In this document: piece after piece, positions 1 to 64,000 of the stretch
Layout of the letters: each line of letters begins with the position of its first letter
How positions within the stretch are numbered: the first letter of the stretch is position 1
NCBI GenBank assembly: GCA_963701855.1
Contig: CAVPBK010000005.1
Span: 1 to 64,000, forward strand
DNA from: Nitrospirota bacterium
GTDB taxonomy: Bacteria > Nitrospirota > Nitrospiria > Nitrospirales > Nitrospiraceae
Length of the DNA stretch: 64,000 bases
Reading direction: 5' to 3'
The notes under the pieces: generated by a model
What the model saw: only the letters and a program-made list of their open reading frames with translations
The model's database searches: none
Told to the model about the DNA's origin: nothing
Translations under genes and position numbers: made by a program

Positions 1-192
1 AGCGGAAAGAGGACCCGTAGCCGTTGATGAACCTACTGCAGTATATAATAATGATCGAAATAAAGAGAATATTACCCATCAGGTCTGCAGTAACCTCTCG
101 CGCAGAAGCGGTAGCTGCAGCAGCGAGCTGAAACGGTGTGCCCCGCTTAAAATATAGATCCGCAGAGATGTTCTGCGCCTAGAGGGAACTGC

Positions 193-503
193 ATGCCCGC
201 CAAGCACGTCAAAGCGAGACACTGGATCGCGACAGGCATCTTTAACTCGCTCGCCTCCTTCCACGATTTCGAGCAACGCATCAATGATATTGTGGAAGAG
301 AAAGACCGTGGCGATGTCTTTGATATTTTCGTGGAAGGATTCCTCGCCACCCAACCTATTATGCAGTGCGTCACCCACTGGGTCGTCGGCGACCTTCCCC
401 TCACGCTACGGCAACAATACAATCTTCCCAGCGATACAAAGGGTATCGATGGCGTGTATGAAAGCCGCCTCGGGACGCATGTCGCCGATCAAGTCAAATA
501 CCC
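193..503 (+). pseudogene. N-terminal fragment of a restriction-endonuclease/helicase-type protein (Mrr-like PD-(D/E)XK domain), truncated by an IS3 remnant
   Basis: RBS AGAGGGA precedes the ATG. The ORF has GDVFDIFVE...GIDGVY...QVKY nuclease-like motifs, then runs into IS3 sequence. Confidence 0.55.
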
Positions 504-917
504 AATTGCCTCTCAAGCGTATCCTTGTGTGCGCCTCCACATGGCACACCGCTTCTCGGCGTCGGGCCGGGCTTAGAAGTTTCCCGCTGCCACCTCCTTC
601 AAGATACTATTGTCGAGCGAGAGATCGTCCACAAAGCGTTTCAGGCGCGCATTCTCCAGTTCCAGATCTTTCAGCCGTTTGGCTTGATCGACCCGCAGCC
701 CGCAGTATTCTTTCTTCCACCGATAGTAGGTCTGTTCCGTGATCCCCATCTTGCGACAAGCCTCGACCATCCCAAGCCCTTTGCCCAACTCGATCTCAAT
801 GGTCCGTAACTGCCCGATGATCTCTTCTGCCGTATACCGCTTGTGTGCCATGCTCCCTCCTTTCAGCGGTCGAAATCTTAACTTCAGATCCGGCTTGGTT
901 TACTAGGGGGCTGGTCA
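504..917 (-). mobile_element. IS3-family remnant: left end, orfA (573-851) and first codons of orfB
   Basis: orfA MAHKRYTAEEII...ITEQTYYRWKKEY...LENARLKRFVDDLSLDNSILKE is HTH_Tnp_1-like. Terminal TGACCAGCCCCC on the minus strand at ~917. Confidence 0.85.
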
Positions 918-919
918 CA

Positions 920-1025
920 AAGTTCGTACAGATCGTCCCTCGGCAGCGCTCGACCCGATAGCCGGCGACGCCTGCGTTATCGCTGGGTGGCGTGAACCAA
1001 CGCGTCCGCCTGAGCGCGGGGTCGT
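920..1025 (-). pseudogene. Degenerate fibronectin-III fragment
   Basis: Minus-strand translation ...SDNAGVAGYRVERCRGTICTNF resembles the DNVGVTGYRVERCQGAGCTTF repeats of the neighbouring gene. Confidence 0.5.
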
Positions 1026-1176
1026 GGTCCCGAGGAGACTTGAAGCCAATTAGTCACTGCCACAGCCGGTGGTCAATGGGATGCACGCTAGGAAGGCGAT
1101 GCCAAACTCAAAGTTCGATTCATCGACATTTTGCCCTTCAGGCTGCCGTTTTGCCGTTGTCTTTCATTTCTAATCC

Positions 1177-4100
1177 TCATGGTGCGGTTGTCGCGGACGC
1201 GGCACTAGAGAATGCACTCAGGTTGCCAGCCGCATCCACAGCTCGCACACGATACCGATAGGTGGTCGATGCTTTCAGGCCTGTATTGCTGTACGAATTG
1301 GTGATGGCCGTGGCAATTTGGGTGTTCGGCGTACAATTCGCCATTTTATTATTACAACGGTACACCTTGTAGCCAGTCACGCCGACATTGTCGGTGGCGG
1401 CGGTCCAGCTGAGATTGATCTGGGTGGCACTGACAGTCGTGGCGGTCAGGCCGGTGACAGCGCTCGGAGGCGTCGTGTCGGATGAGGCGTGGGTGCTCGT
1501 ACTGCTGACGGCCGAGTAATTCACACTCAGATTTCCGGCGGCATCGACGGCCTTCACGCGGTAGCTGTAGCTGGTGGAGGCGGTGAGGCCCGGATCACTA
1601 TAACTGTTCGTGGTGGGGGTGGCGATTTGGGCAAAGGTGGTGCAGCCCGCCCCCTGACAGCGCTCGACGCGATAGCCGGTGACGCCGACGTTGTCGGTGG
1701 CGGCGGTCCAGTTGAGATTGATCTGACTGCTGCTGGCGGCGGTGGCGGTCAGGCCGGTGACCGTGCTCGGGGGCGTCGTGTCGGATGAGGCTTGGGTGCT
1801 CGTACTGCTGACGGCCGAGTAGTTGACACTGACATTGGTCGCGGCATCGACGGCCTTGACGCGGTAGCTATAGCTGGTGGAGGCGGTGAGGCCCGGATCG
1901 CTATAACTGTTCGTGGTCGGGGTAGCGATCTGCACGAAGCTCGAGCAGCCCGCCCCCTGGCAGCGCTCCACCTGATAGCCGGTGACGCCGATATTATCGG
2001 TAGCGGCGGTCCAGCTGAGGTTGATCTGCGTCGGACTCACCGTGGTAGCGGTCAGGCCGGTGACATCGCTGGGGGGCGTCGTGTCGGATGCCCCGATCGG
2101 CGTCGTCATGTCAGTTTGAATCTCGGTCTGCGTGAGCACGCGGTTGTAGATGCGGACTTCGTCGATCAGGCCTGGGAAGAATTCCGTGCTGTAGGTGTCG
2201 CCACCGAGGCGCAGCGGCGTGGTGGTGGTTTGGATCGCGCCGGTGGCGGGGGTGCTGCTCACCAGCCCGCCGTTGATGTAGAGCTGAATCTGCGTACCGT
2301 CATACGTGGCGGCGACGTGGGTCCAGGTATTGGGAACCAGGGCGGCGGCGGCATAGCCAAACTTCACCGCGCCGCCCAAGGTGCCGCCGCTGGCTGGCCG
2401 GTTCTGATTCGAGCTGGCCGTCAGGAAATAGGCATCCGTTTCTTTTTGGAGAATGGCCTTCCAGCCCGCGAGGGTGACGGAGGGGTTGACCCAGGCCTCC
2501 AAGGTCATGGTCGTCGTGAGATTCAACGAGGCGCTGGCGGGGACCAGCACCAGGTCGTTGACCCCGTCAAAACTGATGGCGGCGCCGAATTTCCCCGTGG
2601 CAGTCCAGATGGGGCCGTTGGTCAAGGTGCCGGTGTTGGCGTGGCCTGAGGTGTCCCCGGTGGTGGTGCCGGTGCCTTCATTGAAGGCGTAGGCGGCGAC
2701 GAGGCCGGCGCCGGAGGCGGTGGTCGTGGCGCTGGCCACGTTCGAGTAATTCACACTCAGATTTCCGGCGGCATCGACGGCCTTCACGCGGTAGCTGTAG
2801 CTGGTGGAGGCGGTGAGGCCCGGATCACTATAACTGTTCGTGGTGGGGGTGGCGATTTGGGCAAAGGTGGTGCAGCCCGCCCCCTGACAGCGCTCGACGC
2901 GATAGCCGGTGACGCCGACGTTGTCGGTGGCGGCGGTCCAGGTTGAGATTGATCTGACTGCTGCTGGCGGCGGTGGCGGTCAGGCCGGTGACCGTGCTCG
3001 GGGGCGTCGTGTCGGATGAGGCTTGGGTGCTCGTACTGCTGACGGCCGAGTAGTTGACACTGACATTGGTCGCGGCATCGACGGCCTTGACGCGGTAGCT
3101 ATAGCTGGTGGAGGCGGTGAGGCCCGGATCGCTATAACTGTTCGTGGTCGGGGTAGCGATCTGCACGAAGCTCGAGCAGCCCGCCCCCTGGCAGCGCTCC
3201 ACCTGATAGCCGGTGACGCCGATATTATCGGTAGCGGCGGTCCAGCTGAGGTTGATCTGCGTCGGACTCACCGTGGTAGCGGTCAGGCCGGTGACATCGC
3301 TGGGGGGCGTCGTGTCGGATGCCCCGATCGGCGTCGTCATGTCAGTTTGAATCTCGGTCTGCGTGAGCACGCGGTTGTAGATGCGGACTTCGTCGATCAG
3401 GCCTGGGAAGAATTCCGTGCTGTAGGTGTCGCCACCGAGGCGCAGCGGCGTGGTGGTGGTTTGGATCGCGCCGGTGGCGGGGGTGCTGCTCACCAGCCCG
3501 CCGTTGATGTAGAGCTGAATCTGCGTACCGTCATACGTGGCGGCGACGTGGGTCCAGGTATTGGGGACCAGGGCGGCGGCGGCATAGCCAAACTTCACCG
3601 CGCCGCCCAAGGTGCCGCCGCTGGCTGGCCGGTTCTGATTCGAGCTGGCCGTCAGGAAATAGGCATCCGTTTCTTTTTGGAGAATGGCCTTCCAGCCCGC
3701 GAGGGTGACGGAGGGGTTGACCCAGGCCTCCAAGGTCATGGTCGTCGTGAGATTCAACGAGGCGCTGGCGGGGACCAGCACCAGGTCGTTGACCCCGTCA
3801 AAACTGATGGCGGCGCCGAATTTCCCCGTGGCAGTCCAGATGGGGCCGTTGGTCAAGGTGCCGGTGTTGGCGTGGCCTGAGGTGTCCCCGGTGGTGGTGC
3901 CGGTGCCTTCATTGAAGGCGTAGGCGGCGACGAGGCCGGCGCCGGAGGCGGTGGTCGTGGCGCTGGCCACGTTCGAGTAATTCACACTCAGATTTCCGGC
4001 GGCATCGACGGCCTTCACGCGGTAGCTGTAGCTGGTGGAGGCGGTGAGGCCCGGATCACTATAACTGTTCGTGGTGGGGGTGGCGATCTGCACAAAGGTG

Positions 4101-6052
4101 GTGCAGCCGGCCCCCTGGCAGCGCTCGACGCGATAGCCGGTCAACGTGCCGTTATCAGTGGACGCCGTCCAATTCAGATTGATTTGGGTTTGACTTACCG
4201 TTGTGGTGATCAAATTGGTGGGGGAGGACGGCGGGGTGGTATCGCCTGTATTGGGCAAGGTCACGCTCGTGCTATTGGTGAGTCCGCTGCTATCGGTTGC
4301 CGTCAAGATGATTTCATACGAATACGTGCCGATCCCGTGGTCCACCGCGACGAAACTGCCTTGCGCCCCCGTCGCGGTCACAAACGTATGAATGTGATCG
4401 TTATGATGGAGCAGCACGGTCCAACTCAAACTGCTAGCCGGGATGATCTGATCTGGATCGGTGGCCGAGCCCTGGAACAGAATCGTTTGTCCCGGGATCA
4501 CGCTCGTCCCATTGATCGGCGCCGAGATTGTTGCAGTCGGCGGGCGGCTTCCGACCGTCACCGTGGTGGTTGCGGAAGAGGTTTGGCCATTGGTTGAACT
4601 GGTCACGCCCAGTCGAGCGGTGAAAGTCTGGACTGAGCCCGCCACATAGACGTGACTGGGATTGGCTACTGAGGAGGTATTGCCGTCCCCGAAATCCCAG
4701 AAATACGTGAGGGTGCCGCCAGTCGGATCACTCGAGCCCGCGCTGGAAAAGGTGACGGACAAGGGGGAGTAACCGGAACTTGGCGTCGCGGACGCGGTGG
4801 CCGAGGGGCCGTTATAACGAATTCGCCGGATCTGTCCCGTCGTGAACGAGACGTAATACAGCAGCCCATCGGGCCCCTGAGCAATGGTTACGGGGGCCGC
4901 GGCGTTCGTAGCAAAGAAGGGAGAGCTGGTGAGCGTGCCGGCGGCATCAAAAATCAATCGCCGGATCCAATTGGCGCCGTAATCACTCACAAACCAGGTG
5001 TTGCGATACTGTTCAGGATACACCGTGCCGGTGTAGAAGGGGCCGCCCACCGCGGCCTGTCCGATGGAATGGTCATAGATGAGCAGCGGCAGGGTCAGGA
5101 GCGGATCCGCGGCAACGGCGGCGCATTGCGCAGGAAACGTGCTTTGATATGCTGGTTGCGGGAGTGCGCCTTCATAACAGGGCCACCCGAAGTTCTTTCC
5201 TTTACCGCGGTTAAACTCTTCATAGGTGTTCCATCCGACGTCCCCGAAATAGAGGTCAAACGTCGTCGGGTGCACGGTGAACCGATAGGGGTTTCTCAAC
5301 CCATAGGACAGGACTTTCGAACGATTCGAGTTGGTGCCGTCATCAAAGGGGTTGTCCCCGGGGGCGGAGCCATCATCGTTGACGCGAAGGATTTTCCCGT
5401 TCAGGCTGGTTAGGTCTTGAGCGCGGAGGGCATTGGGATCCCCACTGTTAATGGCGGCATTATCATCATCCCCACTGCTGATGAGGATCTTGCCGTCTTG
5501 CGCAAACACGATTGAGTCGATCGTATGGGAGGATCCCTCTGCGGGCATTTCAAGCAGGACGACCTCACTGCTGGGGGGGGCCACGTCCGGGTTCACGGGA
5601 TCGACCGTCACCCGGCTAAACCTGGAAGTCTTGGGTCCCGTATCGTTGACGTTGCCATTCGGCTCATAGACGTAGGCGAGATAGGCATAGCCGTTCAGTA
5701 GGAAGTTAGGATGCAGCGCGAACCCGACCAATCCTCGATCATCATAGGTATTGACAAGACCGCGCAGATCGAGAAACGGAGTCGAGAGCAACTGACCATT
5801 TTTGAAGATCCGAATAAGCCCGTCTTTCTGCCAGATAAACATACGACCATCCGTGGCCCATGTGACCCCTGCCGGCTTGAAAGCGGGAAGCGTCGTGATC
5901 ACGTCCGCGACAAACCCCGGGTCGTTAAACGTTTGGGCCTGTGCCGCGGGAGGGAATGATGGCCCAACCATACAGCAGATGACCGTGAGCATGAGGGCGG
6001 CCATCAGCGCGGGGAACTTTCTTAGAGAACCCCGAAATCTGTTGTTAGTCAC
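1177..6052 (-). CDS. Large secreted protein: PQQ-dependent sugar dehydrogenase (GSDH) beta-propeller + PKD + multiple Fn3 + two LamG domains; split by a 1-nt insertion at ~2941
   Basis: Signal peptide, GKILRVNDDGSAPGDNPF...YGLRNPYRF...GDVG (GSDH), YFWDFGDG (PKD), WTAATDNVGVTGY (Fn3) and TWTHVAATYDG...IDEVRIYNRVLT (LamG). ORFs 2828-6052 and 1177-2787 join if the extra G at 2941 is removed. Confidence 0.85.
1514..4087. repeat. Near-perfect ~1230-bp internal tandem duplication (LamG+Fn3 unit)
   Basis: 1514-2856 matches 2744-4087 at an offset of 1230, or 1231 after the G at 2941. Duplicate shadow ORFs lie at 1792/3023 and 2453/3684. Confidence 0.95.
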
Positions 6053-6489
6053 GAGGGGATTCCTTTTTGAGAACTTTCTGGCCCCGTTCAGTTGCTGTCT
6101 GCCAAATGGACACAGCTTGGTGAGTTGACAGGATCGGTGCAGGGCGAAGCGAGCGCGCCATGACGACTGGCTGGCGCAGCACGCGACGGCAGGAAGTCAG
6201 CGACAGGTATGGCCGCAGGCCGCGGTTTACCCGCTGGGGCTGCTCACCGGACATGGACGGTCGCCTCTTAACCGGGCGCGGTTGGAAGGGATGGCCCGGC
6301 AGGGGTGCGTTGTCGAAGATGAATCGCATGCGTGCCTGGAGTCACGGCGTGCTGCCCGGATATGTTCACCGGTGTATGAGCGCGTAAGTCATCATGTATA
6401 CCTTCTTGAATGGAGTACTGCCATCCTCCTAAGGTAGGGGGTGAATGCGTGGATCATCTTGCAGAGCAGAGGGAGGAATTACGCGGTTA

Positions 6490-6875
6490 CCGCACTCCGT
6501 GCGGGGGCTGCAAGCAGCTCCAGTGCGTGATCTTGACTGCGGATGGAGTTGCTGCTACTCGCCGATGGACGGGATCTGACTATCCGGGTGAGCCACGTCC
6601 CGCCAGGCACGAGCAAGTGGACCACAAGCGAGCATCGACGGTTTTCGTCTATCAACCTGAAGTGGCGCGGTCAACCCTTGGTGCGCCACGACGTCATCGT
6701 CAATGTGGTCGTGGCACCCCACGATCCGCTAGGGACTGATGGCGCGCGCTGAAAACTATCCTGTTTCATACGAAACGGGCATGCAGGGCACTGACGCAGA
6801 ATTCTCCACCATCCGAATTGCCCGCGATGACTTCTATGACGAGTGGGACTAGATCATTTCACTGAACCGATACAG
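6490..6875 (+). mobile_element. ISAzo13-family transposase C-terminal remnant
   Basis: LTIRVSHVPPGTSKWTTSEHRRFSSINLKWRGQPLVRHDVIVN...IRIARDDFYDEW resembles the ISAzo13 HFPPGTSKWNKIEHRLFS...WRG motif. Contains stops and frameshifts. Confidence 0.75.
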
Positions 6876-6883
6876 GTTCCTGT

Positions 6884-7027
6884 GGCTGGTGCTGGTAGTA
6901 TCAGAGATATGCGCCGGGGGATATGGTGCTGGAAGGGGTAGAGAAAAACGCTCGAGAGAAGCGGAAAGGCTTGTGGGCCGATCCGCAGCCGGTGCCGCCG
7001 TGGGAGTGGCGGAAGAGGAGCAGCTGA
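6884..7027 (+). pseudogene. Thermonuclease (SNase) C-terminal remnant, copy 1
   Basis: GWCW*YQRYAPGDMVLEGVEKNAREKRKGLWADPQPVPPWEWRKRSS*. Confidence 0.8.
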
Positions 7028-7139
7028 GCAGCGAGTGATGGTCCGGCTCCTTCCTCCCCCCTCCTGACAAAGGAGGGGAGTTGAGAGAAGGGCAGGGAGC
7101 CTACGCCCCCTGCTCCTCAATCATCGAATCACCAAGTCC

Positions 7140-7721
7140 TCAATACTCATCCTCATTCATGCCACCGCGCACACACCAGTGGAAATTGCCGCTGGCGGAC
7201 ACATCGCCAAAGTCGGTCACGTCGCCATTGCTGAAATTCACGCCCCACGCGTTGGACGGAACGCCTTTGATCGTCGTTGCTGACCAGTAGATGGCCGACT
7301 GGACGCCGGTAGCACCGGTAGTAAAAGGATGGCCTGGTGGGAGAGTCGGGCCCGGAAAGGCCACGGACGGATCCACTAAACTCGCCAGCTCGTGCACCGA
7401 GGGCAGCCGCCAGCCTTTGCGGTTGCCGGTCGTGCGACTCGCGCAATCAAACCGCCCAAATTTCCATGGAGGCGAGGTGATGGTCGGCGATCGCTCCCAC
7501 ACCAGCCCGGTTTCCCTATCCAACACCGCCTCGCTGTTCCAATTTGTCAGGACACCGAACCGTGTCGCGGACGGGAATTGCTGGTCCCACGCGGGTACCG
7601 CATAGTAGGGGCCCGTGATATCGGCTGCCTGAGCTGGGCCGGTGGTCAGGGCTACCCCGACGAGCAAGCCCAGTGAGATGAGTCGGATCGTGAATCCTCT
7701 GCGCCGTAGCTGCTGCATCAT
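7140..7721 (-). CDS. Secreted DUF1566 (Lcl C-terminal, C-type-lectin-like) domain protein
   Basis: RBS GAGGAGG and a signal peptide. Motifs VLDRETGLVWER, GWRLPSVHELASL, YWSAT, AWGVNFSNG and WCVRGG. Confidence 0.85.
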   Translation of the reverse strand: MMQQLRRRGFTIRLISLGLLVGVALTTGPAQAADITGPYYAVPAWDQQFPSATRFGVLTNWNSEAVLDRETGLVWERSPTITSPPWKFGRFDCASRTTGNRKGWRLPSVHELASLVDPSVAFPGPTLPPGHPFTTGATGVQSAIYWSATTIKGVPSNAWGVNFSNGDVTDFGDVSASGNFHWCVRGGMNEDEY

Positions 7722-7963
7722 AGAACCTCCTCGTAATGGAATGGTGAGTACACTCGCGGAATGCGGACGGCTGAACGACGACCGTAGCGTCTCGCGCTGA
7801 TTGCGATTAGAGAAGAGGCGTGAACGGAGACAAATACTTGGCAGGTTTTGGATTTGCATGAGAACGCGCTCCAACGACCGAGCGGCCCCGGCCAAGCCGT
7901 GGGGCACACTTTATGGACCCACATTGTAACGCTGTCAACAGTCTCGGATAAAAGAGGAGATAG

Positions 7964-8122
7964 GTTAATCAGGAACTCATCAAAGACGGCTAGTGCTGGT
8001 GTTATCGGAAATACGCGCCAGGGAATAGAGAATTAGAGAGGCTAGAGAAGAACGCACGAGAGGCGAAGAAAGGCTTGTTGGCTGATCTGCAGCCGGTGCC
8101 GCCGTGGGAGTGGCGGAAGCGA
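7964..8122 (+). pseudogene. Thermonuclease (SNase) C-terminal remnant, copy 2
   Basis: VNQELIKDG*CWCYRKYAPGNRELERLEKNAREAKKGLLADLQPVPPWEWRKR. 31 nt are identical to copy 1. Confidence 0.8.
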
Positions 8123-8157
8123 TACCTAACGGGCGGGGTATCGACGGGCGGGAATGG

Positions 8158-8415
8158 TCAATCATGAAACCGGTACAGTTGCCTCTCTACGGTTGCCACC
8201 AACCTACTTGCTGATACCTTCAAGGCACGAGACAGCTTGAGCATCATATTCAGTGTGGGTGACTTCAGCCCTCTCTCAAGTTGGCGAATGTAGGTCCGGT
8301 GGATCTCTGCCCGAGACCCCAACTCCTCCTGCGACAGGCCATTTCGCTTCCGAAGGTGAGCAATCTCTTTGCCCAGCAAGGCTTCCGGCAATGTCTTCGA
8401 TCCACGGGGTCTCAT
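8158..8415 (-). CDS. XRE-family HTH regulator resembling restriction-modification controller (C) proteins
   Basis: LRKRNGLSQEELGSRAEIHRTYIRQLERGLKSPTL carries the C-protein HRTY signature. No RBS, so possibly leaderless. Confidence 0.8.
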   Translation of the reverse strand: MRPRGSKTLPEALLGKEIAHLRKRNGLSQEELGSRAEIHRTYIRQLERGLKSPTLNMMLKLSRALKVSASRLVATVERQLYRFHD

Positions 8416-8433
8416 GCCCGCGATGTTGACGCA

Positions 8434-8468
8434 GTGAATACTATTGATCTACAGACTATAGTATTCAC
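8434..8468 (-). promoter_or_regulatory. C-box-like double operator upstream of the controller gene
   Basis: Minus strand GTGAATACTATAGTC-TGTA-GATCAATAGTATTCAC has an 11-bp outer inverted repeat and a central TGTA. It ends 18 nt before the ATG. Confidence 0.7.
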
Positions 8469-8503
8469 TCGTATCCGGACGTATCATTGACGGGTCGCTA
8501 CTT

Positions 8504-10215
<1,712 letters not shown>

Positions 10216-10402
10216 AGAGGCACTTGCGCGGCATCGTGAATTGCCCTGCCAAGTTTGAGCCAAAGGGTTATTAAAAAAGCGGCGTCGATCGAAAGCGTGT
10301 CGTTTAATTTCTGGTACGCGCTGATCTGCCCTGCGAAACCAAGCCGGGTGAGACTTGAGGAATTGCCCTATGTGACCCAAGCCGAGCCGTGATACCTGAC
10401 CG

Positions 10403-10625
10403 TTACAACCGTAGCAGCATCCGGTGCAGGCATCCGTAGGATCGTCCACGTGACGGATATTGGGATTCGTACGCAAGCCTCCCGCACCTCCGGCTTTGGG
10501 AGTAGGTCTGAGTCAGGTAGAGAAGAGCTGCACGCCGCCCACACCCTGGACATTCGAACCAACAGCGGCGGCTGCCGAGATGACCAGTGGACCAGCTGTG
10601 TAGAGGATGCGATTGGGAGCCTATA
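10403..10625 (-). pseudogene. Cys-rich mobile-element hypothetical protein remnant
   Basis: LGSRRCWFECPGCGRRAALLY...RRCGRLAYESQ resembles a WFxCPxCxRR..LY..CxxLxYxSQ family seen in integrative elements. No in-frame start. Confidence 0.5.
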
Positions 10626-10923
10626 CACTAGTTCTACTGCGTTCTCCCCAACACGGACTACGATACTGATTCCAATGTATCAGCGGGCTTCCGCCAGCGC
10701 CACAGAAAGTGGGTCTGCGGAAGGAGCCATTGTTCATGGACCCACCGCCGGAGGGCGATGGATAGGCAACTGCTGGTCAGAGGTTTATGGATTGTGTTCG
10801 CGCGCGAGGGTATACTTCCAAAACCTAGTTAAAAGGTGCTTTCGGCCACCAAAATCATGATGCGTCATTTTCCCTGAAAACCTTGGTCGCATGGCGCTTT
10901 AACACGCACGACCACTTCCGAAA

Positions 10924-11331
10924 TCATGGCCGCATCGATTCGTTCGTCTTAGTCAGTCCTGGAACGTGAGCCAAGGAGTCTCGTCCACAGTACTCCACCA
11001 ACAGATGCCGGCCAATCAAATCCGGCAGACTCGAACAATGCTTGAGACGCTCGTGCCCAGATACGGGGCCGCATGGTTCAAATTTGGCGCCAGCGAGAAG
11101 ATTGCCGACCTTCTCAAGCGAGCGCCGTACTGCAGGGCAAGACTCATCAGGCGGGCGATGACGTCGTATAAACCGATCAATTCAGAGGAACAGTCCGAAC
11201 CTTTCACGCGAAGAAAGATTTCGGCCGGCTGCTCGTCGTCATGCACGCTGATGTAGAGCGTGCGTTGGCCGGTGATGCGAACTTTTTGCGTGATGTGAGT
11301 GTGCCGGTGCGAGAGGGCGGCGGGTACTCAT
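10924..11331 (-). pseudogene. Stand-alone TSCPD-domain protein (class II ribonucleotide reductase C-terminal-like), two frameshifts
   Basis: ITQKVRITGQRTLYISVHDDEQPAEIFLRVKG...IARLMSLALQYGA / LEKVGNLLAGAKFEPCGPVSGHERLKHCSSLPDLIGRHLLVEY. RBS GGTGGAGG. Confidence 0.75.
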
Positions 11332-11399
11332 GCGGCCTCCACCAAAAGCTCGATGTTGAAGCTAAGTGGGTGTTCTCCGTTTGTTCCCTGGTTTGACGG

Positions 11400-11417
11400 G
11401 TCCCGTTGGGGACACCA
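11400..11417 (+). repeat. att core: tRNA(Glu)-like 3' end, copy 1
   Basis: GTCCCGTTGGGGACACCA, identical to 26493-26510. It comprises a T-stem 3' strand, an acceptor 3' strand, a discriminator and CCA. Confidence 0.85.
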
Positions 11418-11505
11418 CTTAATATGGGGAAACAACGCCATTCAGGTAGGGGGAGGTAAGATCCTTCTCCAGTAATTCTGAAGCTTTGCGTGCTATTCTC
11501 TTCAA

Positions 11506-12049
11506 CTTGTGATTCCCCGTAGCTTGCTACGGGGACAATCTTTTCTGGTACCCTCTGGAGTATGGCGGACCAGAGGAACGAGGCAGTCAGAAAGGGAGCG
11601 CACTGTGCGTGGCAAATCCACTACCATATTGTTTTTCCCGTGAAATACCGGAAATCGCTGTTGGATGAGGTGGTGACGACGATTATCCAGGAGACGGCGG
11701 CAGAGATCGCGGAACGGTTTCCGATCGAGATGGAGGCGATCGGGACGGACAAGAATCATATCCATCTGCTCTGCAGTGCACATCCGAAAGTGGCTCCAGG
11801 CCGGATTGTGCAGATATTCAAGAGCATCACGGCGCGGGAGATCTTTCGCCGAAAGCCCGCGGTGAAGCGGGTACTGTGGGGCGGGGAGTTTTGGACCGAT
11901 GGGTACTACGTGGCCACGGTAGGGGAACGGGCAAACTGGCAGACTGTCGAACGGTACGTGCAGCGGCAAGGGCAGCCTCAGGAAGATCTTCGTCAGCTCC
12001 AGATGTTTTAGTTCTGTGATACCCCGCAGCTTGCTGCGGGGAGCTTCAT
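11506..12049 (+). mobile_element. IS200-like element (TnpA only)
   Basis: Subterminal hairpins TCCCCGTAGC-TT-GCTACGGGGA (11514-11535) and CCCCGCAGC-TT-GCTGCGGGG (12022-12041). Lies after TTCAA and ends in TTCAT. Confidence 0.85.
11562..12011 (+). CDS. tnpA: IS200/IS605 Y1 (HUH) transposase
   Basis: YHIVFPVKYRK, NHIHLL (HUH), FKSITAR, FWTDGYY and YVQRQ motifs. Confidence 0.95.
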   Translation: MADQRNEAVRKGAHCAWQIHYHIVFPVKYRKSLLDEVVTTIIQETAAEIAERFPIEMEAIGTDKNHIHLLCSAHPKVAPGRIVQIFKSITAREIFRRKPAVKRVLWGGEFWTDGYYVATVGERANWQTVERYVQRQGQPQEDLRQLQMF

Positions 12050-12422
12050 TCACTTCATAACGCAACGGTGTAACAAGGAGCTTCCTCAGGATCTGCCTTG
12101 CCTGGGTTGTGTGGCGTTGGAGGAGGCTCTTCGCGTCGGCTACACGGGCATGAAGATCCCGTTTTAGCCGTACCGTGTCTAGTTCAATGACTCGGGCTGG
12201 TTTGGTCAGTGAATCCAGCTCAGTGATCAGTCATTTTTTCGGCATTCCTCTGACTTGAGTCTCGCCAGAAGGAGTTTCATATTTTCTCCACGAGCAATAG
12301 CATCAACGAGATGTTTCTCGCATGCTTCAATGAACGATATCTCCCTCTTTATAGCTGGCTGGCGGCTCAGCCATTGATCCTGACCCGAGCGTAGCTTCTC
12401 TAGAGCCTTCTCTACTGCTTCC

Positions 12423-12638
12423 TTCGCAGAGTTTGGGCGCAGCATGATCGTGGAGCACGTCAATGCTGGCCTGGAGCGCGTCAGGGCAGAGGGCAAGGTC
12501 TTGGGTCGGCCTCGCGTGAGTGCTGCAGTGGAGGCTAAGGTGATCGCGCTACGGGCCAAAGACGAGGGCATGCGGAAGATCGCACGGCCACTCGGCATTG
12601 GGAACTGCATCGTTCGGCGCATCGTGAATGCCGTGTGA
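12423..12638 (+). pseudogene. Small serine resolvase/invertase C-terminal fragment with HTH
   Basis: FAEFGRSMIVEHVNAGLERVRAEGKVLGRP...MRKIARPLGIG. Confidence 0.8.
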
Positions 12639-12906
12639 GGGCGCAATACCTTGGCCTGATTGCTGTGGTGGCTAATGCGCCGGTCTCCATCCCATGGCTG
12701 AAATCGAGAGGGGCAGAAGGGGAAATGACTGGTCAATCGCTGATCGTATACCCACTCAGCTTTTTCAGTATTTTTTATTTGGCTGCTCCGAAGAGACAGA
12801 CTGGCTGGTACCGATCTCCATGCAAAGAGCAAAGTGAGCAGCGCAAGATTGATAACCGTTCCGGACAGGCCGACCACGTGGAATTGAACCAAGTGAGTTC
12901 ACGTGG

Positions 12907-13644
12907 CTACTTGTAAGTATAGAGGTATCGAAGATGCTGCAGGTACTTGAACTGCTCCTTGAAGGAGAGCTTGCTCTTGCCGAAGAGCCTATTACTGAAA
13001 TGGATAGGAACCTCCGCCACTCGTCTGCAACGGCACTTGATGAGGAGTTCTAGCCCAATCTTGTATCCCATGGGGTTAAAGTCTCGCCCTGAGGCAAATG
13101 TCACGCGGCGTATAGCAATGAATCCACTCATAGGATCCTTCAAACTGCTTAGTGGCCTCGCAAGCAATGTCGCTACAAGGCTATTGATCCAGCGAAAGAG
13201 TCCCCAGCCATCGTCCGTCGAACCACCCTCGACGAAACGCGAGCCCACCACCATATCAGCACCACGGTCTAAAGCCTGAATCATATCAGGAATCTTTTCC
13301 GGCGGGTGGCTCAAGTCGGCGTCCATGATGATTAGAACATCGGCCTTTGATCGCCATAGACCATCCAAGACGGCCTGGCTCAGGCCCCGATCGGTCTTGC
13401 GCACAAAGAGCTGGACCCAGTCGAATTGAAGAGACTCGACAAGTTCCACGGTACCGTCGCAGCTATCATCATCCATCAGAAACAGCTCAAGGTCCAATCC
13501 GCTTGAGGAGCGTACGGCACCTAGACGCTTGGCTAGGTGGGGAATGTTCTCCATTTCACGAAAGGTTGGAACAACCACGGTCACTGTTGGACGCCGAGAT
13601 GCTTCGCTATTGGCTGAAGCGGATGTCAAAACTGGCTCAGTCAT
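12907..13644 (-). CDS. GT2 polyprenol-phosphate glycosyltransferase (DPM1/GtrB-like); C-terminal GtrA-like domain cut off by a TAG
   Basis: VVPTFRE, MDDDSCDGT, MDADLSHPP, VVGSRF and DPMSGF motifs. A GtrA-like QFHVVGLSGTVINL continues in frame after the stop. Confidence 0.85.
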   Translation of the reverse strand: MTEPVLTSASANSEASRRPTVTVVVPTFREMENIPHLAKRLGAVRSSSGLDLELFLMDDDSCDGTVELVESLQFDWVQLFVRKTDRGLSQAVLDGLWRSKADVLIIMDADLSHPPEKIPDMIQALDRGADMVVGSRFVEGGSTDDGWGLFRWINSLVATLLARPLSSLKDPMSGFIAIRRVTFASGRDFNPMGYKIGLELLIKCRCRRVAEVPIHFSNRLFGKSKLSFKEQFKYLQHLRYLYTYK

Positions 13645-13900
13645 GTTGACTTTTTTCTCAATATTGATTGCGGATTAATTCGACAAAAATAGCAGTGAGA
13701 TGCTGTTGGTGATCTGATAAAACTCCAGACGTTGCGGTGGGCCAGCAGATGTTGATCACTGGGTAGATCAAATTCCCAATTATACAATCAGATACGGCTC
13801 CCCGAGGGCTATATCATTTCTTCTCCCATGACTCTCCCTCGACCAAACTAGTATATTGTTTCGACGAAAACCAAAGCAAGGAGATGTCAGCACGACGACC

Positions 13901-15862
13901 ATGGCAACTTTCGTTCTTCTCCCCATCCGTGCCCTACTCTTTACATTTTACCTGACCCCGAGAGAAGGCTCCTGCTGGCGGCTTCGCGCTATGAATACCG
14001 CCGTGGTCTGGGGGGTGATTGTGGCCCTCAGTACCGAGGGTCTTAGCGCTTTCGGCATCCTGACGAGAGGTTGGGTATCTGCAGTCTGGGTTGCCATCGT
14101 GCTAGTAATTCTCGGTCTCTTAGGTTGGCGCACCTTGAAGGAAGGCCATGATCAACGCCCGGTCGCTAAGAGCGACGATCCGATTCCGAGGACCTACCGA
14201 CTAGCAATCTGGGCCGTGGGACTAGTGGTTGCACTGACCGGCTTTGTGGCGTTTATTGCCCCGCCGAACACTTGGGACTCGATGGCCTATCATATGGCAC
14301 GTGTTGCGCATTGGATCCAGAACGGCACAGTCAGACACTACCCGACTATCTACTTGCCCCAACTCTACCATCCACCCTGGGCTGAGTTTGCCATCACACA
14401 CCTCCAGATCTTGAGCGACAGTGACCGGTTTGCCAACAGCATCCAATGGCTCAGTATGGTCGGAAGCGTGTTTGGGGTCTCACTGATCGCCAAGTTGCTC
14501 GGAGCTGACTGCAGGGCACAGGTTTTCGCGTCTGTTCTGGCGGCTACGATCCCCATGGGAATTCTACAGGCGTCGAGCACACAGAACGATTTCGTGGTCG
14601 CGTTCTGGCTCGTGTGCTTTGTGGCGTACACCTTGCGGATTGTAACCAACAGATCAGAGCAGGAATCACAGGGTGTTGTCGCATGGGAGCCAGTGTTAGG
14701 GGCCGGAGCCAGCCTCGGGCTGGCGCTCTTGACCAAGGGAACCGCCTACATCTATTCGGCGCCATTCGTCGTTTGGCTCACGTTGATTATGGTGAAAAGA
14801 TGTCCTTGGGGAGCCCTGCGAGTTGGGCTCGTCATGGGAAGTCTCGTACTCCTGCTTAACGGTGGTCACTTTCTGCGCAACACGCAACTTTTCGGCGCAC
14901 CGCTGGCAAGCGGCGAAGAGAGCTACATGAACGAAATGTATACTCCTGCGGTCTTCGTCTCGAACGTCATGAGAAACGTCTCTCTTCATATGGGCACACC
15001 GTTCCAAATGATTAATATTGCAGAGGAAGAGGCGGTTCTTTGGCTGCATGATGCGCTGGGAGTTGCAGCCAACGATCCAAGAAGCAGCGGTTGGATGGGA
15101 ACCACGGAGTTTACGATTCGTGAGATGAACACCTTTGAGGATTCTGCAGGAAATCTATTCCACGCTGCGACAATAATCGTTTCGATTGCCGCATTTATGT
15201 TCCATAAATCGTTGCGGGCGAAACAGCATGTCGTCGGTTATCTGGTGTCCGTGTGCGTAACATTTATGCTGTTCAATGTGCTTCTCAAGTGGCAACCATG
15301 GCACAGCCGCCTGCACCTACCGCTATTCGTGCTGTTTGCCCCATTTGTTGCAATTGCCATCTCACAGTGGCGTACGCGCCTAGTCACCTACATCATGGCT
15401 TTTCTCCTCGTTGGTTCATTGCCGTGGGTGTTAGCCAACCAGACCAGGTTATTAGTTCCCGTGTTCAAACAGCGTAAAAGCATCCTCATAGAGAGCAGAC
15501 TTGACCAATACTTCGAGGGAAACGCCATATCTATGAAGGAACCCTATCTAGGGGCGGCTGCATTCGTGCAAGAACGGAACCTACAGGACATTGGCCTAAT
15601 GCTTCCCTATGACCCATTTGAGTACCAACTCTGGGTCATTCTGAAACAGGGCCGCACTGACGTGCGCCTGGAGCATATCGAGGTTAAAAATGTGTCCTCA
15701 GCAACGACCACGTTAGATTCATCAAGAAAGTTCTTGCCAGAAGCAATCATCCACGTTCAACGCAGGAATGAGCAACCACGAGCTGAACTCCGTACGGGAG
15801 AGCGCGTGTACACACGTGCTTGGTCCATGGACCGGGTGGAAGTATACGTCTTGGAGCCGTAA
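13901..15862 (+). CDS. Polytopic GT-C-fold glycosyltransferase (ArnT/PMT, GT39-like)
   Basis: Many TM helices with PPNTWDSMAYH, YHPPWAE, STQND and LALLTKGT motifs. Confidence 0.75.
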   Translation: MATFVLLPIRALLFTFYLTPREGSCWRLRAMNTAVVWGVIVALSTEGLSAFGILTRGWVSAVWVAIVLVILGLLGWRTLKEGHDQRPVAKSDDPIPRTYRLAIWAVGLVVALTGFVAFIAPPNTWDSMAYHMARVAHWIQNGTVRHYPTIYLPQLYHPPWAEFAITHLQILSDSDRFANSIQWLSMVGSVFGVSLIAKLLGADCRAQVFASVLAATIPMGILQASSTQNDFVVAFWLVCFVAYTLRIVTNRSEQESQGVVAWEPVLGAGASLGLALLTKGTAYIYSAPFVVWLTLIMVKRCPWGALRVGLVMGSLVLLLNGGHFLRNTQLFGAPLASGEESYMNEMYTPAVFVSNVMRNVSLHMGTPFQMINIAEEEAVLWLHDALGVAANDPRSSGWMGTTEFTIREMNTFEDSAGNLFHAATIIVSIAAFMFHKSLRAKQHVVGYLVSVCVTFMLFNVLLKWQPWHSRLHLPLFVLFAPFVAIAISQWRTRLVTYIMAFLLVGSLPWVLANQTRLLVPVFKQRKSILIESRLDQYFEGNAISMKEPYLGAAAFVQERNLQDIGLMLPYDPFEYQLWVILKQGRTDVRLEHIEVKNVSSATTTLDSSRKFLPEAIIHVQRRNEQPRAELRTGERVYTRAWSMDRVEVYVLEP

Positions 15863-16054
15863 ACTAGACTATCGGCAGCATGAAAAGCCTGCAATGTGCC
15901 CCGCCCTGCGAACCCACACCAGTTGGGACTTGAGGATTGGGCCTACTACGTGGTCGATTTGGGCTGCCTATGCGGCGGTGCAAACCTAGCAGGTTGCAGA
16001 AAAACCATTGTGCCACGGTGGAAATTTGATGACCTGCACGTCTGGGACACAAGG

Positions 16055-17288
16055 TGACGTCTCCCCGGAAAACGACGGCAGGTCAGAACTAGAGTACACT
16101 GACGGCTTCGGCGGTCCTCGACGAAAGGAGCGGATCGATGAAGCGGTCGAAGATTCTCGGAAGAGCAGATCGTCTATGCCATCCGCCAGGCCGAAAGCGG
16201 CACCCCGGTCGGCGACCTCTGCCGGCAGCTCGGGGTGAGTGACGCGACCTTCTACGCCTGGAAGAAGAAGTACGCGCACCTCGGCGTGAGCGAGCTGCGG
16301 CGGCTCCGGCAGGTGGAAGAAGAAAATAGCCGGCTCAAACGGCTCGTCGCGGACCTCTCGCTCGACAAGCACATGCTGTCGGAGGCCTTGCGAAAAAAAG
16401 TCTGAGGCCCGCACGCCGTCGAGAACTGGCCGCCTGGTTTCACGGGACGTTTCAGGTCAGTTGCCTGCGGGCCTGTCGGTTGGCGCAATTCGGTCGCGCC
16501 GCCTGGTATCGACGAAGCCGCGCGAAGGATCAATCCGCGTTGCGGATGCGCATTCGCGATCTGGCCCATGCCCGGCCTGCGGTTTGGGTCTCTGCGGATC
16601 TGGGTGCTGCTGCGGCGTGAAGGCTGGCTCGTGAATCGCAAGCGGGTGCGACGGCTCTATCGACTGGAGGGATTGCAGCTCCGCATGCGGGTGCGGCGAC
16701 GCAAGCATATCGCCCTGCATCGTGGCCCAGCCCCGATCCCGACCGGTCCTACGGAGCGCTGGAGCATGGATTTTGTGCATGATACCCTGGCGGATGGGCG
16801 GCCGTTTCGGATCTTGACGGTCGTGGATAACTGGAGTCGGCACAGTCCCATGCTAGAGGTCGGTTTTCGGATGTCGGGTGAGACGGTGGGCCAGGCCTTA
16901 GATCGGGTACTGACCGGCGTTGCAGGCCCCCGGTCCATCACGGTGGATCACGGGACGGAATTTCAATCGCGAGCGCTCGAAGATTGGGCCTATCGTCGGG
17001 GCGTGCAACTCGACTTCATTCGACCGGGTAAACCCGTGGAAAATGCCTTCATTGAATCGTTTAACGGACGCTTGCGGGACGAGTGTTTGAACGTGCACCA
17101 ATTCGCCTCACTCGCCGAGGCGCAGACCATCATCGAAGCGTGGCGGCTCGACTATAATCAGCGCCGCCCGCATAGCTCGCTCGGGCACCTGACCCCGAAC
17201 GAGTTTGTCGCACAACGTCAGGTGATCTGGACCGCCGAAGAAGCCGTCTGTTCTAGTTAAGAGCTGTCTCAGAACGGGACCAACGTCA
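16055..17288 (+). mobile_element. IS3-family element (IS407-like) with orfA ~16138-16405 and orfB to 17260; extra indels
   Basis: Ends TGACGT...ACGTCA and an A7G slippery site at the end of orfA. orfB has [16 protein letters not shown] and [23 protein letters not shown]. Confidence 0.9.
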
Positions 17289-17311
17289 GAAGCCAGAAGT
17301 TCTCCTATAGA

Positions 17312-17338
17312 AGTGTCTCCTTGACGGGGAAGCTTACA
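17312..17338. mobile_element. Orphan IS3-type terminal inverted repeat
   Basis: The reverse complement reads TGTAAGCTTCCCCGTCAAGGAGACAC. Confidence 0.45.
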
Positions 17339-17454
17339 GGAGGCGCATTCTAAAAGGGCTGCGAAGTAAGGTACAAGTACAAGAGGTAGGGAAACGCTGG
17401 TATTCCTGAGGCGCTACACTACGTCATTTTTTCACTGCGCGTTCGTTGTGGCCT

Positions 17455-18114
17455 TCACCGAAATGATTGGTTGAGATGCGCAATCGCGACCGACAGCGCA
17501 TGATCGAGAGAGGAGCGCAGCGCGGGTTGTAATTCGTAGTCGCTCGCATAGTCGCTCCACTCGCCGGACGGGGGAGTTGGTATGGCGGTGACGATGTCGT
17601 GGTACAAGACCTCGCCGCTCTCCACCGATATTATCTTGCTCGATACAACGAGAGGCGGCATCTTCCCATAGAAGCGAGCCAGCAGCCGGTCCCTCCAACT
17701 CGGCACGTCGATCCGAAAGAAGAGCATGCTATCCGCGCCGAGCAGCTTCCCGACTCGCATAGCACCGTCGTCCGCCACGCGCCCGGAGACCTGCAATCGC
17801 TGCTCATCCGTCAACGGCTCGATGTTGCGCCGATCGACGATCTTGATCCACGACCGCTGCATCTTGAGCTGGAAGGCCGCTTGCTCAAGCCGGCTGTACC
17901 CGTACGCCACGTCCTGTTCCGACGTGCGGGGATACCACACGGCTAAGCGCCGGACCTGCTGCGGGACTGGAAAACCACTCATCGACGAATCTACTGGGGC
18001 TTGATCGACGACGACGTGTGGCGTAGGCCGACACGCCGTTTGCGTCCAAAGACTAAACATCACGGCAGTGGCTGCGAGGAACGCCAACCGCTTCCTGCGA
18101 GGTCTGGTAGTCAT
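17455..18114 (-). CDS. CsgG/HfaB-like putative lipoprotein
   Basis: Signal ending TAC. IVDRRNIEPLTDEQRLQVSG...AMRVGKLLGAD...KIISVESGEVL. Confidence 0.6.
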   Translation of the reverse strand: MTTRPRRKRLAFLAATAVMFSLWTQTACRPTPHVVVDQAPVDSSMSGFPVPQQVRRLAVWYPRTSEQDVAYGYSRLEQAAFQLKMQRSWIKIVDRRNIEPLTDEQRLQVSGRVADDGAMRVGKLLGADSMLFFRIDVPSWRDRLLARFYGKMPPLVVSSKIISVESGEVLYHDIVTAIPTPPSGEWSDYASDYELQPALRSSLDHALSVAIAHLNQSFR

Positions 18115-18414
18115 AGTATCATGGTACACCTGCAGACAGGGGATAACCACAACCCTGCGGATAGGGGGGGAAGCGGCACATAGTGCGTGGCAGTCACCGT
18201 GATCCATGACATGGAATATGGGTAGTAAAAGCAGCCAACACTGCGGGAGCAACCACCCAAGAGCGACCGCTATATATTCTGGTGCGGTCGGTACGCGCAA
18301 GCGAGGTTTGGTGGATGGCAGGGGTTCCAACCGTCATTTCCCGACGCGCTTCGCTTTGACATGCAAGGAGTTGCGTTGATGGCGGCCTGACCGCCGATAC
18401 CCAGCTGCTTCCAC

Positions 18415-18860
18415 TTACTTCTTCCGCCACCCCCACGGCGGCACCGGTTGCGGATCAGCCCACAAGCCCTTCTTGGTCTCTCGTGCTTCCTTCTCCAGTC
18501 CTCCGAGTACCGTATCGCCCTGCGCATACTTCCAGTAGCACCAACACCAACCCTGCGTGACCAGTTCCTGATTGTCGTTTGTTCCATCCGACAGGAATAC
18601 CTATCCAAAGGTGCGCTTGTACTTGTCGTAGCCGTGAGTCTAGAGCGTGACGTCTCTCCCGAAGGCGAGGTCAGAGGCAGCCTGCTTGGCCTTCTGCCCG
18701 ATCGCTTGGCCTTTCTCAGGGTTGTCGATGCCGCTCAAGCGGATGCATTCAGTATGGTGGCCGTTCAGGACTTCGATTGTGTCGCCGTCGAGGACGGAGA
18801 CGACAGAGCCGGAGAAGTCCACCGCGAGTAGGACTGAGAAGGAGGAAATGAAGAAGCCTG
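18415..18860 (-). pseudogene. Near-full-length thermonuclease (SNase) pseudogene, copy 3
   Basis: VVSVLDGDTIEV...IRLSGIDNPEKGQ...DKYKRT...GWCWCYWKYAQGDTVLGGLEKEARETKKGLWADPQPVPPWGWRKK*, with two in-frame stops. Confidence 0.88.
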
Positions 18861-19209
18861 TAATGGGGCAATAATATACGAGACTCAGGAGAATAATGTC
18901 CTGTGGATAAGCCGGTTTTGCGTTTGTCAACCGATTCTCCTGAGGATAAATCGGGGACAAGAAAATATAGTGGGCCTAGGGGGGCAACTACTTCTTGTGG
19001 CGATTCTTCTTGGTGGCCTTCGACGGAAGCGAGGACTTGGGAACGGAGAGTACCGTATTCATGGCCGCCTTCAACCGCTCAAATGGGGTTTGTGGGGTCG
19101 GCATGCGCGGACTATAATACTTTCTTGCTGGTGGGCCTGCAATGACTCCTACTCAGCAGATTGCACGGGTGGCTCATCCTAGCACTTCACGAAAGCGTCT
19201 CCTCGCGAT

Positions 19210-20186
19210 TGGACTTCCCAGCCATTTGCGGACACCGTGAAGCCCGTTTCGCCACGGCTTCAAACGCCTCCGGACGTACACCGCGCAGATGGCGGTGTCG
19301 ACGGGTGCGAGTGTCGAACCTCTCGATGTCATCGGCGATCTCGGCATTGGCAATCGCACGCGTCTTGTAGATTCGCTTTTTGATCCGCTCCTTCTTCACG
19401 CTGCTAAAAAACGATTCGGCCACTGCGTTCTCCCAGCCGTGTCCAGGCCGGCTCATACGGGGCTCACGATGAGGCTCATGGCAGAAGCGCCGCCACGCAT
19501 CGCTACCAAATTGCGATCCTTGATCGGAACGAATCAGTGTTTCTTAGGCTTACGTTGCCGCACGGCCATGAGGATCGCGTCCCGCACGAGGTCTCAAGCC
19601 CTCGTGAGGGTTGTTGACCAGCCGACAATTCGGCGTGAGTATCGGTCACTCACGACGGCAAGAGAGCGCCCGCCTTCCCACGTGCGCCCGTACGTGATGT
19701 CGGTGACCCAGACTTGGTTCGGCCGTTGGACGGGAACACCTCGGTGCAGCGTATCGGGGGTACGGAGTGACGTATGGCCTCTGGCGTCCCGGGGGGCGCG
19801 GTAGCTGTGTCGGGCGTTCAGGGTATTGGCCCTCATCATCCGAGCGACACGAGGCGTGCAACAGGTCTCGCCCGCGTCTCGCAAATCGAGAACGATACGC
19901 AGGGCACCGGAGACGCCGGGGCTCGCCGTATAGGCCGCGCGGATCAAGCCGCGCACCCGCTGATCCTCCAACGCTCGATCGGAGAGAGGGGTACGCAACC
20001 CTTCATCGAACCCGCTGCGCGACACGTCTAGGAGACGGCACAGTACTGCCGTCTCCAACTCACGACGCTGTGCCTTGATGAACGCGTACGTCACTCGGAT
20101 ACCCTGCGATCTGCGCCGATTGCTCCTAGGTCCTCCCTTGTTCGAACGACCACCCCAAAGGTGTCCGTTAAAATCTGGAAAGTCCA
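19210..20186 (-). mobile_element. Internally deleted, degenerate IS3-family element
   Basis: IRs TGGACTTCCCAGCCATTTGCGGACACC and TGGACTTTCCAGATTTTAACGGACACC. Motifs VWVTDITY and ENAVAESFFSSVKKE. orfA is mostly missing. Confidence 0.85.
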
Positions 20187-20233
20187 GTGTGTGGAACTGG
20201 GGAATCCCCTAGTGCTACTCGAATAACGTACTA

Positions 20234-21048
20234 GGGCCTGTTAACACTAACGCAAGCCATCGACGATCAACGCGAAATTGATAAACGCAACGAACAGGAC
20301 ATCGAGTTTTTCAAACCGCGTGAAGATGCGCCGAAATCCCTTGAGCCGGCGGAACAGTCGTTCTATCTCATTGCGTCGCTTATACATGGCTCGATCGTAC
20401 TCCCATGGCATGAGTCGATTTTGCTTGGGTGGCACCACGGGGACATACCCTAAATCCAAGGCCAGTTGCCGCGTCTCGTCGCCTTCATACGCGCGATCCA
20501 TCAATAGGTGGATCGCGCGCGGCATGCTCCCTAACCGTTGCAGCAGCTTTCGCCCCTCGGGTGCATCGTGGGCCTGGCCCGGGGACAGGGCAAACGTTAG
20601 CGCCGTTCGAGCATCCGCGGCAACCATATGAATCTTGGTCGTCCATCCGCCGCGGGACTGGCCAATGGCTTGCGGGCCGTTTTTTTTAACGCCCCCGTGC
20701 CATCCGGATGGACCTTGACGATGGTACGGTCCAAGGCGACGGCTTCGATCTTCACGCGGATGATCTGCGTGTGTTGCAACTGTGCAAATACGCGATCCAG
20801 CACCCCGCTCTTGGACCAACGATTCATGCGAGTATAGATGGTGTGCCAGTTGCCGAACCGCTTGGGTAGCCCGCGCCATTTGCAACCCTGCTCGGCGACA
20901 TACAAGATCGCGTTGAGAACGTGCAGATTGTCGAGGGTTACGTTGCCGCGTTGCGTCGGCAAACACGGCTCGATTTGGCGATACTGTGCGTCGGTGATTT
21001 CCATGTGCGCAGTATCTCATATAAATGGCCTTTAGTGTTAACACGCCC
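20234..21048 (-). mobile_element. IS5-family (IS427-like) element, apparently intact, two-ORF transposase
   Basis: TIRs GGGC(C/G)TGTTAACACTA, flanked by TA. orfA 20597-21004 and orfB to 20247 are joined at an A8 slippery run. Motifs GWTTKIH, DRAYE and RNEIERLFRRLKGFRRIFTRFEK. Confidence 0.92.
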
Positions 21049-21195
21049 TAGCAACTAAACGCTTAGACAGAAGGTTGAGGAGGGACCTGCTGGAGAGCCG
21101 TATACTTTCATTGCCTCATTCCATAGGAATTGGCAGGTCTTTCAATGGGAGGCTGTGGCGCGATCGTGTCATAATGAGCGATTCCCAGCTACTAG

Positions 21196-21318
21196 TGGTG
21201 GTATCGAAAGTGTGCGCCGAGGGATACGGTGCTGGAAGAGTTAGAGAGGGAAGCACGACAGGGGCGGAAAAGCTTGTGGGCTGCTCCACAGCCGGTGCTG
21301 CTGTGGGAGTGGCAGCAT
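21196..21318 (+). pseudogene. Thermonuclease (SNase) C-terminal remnant, copy 4
   Basis: WWYRKCAPRDTVLEELEREARQGRKSLWAAPQPVLLWEWQH. Confidence 0.75.
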
Positions 21319-21397
21319 GTTGGACCACTGGTTGTAGACGTGGGCGACCTCATGCTTGGCGAGCATGTCACGATAGAGGAGTTCGAGTTAGCCAACA

Positions 21398-22147
21398 TCA
21401 TTGTGGTGCACCGCTCCCGCCGCCCGCCGCTTTCCATGATCCCATCAGTGATCTATGGTGGGCTCCAGACGCGTTGGTCCAGGTGGCGGCAATCGGACTA
21501 ATCGCTCCATGAATCAAATATTGCGCCTGAAAAGTATGTGCTACTCGGGCTATTTCTGTGAATCCTGTTCCAGCTGTGACCCTTTCCATATCGCTTGTCT
21601 GAGTAACACCGAAAATGAAATCGCCACTTGCCGACGTCGTCGCGGCTGTCGAAGTTACGGCATTCGCGCCGGTACCAGGCGTAGCCTGCTCGTTGTAGTC
21701 CTTTGATGGGGCCATCACGTCGAACGGGCTACTCGTCGCAGCTCCTTTGATCTCAAAGACGATCATTTGAGCGTCTCTCGCGTGGCTATCAAAGAAGTTG
21801 CAGGTGACGGTATGGCTGGCGCTCGTGGCGATGTTGACCGCATGGAATGCCAAAATTAATTCTCCCGAACCGTTCGCAGGCGAACCAGAAATGTGGGAGA
21901 AACTGTTGGATTTGTTATCCAAGCAGGTAATTGGTGTGGAATTGTCGCGGATGACGTGTATCGCGACACCGAGCGTACTCCCCGCTGTTGGGGTCGGTGT
22001 AATAGAGTCGGTAGTAATTGATAAGTTTATGGATCCATTGCCATTGCCAGCATCCGTTGCAATGCCACCGAGCGAGGTGGCGGGCCAGCTCTGGACAGGC
22101 AAGAAGAGCGCAAGGATGAGACTAAGTAGATTCGTGAGTCGTGTCAT
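21398..22147 (-). CDS. Secreted beta-rich hypothetical protein
   Basis: RBS GGGAGG, signal peptide MTRLTNLLSLILALFLPVQSWP and an S/T/G/A-rich body. Confidence 0.55.
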   Translation of the reverse strand: MTRLTNLLSLILALFLPVQSWPATSLGGIATDAGNGNGSINLSITTDSITPTPTAGSTLGVAIHVIRDNSTPITCLDNKSNSFSHISGSPANGSGELILAFHAVNIATSASHTVTCNFFDSHARDAQMIVFEIKGAATSSPFDVMAPSKDYNEQATPGTGANAVTSTAATTSASGDFIFGVTQTSDMERVTAGTGFTEIARVAHTFQAQYLIHGAISPIAATWTNASGAHHRSLMGSWKAAGGGSGAPQ

Positions 22148-22200
22148 GAAATTGCCTCCCGTACAACCAACTCCACGCCAGAGATTGCGCAACGAGATTA

Positions 22201-23038
22201 GAACCTATATCAAAATTGTTGACAGCATGAAGTTACGTACGTATAAGTCTCGCTCATGTTTCGCCTGCGCGACGACCAATGGGAACCGGATTCGGGAACA
22301 TTTCCCCGAAGAACACATTCCGGACAGCCGCCCTGGCCGCAAGCCGGTTGCCACCGCGGGCGGTGTTGGAAGCGGTGCTCTGGATTCTGAACACCGGTGC
22401 GCAATGGCATCTGCTGCCCCAATGCTATCCGAATTACAAAACCGTCCATCGCCGGTTTCAACAGTGGTGCCAACGCGAGGTGCTGCGCGAGATCCTCACG
22501 CAGTTGGCCAATACGTTGCGCGACGAAGGGGCGATCGACGAACGTGAGAGTTTCATCGACGCGACGTTTGCTGCGGCCAAGGGCGGCGGCGACGCCGTAG
22601 GCCTCACGAAACGCGGCAAAGGCGTGAAAATCCTCGCGATTGTGGATCGCAGGGGCTGCCGCTCTCGGTGAGCACGCATGCGGCCAATCATCATGAGGTC
22701 ACCTTGGTGCAACTCAGTTTCGACTTCTACATGCTGGAGGCCAAGCCCGAGCATCGTCATTGGCGATCGGGCATATGACAGTGATGGGCTTGATGATGAC
22801 CTCAAGCAGGACGGGGTGAATCATGATTGCCCCGCATCGCTCCACCCGCAAACTCAAGACCCAGGATGGGCGCCACTTGCGCCGCTATCAACGCCGCTGG
22901 CTCGTCGAACGGTTCTTTGCCTGGCTCCAATGGAAGCGGCGCTTGCTGATCCGCTGGGAATATTATGCCTCCAACTTCTTAGGATTTGTGCAACTCGCCT
23001 GCATCACGATGCTCCTCAAGCGATTTTGAGATAGGTTC
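22201..23038 (+). mobile_element. IS5-family element with multiply frameshifted transposase
   Basis: TIRs GAACCTAT(A/C)TCAAAAT, flanked by TA. Motifs LWILNTGAQWHLLP, FIDATF, GDRAYDS and [11 protein letters not shown]. Confidence 0.9.
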
Positions 23039-23355
23039 TAGTGTGCGTTCGGCTGTCCAGCCTTGAAGTCGTACCGTGTTTGTGTTGCGTAGGTCTGGAT
23101 CGTCACTTCTCCTACACTTTACAGACAGCACATCTCAAAGTTTTCGGGCATCTGATTCAGATACCGGCGGAGCTGGTTTGCGGTTGGTGGTCGATGGAAC
23201 GTCGAGTCATTCCCCACGGTTCTGAACAGAGGCTCGTTATTGTATTGATACTGGCAGTATTCGTCCAGGCACTCCTGATAAAACTTGCACTTGGCATATT
23301 TCCGTGTGGAGCCTCACATACGTCCCCCTCCTACAACACCCCCCCGCGAGGCCCC

Positions 23356-23829
23356 TTGCCATTCGCGGTTCGACCCCACCACCGCTTCCCCTTGCAATGC
23401 TCTGTCAACTATAACGCTGGTCCCTTCTACGGACACGGCACAATCTGGAATCTCTCATGCACCGGCTGGCGACTCTCCGACGATCTGCCGATGCGACCAG
23501 GGGAACCCCTCTTGTTGACCGTCGCCCTCCCGTCTGATTACTAATGCTCTCCCTCATTCGCCACACCCACGACCTCACCGATTGGGGGTCACCCCCCCAC
23601 TTCTGAGGAATGGCCCAATACCCCTTTCCCACAGTATCCTGTGCATTATGGGACAAGGGATACAACAGACCTCGTGGTATGAATAAGCAACGCGTCGAGA
23701 TCCATGAAGCCGTTGTTAGCTGGTCGAGCGGTCAAGAGTTTTCCACAGAGAACCTCGCGATCGAACCACACACGCCCATCAACAGCACTTTGTGAAACGT
23801 TTAGCACAAGAGCCGCTGGATTTGATTGA
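23356..23829 (+). pseudogene. PilZ-domain gene split by a ~150-bp insertion
   Basis: RPHHRFPLQCSVNY...GTIWNLSCTGWRL...LTVALP, then an insert at 23533-23681, then NKQRVEIHEAVVSWSSGQEF. Confidence 0.7.
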
Positions 23830-24247
23830 CGTGCAGTCCGGGCTTACTTGGGCGAGAGTGGCATCGTTCGCTTCGAAGATACCTACGGTCGTAGCTGGAG
23901 ATCCAACGCGTCCGCAGTCGGCGAACTTCTAAATAATCTGTCCCGAGAAGTATAGTTAGCGGCACGTTCCAGCAGGTCCTCGATTCACCCCAAGCCCTGA
24001 CATGTCGGGTCTTGCCACTTTTGCTACCAAGGACTGCCGGGGGGAGAGCCTGGATTGGGGGTCGCCGGGGAAACTTTGGCTTCGGCGTCAGGAACGGGAG
24101 GTTCCTCACATGAACCGTAGCTCAATTAGCTTAGCTCACCACGTGACTTAGAAATCGGCGGAAATTTCCCTTATCTTATTGGCTTTTCGCGCCAAGTCCT
24201 GAAGAATAGTGGGTTCTGTAAACTTGGCGAGCACCGCGAGGGGGTGA

Positions 24248-25708
24248 ATGGTGAAGAGATTCCTTCAGGCGATTGTCGTTTGGCTTTCCGGCAGCGCGCT
24301 GGCCCGCCAGCGAGCGTGGATGAGGTTCGCCATCATTCTGGCATTCCTGGGTACTTTGACGGTTGCGGGATGTTCGTCGTCATCTTCTCCGAGCGCGCAG
24401 CCCTCAGTTCCAGTTCCGAGCGCGGAACCTGTGTATCCTGTAAAACCTGGATCGACAGGCCGTTATCTCTTGGATCAAAATGGTGTTCCGTTCCTGATCC
24501 TCGGCGATTCGGCGCAAGCGATGATCGGCAATCTGAACGAAGCGGACGCCGAACTGTTCTTGTCCAACCGGAAACCCCAGGGGTTCAACACGGTATGGAT
24601 TAATTTGCTGTGCGCAAGCGGTACGGGATGCAACGCGGACGGGACCACCTTCGATGGCATCGCACCATTTACGGTCGGAAACGATTTGTCCACCTACGAT
24701 TTGTCTGCCCCCAATGAGGCGTACTTTGCCCGCGCGGACCGCATGCTTCAGTTAGCAGCAAAATATGGCTTCCTTGTCGTGCTGGACCCGGCTGAAACCA
24801 TCAGTTGGCTCAGTGTCTTGCGAAGAAACAATGACCTGGCCAAGGCCCGTGCCTACGGCCGGTGGCTCGGTATGCGTTACAAGGACTTCCCCAATATCAT
24901 GTGGATGAGCGGCAACGATTTCCAGAGCTGGCGCACCCTGAGCGATGATAGGCTGGTGCAAGAGGTTGCGCTGGGCATCAAGGATACCGATCCCCACCAC
25001 ATCCACACAGTCGAATTGGATAACCCCCTCTCGAGTTCGCTCGACGACATCTCTTGGGCGCCGATTATCTCCCTCAATGCAGCGTACACCTATAACCCCA
25101 CCTATGCCGAAGTGCTCCACGCGTACAACCAGTCCGCTTCCGTGCCCGTCTTCCGGGTGGAGTCCTTTTACGAGTCGTATGGCGGTATCACGCCGGCGAC
25201 ATTGCGACGCCAGGAGTACTGGACTTCCTTAAGCGGTGCAACCGGGCAGATTGCTGGAAATGTTTACACTACTCTTTTCCCGAACGGCTGGAAGAACCAG
25301 CTCAATACGCCCGGTGCCGTGCAGTTCGGGCATATGAAGACCCTCTTCGAACCGCGGGCCTGGTACGAACTCGTGCCGGACCAGGCCCACACCGTGGTGA
25401 CCGCCGGCTACGGCACCTTTTCATCCTCAGGCAGCATCGACGCCAATGACTATGTGACGGCCGCGCGGACGTCCAACGGGAAGTTGGTGATGGCCTATGT
25501 GCCTTCCGCCCGAACCGTCACGGTCGACATGAGTCAACTGAGCGGATCCGCGACCGCGCGCTGGTACGATCCGGTCGTGGGGACATTCACGAGCATCACG
25601 GGCTCCCCGTTCGCAAACACGAGCTCGAACAACTTCACGACGCCCGGGCTCAATGCGGGCGGGGACGAGGATTGGGTGCTCATTCTGGAGGTTCGACTGA
25701 CGGAGTGA
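24248..25708 (+). CDS. DUF4038 (apiosidase/GH140-like) lipoprotein with C-terminal collagen-binding-like domain
   Basis: Lipobox VAGC. RYLLDQNGVPFLILGDSA, PNEAYFARAD, YKDFPNIMWMSGND and ARWYDP...DWVLIL. Confidence 0.8.
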   Translation: MVKRFLQAIVVWLSGSALARQRAWMRFAIILAFLGTLTVAGCSSSSSPSAQPSVPVPSAEPVYPVKPGSTGRYLLDQNGVPFLILGDSAQAMIGNLNEADAELFLSNRKPQGFNTVWINLLCASGTGCNADGTTFDGIAPFTVGNDLSTYDLSAPNEAYFARADRMLQLAAKYGFLVVLDPAETISWLSVLRRNNDLAKARAYGRWLGMRYKDFPNIMWMSGNDFQSWRTLSDDRLVQEVALGIKDTDPHHIHTVELDNPLSSSLDDISWAPIISLNAAYTYNPTYAEVLHAYNQSASVPVFRVESFYESYGGITPATLRRQEYWTSLSGATGQIAGNVYTTLFPNGWKNQLNTPGAVQFGHMKTLFEPRAWYELVPDQAHTVVTAGYGTFSSSGSIDANDYVTAARTSNGKLVMAYVPSARTVTVDMSQLSGSATARWYDPVVGTFTSITGSPFANTSSNNFTTPGLNAGGDEDWVLILEVRLTE

Positions 25709-25819
25709 CTTCAGTGGCGAGCGCACATCCGTTATCCTGTGGCATCAGACTGATGGCACCAAGTAGGCCTGGAACACTACTGACGCTTCGATCATTGGGG
25801 GGTGGGTTAGATCGGCAGC

Positions 25820-26203
25820 TGGCAGTTTGTGAAATTCTCTCCGACTCGTAACCTTTGAGGTGTCGAAGAACGTTAAATCCGAGTTTTGCGATTTGAGTTC
25901 CGGGAGAGTTCGCTGCGCGGAGCGGACGTTAATCAAAAGCGGCTGTTCACATGCAGAACGTTTGTGGCTTTGTGCAAGACAAACATCCGCTGCGGCTGAT
26001 GTGCGAAATGGTGAAGACGGCGCTGAGAAAATGGTCGAACTGTTTGCCAGATGTATGCGGACTGCGGGCTCAAGTCCATTGTGCCGGAGCAACTGCTGCG
26101 AGGGCTGCTGTTTCAAGCGCTCTACTATAGGTTGAGGAGCGAGCTGCGGCTGTGCGAGCAGCTGAGTCATAACCGCTGGTTCATGGGCATCAGCCTGGCC
26201 TAG
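25820..26203 (+). mobile_element. IS5-like transposase 5' remnant
   Basis: Frameshifted RGADVNQ...HPLR...SIVPEQLLRGLLFQALY...RSELRLCEQL...RWFMG. Confidence 0.6.
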
Positions 26204-26213
26204 GAGCCGTGGG

Positions 26214-26400
26214 AGTAACCTGCACGGGCAAATTCTGTCCAGGTTGAATAATAGACTGGACCGCAACCAGGGTGGTCATTCCCAAGAAACGGTCTAGGCC
26301 CGAAGAGATTTTCAGCATCTGCGGCCGGTCGAACCGGTGACTAGCAACGGGCTGGCGGTGCTTGACGCCTGTCGGAAGCTCGGGATCACCGAGCAAATGT
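26214..26400 (+). mobile_element. IS3 orfA 5' remnant
   Basis: ...NGLAVLDACRKLGITEQ is homologous to orfA at 573-851. Confidence 0.6.
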
Positions 26401-26487
26401 GCGGGCGGGTAAGGCGGGTACTCATGCGGCCTCCACCATCCCTTGGAACGGGATTCCCCAGAGATAAAGGGTGTTTTGGCAAATCCC

Positions 26488-26510
26488 TTCAAGTCCCGTT
26501 GGGGACACCA
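26488..26510 (+). repeat. att core (attR-like): tRNA(Glu)-like 3' end, copy 2
   Basis: TTCAAGTCCCGTTGGGGACACCA includes the T-loop. No tRNA 5' half lies upstream. Confidence 0.85.
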
Positions 26511-26714
26511 ATCCTACCGTTTATTTCCGCTATACCCGACTCGCTGTTTCGGCGGTTTCATTCCGTTGAGTTTGTCGTGTGAGCTGGATAGACTAGAACA
26601 TTCATACAGGATAGCCGCGCGAGCCCTGGCTATCCACGTCACGCGTTACTCGCATATCTTGCTCGTCACGCGCCATGGTGCGTGGCCTGCCGAACTTTTC
26701 CAGCGACCTGTTCC

Positions 26715-27194
26715 ATGCCTGAACGATCTATCACACCCCTCATTATAGTTGCGCTGCTACTGGGAACGTGGCTGGCCCTTCGTTCCATTGAATCTTCTTC
26801 AGTGACGACGGCGCCTGTCCAATCGGTGCCATTGCTTGCCCCTGGCATGGTTCCGCTGGTCACTGGAGACGAACCGATCACAGAGATCTTTACAAGGGCC
26901 GGCTGCGCGGTGTGCCACAGCGTTCCAGGTATTCCGGGGGCTGATGGGCGCGTGGGGCCGCCTCTCCTATTAGGTGCCACGGGGCCTGTGCGATTGGCCG
27001 ATCCGGCGTACCGAGGTCATGCGAAGACGGTGCACGAGTACGTGATCGAATCGGTTCTCGAACCGGAACTGTTTGTCGTGCCTGGATATCCGGCCGGTAC
27101 GATGCCGACTTGGTATGGCATGAAACTCAGCGCTCTTGCGCTGGAGAGGATTGCGTCGCATCTTGAGCGGCAAGGGGCTACTGCGGTGCAGTAA
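26715..27194 (+). CDS. Monoheme cytochrome c, membrane-anchored
   Basis: N-terminal TM segment, CAVCH heme motif, GRVGPPL and a distal TMP methionine. Confidence 0.85.
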   Translation: MPERSITPLIIVALLLGTWLALRSIESSSVTTAPVQSVPLLAPGMVPLVTGDEPITEIFTRAGCAVCHSVPGIPGADGRVGPPLLLGATGPVRLADPAYRGHAKTVHEYVIESVLEPELFVVPGYPAGTMPTWYGMKLSALALERIASHLERQGATAVQ

Positions 27195-27429
27195 GCGCAG
27201 CGATCCTCACCGGATTGGTAATGAGGCTCGTGATGGTGACGGGGCTAGACAGAATTATTCATGAAGATTCGTTGCGAAAGCGTGCAGTCGCGAAGAGAGA
27301 CGCGCACTCAGAGGCGTGAAGCCCTAATGCATACTTGTGCAGTATGTTGAAGGTCCGAATGGCGAGACTGCCTGTCATTGCTGCACATACGCGCTTGCAG
27401 CAGAAGTGTCATGGATAATGCGGGCTTAC

Positions 27430-29202
27430 GGCTGTAGAGAAACTCACTTCTGGTTACCTATTAGTGCCTCTGAGCTGATTTGTTTGAATTGCCATCAGCA
27501 AATCTCAAATCTTCACGCTTAACTGAACCAGATCTCGTCGATGACACCTGTCGATCCCATACCCGTGACCCAGGTCATAACCAGGGCTGTGTTCACCCGT
27601 GTTTTGCCCTCACCTTCCATAACCATGATGCGCCAGTTTTTCAATGTTGTGCATTAGGCAATACAGCTTCCATTGCCAGTCCACTTTCTGTTGGCCACGC
27701 AGGCTGAAGCGGCAGAGACGTTTATTCTCGCGTAGGTTGCCAAATACCGGCTCCCCTGTGGCAAAACTGCGCGTAATCATGCGTCGGCCCGTATCCGAGG
27801 CGATCCTTGTCTTTATCCGGTCGGTGACACTCGTATGCCCTGGGCGTTTGCTCTGAAAGAAGGCGACCTGTCGGATCTTTGTCTTCTCCGGGGTGCGCAA
27901 ACATTCGTGCCGCCGCGCACAGGGGAGGCAATCCTGTTCCGCTCCGCGAAACTTGATCGCCGCAAACCCATTGAATGTGCAGTTCGAACCATTGCCATAG
28001 AGCCGCTTTCCAGCGGGGCAGGTGCAGTGTGTGCGATCCTCCGCCAGCTGGAAGTCCTGCGGTGTAAATCGCGGCATCCCGCCAGTCGTCTTGGCTTTGT
28101 TCCAGAGCGGATCAGGCTTGGCGGTGTGGATGGCCTGGTCGGCATAACGCTCGTCCCGTTTTCGGTAGCCGTTGTCGGGGATATAGGCTTCGATGGAAGT
28201 TTCGACGAGCGCCTTCAGATTGGCCTCAGAATGATAGCCTGCATCGGCGGTCATCACGGTCTCTGGGGTACGTACTGCTGCGGTGGCCTTGACGAGGGGG
28301 AGCAACAGTGCATGCTCTGATCCGGTGCCGTGGGCTGGGCCTCCAGGATGATCTGGGTCTTCTCATCGACCGCGGCAACACCGGTATACCCTTGGATCAC
28401 GCACTTGCTGGTGGCCATCTTGGCTGATTCGTTGTCGGTGTGGTTCGACAGGCGCACGGCGCCTTTGGCACCGGTGCGGTCTTCGGGGTGCGTCTTGAGC
28501 CAGTCGCGTAATTGACTGGCTTCCTTGTGCAGACGTTCCAGCTGGAGCACCTCACGCTTGACGAGCAATTCATCAGTGGGAGCCGTATCGGCATGCTTCT
28601 GCTGCGCAATCATCTTTTGAGTCGCCGCCTCCATTTTGTCCAGTTGGCGTTGATAGTCTGCACGGGTGCCACTCTTTTGTTTACTGGCGTTACTGGGGAG
28701 TTTCACACCATCAATGGCAAACATTTCACCACCAATCAAGCCTTGTCGGTTACAGACCAGCAACACCTGGACGAACAGGCTGGCCACGCCCTCCCCCCAT
28801 TTCGGAGACACAGGCGGCCAGTGTGGTGAAATGCGGTTGGCTGTCACCCTACACGGCGATGAACAGCACGTTCTCGCGGCAGGCATGTTCCATTTTGCGA
28901 CTGCTGATGATACTGCGGTTATCGGCTAACAGGATGATTTTGATGAGAGCCGCGGGCCGCAGCACCTTCGTCGTCGTTCTTGTAGCGGGAGTGGAATTCG
29001 TTGAGGTCAAGTTCGTGATCAACCAAGTGGCAGAGGGCATGTTCAAAACTACCAGGAATCACCTGCTGGTCAAAATCCACTGGTAGAAGTTTCAGCCCTG
29101 TGTGAATGGGTATATATCGAGCCATCCCAACGCCCTCCCCATGAAATTCGGTACGGCTAATTATCTCATGGAAGGTAAGGTCCTGGGAGTTTTCCTACAG
29201 CC
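27430..29202 (-). mobile_element. IS1182-family element with frameshifted transposase (27610-29125)
   Basis: IRs GGCTGTAG(A/G)(G/A)AAACTC. Motifs FAIDGVKLPSNAS, TDNESAKM, ADAGYHSE and EPVFGNLRENK. Confidence 0.85.
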
Positions 29203-30378
29203 TCAACGTTTACGCAAAGGGGTCACGTTTCCTGAGACTCCTCCCTGGATCTTGAAGGCAGCGGTCGTGGGGTCACCCGGTTTTTTGTCGAGGAGTGCGT
29301 TGATCGCATCGTCCCCTCGAAGACCTTCGAGCTTGATCTTGAGACGGAGATTGTTGGCGCTATCGGCATTGATCAAGGCTTGTTCGAGCGAAATCCGTTC
29401 CTCCTTATACAGTTGGAATAAGACGTGGTCGAACGTCTGACAGCCTTCTTCCACTCCTTGCTCCATCGCTTCCTTGAGTAAATCGACCTCGGCCTTCTTG
29501 ATGAGATCTTTAATGCGGGGCGTGTCGAGCATAATTTCCAGCGCAGGGGCTCGTTTCCCGTCTACGGATGGTATGAGCCGTTGTGAGATGATGGCGCGAA
29601 GATTGAGCGACAATTGGAGGTAGATCTGTGCATGCCGCTCTACCGGGAAAAAGTTCATGATGCGCTCGATGGCTTGGTTCGCATTGTTTGAGTGGAGGGT
29701 GCCAATGCAGAGGTGCCCAGTTTCGGCGAAGGTGATCGCGGCTTCCATCGTTTCCGTGTCCCGAACTTCGCCGATCAAGATCACATCCGGCGCTTGCCGC
29801 AGTGTATTCTTGAGTGCATTTTGAAATGAGAGCGTGTCGAAGCCGACTTCTCGCTGAGTAATGAGCGATCGCTTATGATTGTGGACGAACTCGATCGGGT
29901 CTTCCACGGTTACGATATGGCCGGGATGGATGGTATTGCGGTGGTCGATCATGGCTGCGAGCGTGGTAGATTTTCCGGAACCGGTGGCTCCGACTACCAA
30001 CACCAACCCACGTTTCGTCATGGAGATATCTTTTACAATCAGAGGCAAGCCCAGCTGCTCGACGGTTTGGATCTCGGCTTTGATATGCCGAAAGACCAAG
30101 CCGACATTTCCGCGCTGTCGAAAGATATTGACACGGAAACGGCCGAGCTCTTTGTAGTAGAGCGCCAAGTTCATTTCCATCTTTTCCTCGAATTCCCCGC
30201 GCTGCTGACCGCGCATGAGCGCCAGCGCAAGGGCTTCGAGTTGTTCATTGGTAAAGGGCGGCGCGTTGGTTTGTTGTGTCGAGCCATGGACGCGATAGGC
30301 GGGAGCCGAATCGACGGTCAGGTAGAGGTCTGACGCTTCTTGATCCACCATGACTTTCAAGAGACTGCGCACATCCAT
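29203..30378 (-). CDS. pilU: Type IV pilus retraction ATPase PilU
   Basis: GATGSGKST, LRQAPDVILIGE and TLHSNNANQAIERI. Lies downstream of pilT. Confidence 0.9.
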   Translation of the reverse strand: MDVRSLLKVMVDQEASDLYLTVDSAPAYRVHGSTQQTNAPPFTNEQLEALALALMRGQQRGEFEEKMEMNLALYYKELGRFRVNIFRQRGNVGLVFRHIKAEIQTVEQLGLPLIVKDISMTKRGLVLVVGATGSGKSTTLAAMIDHRNTIHPGHIVTVEDPIEFVHNHKRSLITQREVGFDTLSFQNALKNTLRQAPDVILIGEVRDTETMEAAITFAETGHLCIGTLHSNNANQAIERIMNFFPVERHAQIYLQLSLNLRAIISQRLIPSVDGKRAPALEIMLDTPRIKDLIKKAEVDLLKEAMEQGVEEGCQTFDHVLFQLYKEERISLEQALINADSANNLRLKIKLEGLRGDDAINALLDKKPGDPTTAAFKIQGGVSGNVTPLRKR

Positions 30379-30415
30379 TTCTACCCCCGTTTCCGTGCCA
30401 GGTATTTCAGGAATT

Positions 30416-31474
30416 CTACGCTGCGCCGCTTATTGGAGACCCAAACAGATTGGGATTCATGCTGCGCGATTGGGCTTCGCCCTTCGTGACAACCCCACGG
30501 GTTGCTAATTCAAATAGCGCCATGTCCATCGTTTGCATGCCGTCTTTCTGACTGGCCTGCATGACTCCGGGAATCTGGTGCAACTTACCCTCTCGGACCA
30601 GATTTCGGACCGCGGTCGTGGCGACCATGATTTCGAGGGCGGCAACGCGTCCGCCTGATTTTTTCTTCAGCAGAGTCTGCGTGATGACCGCTTCCAAGGC
30701 TTCGGCGACCTGTGCCCGAATCTGGGACTGTTGGTTGGGGGGGAAGGCATCGATGATGCGGTCGATGGTTTTAGGCGCGCTGGAGGTGTGGAGCGTGCCG
30801 AAGACCAAGTGGCCCGTTTCCGCGGCAGTTAACGCGAGTTGGATGGTTTCCAGATCGCGCATTTCGCCCACAAGGATGATGTCAGGATCTTCGCGAAGAG
30901 CGGCTCTCAGCGCATTCGCAAACGATAGGGTATGGACGCCCAGCTCCCGCTGGTTGACCAGGCATTTTTTCGACTTGTGGACGAATTCGACTGGATCTTC
31001 GATGGTGAGGATGTGGCCTTCGAAAGTGTTGTTCAAATAATCGACCATGGAGGCCAGCGTCGTTGATTTACCGGACCCGGTTGGGCCGGTCACAAGGATC
31101 AGCCCTTTTTCCCGATCGCAGAGTTGCCGCACGATCGGAGGCAGGCCGAGCTTCTCCATGGGAATGATTTGTGTGGGAATGTTTCGGAAGACGGCGCCAA
31201 GCCCACGGGATTGGACGAAGACATTGACGCGGAATCGGGCGATGTCGCCCAGTTCAAAGGAGAAGTCGCATTCGCGCTTTTCCTCGAAATTTTTTCGTTG
31301 GGCATCGCTCATCATGTCATAGATCAGCGAGTGCGTTTCTTCCGTGTTCAGTGGGGGATGGTCCAGTTTCTTGAGGTCTCCGTTCACACGAATCATCGGT
31401 GGCTCGCCGGCGCTGATGTGACAATCCGATGCGCCCTCCTTTGCCGTGTAGGTTAAAAGCTTCGCAATATCCAT
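30416..31474 (-). CDS. pilT: Type IV pilus retraction ATPase PilT
   Basis: GPTGSGKST, LREDPDIILVGE, AVRNLVRE and GMQTMD. Confidence 0.95.
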   Translation of the reverse strand: MDIAKLLTYTAKEGASDCHISAGEPPMIRVNGDLKKLDHPPLNTEETHSLIYDMMSDAQRKNFEEKRECDFSFELGDIARFRVNVFVQSRGLGAVFRNIPTQIIPMEKLGLPPIVRQLCDREKGLILVTGPTGSGKSTTLASMVDYLNNTFEGHILTIEDPVEFVHKSKKCLVNQRELGVHTLSFANALRAALREDPDIILVGEMRDLETIQLALTAAETGHLVFGTLHTSSAPKTIDRIIDAFPPNQQSQIRAQVAEALEAVITQTLLKKKSGGRVAALEIMVATTAVRNLVREGKLHQIPGVMQASQKDGMQTMDMALFELATRGVVTKGEAQSRSMNPNLFGSPISGAA

Positions 31475-31635
31475 GAAGAGGACTCCCTTGGCAGTAAAGA
31501 ACAGTGCGATGATGGTTTGTCGGATCGCAAGTTGCTTGAGGCATCATGCCACAGGGTGATGAGAAAGCAAGGAAATAGCCGCAAGCAGCTGCGTGAATGC
31601 TTTGGTGGTTTAGTGCAGAGAGGTGAGAGCTTCGA

Positions 31636-32796
31636 TCAGATCAGCCCCGCCGATTGCCCTGCGCGTTGAAACGCGTCAAGGGCTTGGTCGATGTGGTCGG
31701 GGAGATGTTCGGATGTCACCGTGACTCGGACACGGCTGGTGGCTTCCGGAACGGTAGGAGGCCGAATCGCCGGCGCATACACCCCTTCTGCGAACAGGTG
31801 TTCGGCTAACGAGAGCGCGGTTTTAGCATTGCCGACGAGGATTGGCATGATTGGACTGACGCTGGAGGATAGGCTGAATCCCAATTGGGTCAATCCTGAG
31901 AACAATCGTTCACGGTTGGCCCACAGGCGTGCACGCCGTTCCGGCTCCCGCTGTATGACTCGCAATGCTGCCGTGACGGCAGCAGCCGAACTTGGTGGGG
32001 CCGCCGTGGTAAAGATGAAGGACCTGCTTGTGTTCATGAGATAGCGGATCATCATCGAGGACCCGACAAGGTAGGCGCCACTGCTGCCGAAGGCCTTGCC
32101 CAAGGTCCCCATCTGAAACGGGATCTGTGAGTCGAGGCCGAAATGTTCGGCAGTCCCTCGTCCGTGCGGCCCCATCACGCCTGTGCCATGGGCGTCATCG
32201 ATATAGATGTCGGCCTCATAGTCCTTGGCTAATCGACAGAGTTCTGGCAACGGTGCAAGGTCTCCGTCCATACTGAATAGGCCGTCGGTCACAATCAGGG
32301 TGCGGCGTGCCTGGCGTTTCTTGGCCAGAAGGGACTGGAGGTGGCTGGTATCCTTGTGGCGATAGATTCGAAAGTCGGCTGCGCTGAGACGGCAGCCGTC
32401 GATCAGGCTGGCATGGCACAGGCGATCTGCCAGGATCAGTCCGCCTTGTTCAGTCAGTGCGGGGATCGTTCCAATGTTAGCAAGGTAGCCGGAGCTAAAT
32501 GTCAGTGCGGCTTCGGTTCCTTTGAACTGTGCCAGGGCAGACTCTAGTTCTTGATGTGGCGGCAACGAACCGGAGATCAACCGAGAGGCTCCAGCTCCGG
32601 CCCCAAACCGTTGTGTCGCCTCGACGGCAGACTGAATCACTTCCGGGTGCATGGCCAGGCCCAAATAGTCGTTCGAGGCAAATAGAAGAATCTGGCGTCC
32701 GTCTACTTCAACTACCGGCCCAACGCCGGAATGAAGTGGAGTGAGGCGTCTGGTCAGATGCCTCGCGGCCAATTCCCGTAGTTGTTTTTCAAACAT
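31636..32796 (-). CDS. bioF: 8-amino-7-oxononanoate synthase
   Basis: ASNDYLGL, HASLIDG, DGLFSMDGD, DDAHG, GTLGKA and AIRPPTVP. Confidence 0.92.
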   Translation of the reverse strand: MFEKQLRELAARHLTRRLTPLHSGVGPVVEVDGRQILLFASNDYLGLAMHPEVIQSAVEATQRFGAGAGASRLISGSLPPHQELESALAQFKGTEAALTFSSGYLANIGTIPALTEQGGLILADRLCHASLIDGCRLSAADFRIYRHKDTSHLQSLLAKKRQARRTLIVTDGLFSMDGDLAPLPELCRLAKDYEADIYIDDAHGTGVMGPHGRGTAEHFGLDSQIPFQMGTLGKAFGSSGAYLVGSSMMIRYLMNTSRSFIFTTAAPPSSAAAVTAALRVIQREPERRARLWANRERLFSGLTQLGFSLSSSVSPIMPILVGNAKTALSLAEHLFAEGVYAPAIRPPTVPEATSRVRVTVTSEHLPDHIDQALDAFQRAGQSAGLI

Positions 32797-32944
32797 GCAT
32801 GTGACCAGACATTAAGAATAGGAGCTGGTGTGCCTTCTGAGAACCGACACCCAGCCGCCTCATTGACAAGCTCGTGACATCCTTAGTATAAGGCCCGATC
32901 ACAATTTGAGGAAACGGGCACCGCTCTCCCTGACGAATCCATCC

Positions 32945-33757
32945 ATGAGCTACCGTATCAAGGTCCCGGCGAAAACTCTTCCGGTCGATGAAGCTCACAT
33001 GTTGAGTTCGCTGGACCATGCGCTGCATAGGGCAGGGGGTTATCGGCGCCCCTTGCTGGTCGGCCTGGGAGTGCTGGTGCTAGCGGCTGCCGTGGTCGGA
33101 GGAGTGTTTTATGTCGATCGTCAGGCAGCGCAGAAAGCCCAAAACCTTGAACAAGAAGCGATGCGCTTCTTAACCGCTCCTTCTGCAAACGACCCTCAGA
33201 AGGCCGATCACGCGCTCAAGGAAGCGATCGCGAGGTATCGGCAAATTGTCGATCAATATCCACGAACCTCCACAGCGCCACTGGCCTTGTATCATTTGGG
33301 AAATGCATTGGTCCAGGCCAATGAACTGAGCGCAGCGATTGGTGCCTATCAACAATTTCTCACATTATACAGTTCGAATCCCTCAATGGCTGGGTTGGTG
33401 CAACAACGCCTGGCCTATGTGTACTTGCACAAGGGAGACCGGGACCAGGCAATGAAGGCATTCACTGGCATCTTGGAAACGCCTGGTACGTTGAACCGGG
33501 ATCAGGCGTTATTCGAGCTGGCGAGGCTGGAAGAGTCCCAATCGCGTCCCGAGGGAGCCTTGGCTCGCTATCAAGAACTGATAAAGACCTATCCAAACTC
33601 TCCCTTCACCAGTGAAGCGACGATTCGGACAAAAATCATGGATGCCATGAAGTCACAAGAGTCAACCCCTGCCTCGGTGTCGACAACTCCGGTCATTGTC
33701 CCATCACAGAAAAGTCCGCTGGCTCCTCCTTCCTCAGCAGCCAAGAAAAAATCATAG
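32945..33757 (+). CDS. Membrane-anchored TPR protein (YfgM-like)
   Basis: One TM segment followed by TPR motifs (YPRTSTAPLALYHLG, YPNSPF). Confidence 0.75.
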   Translation: MSYRIKVPAKTLPVDEAHMLSSLDHALHRAGGYRRPLLVGLGVLVLAAAVVGGVFYVDRQAAQKAQNLEQEAMRFLTAPSANDPQKADHALKEAIARYRQIVDQYPRTSTAPLALYHLGNALVQANELSAAIGAYQQFLTLYSSNPSMAGLVQQRLAYVYLHKGDRDQAMKAFTGILETPGTLNRDQALFELARLEESQSRPEGALARYQELIKTYPNSPFTSEATIRTKIMDAMKSQESTPASVSTTPVIVPSQKSPLAPPSSAAKKKS

Positions 33758-33942
33758 CAGTCTGCTGAAAAATTCCGTCAGCGTCGTTCTTGCCTCTCTC
33801 CGCAGAACCATAGAACCATGAACCGAGAGTCAGCCTCGGAGTTGCGGACTTGCTAGGGACAAGGCGCGTCCCAGGGCAAAGAGTCTGGCTTGGCAGACTC
33901 AGGGTGTGCGGGTGAGATGTCTGGTTTTTTTGAGCAGCCTGC
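33757..33942. repeat. MITE-like intergenic element, copy A
   Basis: TIRs GCAGTCTGCTGAAAAA and TTTTTGAGCAGCCTGC. Internal similarity to 57966-58194. Confidence 0.7.
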
Positions 33943-33985
33943 GGGAGTATTCCATTCTGCGGATCGCAGAAAGAGGAGATCGTCT

Positions 33986-35398
33986 TTAGCGGCTGATAAC
34001 GAGAAAGTCGCCGGGTCGAATTGTCTGGCTGGAGAGGCTATTCTTTGTTTGGAGTGTCTTAACCGGGATACGAAATCGTTTCGAAACTTTTCCCAGTGTG
34101 TCTCCCGTACGGACCTTATACCAGCGAGAGGATCCGGCAGTGACAAACTGAGCCTTTGCAGGAAGTTGTGGGAACTTATAAGTCGGGATGCGGTCAAGCA
34201 GCTGTTCCACATTCGCTTTCGTTCCCACTGGAACCTTCAGGTGGTAGGTTTCGTCGCCGGGGGGTGTCGCGTCTCGACGCAGCTCAGGATTTAAGAGCCG
34301 GAGCTCTTCATAAGGAATGCCGGTGGCATTGGCGATCGCGCGAAAATGGACTGGTCGTGTGACGATCGCTTCATCGAATTGATGCGGCTCAGCAGATTCC
34401 TGAGTGAAACCATATCGATCGGGGTTCCTCGCGATAATGGTGGCGGCCATAAATCGTGGCACGTATTCTTTCGTCTCACGCCGAATCAATCGTGTTTTCG
34501 AAATCTCAGAAAAGCTTTCGGCCCGGGCTTTGTGGAGCGCTCGCATCACTTTGCCTTCTCCGGCATTGTAGGCAGCCATCGCGAGCGGCCAGGCGCCGAA
34601 GAGGTCGTAGAGATCACGGAGATAACGTGCCGCAGCCACCGTCGACTTGATGGGATCCCGACGTTCATCGACATACGTGTCCACGCGGAGCCCATAGACC
34701 TTGGCCGTTCCCTTCATGAACTGCCAGGGACCCGTGGCTTTAGCTCGTGAGTACGCGTAGGGGTTGAATCCGCTTTCCACTAGGGAGAGGTAGACCAGAT
34801 CGCTGGGAAGATGAAATTCCGTGAAGATTGTTTCGACGAGGGGACGATAACGGCTGAGTCGGAGGAGCCATTGTCCGAAGCGATCGTGGATGGCCGTATT
34901 GAAGTAGCGAATGTGGGCCTGAACCGAAGGATCCATGACAATTGGAACATTGTAGCTCGCATACTCCGTCTGATCTGCGGCATTTCCGGAAGAGTCTTGT
35001 GTCTGAGCCAGTTCAGCCGGAGGGTTCAAGGCGTCTGAAAACCGTGCGGTTGCCGGTGAGTTTCCCGCTGGGTTCAGTTGTAAGAGGTCTTCAGCTCGTG
35101 GAACGCTACTAGTTGTGGCTGTGCGACGGTTTGAGGCTTCCAGTGGCGGGCCGTCGGTATCGACTGGGACCAGATTTGCGTCTGGGTCGTCGTCCGTTAC
35201 TGTATTCTCATCCACAAGCGTAGATGGGTCAACCGTAACGGGTTCGGAAGGAGTTGCAGCCTGCACCAATATAATAGTAGGAGCGGAGAGGCTCACCCAT
35301 ACTCCGAGGAGGAGCGCTATCAGGAGGACGACATGTCCTGGCCTGAGAGGCGTCACCCAAGCGCGGCGGCGATCAGTCTGGTGTGGGAGGTTTGTCAT
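33986..35398 (-). CDS. LysM-domain lytic transglycosylase (MltD-like)
   Basis: LVESGFNP, ATGPWQFM, AAYNAGE, ETKEYVP and a C-terminal LysM (YKVRTGDTL). Confidence 0.9.
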   Translation of the reverse strand: MTNLPHQTDRRRAWVTPLRPGHVVLLIALLLGVWVSLSAPTIILVQAATPSEPVTVDPSTLVDENTVTDDDPDANLVPVDTDGPPLEASNRRTATTSSVPRAEDLLQLNPAGNSPATARFSDALNPPAELAQTQDSSGNAADQTEYASYNVPIVMDPSVQAHIRYFNTAIHDRFGQWLLRLSRYRPLVETIFTEFHLPSDLVYLSLVESGFNPYAYSRAKATGPWQFMKGTAKVYGLRVDTYVDERRDPIKSTVAAARYLRDLYDLFGAWPLAMAAYNAGEGKVMRALHKARAESFSEISKTRLIRRETKEYVPRFMAATIIARNPDRYGFTQESAEPHQFDEAIVTRPVHFRAIANATGIPYEELRLLNPELRRDATPPGDETYHLKVPVGTKANVEQLLDRIPTYKFPQLPAKAQFVTAGSSRWYKVRTGDTLGKVSKRFRIPVKTLQTKNSLSSQTIRPGDFLVISR

Positions 35399-35670
35399 GA
35401 TCTGTGAGGCTAGACTATCGATGGACTGCGTTCGTGTCAAGGAGTTGCAAAGAGAATGAGATCCCTTCTTTAGTAAGACAGGGCAGGCGTTCCATCGTTG
35501 ATACAAAAATTGCAAGTGGAATTCCTGTCGGTATCGAAGCGTCCCAACAGTCTGAAGGCGTGTGTTTCTACACGGGGCCTTGCCTTGACAGCTTTTGGAG
35601 GTCAATGGTATCGTCCCTCCTTCCCAGGCAAGATTTTTCACGTCTTTATCCGGCTTAGGAGGATCAGTCG

Positions 35671-36810
35671 ATGCTGAAGCGGTATTTGCTGGCTCCCGGT
35701 CCGACGCCCGTGCCACCCGAAGTGCTGCTGGCCATGGCTCAGCCCATGTTCCATCACCGCGCTCCCGAGTTCGACAAAGTGTTCGCGGAGGTCCGTGATG
35801 GACTGAAGTGGCTATTCCAAACGAAAAACAACGTGCTTATGCTGGCGGCTTCAGGAACCGGAGGCATGGAAGGCTCCGTGTCCAACTTTCTCTCGCCTGG
35901 CGACAAGGCCCTCACCATTAATGGAGGGAAGTTTGGGGAGAGATGGACCAAGCTCTGTAAGACGTTCGGTGCCGAGGTAACCGAAATCAAGGTGGAATGG
36001 GGGCGAGCCGTCGATCCTCAAGTGGTGGCCGATGCGCTGAAAAAAAATCCGGGAATTAAAGCGGTATATGTGCAGGCGAGTGAGACCTCCACCGGTGTGG
36101 CGCACGATATCAAAGCGCTTGCGGAGATCGTGAAGCCCTATGGCGAAACCATTCTTGTGGTGGATGCCATTACCGCCCTCGGAGTGTTCGACATCAAGAC
36201 CGATGAGTGGGGGATCGATGTCGTGGTTACAGGGTCGCAAAAGGCATTGATGCTTCCGCCAGGCCTGGCATTTGTGAGCGTGAGCGATAAAGCCTGGCAG
36301 TTGGCAGAGAAAGCGAAGAACACGGCGTTCTATTTCAATTTTAAGAAAGAGCAGGAAAATCAGCTAAAAAATCAGACGGCCTATACGCCGGCAGTGTCTC
36401 TCATTGTCGGCTTGCAGGAAGTGTTGAAGATGATGCGGGCCGAAGGGCTCGATGGGCTGTTCGGACGTCAAGCTATGCTCGCAAAGGCCATGCGCGAAGG
36501 GATGCAAGGTGCCGGGCTCGCGTTGTTTCCCAAAGAGTCTCCCAGCGATGCCCTCACCGCCGTATTAGCTCCAGAAGGTGTGGATGGGCAGGCTATCTAC
36601 AAAAACTTGCGTGTCCAATACGGCATGACAGCGGCCGGCGGACAAGACCATTTAAAAGGGAAAATCTTCCGGGTCTCCCACATGGGTTACATGGACCGTT
36701 TTGATATCATCATGGCCGTGGCAGCCGTTGAAATGGTGCTCAAAGGGCTAGGACATCCTGTGAAGCTTGGCAGCGGCGTCGCGAAGGCGCAAGAAATTCT
36801 TATGGCATAG
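35671..36810 (+). CDS. Class V PLP aminotransferase (alanine-glyoxylate/serine-pyruvate family)
   Basis: LLAPGPTPVP, SGTGGME, ETSTGV, GSQKALM and FRVSHMG. Confidence 0.92.
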   Translation: MLKRYLLAPGPTPVPPEVLLAMAQPMFHHRAPEFDKVFAEVRDGLKWLFQTKNNVLMLAASGTGGMEGSVSNFLSPGDKALTINGGKFGERWTKLCKTFGAEVTEIKVEWGRAVDPQVVADALKKNPGIKAVYVQASETSTGVAHDIKALAEIVKPYGETILVVDAITALGVFDIKTDEWGIDVVVTGSQKALMLPPGLAFVSVSDKAWQLAEKAKNTAFYFNFKKEQENQLKNQTAYTPAVSLIVGLQEVLKMMRAEGLDGLFGRQAMLAKAMREGMQGAGLALFPKESPSDALTAVLAPEGVDGQAIYKNLRVQYGMTAAGGQDHLKGKIFRVSHMGYMDRFDIIMAVAAVEMVLKGLGHPVKLGSGVAKAQEILMA

Positions 36811-36848
36811 GGATTTCATCTCGAAACTCTTACGATAGGGCAGACACA

Positions 36849-38438
36849 ATGGGAATGAAAATCCTCATCAGCGATAGCTTGTCGAAGCAGGGCGTGGAGT
36901 TGCTGGAACAGGCTGGATTCACTGTCGTCGTGAAATCCAAGATGCTGAAAGAGGAGTTATTCAAGGAGATTAAGGACGCCGATGGATTGATCGTGCGGTC
37001 CGGCACCAAGGTGACGGAGGAACTGATTGCGGCAGCCGAAAAATTGAAAGTTGTCGGGAGGGCCGGGTCAGGGCTGGACAATGTCGATACGCCTGCAGCG
37101 ACCCGCCGAGGGATCGTGGTCATGAACACACCGGGCGGCAATACCGTCACGACTGCTGAGCATACGATGTCGATGATCTGGGCAATGAGCCGTCGCATTC
37201 CCCAAGCGACCGCATCTGTAAAGGCCGGCAAGTGGGAAAAAGACAAATTTATGGGCGTCGAGCTCTACAACAAGGTGCTCGGCATCGTCGGCGCGGGGCA
37301 AATCGGCAGCCATCTTACGAAACTGGCACAGGGAATCGGCATGAATGTCATCGCCTACGATCCCTATTTGTCCGAGGAGCGCGCGCAGAAGATGGGTGTG
37401 ACCATGATGCCCTTGGATGAACTCTTCAAGCGTGCCGATATCATCTCTGTCCACACGCCGTTGACGCCTGAGACTAAGGGCCTCATCAATGCGCAATCGA
37501 TTTCGACGATGAAGCCAGGGGTGATGATTGTGAATTGTGCCCGAGGCGGGATTATTCATGAGGGTGATCTGTTTGAAGCGTTGAAGGTCAAGCGTGTGGC
37601 GGCGGCGGCCTTCGACGTATTTGAAGAAGAGCCGGTGAAGGCAGACCATCCCTTGTTGGCACTGGATAATTTTATCTGTACTCCGCATATCGGAGCTCAG
37701 ACGACCGAGGCGCAAGAGAATGTGGCCGTCGGCATCGCAGAGCAAATCGTCGATTACTTTACTAAGGGCATTGCCCGTGGGGCGGTCAATATCCCGTCTG
37801 TCTCTCCGGAATTACTCCCGAGGCTTCAGCCCTACTTGTCGTTAGCCGAGCAGCTTGGGAAGTTGCAAACGCAGCTGTGTGAAGGCGGGCTTGAGCGCGT
37901 GACCGTCGAATACAGCGGAGAGGTGGCAAGTCTATCGATCGCGCCGCTTACGATTGCGGTGTTGAAGGGATTGCTGAGCCCGGTGATGGAAGCGCCAGTG
38001 AACTATGTGAACGCGCCGGTTGTCGCAAAGGAACGTGGGATTGAAGTGAAGGAAGTAAAGAGCTCCGATGCGGGAGATTTCACCAGCTTGATTCGTGTGC
38101 GAGTGGAGGCCGGTAAGAAATCGTATCAGGTGGCCGGCACACTCTTTCACAAAAGAGATCCTCGCGTCGTGGAGATCGATCAATTCAATGTTGAAGTAGT
38201 GCCGGAAGGACACATGCTCCTGATCCTCAACATCGATCGTCCAGGGGTGATCGGGATGGTTGGGAAAGTGCTCGGCGACAACCTGATCAACATCGTCAGG
38301 ATGCAATGCGCGCTTGAGAAGCGGGGAGGGAACGCGATGCTCATCATTGGCTCCGATGCGGTCTTCCCTGATAAGGTGCTTGAGACGATCAAATCCAGCA
38401 AAGACATTCTCTCAGTCAAAGTCGCGGCTCTGTCCTAA
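36849..38438 (+). CDS. serA: D-3-phosphoglycerate dehydrogenase (with ASB/ACT domains)
   Basis: GRAGSGLDNVD, GAGQIG, NCARGG, TPHIGA and ACT DRPGVIG. Confidence 0.95.
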   Translation: MGMKILISDSLSKQGVELLEQAGFTVVVKSKMLKEELFKEIKDADGLIVRSGTKVTEELIAAAEKLKVVGRAGSGLDNVDTPAATRRGIVVMNTPGGNTVTTAEHTMSMIWAMSRRIPQATASVKAGKWEKDKFMGVELYNKVLGIVGAGQIGSHLTKLAQGIGMNVIAYDPYLSEERAQKMGVTMMPLDELFKRADIISVHTPLTPETKGLINAQSISTMKPGVMIVNCARGGIIHEGDLFEALKVKRVAAAAFDVFEEEPVKADHPLLALDNFICTPHIGAQTTEAQENVAVGIAEQIVDYFTKGIARGAVNIPSVSPELLPRLQPYLSLAEQLGKLQTQLCEGGLERVTVEYSGEVASLSIAPLTIAVLKGLLSPVMEAPVNYVNAPVVAKERGIEVKEVKSSDAGDFTSLIRVRVEAGKKSYQVAGTLFHKRDPRVVEIDQFNVEVVPEGHMLLILNIDRPGVIGMVGKVLGDNLINIVRMQCALEKRGGNAMLIIGSDAVFPDKVLETIKSSKDILSVKVAALS

Positions 38439-38465
38439 CCCCGCGCGCTATCAATCAGGTCAGCC

Positions 38466-39872
38466 ATGATCTCCGCTCCTCCGAAGCCTCGTCTTTCTTC
38501 GGGGCAGGCTTCATCGTCCCGCGAGCGCTCGCTTGTTCCTGTGGGCATGGCGACGATTCTTCCTCACGCGGCGAAACAGGTCCGCCGCCTTGAGGAACAA
38601 CTGCTTGCTCAAGTCAACCGGTGGGGCTACGATGAGATCATTCTCCCCACGTTCGAGTATCTCGACGTCTTGGCTCCAGGGCTTGAGCCTGAACTCATCG
38701 AGCACTGCTATCAATTTGTCGATCGGACAACAGGGCGGACGCTGCTCCTCCGTCCGGATGCCACGGCGCAGATCGCCAGGACGGTTGCGACGGGGCTTAC
38801 AGGCGCGACGTTGCCGTTGCGTCTTTCCTATCGAACGTCTGTGTTCCGCTATGAGCAGGAGCACGCCGGGCGAGGCCGAGAAATTTTTCAAGTTGGAGCC
38901 GAGCTCATCGGGCTAGACGATGTCACAAGCGACAGCGAAGTGATCGGTTTGATGATCGAGTGTCTTCGCACAGTCGGTTTACAGTCGTTTAAAGTTTGTC
39001 TCGGACATGTGGGCTTTATTAAGGGACTCCTGATGCGATCCGGACTGTCTATGCAGGGGCAGAAGTTGGCTGAGCAGGCAGCGGCGCGAAAGGATCTGCC
39101 GAGACTCGAAGAGGTCCTGGCCGGCGAGCGTATCTCCAAAACGGCGGCGCGTGCCATTCGGGAAGCGCCTGAGCTGTACGGTCAAGAGGGAGTGTTGGCA
39201 CGCGGACGGGTTCTCGCGGCTGGCGATCCGGCATTGATTGCTCCGCTCGAACGGCTTGCCCAGGTGTATCAATTGCTTTGTGCTGCAGGCCATCGGGAAT
39301 CGCTGCTTCTGGATCTGGGAGAGTTTCGCGGGTTCGATTATTACGATGGTGTCGTGTTTGACGTATTTGCCGAAGGGATGGGGGCGGAGTTGGGTGGCGG
39401 TGGACGGTACGATCACTTGATCGGCCGATTTGGAAGGCCATTGCCCTCAACCGGTTTCGGATTAGATGTCGATCGTCTCTTCCACACGATAGAATTTCCA
39501 GAGGAGGGATCGGTGGCGGCGCGAGTGGATTATCTTGTCGCCGGTCCACGCCGGGCTATGCGTCGATTGACAGCGGTTGTAGCCCAGTTGCGTCGGACTC
39601 CCTCCCGAATAGTGCAGCAGACCATGAAGGGGAGCGACTCGGCGCTTGTGGCTGGCGCAGTAGCGGCCGGGTTGGCCCAGCAGGCCGCATTTGTGGTCGT
39701 GGTTGGGGCGCCAGGAACGGGTTCTGATGAGGTACTGGTGGTTGAATCCTTCGCGGCTCATAGGCAGGGCGGTCGAGCCCGCAATCTAAGCCGTCTTTCG
39801 AAGAAGATGGGGGTTGCCGATCTGGTGGCCGCGGCTCGCCGGTTTCGTCGGCAGGTCAAGGAACGGTCATGA
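38466..39872 (+). CDS. hisZ: ATP phosphoribosyltransferase regulatory subunit
   Basis: LRPDATAQIAR, REIFQVGAELIG, LGHVG, YYDGVVF and GGGRYD. Confidence 0.88.
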   Translation: MISAPPKPRLSSGQASSSRERSLVPVGMATILPHAAKQVRRLEEQLLAQVNRWGYDEIILPTFEYLDVLAPGLEPELIEHCYQFVDRTTGRTLLLRPDATAQIARTVATGLTGATLPLRLSYRTSVFRYEQEHAGRGREIFQVGAELIGLDDVTSDSEVIGLMIECLRTVGLQSFKVCLGHVGFIKGLLMRSGLSMQGQKLAEQAAARKDLPRLEEVLAGERISKTAARAIREAPELYGQEGVLARGRVLAAGDPALIAPLERLAQVYQLLCAAGHRESLLLDLGEFRGFDYYDGVVFDVFAEGMGAELGGGGRYDHLIGRFGRPLPSTGFGLDVDRLFHTIEFPEEGSVAARVDYLVAGPRRAMRRLTAVVAQLRRTPSRIVQQTMKGSDSALVAGAVAAGLAQQAAFVVVVGAPGTGSDEVLVVESFAAHRQGGRARNLSRLSKKMGVADLVAAARRFRRQVKERS

Positions 39873-41224
39873 AGTCCATGTCAGCCACCGATCTGTCTCA
39901 GCCAAAACTGCCGCCTCAGAACCTGGAGGCGGAGCAATCAGTTCTCGGCGCAGTCCTCCTTGACAATAGTGCGATGGCCAAGGCGATGGAATTACTGGTC
40001 GAAGAGAACTTCTACCGCACGTCGCATCGGAAGATCTATCGGGCGATGCTGGAATTGTCGGACGTCGGAGAAGTGATCGATCAGATTACGTTGACGGAAC
40101 GGTTGAAGGCGCAGGGAGAAATCGAGGCCATCGGGGGAGCTGCCTATCTAGCAGAACTTGTGCAGAGCGTGGCCAGCTCCGCCAATATTCGCTACCACTG
40201 CAAGATTGTGCGAGACAAGGCGCTGCTGCGAGAGTTGATCCATACCTCCACGGAAGTTCTCACGCGCGGGTACGAAGGCACCTCTTCCGTTGATGACCTG
40301 CTCGATTTCGCGGAGCGGTCGGTGTTCGGCATTGTCCAGGGGAAACTGGATCGGTCGTTCACCCCCATTGATGCCATCATTAAGGAAAGTCTTGAGCTCG
40401 TCGACAAACTGTCAAAGCGAAAGGAACATATCACGGGTGTTCCCACAGGTTTTTACGATCTCGACGATATCACTGCGGGGCTCCAACCGTCCGATCTTGT
40501 GGTGATCGCAGGGCGGCCCAGTATGGGGAAGACCAGCTTGGCGCTGGGGATGGCAGCCCACGCTGCCATTCACGCAGGCACGGTCGTTGGAATTTTTAGT
40601 CTAGAAATGTCGAAGCCGCAGATTGTCCTGCGAATGTTGAGCTCGGAAGCGCGAGTCGATTCGCACGGTCTTCGAACCGGTAAGCTTCAAAAAGAGGATT
40701 GGTGGCGTCTTGCGGAAGCGGCAGGCCGGCTGGAGCAGGCGCCGATCTTTATCGACGATACCGGCGGCATCACCGTGCAGCAGATGCGAGGTAAGGCGCG
40801 TCGGTTGAAAGCCGAACGGGGGCTGGATCTCTTAATTGTCGACTACCTCCAGTTGATGCAGGGGCGGAGCGACTCGGAATCCCGTCAGCAGGAAATCTCC
40901 GATATTTCTCGCTCGCTGAAAGCTTTGGCCAAGGAACTCAACGTGCCGGTCATCGCGCTGTCGCAGCTCAGCCGCGCAGTGGAAGCTCGGAAGCCACCGA
41001 TTCCCATGCTGGCGGATCTTCGCGAAAGTGGTGCGATCGAACAGGATGCCGACGTCGTCATGTTCATCTACCGTGAGGACGTGTATAACCAGGATTCAGA
41101 ACGGAAGGGCATTGCTGATATTCTCGTGCTCAAACATCGCAACGGTCCGATTGGGAGAAAGGAACTGCTCTTTCATGACCGCTTTGCGAAGTTCGAGAGC
41201 CTCGACAACCGAGAAGTCGTTTGA
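39869..41224 (+). CDS. dnaB: Replicative DNA helicase
   Basis: EAEQSVLG, AGRPSMGKT, DYLQLM and DLRESGAIEQDAD. No intein. Confidence 0.97.
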   Translation: MKSMSATDLSQPKLPPQNLEAEQSVLGAVLLDNSAMAKAMELLVEENFYRTSHRKIYRAMLELSDVGEVIDQITLTERLKAQGEIEAIGGAAYLAELVQSVASSANIRYHCKIVRDKALLRELIHTSTEVLTRGYEGTSSVDDLLDFAERSVFGIVQGKLDRSFTPIDAIIKESLELVDKLSKRKEHITGVPTGFYDLDDITAGLQPSDLVVIAGRPSMGKTSLALGMAAHAAIHAGTVVGIFSLEMSKPQIVLRMLSSEARVDSHGLRTGKLQKEDWWRLAEAAGRLEQAPIFIDDTGGITVQQMRGKARRLKAERGLDLLIVDYLQLMQGRSDSESRQQEISDISRSLKALAKELNVPVIALSQLSRAVEARKPPIPMLADLRESGAIEQDADVVMFIYREDVYNQDSERKGIADILVLKHRNGPIGRKELLFHDRFAKFESLDNREVV

Positions 41225-43134
41225 CCCTGTGTCACCCCACTCGTATAATCTTTCTCACCATCACAATCTTATCCGAATCTACCAAGAGGATGCTCCGAGT
41301 GCCCACGACAAGCTTCATGCCGAGCCGGACGGAGAATCACCGAAGTCTTACGGTGCTCTCTCGCGTGATTTGTGCGTTGGTCTCCCTAATGGTGGTAGCC
41401 TGCGCCGCCGAGCCGCGGATCTCTGATAAGATGGCTGCCCCTTCCGGCACGACCAAGACTACGCCCTCGATTCATCCCCCCGATGCTGTTGCGTCCTATC
41501 ATTTCATGCTGGGGTACCAAGCCGAGCTTGCGCAGGATATGGATCGTGCGATTCGGGAATATCAGGCCGCGTTGAAGGCAGATCCGGCGTCCCAGTCTGT
41601 AAAAGCTCGGCTGGCCGGTCTCTATTTTTCGTTGGGCGATATGCCCAATGCTGTGCGCTATGCTGATCAAGCGGTAGAGGGGCCTAGCCAAGAGGGACAG
41701 CTGCTCACGCAGATGGCAGGTATTTTAGCCAGTGCAGGGCAAGGGGAACGTGCGCTGAAATTGTTGGATCGCGCGATCGAGACCGATCCGACCGTGAGCG
41801 ATCCCTATTTTACAAAGGGTCTCTTGCTTCTGAGTTTGAAGCGGCAGCCCGAAGCGGAACAGGCCATTCGAGCGGGCTTGGCGCGGTCTCCAGAATCTGC
41901 CGTCGGCCATTATCACCTGGGGCGGATACTCCTTGATGCGGGGAAAGGGGAAGAGGCGGCGACGAGCTTGGAGCGGGCGATTGCGGTCAATGCTTCATTT
42001 GAACCGGCCTATCTTGCGCTCGCCTCGATCTATGAGTCGCGGCAGGCCCAGGATCGAGCGATTGCCGTGCTACGAAAATATCTTCAGTCGGTGAACCCTC
42101 GAAGCCGGGACATCCGGCACCAGTTGGTTCGGCTCTATGTGGCAAAGAAAGATTATGAGGGCGCCAGGAAGGAACTCAATGATTTGTTAGCGGAAGACCC
42201 TTCGGACCTCGATGCCCAGCTTCGACTGGCAATTCTGTATGGGGAAGAGAAGGACTATCCCAAGGCCATAGACCAGCTGATCAAGATTCTCAAGGCGCGC
42301 CCGACGGAGCTCAAGATCAGAGATTACCTTGGATATATCTATGAGGAATCCAAGGATACGAAGAAGGCGATCGAGACGTATACGTTTAACGTGCAACTTG
42401 AGCCGTCCTACTTCGAAGGGCATCTGCATCTCGGCCTCTTGTTCTATCGATTGAAGCAATTTCCTGAGGCCATCACGCACTTAACCAAAGCTATTACGAT
42501 TAATCCAAAACAGCCCGAAGCCCACATCGTGCTGGGATTGACCTATTTGCAGAATGACCAGTTCGACGACGCGGCAAGGGCCTTGGAAGAAGGCATCAGC
42601 CAGAACCCCAAAAGCGCCGATTTGTACTTCAATCTTGGCACGGTCTACGACAAGCTCAATCGATTCGAAGATGTCGTGCGCGTCATGGAGGCCGCAATCA
42701 AGCTGGACCCCCATCATGCCGATGCGCTCAACTATCTGGGGTATAGCTACGCAGAGAGGGGAGTCAAGATCGACCAAGCACTTTCCTTGACCAAGCGGGC
42801 TGTCGCACTCAAACCGAGCAATGGGTACTATATCGATAGCCTCGCCTGGGCCTTGTTTAAATCCGGCTCGTTCACCGAGGCCTTAACGGAGATGCAGCGC
42901 GCTGTGGCGCTCGCAGGGGATGACCCGGTACTCTATGAGCATCTCGGGGATATTTATGCTAAACAACAGAAATTCTCAGACGCCCGTGAGTCCTGGCTCC
43001 ATGCGCTAGAGCTTGACCCGTCAAATAGTAAGTTGATGGACCGATTCCGTGAACTGGGGATGGGTGACCCGACCCAAGAAGAACGTATCCAACAGGCCAA
43101 ACGCCGTGTATCCGAGAAGATAAATGCTCAGTAA
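41221..43134 (+). CDS. Large TPR-repeat (lipo)protein; start uncertain
   Basis: VVAC lipobox-like motif, many TPRs, ALNYLGYSYAE and YIDSLAW. Confidence 0.85.
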   Translation: MTLCHPTRIIFLTITILSESTKRMLRVPTTSFMPSRTENHRSLTVLSRVICALVSLMVVACAAEPRISDKMAAPSGTTKTTPSIHPPDAVASYHFMLGYQAELAQDMDRAIREYQAALKADPASQSVKARLAGLYFSLGDMPNAVRYADQAVEGPSQEGQLLTQMAGILASAGQGERALKLLDRAIETDPTVSDPYFTKGLLLLSLKRQPEAEQAIRAGLARSPESAVGHYHLGRILLDAGKGEEAATSLERAIAVNASFEPAYLALASIYESRQAQDRAIAVLRKYLQSVNPRSRDIRHQLVRLYVAKKDYEGARKELNDLLAEDPSDLDAQLRLAILYGEEKDYPKAIDQLIKILKARPTELKIRDYLGYIYEESKDTKKAIETYTFNVQLEPSYFEGHLHLGLLFYRLKQFPEAITHLTKAITINPKQPEAHIVLGLTYLQNDQFDDAARALEEGISQNPKSADLYFNLGTVYDKLNRFEDVVRVMEAAIKLDPHHADALNYLGYSYAERGVKIDQALSLTKRAVALKPSNGYYIDSLAWALFKSGSFTEALTEMQRAVALAGDDPVLYEHLGDIYAKQQKFSDARESWLHALELDPSNSKLMDRFRELGMGDPTQEERIQQAKRRVSEKINAQ

Positions 43135-43506
43135 TACAGCTTTTGTCTGTAGCCTAGTCCTGGTTTCCTCCTTTTATCCTCTCTGCTGACATTGATTCCA
43201 TTTACAGCCCTCTCCCTGAGTCATCTGCGCTGCATATGACAAGCTGTTTCGACTCAGCCTTCTTACGCTAAGTAGCTGCTTCCTCAGAATATTTTCCCAT
43301 GCAGATAATGAATTCCTTTGGCTGCCCTCCTCCCTGGAGAGAAAGTGGAAGGCGTCACAGGCCCCTTACACTGGATGACAAATATTGGCAGATCAGAGCA
43401 AAAGAGGGAGAGATGATTTCCAATCGCTGTTTGTTTCACAGCAGATAACAATCATAACTATTTGATATTGATGACGACTTAATATTTCATGGCCTGGCCA
43501 TGTACC

Positions 43507-43522
43507 GGGCATCGAACCTGCT
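43507..43522 (+). promoter_or_regulatory. Putative sigma54 (-24/-12) promoter of the pilin gene
   Basis: GGGCATCGAACCTGCT fits GG-N10-GC about 100 nt upstream of the pilin ATG. TGACAAATATTGGCA at ~43376 is a possible activator site. Confidence 0.55.
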
Positions 43523-43618
43523 AGAGGGCATGGGTAAGGAAATCGGATACGAGTTCCGATGAACTAGAAGCAAGGATGTGAAGGGGAGTCAGTGAACCAT
43601 CAACAAGGAGGCAGTACG

Positions 43619-44227
43619 ATGTTTAAGGCATTGCGGAAACAGGAGGGTTTTACCCTCATCGAGTTGATGATCGTCGTGGCGATCATCGGGATCTTGGCGG
43701 CCATCGCCATCCCGAACTTCCTGACATATCAGATGAAGTCACGCCAGTCCGAGGCGAAAACCAACCTCCAGGCGATCAAAACCTCCGAAGTCTCCTTCCA
43801 GGCGGAGCGAGGTTGTTACGTTGGAGTGAGTGTAGAGGGTGTGATGCACCTGCAGCTGGTACTAAATCAATTCCATATACCTGGATGGCTGGTCTTGGCC
43901 CATCTGGTGCCGCTACCAATTGGTGTGTTGCTGGTGGTACGTTTGGGACGGCATTTTTTAACGATATTGGGTTTAAGGCAACTGGCAATGTGAATTATCA
44001 GTATGGAGTAGATTCAACGGTGGCCCCGGCCTTGGGGACTGGAAATGGGTATACCCCGCTAACTTCTTGTCCCTTAGCCATTGCTGGGACTGCTGCTGTC
44101 GGACTCCCTATCCAAAACGACTTTGTTGCGGCGGCTAAAAGCCAATTTGGATGGCGATCCCAATATTTCAACCTGGGATTCCACGGTTGACCATGGCGCC
44201 AACGATTGTACAACCGGTGTGTTCTAG
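43619..44227 (+). CDS. pilA: Type IV major pilin with two apparent frameshifts (~43840, ~44142)
   Basis: RBS AGGAGG. KQEG|FTLIELMIVVAIIGILAAIAIP prepilin motif. The C-terminus continues in shifted frames to NLDGD...DCTTGVF*. Confidence 0.85.
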
Positions 44228-44239
44228 ACGGTTGTAGGT

Positions 44240-45289
44240 ATGGTCTCGGAGGTCCCGGCAGCCATTCGATGGCTGCCGGGACCTTCCGTTTTATTCATTC
44301 TTCCCGGTCTGTCTCTTATGACGGTCTCATCAGCCTTACATCATCGCGGTACATCGATCGCAAATCAGTTTCTGCTTGGCATAGCGAGGATTTCTATTAC
44401 TGGCCTCCGTCGGCTGGCTGCAAGGGGAGCTCGATCGAGCGGCAGGATCGAACGGTCGTGCAGATCGAAGGTCTCGCGCAGCTTCCCAAGGGCGAATATC
44501 TGAAACCAGCCTTGCTCGGCTATCACCACTTAGGTGCCGATCTCCTCTGGCTCAAGCTGGTACAGGTGATGGGGAATAAACGAAATAGCGAAGACGAATA
44601 TGAGTGGATGTATCACGCCCTGGACGTAATCACCACGCTCGACCCTGCAATATGCCTACGCCTACTATGCGGGCGGCGTCATCCTGGGCGATCTCGCGAA
44701 CCGCCCGGACTTGAGTAATCGGCTGCTTGAAAGGGGTGTCACCGCGAATCCAGACGTCTGGAACATTCCCTTTCTGCTCGGGTACAACTACTACTTTCTG
44801 CTCGGCGATCCAGCCAAGGGAGCGGAGTATATTATGGAGGCGGCCCGTCGGCCGGATGGCCCGTCCTATCTCCCAGGGCTCGCCACCCGCATGGCGGCGG
44901 AGGCAGGGAGTCCAGACACGGCCTTGGCGTTTCTTGAAGCCCGTTTGCGGGAGACACAAGATCCGGAGATGCGAGAAGTCTTGGCCAATCGGATGAAAGA
45001 AGTTACTATTGAACGGGATCTTCGCATACTGGAGAACGCTGTGGAAGCCTATCGGACGCAACATCGGGCCTTTCCTGCGACGCTCGAGGATCTCGTGGTG
45101 TCGGGAACCCTTCCGATGCTGCCTCAGGAACCGTTTGAAGGAGAATATCGATTAGATCCCAAGACCGGTTCGGTCTCCAGTTCGACGCATCCAGAACGGC
45201 TGCGCACGTTTTTCAAACGTAAACAGCCTATCTACACCCTTTTTCCGAAGATAGAGCCGGCCTACAGTTTCCCCAGGACTTGGGAGTGA
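44240..45289 (+). CDS. Pilin-locus accessory protein (TPR-like), frameshifted
   Basis: ADLLWLKLVQ...VITTLDP / YAYYAGGVIL...LLERG...WNIPFLLGYNYYF...LPQEPFEGEY, split across frames. Confidence 0.65.
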
Positions 45290-45292
45290 GCC

Positions 45293-46258
45293 ATGATGCC
45301 TAACCCAGATCTCGTGGTTCAGACTGAGCAACTCTCTAAGATTTTTCGCGTGGGGTTCTGGGGCAAACGAGTAACCGCGGTGGAAGGCCTCAATCTCGAA
45401 GTCCGACGTGGGGAAGTATTCGGCTTTCTCGGCCCGAACGGCGCGGGGAAAACCACAACCCTCAAGATGTTGATGGGGCTGATCTACCCGACGAGCGGGC
45501 GGGCGCGGTTGTTTGGCCGAGATCTGGGAGATCCGCAGACCAAGGCCAGGCTGGGTTTTCTTCCGGAATCGCCCTACTTTTACGACTATCTCACGAGCCG
45601 GGAGTTTCTTGGATTCTACGGGCATTTATTCGGACTGTGGGGGGCGGTTCTGAATAAGCGGATCGACGAACTCTTGGAACTGGTTGGTATGACGCACGCC
45701 AAGGATCTCCAGCTCAGGAAGTTCTCAAAAGGCATGTTGCAGCGTGTGGGGGTTGCCCAAGCCTTGATTAACGATCCGGAGTTGGTGGTGTTGGACGAAC
45801 CCATGTCGGGACTGGATCCCATCGGGCGGAAAGAAGTGCGCGATCTAATTTTGCGCCTCAAGGAGTCTGGGAAGACGGTCCTGTTCAGCTCCCACATCTT
45901 GCACGATGCCGAAGTGTTGTGCGATCGGGTTGCAATGATCCTGAAGGGGCGCCTCGTGGCCTGTGGCCTAGTGACCGACTTGCTGGATCAAGGGGCGAGT
46001 CACCAAGTGGAATTGGTCGTGGATCGTCTGACCCCCGAAGGACTGGATCACTTACGTCCGCTTACCGACAAAGTCGTGATGCAAGGGGATCTGATGCTGG
46101 TGGTGCTGAAGAGTCAGCAACAGGTCGGGGGTGCGCTGGAGATTATCCGCACGGCGAAGGCCAGACTGGTGTCGCTCAATCCTCAGAAGGGGTCGCTGGA
46201 GGACCTCTTCATTCGTGAGGTCGAAGGACATCGGAGTTCAACGGAGAAGCGCACATGA
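45293..46258 (+). CDS. ABC transporter ATP-binding protein (pilus-associated)
   Basis: GPNGAGKTT, FSKGMLQR and LDEPMSGLDP. Confidence 0.93.
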   Translation: MMPNPDLVVQTEQLSKIFRVGFWGKRVTAVEGLNLEVRRGEVFGFLGPNGAGKTTTLKMLMGLIYPTSGRARLFGRDLGDPQTKARLGFLPESPYFYDYLTSREFLGFYGHLFGLWGAVLNKRIDELLELVGMTHAKDLQLRKFSKGMLQRVGVAQALINDPELVVLDEPMSGLDPIGRKEVRDLILRLKESGKTVLFSSHILHDAEVLCDRVAMILKGRLVACGLVTDLLDQGASHQVELVVDRLTPEGLDHLRPLTDKVVMQGDLMLVVLKSQQQVGGALEIIRTAKARLVSLNPQKGSLEDLFIREVEGHRSSTEKRT

Positions 46259-47017
46259 AAATCCTGTCGATCGGGCTGAATACCATTCAGGGAAAACTTG
46301 CGAGATAAGCTGCTCTACAATTTGCTCGTGTTTGCCCTGTTCATGATCGGCAGTTCTGTGATCCTGTCGCGGTTAACCTTGGGAGAATTCCACCGTCTCA
46401 TTCTGGATCTTGGGCTAGGGAGCATTAATTTCTTCGGGGTGTTGATTGCCATTTTTGTCGGGATTGGCCTGGTGAGCAAGGAAATCGAGAAGAAGACCAT
46501 CTACACAATTGTGTCCAAACCGGTGGCGCGATACCAATTTCTTCTCGGAAAGTATCTGGGCCTCACGATCACCCTGTTCGTCAATACGGTAGTCATGGCG
46601 CTGGGATTGTTGGTGGTGCTCTATGCTCAAGCGGTTCCCGTCGAAGGGATGCTCTTCAAGGCGCTGGCGCTGATTTTTGTCGAGTTCATGGTGATCACGG
46701 CGGTCGCCCTGTTGTTTTCTACGTTTACCAGCGCCACCCTGAGCGCCATATTCACGCTGGCGCTGTATGTGATTGGGCACCTCACGGCTGATCTGAAAAC
46801 ATTTGGCGCGAAGATGGATGATCTCAGTCGGGGGATCTTGGAGGGGATCTATTATCTCTTGCCCAACCTCGAGCGTTTCAACTTGAAGGGCCATGTCGTG
46901 CACCACCTGGAAGTAAGCGGTGCGGACCTGATGCTGATTATCGCCTACGGAGCGACGTATACGGCAGTGCTCCTCTTTACAGCCAGCCTTATTTTTCATC
47001 GGCGAGATTTCCGCTAA
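46255..47017 (+). CDS. ABC-2 permease (pilus-associated); 1-nt frameshift near 46288
   Basis: ATGA overlap with the ATPase gene, KEIEKKTIYTIVSKPVAR.QFLLGKYLG, TM helices and a terminal RRDF. Confidence 0.85.
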
Positions 47018-47137
47018 ACCAGCCGGCGGTTCTGATTCTCCACTTGCATTATGTCCAGGAGCCAGGTATTGAAGGGAGTGTTACGGCTGCTCTGTTAGTC
47101 CTTCGAGCGTTGAAATTCATACTGGAGGTCCGCGTCG

Positions 47138-48256
47138 ATGAATGTGCCGTTGCTTGATCTGAAAGCTCAATTCCAGCCCCTTCGTGCAGAGATCATGGCG
47201 GAGATACAGACTGTCTGTGACGAGCAGGGATTTATCCTGGGGCCGCGCATCGTAGCGTTCGAGGAATCTGTTGCCCGGTACATCGGCTCTCGCTACGCGA
47301 TCGGGTGCGCCTCCGGGAGCGATGCGCTGTTGCTCTCCCTCATGGCCATGGGAGTGAAGGCCGGCGATGAGGTCATCACCATTCCGTTCACATTTTTTGC
47401 CACGGCGGGTGCGGTTTCACGGTTGGGCGCGAAGCCGGTGTTTGTGGATATTCAGCCTGATACGTTCAATATCGATCCGGCACTCATTGAGCGAGCGATC
47501 ACGCCTCGTACGAAAGCCATCATTCCAGTTCACCTCTTTGGGCAATGTGCGGACATGGCTGCGATCAACGAGATTGCCAAGCGGAAGAAGATGTACGTTA
47601 TTGAGGATGCTTGCCAAGCCATTGGGGCGGCACAGCAAGAGAAACGCGCCGGGGTACTCGGCGACACCGGATGCTTTAGTTTTTTCCCCTCCAAGAATTT
47701 GGGAGGCTTTGGAGATGGGGGACTCATCACAACCGACGACAAAGCCCTTGCCGACTCCATGGCCATGCTCCGTGTTCATGGGAGCCGGGTCCGCTATCTC
47801 CACGAGGCGGTAGGGATCAATAGCCGGTTGGATGCGCTTCAGGCTGCCGTGCTCCAGGTCAAATTAAAGTATCTTGACCAGTGGGCCGAGGGGCGGCGGC
47901 GGAATGCCGAACGGTACCGGCAGTTGTTCGCACAGGCGAAGCTTGCAAATCGCGTGATATTGCCACCAACGGTGCCCGGAAATTTCCACGTCTATAACCA
48001 ATTCACTGTGCGTGTGCCGAAGCGCGATGAGTTGCGCGCCTTCCTCAAAGAAAAAGGTGTCGGCACGGAAGTGTACTATCCTCTCCCCATGCATCTCCAA
48101 AATTGCTATCGAGATTTAGGGCATCAGAAGGGAGCCTTCCCTGTGTCAGAACAGGCGGCTGAAGAGGTGATGTCTCTCCCAATCTACGCTGAGTTGACAG
48201 AACCGCAGCTGTCTTACGTCGTAGAGATGATTGCGGAGTTCTATCGGCGCGCCTAG
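47138..48256 (+). CDS. DegT/DnrJ/EryC1/StrS family sugar aminotransferase
   Basis: [34 protein letters not shown] and NSRLD. Confidence 0.93.
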
Positions 48257-48370
48257 CAGGATGTTGTAAAAGTCCGCCAGCAGAAGATTACCGTTATTTG
48301 GTTTATCCCGTTTGTTTGGTTAAACAAGACCAACCAGATGAACCAGATCAACCCGTCCCGCCAGTCTCGT
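48256..48370. repeat. Solo MITE left end plus 9-mer inverted repeat tract
   Basis: GCAGGATGTTGTAAAAGTCCGCCAGC, then TTTGGTTTA/TTTGGTTAA units facing AACCAGATG/AACCAGATC units. Confidence 0.55.
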
Positions 48371-48399
48371 TCAGCCATTCTACTAGAAAGAAGGAGGCC

Positions 48400-49401
48400 A
48401 TGATGAGGTCGCTAACGTGGGGGAGCCTGTTCGTGCTCTCCTTGATATGGAGCACTGCGGCCACTGGTAAGGAGTTATCGCCCCGTGAGATTTATGAACA
48501 AGCCTCCCCAGCTGTGGTGATGGTGATGGGGCATGCAGATGGTAGGGGGAAGGGGAGTGGCGGAACCGGTTCGATTATTCAGTCAGACGGACTGATTCTG
48601 ACGAATGCTCACGTTGTGATCGAGGAACAAACCGGGAAGCCCTTCGCCCGCCTGTCTGTGTTTCTCAAGCCGGCCCGAGTGATGGGAGAGTCAAAGAGCG
48701 ATCTCTCCCGTATGGTCCGCGCCAAGGTCGTAGCCTATTCACAGCCATTGGATCTTGCCTTGTTAAAGCTCGATGGCGTGACCGAACCGCTGTCTGTCGT
48801 CGATGTGAGTGAATCGGGGCGGGCTAGGATCGGGGATCGAGTGGTCGCCATCGGTCACCCGGAACAAGGTGGATTATGGACACTCACTACTGGGGTGATC
48901 AGCGCCGAAGTCGATAACTTCAATGGAGTCAAGGGAAAGCACGTGTTTCAAACAGAGACGGGTTTGAACCGTGGAAATTCAGGTGGGCCACTCTTAGATG
49001 GAGAGGGACGGATGATCGGTGTCAATACGGCTATTGCCCGTGTCGCCTCAGATGGCCTTCCGATCACGAGCATCAGTTTCTCGCTCAAGTCGAGTGTGGC
49101 CACACAATGGTTGCGGGAACAAGGCGTGGGGATACGAACTGGACAAGGAGCGTCTCTGCCCACTGGACAGAGGCAGTCAGCGATAGACCAACAACTGACC
49201 CCATCAGTCCAGCCCCAAGCCAAACCACCCCAGCCTCCTCAGTCTGATCTGCAGCTCAAGCAGATGGTGAAGCCCGAGGTGGTTCAGCCGGTTCCGGTTC
49301 GTCCATACAATCTCGATGAGTTGATCAGCGATCGTGCAAAGGCGGAAGCTGACCTCGATAGCATGATGTCGGAAATGCGAGGACGGATGAAGGGGCGATA
49401 G
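48400..49401 (+). CDS. Exported trypsin-like (S1C) serine protease without PDZ
   Basis: RBS AAGGAGG, signal peptide and catalytic triad TNAHV / DLALL / GNSGGP. Confidence 0.9.
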   Translation: MMRSLTWGSLFVLSLIWSTAATGKELSPREIYEQASPAVVMVMGHADGRGKGSGGTGSIIQSDGLILTNAHVVIEEQTGKPFARLSVFLKPARVMGESKSDLSRMVRAKVVAYSQPLDLALLKLDGVTEPLSVVDVSESGRARIGDRVVAIGHPEQGGLWTLTTGVISAEVDNFNGVKGKHVFQTETGLNRGNSGGPLLDGEGRMIGVNTAIARVASDGLPITSISFSLKSSVATQWLREQGVGIRTGQGASLPTGQRQSAIDQQLTPSVQPQAKPPQPPQSDLQLKQMVKPEVVQPVPVRPYNLDELISDRAKAEADLDSMMSEMRGRMKGR

Positions 49402-49469
49402 GCAGGAGCTGATGATTGTTAGCTGTGAGTCGAATACTCCACCCAGCTCAGGTATCTTCCCATCTTTTC

Positions 49470-51143
49470 CTATGTCGTAATAGCCCCTTCCGATGCCGAC
49501 GAGACGTGCCGCGCATACTTGCCCATCACGCCGGAGGTGTAGTGGGGTAACGGCTGTTTAACCTTCTTGAGCCGGGCCTTGATTTCTTTCTGCGAGAGTT
49601 CCACGTTCAGCATCCGTTTGGCGATATCGAAGATAATCATGTCGCCGTTCTTCACGGCGCCGATTGGGCCGCCCTTGATGGCTTCCGGTGCGACATGGCC
49701 GGCCATCAGGCCATGGGTGGCGCCGGAGAAGCGGCCGTCGGTGAGCAGCGCGACGGAGTCACCCAGGCCTGCACCGACGATGGCAGCGGTGACACCGAGC
49801 ATTTCTCTCATGCCCGGCCCTCCTGAGGGGCCTTCATACCGAATCACTACGACATCACCCGCTTTGATTTGATGGGATTGCACGGCGACAAAGGCGTCCT
49901 CTTCCCTGTTGTACACTTTGGCAGGGCCACGGAACGTCATAATCGAGTGTCCAGCCACCTTCACAACGCAGCCTTCGGGAGCCAGATTCCCCCGTAGAAT
50001 CACCATTCCACCGGTCTGCTTGATCGGATTTGACAAGGGCTTGAGAACTTGTTGCCCGGATGTTTCTTTCGCGGTCTTGGCCTCTTCCCCGATCGTCCGG
50101 CCGGTTACGGTCGGCTGGCTGGCGTGCAAGAGACCGGCATCGAGCAGCCGTTTGGCGACCAAGGTGGTCCCTCCCGCTGCGTAGAGATCCGAAGCCGTAA
50201 ATCGGCCTCCAGGCTTGAGATCGGCGAGTAATGGCACCTTCCGATTAATCTTGTCGAAGTCGTCGATGCTCAGTTTGATGTTGGCTTCGCGCGCGATGGC
50301 GAGCAGATGCAACACCGCATTCGTCGAGCCGCCGGTCGTCGCGACCGCGGCAATGGCATTTTCGAGCGATTTCCGCGTGATGATCTGGCGGGGCCGCAGG
50401 TCTTGCTTCAACAGATCCATGACCATCTTTCCACACTCGAACGCCACGTCATCCTTTCGCTGATCCATGGCCGGTACGCCGTTTCGTCCCATCGGCGAAA
50501 TGCCGAGGAACTCAAACGCGATCGCCATGGTGTTAGCTGTGAACTGACCCCCGCAGGCGCCGGGGCCTGGGCAGGCATGGTCTTCGAGATCTTTGAGTTC
50601 AGCAGCAGTCATCTTGCCGGACGCATGTTTTCCGACCGCTTCGAACACATCTTGAATGGTCACGTCGTGGCCTTGGAACTGCCCCGGCATGATCGAGCCG
50701 CCGTAGAGCATGACCGACGGCAGGTTCAGGCGAGCGAGGGCCATCACGGTGCCGGGAATCGTTTTGTCGCAGCCTGACAATGCCACTACACCGTCAAACA
50801 AGTGTCCACGAGCCACGAGCTCGATCGAATCGGCAATCACTTCCCGACTGATCAACGAAGCCTTCATCCCCTCGGTCCCCATCGAAATGCCATCCGACAC
50901 CGCGATGGTGTTGTACTCGATGGGAGTGCCGCCCGCAGCTCTGATACCGGCTTTCACCCTCTCCGACAAGCGGCGCAGGTGGAAGTTGCAGGGCATGACC
51001 TCGATCCATGTGTTGGCGACGCCGATGATCGGGCGAGACAAATCCTCGTCGGTGAATCCAACGGCTTTCAACATCGCGCGGGCCGGCGCTCGATCTGGAC
51101 CGACCAGCAAATCATGGCTCATGAGTTTCAGCTCTTTCGGCAT
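49470..51143 (-). CDS. ilvD: Dihydroxy-acid dehydratase
   Basis: [36 protein letters not shown] and TDGRFSG. Confidence 0.96.
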
Positions 51144-51214
51144 GCCATCTCCCAGACCTTCGTTCTCAGTCCTTGGAACTTCTCAACGTATCCTGCCCCG
51201 TTTCTTGGATTGCA

Positions 51215-51835
51215 CTACTGTACGGACATGCTTGAAGGAGGCGCCGGCGGTGCAGCATCGCCACCCCGATGCGGATTGTCTTTCATTGCGCCGCCATGAG
51301 GGTTGCTGTAACCCTTGCCGGCATCCTTGTGTTGCTGCAGCGCTTTCTCATGCTCGATCTTTTCTTTCGCGCGCTGTTCCGGAGTCAGGAGGGCGTACAC
51401 ATCCCGACGAGCCTTGATGGAGGTCATGCGTAAGCCGACTTGAAGGTCTGCGCTCTGTTTCAGCTTGGCTTCGATCGCTCCCAGATCAGACTTCTCTTCC
51501 TCGGTCAGGGATTTCAACTCTCGTTCCGCGACCTGGATATCGGCCTCGGTCTTGATACGGGTCTTGTCCAGAGTGAGTTGCATATCTTTGAGTTTCGTGA
51601 CTTGCTCCGCAGTGAGCCCGATGTCTTGTTCGTGCTTGAGCAAATGCCGAATCAGGTGGCCGGTGCTGTTATGCATCATGCTCCCGCCATGTCCGCCCAT
51701 CGAGCTATGCCCGCCGCCTCCGTGTCCTTCCTTACCGTAGCCTGGCTCATTGGCCCAGACCGTAGACATCCCAACGGTCAGCGCGAATACAGATGCGACG
51801 CCTAGCGTCATGATGGCTCGTGTTCCCTGCTTCAT
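51215..51835 (-). CDS. Periplasmic Spy/CpxP/ZraP-like protein, His-rich
   Basis: Signal peptide, G/H/M-rich N-terminus and LTAEQ / LTPEQ motifs. Confidence 0.8.
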   Translation of the reverse strand: MKQGTRAIMTLGVASVFALTVGMSTVWANEPGYGKEGHGGGGHSSMGGHGGSMMHNSTGHLIRHLLKHEQDIGLTAEQVTKLKDMQLTLDKTRIKTEADIQVAERELKSLTEEEKSDLGAIEAKLKQSADLQVGLRMTSIKARRDVYALLTPEQRAKEKIEHEKALQQHKDAGKGYSNPHGGAMKDNPHRGGDAAPPAPPSSMSVQ

Positions 51836-52127
51836 ACTTGCCTCCTTAGGTTGAACCGAATGAAGACGTCTGACTCCATGATGACGAGCATCCTAGTAAT
51901 CCCTGCTCGTTCTTTAGCCTATTGAACAAAAAAAGTACTCGTGTGTGTCCGGCAGCAGCCCGATCACGCAGAGCATAATTTTTTCCACAAGCAAAGGTAG
52001 CTTGCCAGATCGATCAACACAACGCAAGCCAACAACACAACTCGATGAGCCCACGAACAGGCTGCACCGCCAGCGACGTAATGGCAGAGTGGCGCGCGAT
52101 AAGCGCAAGGAGCGTGACTCACTGGAG

Positions 52128-53159
52128 TTAGGGTCGTGATCGGCGTTGGGCCTGGGCGAGCAGCTCGGCACGCGGGTCCTGATGCGCAATAGCCCTGAGT
52201 TGGTCGTACAGTTTTCGCTCCTCATCCGTCAAGGAGGGGGGCATCACAATCTGGATCGTCAAGAAAAGATCGCCGTGGCCGCCGGCTGCAGCAGGAAGAC
52301 CCTTGCCCTTCAGACGAAGCTTACTGTCAGCCCGGCTCCCTGGTGGAACTTTCACCCGGACCGGTTCCATCAGCGTCGGAGCCATCACATCGGCACCCAA
52401 GGCTGCTTCCCAGGGAAAGACAGGAAGGGACACATGAATGTCGCTTCCCTGTCGGCGAAAGACGTTGTCCGGAGCGATCACGACGCGCAGATACAAATCA
52501 CCGGGCTTGCCGCCGTTGGTGCCGGCTTGGCCCTTGCCGGCTACGCGCACCCTCGTTCCATCCTGGACCCCGGCGGGGATTCGAACTTCAATCGTATGGG
52601 GATGCAGCGTGGTGCCCTGCCCCTGACAGGCTGGACAGTGTCGTCCACGAAAGGCTCCGCTCCCGTGGCAGGTGGAGCAGGGTATGGGCTCTTGCAAGGT
52701 GACGCGTTTCATTACCCCGGCGAACACTTCGGCCAGCGTCAGCTGCGCCTCTGTTTCAAGGTCCTCGCCCTGTATGGCAAATCCTCGGCCATTGCCGGCT
52801 CGCTCTCGCCCTTTGAACAGGTTCTCGAAGATGTCGGAAAAGCCTTCTCCCCCGAACGAAGTCGCCGGGCCATTTCCCCCACGAGGACCAGCTTGCCGAC
52901 GCGCCTGTTCGTAGGCCTCGGCTTGTTCCCAGTTGTCGCCATATTGATCGTATTTTTTCCGGTTACCCGGATCGCCCAGGACTTCGTGCGCGGCGTTCAA
53001 CTCCTTGAATTTTTTTTCCATCTCGGATTTCTTGGCGCCGCTATGCATGTCGGGATGGAATTGGCGCGCAAGGCGGCGGTAGGCCTTCTTGATATCATCC
53101 GCCGAGGCAGACTTGGGAAGACCGAGAATCTGATAGTAGTCGCGTTGTGTTGTTGCCAT
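52128..53159 (-). CDS. DnaJ-class chaperone (CbpA-like) with short Zn finger
   Basis: J domain with HPD, two CxxCxGxG motifs and a DnaJ C-terminal domain. Confidence 0.9.
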
Positions 53160-53312
53160 GGGAGTGAAGATACGGTTGTTTCAGCACAGGCTAATTATCG
53201 AGCATGCAGCTTACGGGGTCAGAGATGACTTTTCAAGAGCAGGAGCGTATGGCATATAGCGGTTAAGTAGGCCCGAAAGGAAAATTCTGACGGGATCTCC
53301 TTCTATTAGCTA

Positions 53313-54248
53313 TCAGCTCTTCGCTGCGCCCGCTCTCGCCATCATTTTGCAGTAGGAGCAGACCTCTGCGGTGGTGGGCTGCTTACAAGACGTGCAAGGG
53401 TGGAGAACGGCCCGGTCTTTTTCTGCCATGGTAGTCGCCGTGGGCTGTTTTTTGCGTTGCTTCTCAAGAAAGCCCCAGTAGAAGGTCTGCTTCGTGCCCG
53501 GCGACTCCGTCTCCAGACGATTCAAGACCTCCTTGTACTGGAGCATCTTAGAGCCCTTCGCCATGGGGCATTCCTCGACGATATAATCGATTCGGTTCAG
53601 CACCGCATAAGCCGCCAGTTCTCGTTCCGAGAGCCGGTAGAGGGGCTTCACCTTTTTGGCAAAACCTTCTACCGAAGCCGGCAACGACGGGCTCTGCTTA
53701 TCCAGATATTCCTCCTGCCAATGCAGCACGTTGCCCAGGAGCCGGGCCGCTTCGTCATCGAGGTTGTGGCCCGTGGCCATCACATCGTATTGCTGTTCGA
53801 TGGCCACGCGATTGAATTGGTAGCGTTTGATGGTGCCGCAAGTCGAGCAGGTTGGACGATGGATCAACTGAGCCAGTTCCTTGATCCCCGCACCGGCCTC
53901 CTGTTCGACCGTGTGGAGATGCAGCGTGGCTCCATGTGAGGCAGCAACCGCCTCGGCAAACTTCGTCACCTTGGCGTGCGACTGCTCAGAGTAGGCCCCG
54001 ATACCGAGGTTCACGTAGAGCGCGTCGGCGCGATAACCGAGCTTGAGTAGAATGTCCCAGAGCGCCAGACTGTCCTTCCCGCCGGACACTGCCACGAGGA
54101 TTCGGTCTTCCTTTCCGAACATCCACTCCGACTTGATCGCCCGCGCCACCTGATCGTGGACGAAGCCGTTGAAGCAGTTCTTGCAGAAAGCCGCATTGTG
54201 GCGAGGGAGGCCAATCACCGCTTTGGTCTTACATTTGGTGCAATTCAT
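53313..54248 (-). CDS. ttuA: tRNA 2-thiolation enzyme (TtuA/Ncs6-like)
   Basis: Terminal Zn fingers, SGGKDS PP-loop, CSTCG and GHNLDD. Confidence 0.8.
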   Translation of the reverse strand: MNCTKCKTKAVIGLPRHNAAFCKNCFNGFVHDQVARAIKSEWMFGKEDRILVAVSGGKDSLALWDILLKLGYRADALYVNLGIGAYSEQSHAKVTKFAEAVAASHGATLHLHTVEQEAGAGIKELAQLIHRPTCSTCGTIKRYQFNRVAIEQQYDVMATGHNLDDEAARLLGNVLHWQEEYLDKQSPSLPASVEGFAKKVKPLYRLSERELAAYAVLNRIDYIVEECPMAKGSKMLQYKEVLNRLETESPGTKQTFYWGFLEKQRKKQPTATTMAEKDRAVLHPCTSCKQPTTAEVCSYCKMMARAGAAKS

Positions 54249-54251
54249 GGG

Positions 54252-54336
54252 CTGGTTTCTCTGGTTAGTTTGGTCTGTCTGGTTTATTTGGTTTGGACGA
54301 GATCAACCAGAAAAACCAAACAAACTAGATGAACCG
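54252..54336. repeat. Hairpin built from degenerate 9-bp tandem units
   Basis: CTGGTTTCT CTGGTTAGT TTGGTCTGT CTGGTTTAT TTGGTT, then AACCAGAAA AACCAAACA AACTAGATG AACC. Confidence 0.7.
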
Positions 54337-54339
54337 TCT

Positions 54340-54534
54340 TCATCCTCCGGAGATCACTGGTCTGATTTCGATCTGATCGCCGTCGTACAGCATTTCGTCT
54401 TCCGTCACCAGATCGTCGCCTTTGATCACGAGATGCGCTTCGACGACGAGGCTCAACTCGCGCAGGAGGTCTCTGACTTTCTTGGGGCCTTTGACTTCGA
54501 CGGTTCTGGCTGGATGGCTCAGCTGGACTTGCAT
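54340..54534 (-). CDS. Ubiquitin-like sulfur carrier (TtuB/ThiS/MoaD family)
   Basis: 64 aa with C-terminal ISGG, directly upstream of ttuA. Confidence 0.88.
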   Translation of the reverse strand: MQVQLSHPARTVEVKGPKKVRDLLRELSLVVEAHLVIKGDDLVTEDEMLYDGDQIEIRPVISGG

Positions 54535-54616
54535 GGGAGGATGATAAGGCCGGCGTTGGCAAGATTGCAAGAAAGCCGTCAGCACCGGACCTTGAATCGT
54601 TTCGCAGATGAACGCT

Positions 54617-55621
54617 TTATATTTCTGCTTCCCGCAGAAACTTCGCCGATTCTTCCGGCGCCACTGGATTGATGTAGAATCCTGTGCCCCATTCGAAGCC
54701 AGCCACTAGGGTCAGTTTCGGAATGATTTCGATGTGCCAGTGGTAGAAATCTCCGGTTTTCTCGTGGAGGGGAGAGCTATGGAGGATAAAGTTGTAGGCA
54801 GGTTTTGCAAGGACCTTGTTCATCCGTCGGAGCGCTTCAGAAAGAATCGGCGCGAGGAACTCGAATTGTAGCTTCTGGCTCTCTTCGAAGTAGCCGGCGT
54901 GGCGTTTAGGGAGAATCCACATTTCAAAGGGAAAGCGCGGAGCATACGGAGTGACGCAGAGGAACTCGGGATTTTCAGCCACGATGCGGTTGCCGTCAGA
55001 GAGCTCCTGCCGGAGAATATCGCAATAGATGCAGCGTTCTTTCTGAAAATAATGAGCCCGGCAGCCATTGATCTCCTCCTGGACGCTGGTGGGGATGATC
55101 GGCAGGGCGATGAGTTGTGAGTGGCTGTGCTCCAGCGTCGCGCCGGCTGGGTTGCCGTGGTTCTTGAAAATAAGGATGTACCGGAATCGCGCGTCTTTCT
55201 TCAGGTCGATCATGCGATCGCGATAGGCCCACAGCACATCCTCGACCCGCTTCGTCGGCATGTCGGCCAGGCTATCTGCGTGGTTCGGGGTCTCGATGAT
55301 GACTTCATGTGCGCCGATCCCATTCATGTGATCGTAGAGGCCGAGGCCTTGGCGGTCGAGGTCGCCTTCGATCTGGAGTGCAGGGAACTTATTCGGCACG
55401 ACACGCACGGTCCAGTTCTGGCTGTTGGGCGCCACCGGCTGTGGCCGGTAGGCCATGATTTCTTTCGGCGTCAGTCGCTCTTGTCCTGGGCAAAAGGGGC
55501 AGAGGGCTGCGGCTAAAGGTTTGGTACCTTGCAGGGGCATGAAATCGTGAGGCCGACCTTTCCGTTCCGTCGAAATAATCACCCACCGACCGACAATCGG
55601 ATCACGGCGCAAATCAGGCAT
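54617..55621 (-). CDS. galT: Galactose-1-phosphate uridylyltransferase family
   Basis: CPFCPG, NKFPAL, HEVIIE and GATLEHSHSQ. Confidence 0.9.
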   Translation of the reverse strand: MPDLRRDPIVGRWVIISTERKGRPHDFMPLQGTKPLAAALCPFCPGQERLTPKEIMAYRPQPVAPNSQNWTVRVVPNKFPALQIEGDLDRQGLGLYDHMNGIGAHEVIIETPNHADSLADMPTKRVEDVLWAYRDRMIDLKKDARFRYILIFKNHGNPAGATLEHSHSQLIALPIIPTSVQEEINGCRAHYFQKERCIYCDILRQELSDGNRIVAENPEFLCVTPYAPRFPFEMWILPKRHAGYFEESQKLQFEFLAPILSEALRRMNKVLAKPAYNFILHSSPLHEKTGDFYHWHIEIIPKLTLVAGFEWGTGFYINPVAPEESAKFLREAEI

Positions 55622-55739
55622 CTTTATCCTCCAAACTCATGAATCGTCAAACGTGGGATGTAAAAGGTGAAACGTGAGGCGCCGGATTTAAGAAGGCAAT
55701 CTTTGTCCCAGCGCTGTTTCGTTTCACGTTTCCTACCCA

Positions 55740-57941
55740 TCAAACGCGCCACAAATTCGCTTCAAACTCTGGACCGGGAACGAGGAAGGTCGCAGGCTTG
55801 TGATGCGGGTAGCGTGCGACTTCCAATCGATGTTCCAGCACTAGAATGGTCATGCGGAGTTCCTGCCCGGCTGTGAGCTGTAAGTCCTTGAACGGCACAG
55901 CCAGTTCGACAATCTTCCGATGGCAGATCGATTGGTAAGGGCCGATCTCCTGCCAGGATCCGCTTGCGAGTTTCTGCGACAGCAGAAACTGGTCTGGCCC
56001 TGACGGTACAAGGGGAAATGACATGCGATAGAGGTGTTCAGGCGTCTGTAACTGCAGCTCGACCGTGAGCCCTGCCTGGCGCGGTTGCGATTGCTCGTCT
56101 GGATCGAGCCGGAGATACAACTGATCAAGACTCCAGCCAAACTGGATATCGGTCAGTACCCCTTCGGATTTCCACATTGCGCCAAGCGGCGGCTGAGGAT
56201 TGATCCTGCCCGCTCCGCGCCACTCGAAAAAGTCGGTTGCCAGTCCGTCGATGGAAGGGTTCAGCAAGGCGAGCGGCGCCGTCACGAGATCTGCCTCCGG
56301 CATGCCGCGGGGACTAGAGATCGGCTGATTTAACAAATCCGGTGGAGTCAGTCCCGCGATCGTCCAGACGTTTCGAAGGTGAGTCCGGAAGAGCCGATCA
56401 AACTCGTCGTTGTAACCGCAATCAAAATCGTCTCCATACCACCAGAACCAATCGCTGCCTTCGGCAGCATAGAGTTCGTCCCAGGCGGCTTGTGCGCGAT
56501 CCGAGGGGAGGGTGGAAGAAATCTCGGCAAGACGGGACCGAGTCTGACTCACCAGGTCCCATCCCCGATTGTCTTCCTGGTGACCGATCCAGATCTTGTA
56601 GTCCTGATTGATCCAGGAGCCGGAATGGAGGTGGCTGACTCGATGTGTGGCCGGCGAGGCTTGGAGCGCTCCGGAGATCGTCGCGGTGGTAGAGCGAACC
56701 GCATCGCTATCGAGTGCACCGGTTGAACAGGCCTTGTAGAGGAGCGAGAGAAACTGTTCGCCCCCCTCGTGATAGTGTTCCCATGGGTTTTCCCCGTCGA
56801 GCACAATTGCGATAGTGACCTGGTCCTGCGGCGTGTCGTAAATGATTTTGCGCAGCCGGCGGAGGACATCTTCGGCGGCCATATCGGGAGTGGTTTTGTG
56901 GTAGACGAACCCAAAGGCATCGGAGATCTCCCGATCGCGAAACAGCATCGTGATGTCTTGGTCTTCCGCTCCGACCCGGTAGGGTTGATACAGATCCCGG
57001 TGGCGTTGCCACGGTTGCTGGGCCGCATCGAGTGAACGAGCGAGGATGCCTTCGTCGGTCGCCAGCCAGCGCAGTCCAACCTTCGGCAACATCGGAATCA
57101 ATTCTGGACAGACGGAGCCTTCCGACGGCCAGAGGCCTACAGGGGCTCGCCCGAATGTGGCGGTGTGAAACTCGACGGCACGTTGCAGTTGCATCTCTGC
57201 ATCTTCCGGCGCGTGGAATCGCGAAGGGAGCGGGAGATCCGGCCTGGCGCGTCGAGTGAAGTCCGTATCGATGACGAGCGGCAGGATTGGGTGAAAGAAA
57301 GGGGTTGTGGTGAGTTCGATTTGTTCCCGCTCCATCAATCGTCGATATTGCGGAACAATGTCTTGCACGGCGACGAGCTGGAGGGCTAACACTTCCTGTT
57401 TTTCTTCTTCCGTGAAGCCCCTGTTTTTCGCGCGCAGCGCAGCCAGGCGCGGATAGCGACTGACGGTGCCGTATCCGAACCAGGCGAGGTTGTGCCAGGT
57501 CTGCAAGTCCAGCAATTCCTGGATGGAAAACTGCCGCGCGATTCGTTCCAAGTCGCGACCATAGATGTCGGCACCGCGCTTCACGAGCAGTTCATGATAG
57601 CGAGGGTAGGGGCGCACCATCGTGGCCCAATTGGCGGAGAAGAAATGTCGGATGAGAAAGGCTTTTTCTTCCGGACGGAGGTCTGCCGCCGGACGCTGCG
57701 CATGTTCCAGAAAGAGGTCGCGCACCGTCCCTGATCCGATTTCATTCAGCTGTCGCAGGAGCGAGGGAGTAAAGTTGAACGTGGCTTTGATCGAGGGAAA
57801 CTTCTCCAGCCCATAGGCCATGTCGTAGTAGGCCTTGGTGGCATGGAGACGCACCCATGGCATACTGGCAGACCTCGCGACCGGGTCCGTGTAATAGGGT
57901 TGATGCATATGCCAGAGAAAACAGATGTGAGCGGTCTTCAT
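55740..57941 (-). CDS. Glycoside hydrolase family 57 (amylopullulanase-like)
   Basis: WHMHQPYY, HPILPL, GLWPSEGSV, LDGENPWEHY and AEGSDWFWW. Confidence 0.93.
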   Translation of the reverse strand: MKTAHICFLWHMHQPYYTDPVARSASMPWVRLHATKAYYDMAYGLEKFPSIKATFNFTPSLLRQLNEIGSGTVRDLFLEHAQRPAADLRPEEKAFLIRHFFSANWATMVRPYPRYHELLVKRGADIYGRDLERIARQFSIQELLDLQTWHNLAWFGYGTVSRYPRLAALRAKNRGFTEEEKQEVLALQLVAVQDIVPQYRRLMEREQIELTTTPFFHPILPLVIDTDFTRRARPDLPLPSRFHAPEDAEMQLQRAVEFHTATFGRAPVGLWPSEGSVCPELIPMLPKVGLRWLATDEGILARSLDAAQQPWQRHRDLYQPYRVGAEDQDITMLFRDREISDAFGFVYHKTTPDMAAEDVLRRLRKIIYDTPQDQVTIAIVLDGENPWEHYHEGGEQFLSLLYKACSTGALDSDAVRSTTATISGALQASPATHRVSHLHSGSWINQDYKIWIGHQEDNRGWDLVSQTRSRLAEISSTLPSDRAQAAWDELYAAEGSDWFWWYGDDFDCGYNDEFDRLFRTHLRNVWTIAGLTPPDLLNQPISSPRGMPEADLVTAPLALLNPSIDGLATDFFEWRGAGRINPQPPLGAMWKSEGVLTDIQFGWSLDQLYLRLDPDEQSQPRQAGLTVELQLQTPEHLYRMSFPLVPSGPDQFLLSQKLASGSWQEIGPYQSICHRKIVELAVPFKDLQLTAGQELRMTILVLEHRLEVARYPHHKPATFLVPGPEFEANLWRV

Positions 57942-57965
57942 GGTCGAATGTTATCCGATATGTGT

Positions 57966-58194
57966 CAGGAGGCTGAAAAAGTCCGCCAGCTTCGTTCTCG
58001 TCTCATCGAAATCCTCAACGGAGACCCGGCCGCCTCACCAACTCGGCGGCGCGCACGGACTTGGTGCTCCTTATTCGTCGCATCGTGCGCCCACGAGGGC
58101 ACGTCTCCGGTTTCGACTCGCCTGCGGCCTTGCTTGGGGCAACGCGCGTCTCGGCGCGCCGGGGTTGAGGGGTATGGCCTTTTTGAACCTCCAG
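57966..58194. repeat. MITE-like intergenic element, copy B
   Basis: TIRs CAGGAGGCTGAAAAAG and CTTTTTGAACCTCCAG. Shares CCGYCAGCNTCGTTCT and TTGCTWGGGRCAASGCGCGTC with copy A. Confidence 0.7.
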
Positions 58195-58320
58195 TGCGGT
58201 GCGTATCCTGTTGTTCTAGACGTGCAGGCCAGTTAACAACTGGCGTGTTTATATAGTCTTTCCGTAATCTGTCCGTTATAAGTATCGCATAGGGGTAGGG
58301 GATTGGGCGAGAACAAATCA

Positions 58321-58740
58321 ATGCGTGACGCAGCTCGGCAAGATGTGATGGCTCAAGTGTTTTGGTACTGGGCGCCGGTAGCGCTGTATGCCGGTATGAT
58401 TTTTTACCTGTCGGCCCAGTCGCACCCGGAAGAGCAGCTGCCATCGTTCTTGTTCAAAGACGTCAGCGATAAAGTCTTGCATGCGGTGGCATATGGTATC
58501 TTGTCCCTGCTCTGCTACCGGGCGTTTCGCTGGGCAGCGGGGCCGGCTGTCGCCCGGCAGGCGGTTGTGCTGGCGATCGTGACGGCCTCGGTCTTCGGCA
58601 TCACAGATGAAGTGCATCAATTCTTTGTCCCATTCCGTGAGTCGAGCTGGCTGGATTGGCTGGCCGATACAATCGGTGCAGCCATTGGGGCCATGAGTTG
58701 GCGATTCTTTTTGAGTGTCGGTCCACATCCCCGTCATTGA
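58321..58740 (+). CDS. VanZ family membrane protein
   Basis: DKVLHAVAYGIL, DEVHQFFVPFRE and DWLADTIG. Confidence 0.88.
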   Translation: MRDAARQDVMAQVFWYWAPVALYAGMIFYLSAQSHPEEQLPSFLFKDVSDKVLHAVAYGILSLLCYRAFRWAAGPAVARQAVVLAIVTASVFGITDEVHQFFVPFRESSWLDWLADTIGAAIGAMSWRFFLSVGPHPRH

Positions 58741-58825
58741 CACCCTCCCGCAGGGGGACTACCTTGCGCGAAGTGCTTGGCCTTTCGGGAATGTGTAGCC
58801 GGCACTCGGCAATGCTGCGAGCCCC

Positions 58826-59407
58826 ATGGACTCTGATAAGGAGGATGTGACGCTGGACGGTAAGATAGGTTATTCGTATCTGGTTCGACTCGGATTTCCC
58901 GGATTCATTGTTGCCGTAGGTCTTTCCTTGGTCGGCTGTCCTCAGCCGATACCCAGAGTTTCGATTCCCGGTTCAGATGCGTCTCCCCCGACCATGGCCT
59001 GGCAGACGTATAACATGCAGACAAAAGAGAGTGGAGCGATCGTAAAAGATGGCCAGTCAATCGACGTACCGTCCAGCGATCAATAGGTGTTGACGTTGCT
59101 CGTGGAAGATCCCAACAGCGGTGTGAAAGATGTCACCCTGAGCGGCAGCGTCCAGTATGTTTGCCAACAAAGTGGCCAGGTCGAGGACAAAAAGTTCCCT
59201 CTCGAAACGCAGGAAACTAAACCGACTCCCGACCAGGAGAACAAAGTGCCCATCAGAGCCTCACTTGTCTATGCCGTGGAATTCGGCAAGATGGGATGTA
59301 AAGAAAACTGGACCTTTGGCGGAGGGAAACTGTCTCTGGTAGGGAAGGCGCACAATTTCGTTGGCGGCGCTGAGACGAAGACGTTGCACGTTAATTTGAA
59401 GAAGTAA
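58826..59407 (+). pseudogene. Lipoprotein interrupted by a single in-frame TAG (59084-59086)
   Basis: Lipobox LVGC. ORFs 58826-59086 and 59087-59407 are contiguous in the same frame. Confidence 0.7.
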
Positions 59408-59721
59408 CGCGCAAGATGAATAAGGCCCTTGCTGTCGAGGGTCTTCCAATTCTCTCTATCACTCCTTAGAGGAGTGGCCGAGGCGAGCCTCCATCGCTCT
59501 CTTGACCGCTAGGGCTTTCTAAGATCCCCCTTGTAGGAGAGTCCAAACTACCCACGTCAGAAACCTCCCTTTGGAATTATACGGACTCAGGTCGATTTCC
59601 TGAATGATTTGAACTATTCTTGGACCGGTTCGAAATCAAATGTTTTTGACAACAGACAATCAGAGAACGAAGCGGGTGTGAACCTTTTCGAAATAGCCTG
59701 CCCAATGACTCGGGAAGAAGC

Positions 59722-60636
59722 ATGGTTGATCCCAACACGAGATTAGAACAGATTAGCCGTTGTCTGAATGGCCTCTCCATTGGTGATTGTCTCGGACACC
59801 TGCTCTTCACCATACCCGATTTGCGCCATCACCGTCGAGTGCCCGAGGGGATATGGACCTATACCGACGATACTCGCATGGCTTTAGCGATTGCGCACAA
59901 CCTCGCTCACCACGGCACTATCGCCCAAGATGAGTTAGCCAAGCGATTTGCTGAGGACTTTATAGCCCAACCCGAGCGAGGATATGGGGCCGTAGCCCAC
60001 TTCATCCTCCATCGAATCGCGTCGGGTATTCACTGGAAGCAGGCAAGCACTCTGGTCTACTCGGGCACTGGCTCAAAGGGCAATGGCGGAGCCATGAGAG
60101 CTACCGTAGTAGGCGCATACTTTTTTGACGACCTATCTTTGGTGGTTCAACAAGGCATCAAGGCGACTGAGCTTACCCATGCTCATTCTGAAGGGAAGGC
60201 AGGAGCCGTCGCTGTAGCAGTGGCTGCGGCATTAGCCGTCCGTGTGGCACTGAAGCAATGTGCCCCACGATCAGAAGAGCTGTTCAGTCAGGTTATTGAC
60301 TACACCCCACCCGGACAAGTCCGCCTTGGACTGCAACGGGCTGCCGAGCTGTTGGATGCCTCACCAAGGCACGCAGGCGATCTGTTGGGAACCGGTGTGC
60401 AGGTTTTGGCAGAAGATACAGTGCCGTTTGCACTCTGGTGTGCGCTGACGACGCTGCACAACTACGAGAATGCTCTTTGGAAAACATTCGATGCTCTTGA
60501 GGGACCTGAGAGCGACAGTGACACGTTGGGAGCGATTGTTGGTGGCATCGTAGGTCTGAGTGGGTATAGCACTATCCCCGCTCATTGGCGTCAGCGTTCT
60601 GAAGCCGTCGATTTTGGCCAAATGGGCATTGAATAA
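59722..60636 (+). CDS. ADP-ribosylglycohydrolase (DraG/ARH family)
   Basis: IGDCLG, YTDDT, RGYG, GNGGAMR, THAH and DSDTLGAIVG. Confidence 0.9.
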   Translation: MVDPNTRLEQISRCLNGLSIGDCLGHLLFTIPDLRHHRRVPEGIWTYTDDTRMALAIAHNLAHHGTIAQDELAKRFAEDFIAQPERGYGAVAHFILHRIASGIHWKQASTLVYSGTGSKGNGGAMRATVVGAYFFDDLSLVVQQGIKATELTHAHSEGKAGAVAVAVAAALAVRVALKQCAPRSEELFSQVIDYTPPGQVRLGLQRAAELLDASPRHAGDLLGTGVQVLAEDTVPFALWCALTTLHNYENALWKTFDALEGPESDSDTLGAIVGGIVGLSGYSTIPAHWRQRSEAVDFGQMGIE

Positions 60637-61351
60637 TCAAATGCCTCGGTAAGGAACAGATTTCAGAATCAGTTGTTTCCGGCACTCTTGGGCCAGACAA
60701 TAAAGCCTGCAATTTGTCTGTTGTTGCGAGATATCAAGTGCACAAGATTTTTGGAATGATGAAGACCACATTGTCTTTCAGCTAAGATTCGGTAAATTCT
60801 CTTTTTCTATTCCTTTCTGCGTCCATCCCCGCTTGCCTCGGTGAGTCTCTTCCTATAAAGAACTTCATGGTTATTGCACTGGTCCATCCGTCTCGCCGAG
60901 TGGTCCGTTTCCGGTTGGTAGCACCTACAGCACAGATTTCACAGTGGATCTGAACTCCCCCTATACTCCTAGCTCTGGAGTGGCAAACTTTGAGGGAGCA
61001 ATCAAATCTTTCACTTTCTCTGTTTTGAGATCGGGCTATTCATACTCCTCGGATCAACCGTCCACCCAAGGGGTGAGCATTACGCCGAATGCTCCGGGCG
61101 GTGACCTCATCTACTTCTACATGTCATTTCAGTTTTCCGGTGGCAGACAGCCTAATCTGTTGGCCAACTTTCAATTTATTGATCCGAATGGAACATTGAG
61201 AGCTAATCCAGATCTGTATGACCGGAAAGGGTGTGGATAAGTGTATGACTTTGCCGTAGACTCGCCCATAACGGATTGCTGAGATTGCCTGGCTATGCTG
61301 CATAGGTAGACCGCAGACTTACTAGTTCGTCAGATGCGGAGGAGAAGCGCG

Positions 61352-61873
61352 ATGAGAACACTGCTTGGAGCACTGCTTCTCGCCCTGATATCGGTAAATA
61401 CCAATTCGGTACAAGCGACAGGTGGAGCGGAGGACAACCTGAAGCAGAAAAATATCACACTGCCTCCGCCAGCCACGCCTGTTGCGAACTACGTTCCTGT
61501 GGTACGAGTCGGCAACCTCCTCTTCTTTTCTGGCTCAGGTCCCAGCCAATCCACCCCGAAGGGAAAAGTGGGAAAAGATCTTTCACTTGAACAGGGCTAT
61601 CAGGCAGCGCGTGCTACCGGGCTGAACCTTCTCGCCACGGCTCGGGCCACGCTGGGAAGCCTCGACAGGGTAAAAAGAATCGTGAAGGTCCTCGGCATGG
61701 TCAACTCCGCTTCGGGATTCACTGATCAGCCAAAGGTCATCAATGGCTTCTCCGATCTTATGGTCGAAGTCTTCGGTGAGGCGATCGGTAAGCACGCGCG
61801 CTCCGCAGTCGGTGTGGCCGAACTGCCCTTCAATATTCCAGTTGAGATCGAAGTGATTCTTGAGGTCGAGTAG
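61352..61873 (+). CDS. RidA/YjgF family protein with N-terminal signal-like sequence
   Basis: PVANYVP, VKVLGMVNS, INGFSDL, GKHARSAVG and PVEIE. Confidence 0.88.
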   Translation: MRTLLGALLLALISVNTNSVQATGGAEDNLKQKNITLPPPATPVANYVPVVRVGNLLFFSGSGPSQSTPKGKVGKDLSLEQGYQAARATGLNLLATARATLGSLDRVKRIVKVLGMVNSASGFTDQPKVINGFSDLMVEVFGEAIGKHARSAVGVAELPFNIPVEIEVILEVE

Positions 61874-62154
61874 GCATTTTACTGATTGTGCTCGACCAGC
61901 AATGTCTTCCTCAGGAACCAGCTTGCAGGGGGTTATTTCAGGCGCGGCTTGCTAGGCGATCGAAACTTGTGAGAATGGTGAATCCGCTCATGCATGGGTG
62001 GTTGCTCTGTCCTGCTCGCCTCGCTCAGTGGCTAGGGTCAGAAATGGTTGCCCTGGCCAGCTTCGGACGAGCCTGCTCGGCATGAGCTTCCTCAATCGGC
62101 TGGAAAGCTGGGAGGTTCGGGGTGACCAGCTGATGATGCGCGGCAAGCCATAGT

Positions 62155-62983
62155 TCAAAAAAGGCTCACGACAAAGCGCGCCGACACCAACAGTAGAAAT
62201 AACCCGAAGGCGATCTCCAGCTGTCGTTTCGACAGCCGGTGCGCCAGCACCGCCCCATAGGGGGCCGTGAAGCGTGAGACCGGCGCCATGATCGCGACGC
62301 CGAGCAGCGAGACGTCGCCAATCGAGAATGGCGGCAGCAGCGCCATCTTGGGCCAGCCCGCCAGGGCGAGGCCGATGGTGGCCGCAATCGCGATCTGCAC
62401 GCCGAGACTGGAGGAGGTTGCGACCGCGTTATGCAGCGGCTTGCCGTAGAACGGCTGGATCATGTTGGAGACCGAGCCGCCCGCCACGCCCATCAGCGAC
62501 GAGGTCAGCCCGATCAGAAAGCCAAAGCCGATCATCGCCGGGCGACCGGGAAAGTCGGTGGCGATGATCCAACTGTCGCGGCCAAACAAGAGCTTGATGG
62601 CGATGACCGTCATCGTCACCATGAACACGACCTTAAACACCGCGCTCGGCGCGAAATAGGCGATCACCGAGCCCCCCCGCGACACCGGCCACCGCCGGGA
62701 CGGCCCACTGCCTGATCACGTCGTTGAGTACCATGCCTTTGGCGCTATGCGTGAGGTAGGAGTGGATCGTGGTCGGGATGATGATCGCCATCGAGGTACC
62801 GACGCAGAGGTGCATGCGGACCTCCTCGGGCACGCCGAGGATTCGAAACATCTCGTACAGCACGGGCACGATGATGGCGCCGCCGCCGATGCCGAACAGG
62901 CCGGCGAGGATGCCGGTGGCGACTCCAGCAACCACGACGGCAGCAACGAGCAGCGCGATTTCGCCGAGTGGCATCCCCACCAC
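62155..62983 (-). CDS. Sulfite exporter TauE/SafE family, frameshifted at a G7 run (~62675)
   Basis: AGLFGIGGGAIIVP, GTSMAII, SLMGVAGGS and HNAVATSS across two frames. Confidence 0.8.
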
Positions 62984-63322
62984 GCTGTGACTCCATGAAG
63001 TGTGTCTTTCGATGCCGTGCGGCTGAAGATCAGCGACGAGGGGACGGTGCGATACAAGGCGGTGTCACCAACCCGTATCTTCTGTTGAGGCGTGCAGTGT
63101 ATTCGTGAACAGACAGAAATAGACGAAGATCATCTGGCCGCGCAATGCGCGATTTCCAACGTTCTCATCTCGCTGCCGTGGTGGTCCAAAATCCCCATTA
63201 TGTTCAAGAATCACAAGTGGCGGGAACCAAACGTTTTTAATGCGATACAGTGCAAGGTCCAAAACCAACAGTTTCTGGAAAGCTCTTCTCGTGAACCGCC
63301 ATCCCTAGGACAACTTGATTCT

Positions 63323-64000
63323 CTAATAGGCCCAAAATGGCCCAGCGCCGAGCACGGACGTTTTTCCACTGAGGCCGACATAGACCGTCCTGCCAAAAAA
63401 GAATGGCAGTCCCCAGTCAAACACCCCCGGAGAAAATGCTGGTCCGCCTATATTACTAAGGGCGGCATTCCCTGATTGTAGCAGGAGCGTGGGATCGACG
63501 ATCTGAAAACTGACTAGGCTTGACGGAGACCCTGATAACTCCGTGTTGACCGCCGAAAAGTTTAATGGAGTAGAAGGGCAGTATAGGAAAGATAAACTTC
63601 CGGAACACAGCGGGATCGACAACGACGAGTCACTGAAAAATATGACACTTGAGCCAGAATCGATGATCCCCATATTCTGCGTGCTGACGCCCTGGCTGGG
63701 ATGAAAGCGCGTCACGATTTGGCCCGATGAGTTGGTCGGCAACACCATGACCCCGGAAGGTTGATTGTTCGATGCTGTTCCGATGCCTAGGATGAGGGAA
63801 CCAGTCACGGAGGGGGATCCGCTGGCGGGCACAGATGGCAGGGCGACTAGAACCCCGTTGTTATCAACTGGCAGAAGTCCTATCGGATTCTGAACCTGTT
63901 GGGAAGCCGCGACGGCTACAGCAGCACAAGGGAGAGCCGCACAGGTGTAATAAGACCCGCTGTCGAACGGAAATAACCCAACACCCAAGATGCCATTGAA
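63323..64000 (-). CDS. DUF3443 family protein (aspartic-protease-like fold); 5' end outside the window
   Basis: QVQNPI..LPVDNNG, GSLILGIGT, IDSGS and FDWGLPFFFGRTVYV. Confidence 0.85.
   Translation of the reverse strand, partial: FNGILGVGLFPFDSGSYYTCAALPCAAVAVAASQQVQNPIGLLPVDNNGVLVALPSVPASGSPSVTGSLILGIGTASNNQPSGVMVLPTNSSGQIVTRFHPSQGVSTQNMGIIDSGSSVIFFSDSSLSIPLCSGSLSFLYCPSTPLNFSAVNTELSGSPSSLVSFQIVDPTLLLQSGNAALSNIGGPAFSPGVFDWGLPFFFGRTVYVGLSGKTSVLGAGPFWAY

Follow-up and report, generated by a model that had tools for sequence, protein, structure and literature searches.

Serine integrases of tRNA-Glu islands: a conserved Ala-Ala end, encoded across attP, that integration is predicted to exchange for antisense-tRNA residues

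In the canonical phage serine integrases, such as phiC31, Bxb1 and A118, attP lies outside the integrase gene, and to our knowledge none of the three targets tRNA genes. Natural C-terminal ClpXP degrons that resemble the ssrA tag, termed C-motif 1, were reportedly described by Flynn et al. in 2003. The available part of the Islander paper (2014) states that serine integrases targeting tRNA genes were unknown; citing Tojo et al. 1996, it describes Mx8 IntP/IntX and the SSV-type integrases as having attP inside the integrase gene, such that integration into a tRNA gene alters or splits the C terminus. For the ssrA islands of Dehalococcoides, the available text of McMurdie et al. 2011 (PMC3146451) contains the authors' suggestion that a full DsiB protein might be encoded once the element is circular. 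In mycobacteriophage BPs, according to the accessible sections of two papers (PMC4557955, PMC3694055), attP lies inside the repressor ORF, integration removes an ssrA-like tag from the repressor, and the A135E substitution, which replaces the penultimate Ala, is stabilizing; the BPs integrase Int is C-terminally tagged as well.

The DNA analyzed here, hereafter the window, is a 64,000-nucleotide stretch of a contig (CAVPBK010000005.1, assembly GCA_963701855.1) from a Nitrospirota bacterium of the Nitrospiraceae. It carries two exact repeats, one of 18 bp and one of 26 bp, each present twice and separated from each other by unrelated middles of 55 and 54 nt (Table 1), in line with an earlier note on this sequence that had described two arms sharing an identical 26-bp end. 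The 26-bp repeat has only two copies genome-wide. The same note took the 18-bp core to be tRNA-derived, and indeed 17 of its 18 bases match the 3′ end of a tRNA-Glu(TTC) gene of the same genome; this gene lies on another contig (C12:71533-71610), and the window itself holds no tRNA. The 18-mer recurs beyond chance, with six genome copies at ≤2 mismatches versus none for the reversed control, and a search of the window for further degenerate cores at ≤4 mismatches returned nothing save one chance-level match at 62911. In one congener (G327), an intact tRNA-Glu gene directly abuts DNA that is 87% identical to window positions 26513-27217 and represents an unoccupied attB; judged from this site, insertion appears to be precise.

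Table 1. Coordinates of the features of the island remnant in the window.
Feature	Position	Strand	Details
TSCPD pseudogene	10924..11331	-	ATG 11331-11329; frameshift within about the first 12 codons, second near 11125
26-bp repeat copy 1	11319..11344		tail-ORF end (..V-E-A-A-stop), overlapping ATG and first four TSCPD codons (MSTR)
Arm A	11328..11399	-	putative orphaned last LSR codons; WCPQRD frame, ..PLSFNIELLVEAA; stop TGA 11330-11328
Att core copy 1	11400..11417		tRNA-Glu(TTC) 3′ end, 17/18 bases
LSR remnant, distal piece	11418..11500	-	..FRITGEGSYLPL..; runs into core in GVPNG frame
IS200/IS605-family insertion	11501..12050	+	tnpA 11562-12011; splits LSR remnant; Pfam Y1_Tnp 1.7e-34
LSR remnant, proximal piece	12051..12442	-	coiled-coil and C-terminal region; frameshift near 12229
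26-bp repeat copy 2	26413..26438
Arm B	26422..26492	-	putative orphaned LSR tail; VSPTG frame, ..WGIPFQGMVEAA; stop TGA 26424-26422
Att core copy 2	26493..26510		putative outermost (attR-type) boundary of tRNA-Glu island array
Chromosomal flank	26511..27250		adjoins tRNA-Glu in unoccupied relative

The window would hold the decayed outer part of a tandem island array at the 3′ end of tRNA-Glu(TTC), with the tRNA gene itself on C12, and the islands would owe their mobility to a large serine recombinase (LSR), the gene of which spans its own attP. Because the gene spans its own recombination site, insertion would replace its Ala-Ala tail with antisense-tRNA residues. In the free circle, the LSR is predicted to end in a tail of about 12 to 26 residues past the core-encoded ones, coded by the far arm of the element and nearly always closing on Ala-Ala. 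After integration, the gene would run into the antisense tRNA and end in ..FEPVLLP, ..GVPNGI or ..LNPCYCLERAMS, depending on the frame, while the opposite island end would retain the old tail codons as orphans. The Ala-Ala end may act as an ssrA-like, ClpXP-type degron, in which case the free-form integrase would be short-lived and integration would remove its tag; in the circle, translation of the LSR may further be coupled, via an ATGA overlap, to the TSCPD gene that follows. We consider this account as a whole to be an even call on the sequences compared, its degron and coupling parts being those that we infer.

The evidence that carries this account comes from rebuilding attP in silico in relatives, the check that the earlier note had proposed. 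The set comprised 17 elements with an intact LSR from Nitrospiraceae and Acidobacteriota (10 Nitrospiraceae elements and seven from a wider sample). In all 17, the LSR frame stays open across the rebuilt attP into a tail of about 12 to 26 residues beyond the core-encoded ones, and the far element end carries this alternative 3′ gene end in the same phase, a match that the decayed pair in the window does not show. Every rebuilt tail ends in Ala and 14 end in Ala-Ala, the penultimate Ala being missing in three. Each of the 10 Nitrospiraceae elements stays open through its own arm in the phase of its LSR (eight tails end AA and two VA or GA), with all three phases represented, and in all 10 the integrase ORF crosses the attL/attR identity block; three of five degraded elements fit as well. 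Both ends were in view at eight of the 80 loci of the wider sample, where the tail ends AA in six cases and TA in one; the eighth, next to a broken LSR, is unrelated. The integrated tails end ..LLP, ..LPA, ..NGI or ..AMS; the exchange of an Ala-Ala tail for an antisense-tRNA tail on integration, as the earlier note had predicted, is found in the 10 Nitrospiraceae elements and the seven from the wider sample. The target is tRNA-Glu here and tRNA-Arg or tRNA-Ala in relatives. At 11 of 16 family loci the reading frame runs on into a genuine tRNA-Glu gene in antisense, and the 10 intact Nitrospiraceae LSRs and 39 of the 80 wider-sample loci likewise continue into an oppositely oriented tRNA gene.

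Ala-Ala ends are much more frequent among these tails than in the background. An AA-ending frame of 18 to 36 codons was found in 26 of 38 distinct arms, versus 35 of 7600 shuffles (0.5%), and 39 of the 2749 long ORFs of this genome end in AA (1.4%). The pair is encoded by twelve different codon pairs across the arms and persists where the stop is TAA or TAG, neither of which can overlap a start; in some arms the ending is VA, GA, TA, AT or AV instead. Among full-length representatives clustered at 50%, 17 of 102 end in AA, as do eight of the 42 non-tRNA tails among the matches listed (120 homologues). Conservation is wider than the last two residues, following F-x-G-x-V/I-x-A-A or LSF-x-I-D/E-LLV-x-AA across arms and phyla, while the middle of the tail is highly variable, with three unrelated arm types within one bacterial family. 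At position -3, where the ssrA tag has Leu, these tails usually carry Glu, Val, Lys or Ala. When a natural free-form homologue was modeled with AlphaFold2, its last 30 residues had a pLDDT below 50, which may partly come from free and integrated tails being mixed in the alignment, against a body mean of 87; the modeled tail is probably flexible and detached from the folded body. The host encodes ClpX (654 bits), and its tmRNA tag ends in ..LAA.

The recombinase remnant in the window is the C-terminal third of an LSR, interrupted by an IS200-type element of which 99% identical copies lie on contigs C1 and C12. Its proximal piece matches residues 331-401 and 402-516 of an LSR from a relative (G171, locus L036; tblastn, E 5e-22), confirming that the remnant is a recombinase. 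Since it spans only about residues 331-516 of this homologue, the catalytic part is lost: the remnant lacks the catalytic, recombinase and zinc-ribbon domains and retains only the coiled-coil and C-terminal region. Intact relatives have Resolvase, Recombinase and Zn_ribbon_recom domains (PF07508 and PF13408 present); the G140 LSR starts ..YTRKST.. and matches PF00239 at 2.2e-21, and the catalytic domain is also found in P0083. The match to LSRs rules out a tyrosine integrase as the identity of the remnant. The BPs integrase is of the tyrosine type, whereas tblastn places the enzyme here among the LSRs. Nor does the remnant enter the core as VVSPTG, as had been thought: a TAA at 11421-11419 interrupts that frame two codons ahead of VVSPTG, and the recombinase-homologous frame (..FRITGEGSYLPL..) enters as ..SGVPNGT and reads through the core. 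That this copy is decayed was correctly recognized, the remnant being truncated, frameshifted and split by the IS, and the TSCPD gene broken.

The two arms in the window would be orphaned tails from two LSR lineages that differ in their reading frame through the core, and their shared 26 bp would be the conserved stretch in which the end of the tail, its stop and the start of TSCPD meet. The frame proposed for arm B, from 26508 to 26422, is present and reads VSPTG...GMVEAA to its stop; ATG 26425 comes next, with a five-codon TSCPD stump (MSTRL), and homologues of this arm occur on C12 of the same genome and in G041, G069, G180, G206, G131, G368 and G040. For arm A, the frame from 11415 to 11328 does end ..LLVEAA at the predicted TGA, but the extra base noted there is not decay: the arm is natively read in another frame (WCPQRD..), one that other LSR lineages use. 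Its homologues follow the WCPQRD frame on C12 and in G180, G171 and G354, and the GVPNG frame in G140, G176, G357 and G107. The core is read in a different frame by each of three LSR lineages, and each lineage fits its own arm, which removes both a programmed frameshift and a one-base decay as explanations of arm A. The remnant in the window is in the GVPNG phase and fits neither arm (VSPTG and WCPQRD), so the window copy cannot be rebuilt; the pairing of the remnant with the arm at 26413-26492 fails on phase (phase 1 versus phase 2), and with it an attP rebuilt from the two. The 15-kb interval between the cores is full of IS copies and is probably composite. A leader, riboswitch or 5′-UTR reading of the 99-nt repeated unit was dropped because the arms code for tails that are conserved at the amino-acid level.

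Downstream of arm A, a TSCPD domain (PF12637, E 9.1e-07, 29.5 bits) covers 11016-11327. It sits in the tail-ORF frame behind the TGA, out of frame with ATG 11331, and a three-frame reading places a further shift near 11125, which makes the window gene a pseudogene. Positions 10979-11417 are 81% identical to C12:55679-55238 of the same genome, where TSCPD is intact (135 aa, PF12637 3e-12, 47.1 bits). The ATGA overlap claimed at the 26-bp end is real as far as the ATG and TGA are concerned, but this ATG does not open the domain frame. The shared frame would also allow a TGA read-through that fuses tail and TSCPD; this reading was rejected because intact relatives use the overlapping ATG as the TSCPD start, and a plain frameshift accounts for the window copy. 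As for the overlap of tail stop and TSCPD start in general, it is present in part of the family: a stop/start overlap (ATGA, GTGA or TTGA) occurs in 12 of 30 arms, and TSCPD is intact downstream in G140, G171, G354 and C12, with stumps in four further arms. It is absent from many arm-B and other arms among those compared.

Several explanations of the Ala-Ala end compete with a degron. The tail could be a working part of the enzyme and not chiefly a degron, with only the native-tail LSR fit, or properly regulated, for attP x attB recombination and the swapped form inactive or excision-biased, which would give a built-in directionality or a self-limiting switch. Conservation beyond the last two residues (F-x-G-x-V-x-A-A and LSF..LLV.AA, across arms and phyla) speaks for such a role; yet the tail is modeled as disordered and apart from the folded body, its middle varies strongly among three unrelated arm types in one family, and the sole invariant is the terminal Ala(-Ala), the feature required of a C-terminal degron. 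We regard this explanation as unlikely while giving it some weight, and it is compatible with a degron. Conservation exceeds the requirements of a minimal degron, a hint of some other or additional role, and it is not obvious what would favor instability in the free form together with stability once integrated.

It is considerably less probable that the arm is kept for the downstream gene, as RBS and TSCPD start, or as attP DNA bound by the recombinase, with Ala-Ala as a by-product. GGAGG and ATG do both lie inside the window's 26-bp repeat, and the stop/start overlaps noted above fit a role for the next gene, but GGAGG is not conserved among the arms, the synonymous codon pairs and the non-overlapping TAA and TAG stops leave Ala-Ala unchanged, and Acidobacteriota elements with other neighbors keep it too. 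Serine-integrase att sites measure roughly 50 bp in all, and the tail end, 70-85 bp from the core, therefore falls outside the expected site. An absence of any function, with open tails as leftover sequence past attP and Ala-Ala as coincidence or shared descent, was already disfavored and seems to us very remote. Many members are close relatives, such that the counts are not independent, and not every arm ends in AA; against this stands the convergence on one end across three phases, two phyla and no fewer than three unrelated arm types, and the shuffle control and genome background lie far below the observed frequency.

Serine integrases with tRNA genes as targets form a widespread clade, as our data document. 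Extended to this clade (Nitrospirota, Acidobacteriota and beyond), the degron account would make recombination a post-translational switch: the free form would carry a ClpXP degron and be coupled to the first operon (TSCPD, neck and small-terminase genes), insertion would strip both, and excision would restore both. We put this forward tentatively, somewhat doubting its full breadth. If it is true, the lifetime of the enzyme reports the DNA state of its own gene, and an integration-removed degron would be a simple self-sensing control that might be reused in synthetic circuits. Serine integrases are prized genome-engineering tools, and the natural timing or limiting of their activity is known for few. 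The copy in the window is a fossil, so the matter is minor for this window alone; orphaned tail codons are nevertheless handy markers to delimit tandem islands.

Like phiC31, Bxb1 and A118, the intact relatives combine Resolvase, Recombinase and zinc-ribbon domains with a coiled coil. The tail shares with the ssrA tag and ClpXP degrons a terminal Ala-Ala, a free carboxylate and apparent flexibility; it differs at position -3, where Leu is not the usual residue, and recognition by ClpXP is putative here. We know of no degron proposed for the Mx8 or SSV-type integrases. These are, as far as the available part of the Islander paper describes them, tyrosine recombinases, whereas the enzyme here is an LSR. 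A literature search covering largely non-subscription journals returned nothing beyond DsiB on a serine-integrase degron or on attP within a serine integrase gene at tRNAs. As with DsiB (PMC3146451, available text), the LSR targets a tDNA 3′ end, the direct repeat measures about 20 bp, and islands lie in tandem downstream of the gene; in that case tmRNA is targeted, and the overlap was judged divergent, with no conserved end named in that text, whereas here the free-form tail could be recovered and closes on Ala-Ala. The 6.6-kb G140 element showed no DsiA partner. In BPs, on the accessible sections, the ORF crossed by attP is that of the repressor and the integrase keeps its tag, whereas here it is that of the serine integrase itself and there is no repressor; by analogy, the system would work like the BPs switch without being a member of it. 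LSR genes that span attP were already known from DsiB, as were such tyrosine integrase genes from Mx8; what is new is the conserved Ala-Ala end that integration removes.

The earlier note had described two direct repeats in the window, of 26 bp and 18 bp, and both proved exact; the stretches between them (55 and 54 nt) bear no resemblance to each other. A tRNA search of the 64 kb found no tRNA gene in the window. Allowing up to two mismatches, there are six genomic copies of the 18-mer, compared with none of its reversed control; one of the six forms the 3′ end of the genome's sole tRNA-Glu(TTC) gene, at 71533-71610 of contig C12. The 18-bp att core is therefore tRNA-derived, as had been guessed. 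The 26-mer has only its two window copies genome-wide, and it spans the conserved end of a recombinase tail, the stop with the ATG that overlaps it, and the codons MSTR at the start of a TSCPD (PF12637) gene. Within this repeat the two arms match perfectly, and elsewhere they are unrelated, while both homologous junctions on C12 depart from the 26-mer at several positions; the identity could be due to gene conversion or to very strong constraint. A further core copy lies near the start of contig C11 (1432-1449), where the VSPTG frame leads into a short tail, ..FSRKWHS, the same as in the database recombinases P0005 and P0044. This copy may be another junction of the island array.

Features of the two junctions in the window; an arm is the DNA beside a core copy, encoding an orphaned recombinase tail.
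Feature	Position	Reading or role	Evidence
26-bp repeat	11319-11344 and 26413-26438		exact match
18-bp att core	11400-11417 and 26493-26510		exact match
Arm A	11328-11399	native reading WCPQRD..LLVEAA*	
Arm B	26422-26492	native reading VSPTG..GMVEAA*	
IS200/IS605-type element, 550 bp	11501-12050	splits the recombinase remnant	Y1_Tnp 1.7e-34

A congener encodes a large serine recombinase (LSR) whose residues 331-516 align with the minus-strand remnant beside the internal core (tblastn, E 5e-22), which rules out a tyrosine integrase. The remnant lacks the entire catalytic half and has a frameshift near 12229. The LSR-homologous frame, ..FRITGEGSYLPL.., enters the core as ..SGVPNGT, while a TAA at 11421-11419 closes the VVSPTG frame read there by the earlier note. 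The IS200/IS605-type element within the remnant was evidently active recently, since copies at C1:189404-189953 and C12:65934-66483 are 99% identical to it. The TSCPD domain is indeed present, but not as an intact gene from the ATG at 11331: it shares its frame with the tail ORF and is shifted again near 11125. TSCPD is thus represented in the window by a pseudogene behind arm A and a five-codon stump behind arm B. The paralogous stretch of C12, 81% identical to this region, carries an intact 135-aa TSCPD gene starting at the overlapping ATG. The original observation was mostly right, and the element copy in the window is a fossil.

A search of 201 genomes of the family with the C-terminal end of the C12 recombinase gave matches in 16. 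At 11 of the 16 loci, the LSR gene runs into a genuine tRNA-Glu gene on the other strand. ARAGORN confirmed tRNA-Glu(TTC) at 10 of the 11 loci checked (seven attL junctions of relatives, two longer re-fetches of such junctions, and L044, the genome's own tRNA-Glu locus), the eleventh being cut by a contig end. Intact LSR genes of the family encode 553-578 aa with Resolvase, Recombinase, and Zn_ribbon_recom domains. Tails were rebuilt by finding the second core on the same contig and translating the adjoining arm in the phase of the element's own LSR. In all 10 intact-LSR elements of the family, the frame stays open for 15-23 codons past the core-encoded residues and then stops, ending in Ala-Ala in eight and in VA or GA in two. 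Three LSR lineages use all three phases of the core (VSPTG, GVPNG, and WCPQRD), and every arm has an open frame in the phase that its own LSR uses, as in a tandem array in G180, where two adjacent elements differ in phase and each matches its own arm. The single extra base that had been noted at the internal junction is accounted for by these lineage-specific phases: arm A is natively in the WCPQRD phase, that of another LSR lineage. Among degraded elements, three of five are phase-consistent, the exceptions being G151 and the window. At the level of sequence, these relatives show that attP lies inside the LSR gene and that integration exchanges the C-terminal tail of the recombinase, as the earlier note had proposed, the tail of the free circular form having a conserved Ala(-Ala) end.

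In a congener (G327), an intact tRNA-Glu is directly adjoined by DNA 87% identical to window positions 26513-27217; on this comparison, 26510/26511 marks the outer limit of all the DNA inserted at tRNA-Glu. Contig C12 reads, in order, tRNA-Glu, 16 kb, arm A with core, 31.5 kb, and arm B with core, and we infer that it and contig C5, whose first 64 kb are the window, form a single array of about 100 kb. IS fragments and accessory genes crowd the 15-kb interval separating the window cores, and this interval is probably composite because the phase of the remnant fits neither arm. An IS3-type element of about 1.06 kb (9000-10057, rve domains) recurs at least nine times elsewhere in the genome (77-99% identity). 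At least 20 diverged copies (70-77%) of a repeat of about 400 nt (18414-18819 and 21196-21313) are scattered over many contigs, several copies lying within the C12 array, and two copies form a 118-nt inverted pair in the window (18426-18543 and 21196-21313). A tyrosine integrase gene, with its DUF6538 N-terminus and Phage_integrase body in two frames, adjoins the same tRNA-Glu (C12:69874-71468, minus strand), so two unrelated integrase families use one tRNA gene in one genome. The smallest intact element, 6.6 kb in G140 (L038, C1:2877131-2883727), carries behind TSCPD a tail-completion/Neck1 homologue (phrog_5, 2.6e-13) and a small terminase subunit (phrog_4044, 7.3e-35), these being the only virion gene homologues found in it. 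It looks like a phage satellite that redirects the packaging of a helper.

Among 38 distinct non-tRNA arms, 26 contain a frame of 18-36 codons ending in Ala-Ala, compared with 35 of 7600 mononucleotide shuffles, and 30 contain a frame ending in Ala. Twelve different codon pairs encode the Ala-Ala end, which is retained with TGA, TAG, or TAA stops; the 12 arms lacking it comprise six homologous tails (VA in three, GA, AT, and AV) and six unrelated sequences. In the genome at large, 1.4% of ORFs of 200 aa or more (39 of 2749) end in Ala-Ala. Among 120 homologues listed of 1177 hits, 78 have antisense-tRNA peptide ends, and eight of the other 42 end in Ala-Ala; among 102 full-length representatives at 50% clustering, at least 31 have antisense-tRNA ends and 17 end in Ala-Ala. 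We also sampled 80 named loci from all species genomes, with tRNAs called by ARAGORN. The LSR abuts a tRNA at 39 of them, mostly Glu-TTC but also Glu-CTC, Arg, and Ala. A second core lay within the fetched flank at eight of the 39, giving six Ala-Ala tails (Nitrospira and Acidobacteriota), one TA, and one unrelated tail from a broken LSR. Three unpublished genomes (G053, G006, and G076) entered only a tally and a list of places; none of their loci was used, and no claim is based on them. Pooled, all 17 intact-LSR elements are open through their own arm, and the predicted terminal Ala-Ala is present in 14 while the other three end in a single Ala, counts that come from related genomes and are not independent events. 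Despite this kinship, the same tail end is reached from three phases and from at least three unrelated arm types, in two phyla.

The Ala-Ala end of the free-form tail is a candidate ClpXP-type degron. The host has clpX, and its tmRNA tag ends in ..LAA. P0083 is a natural free-form homologue; its AlphaFold2 model has a mean pLDDT of 87, and the last 30 residues score below 50, a value to be read with the caveat that the underlying alignment mixes free and integrated tails. Natural free-form tails are also encoded beside the distal core in G069, G140, and Nitrospira sp. RSF1, and another homologue, P0032, is found in Nitrospira moscoviensis. Work on mycobacteriophage BPs, in which integration strips an ssrA-like tag from the repressor and A135E stabilizes it (PMC4557955, PMC3694055), lends an analogy. 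Against a degron, position -3 of the free-form tails is rarely Leu, and conservation of the tail extends beyond Ala-Ala, so that the tail might have a part in recombination itself. The proposed degron would act on the free form, where the earlier note had also proposed coupling to the next gene; a stop overlapping the next start occurs in 12 of 30 arms, but this holds for part of the family only. Intact TSCPD lies behind the arm in G140, G171, G354, and the genome's own C12.

Related arrangements are on record. According to McMurdie et al. (2011, PMC3146451), LSR islands of Dehalococcoides occupy the tmRNA gene, dsiB always overlaps attL, and dsiB may reach full function only in the circular form; the Mx8 and SSV integrases extend across attP, as cited in the Islander paper. 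A limited literature search found no paper on a serine-integrase degron. An LSR gene spanning attP is a known architecture, whereas a conserved Ala-Ala end that integration removes is new and readily testable.
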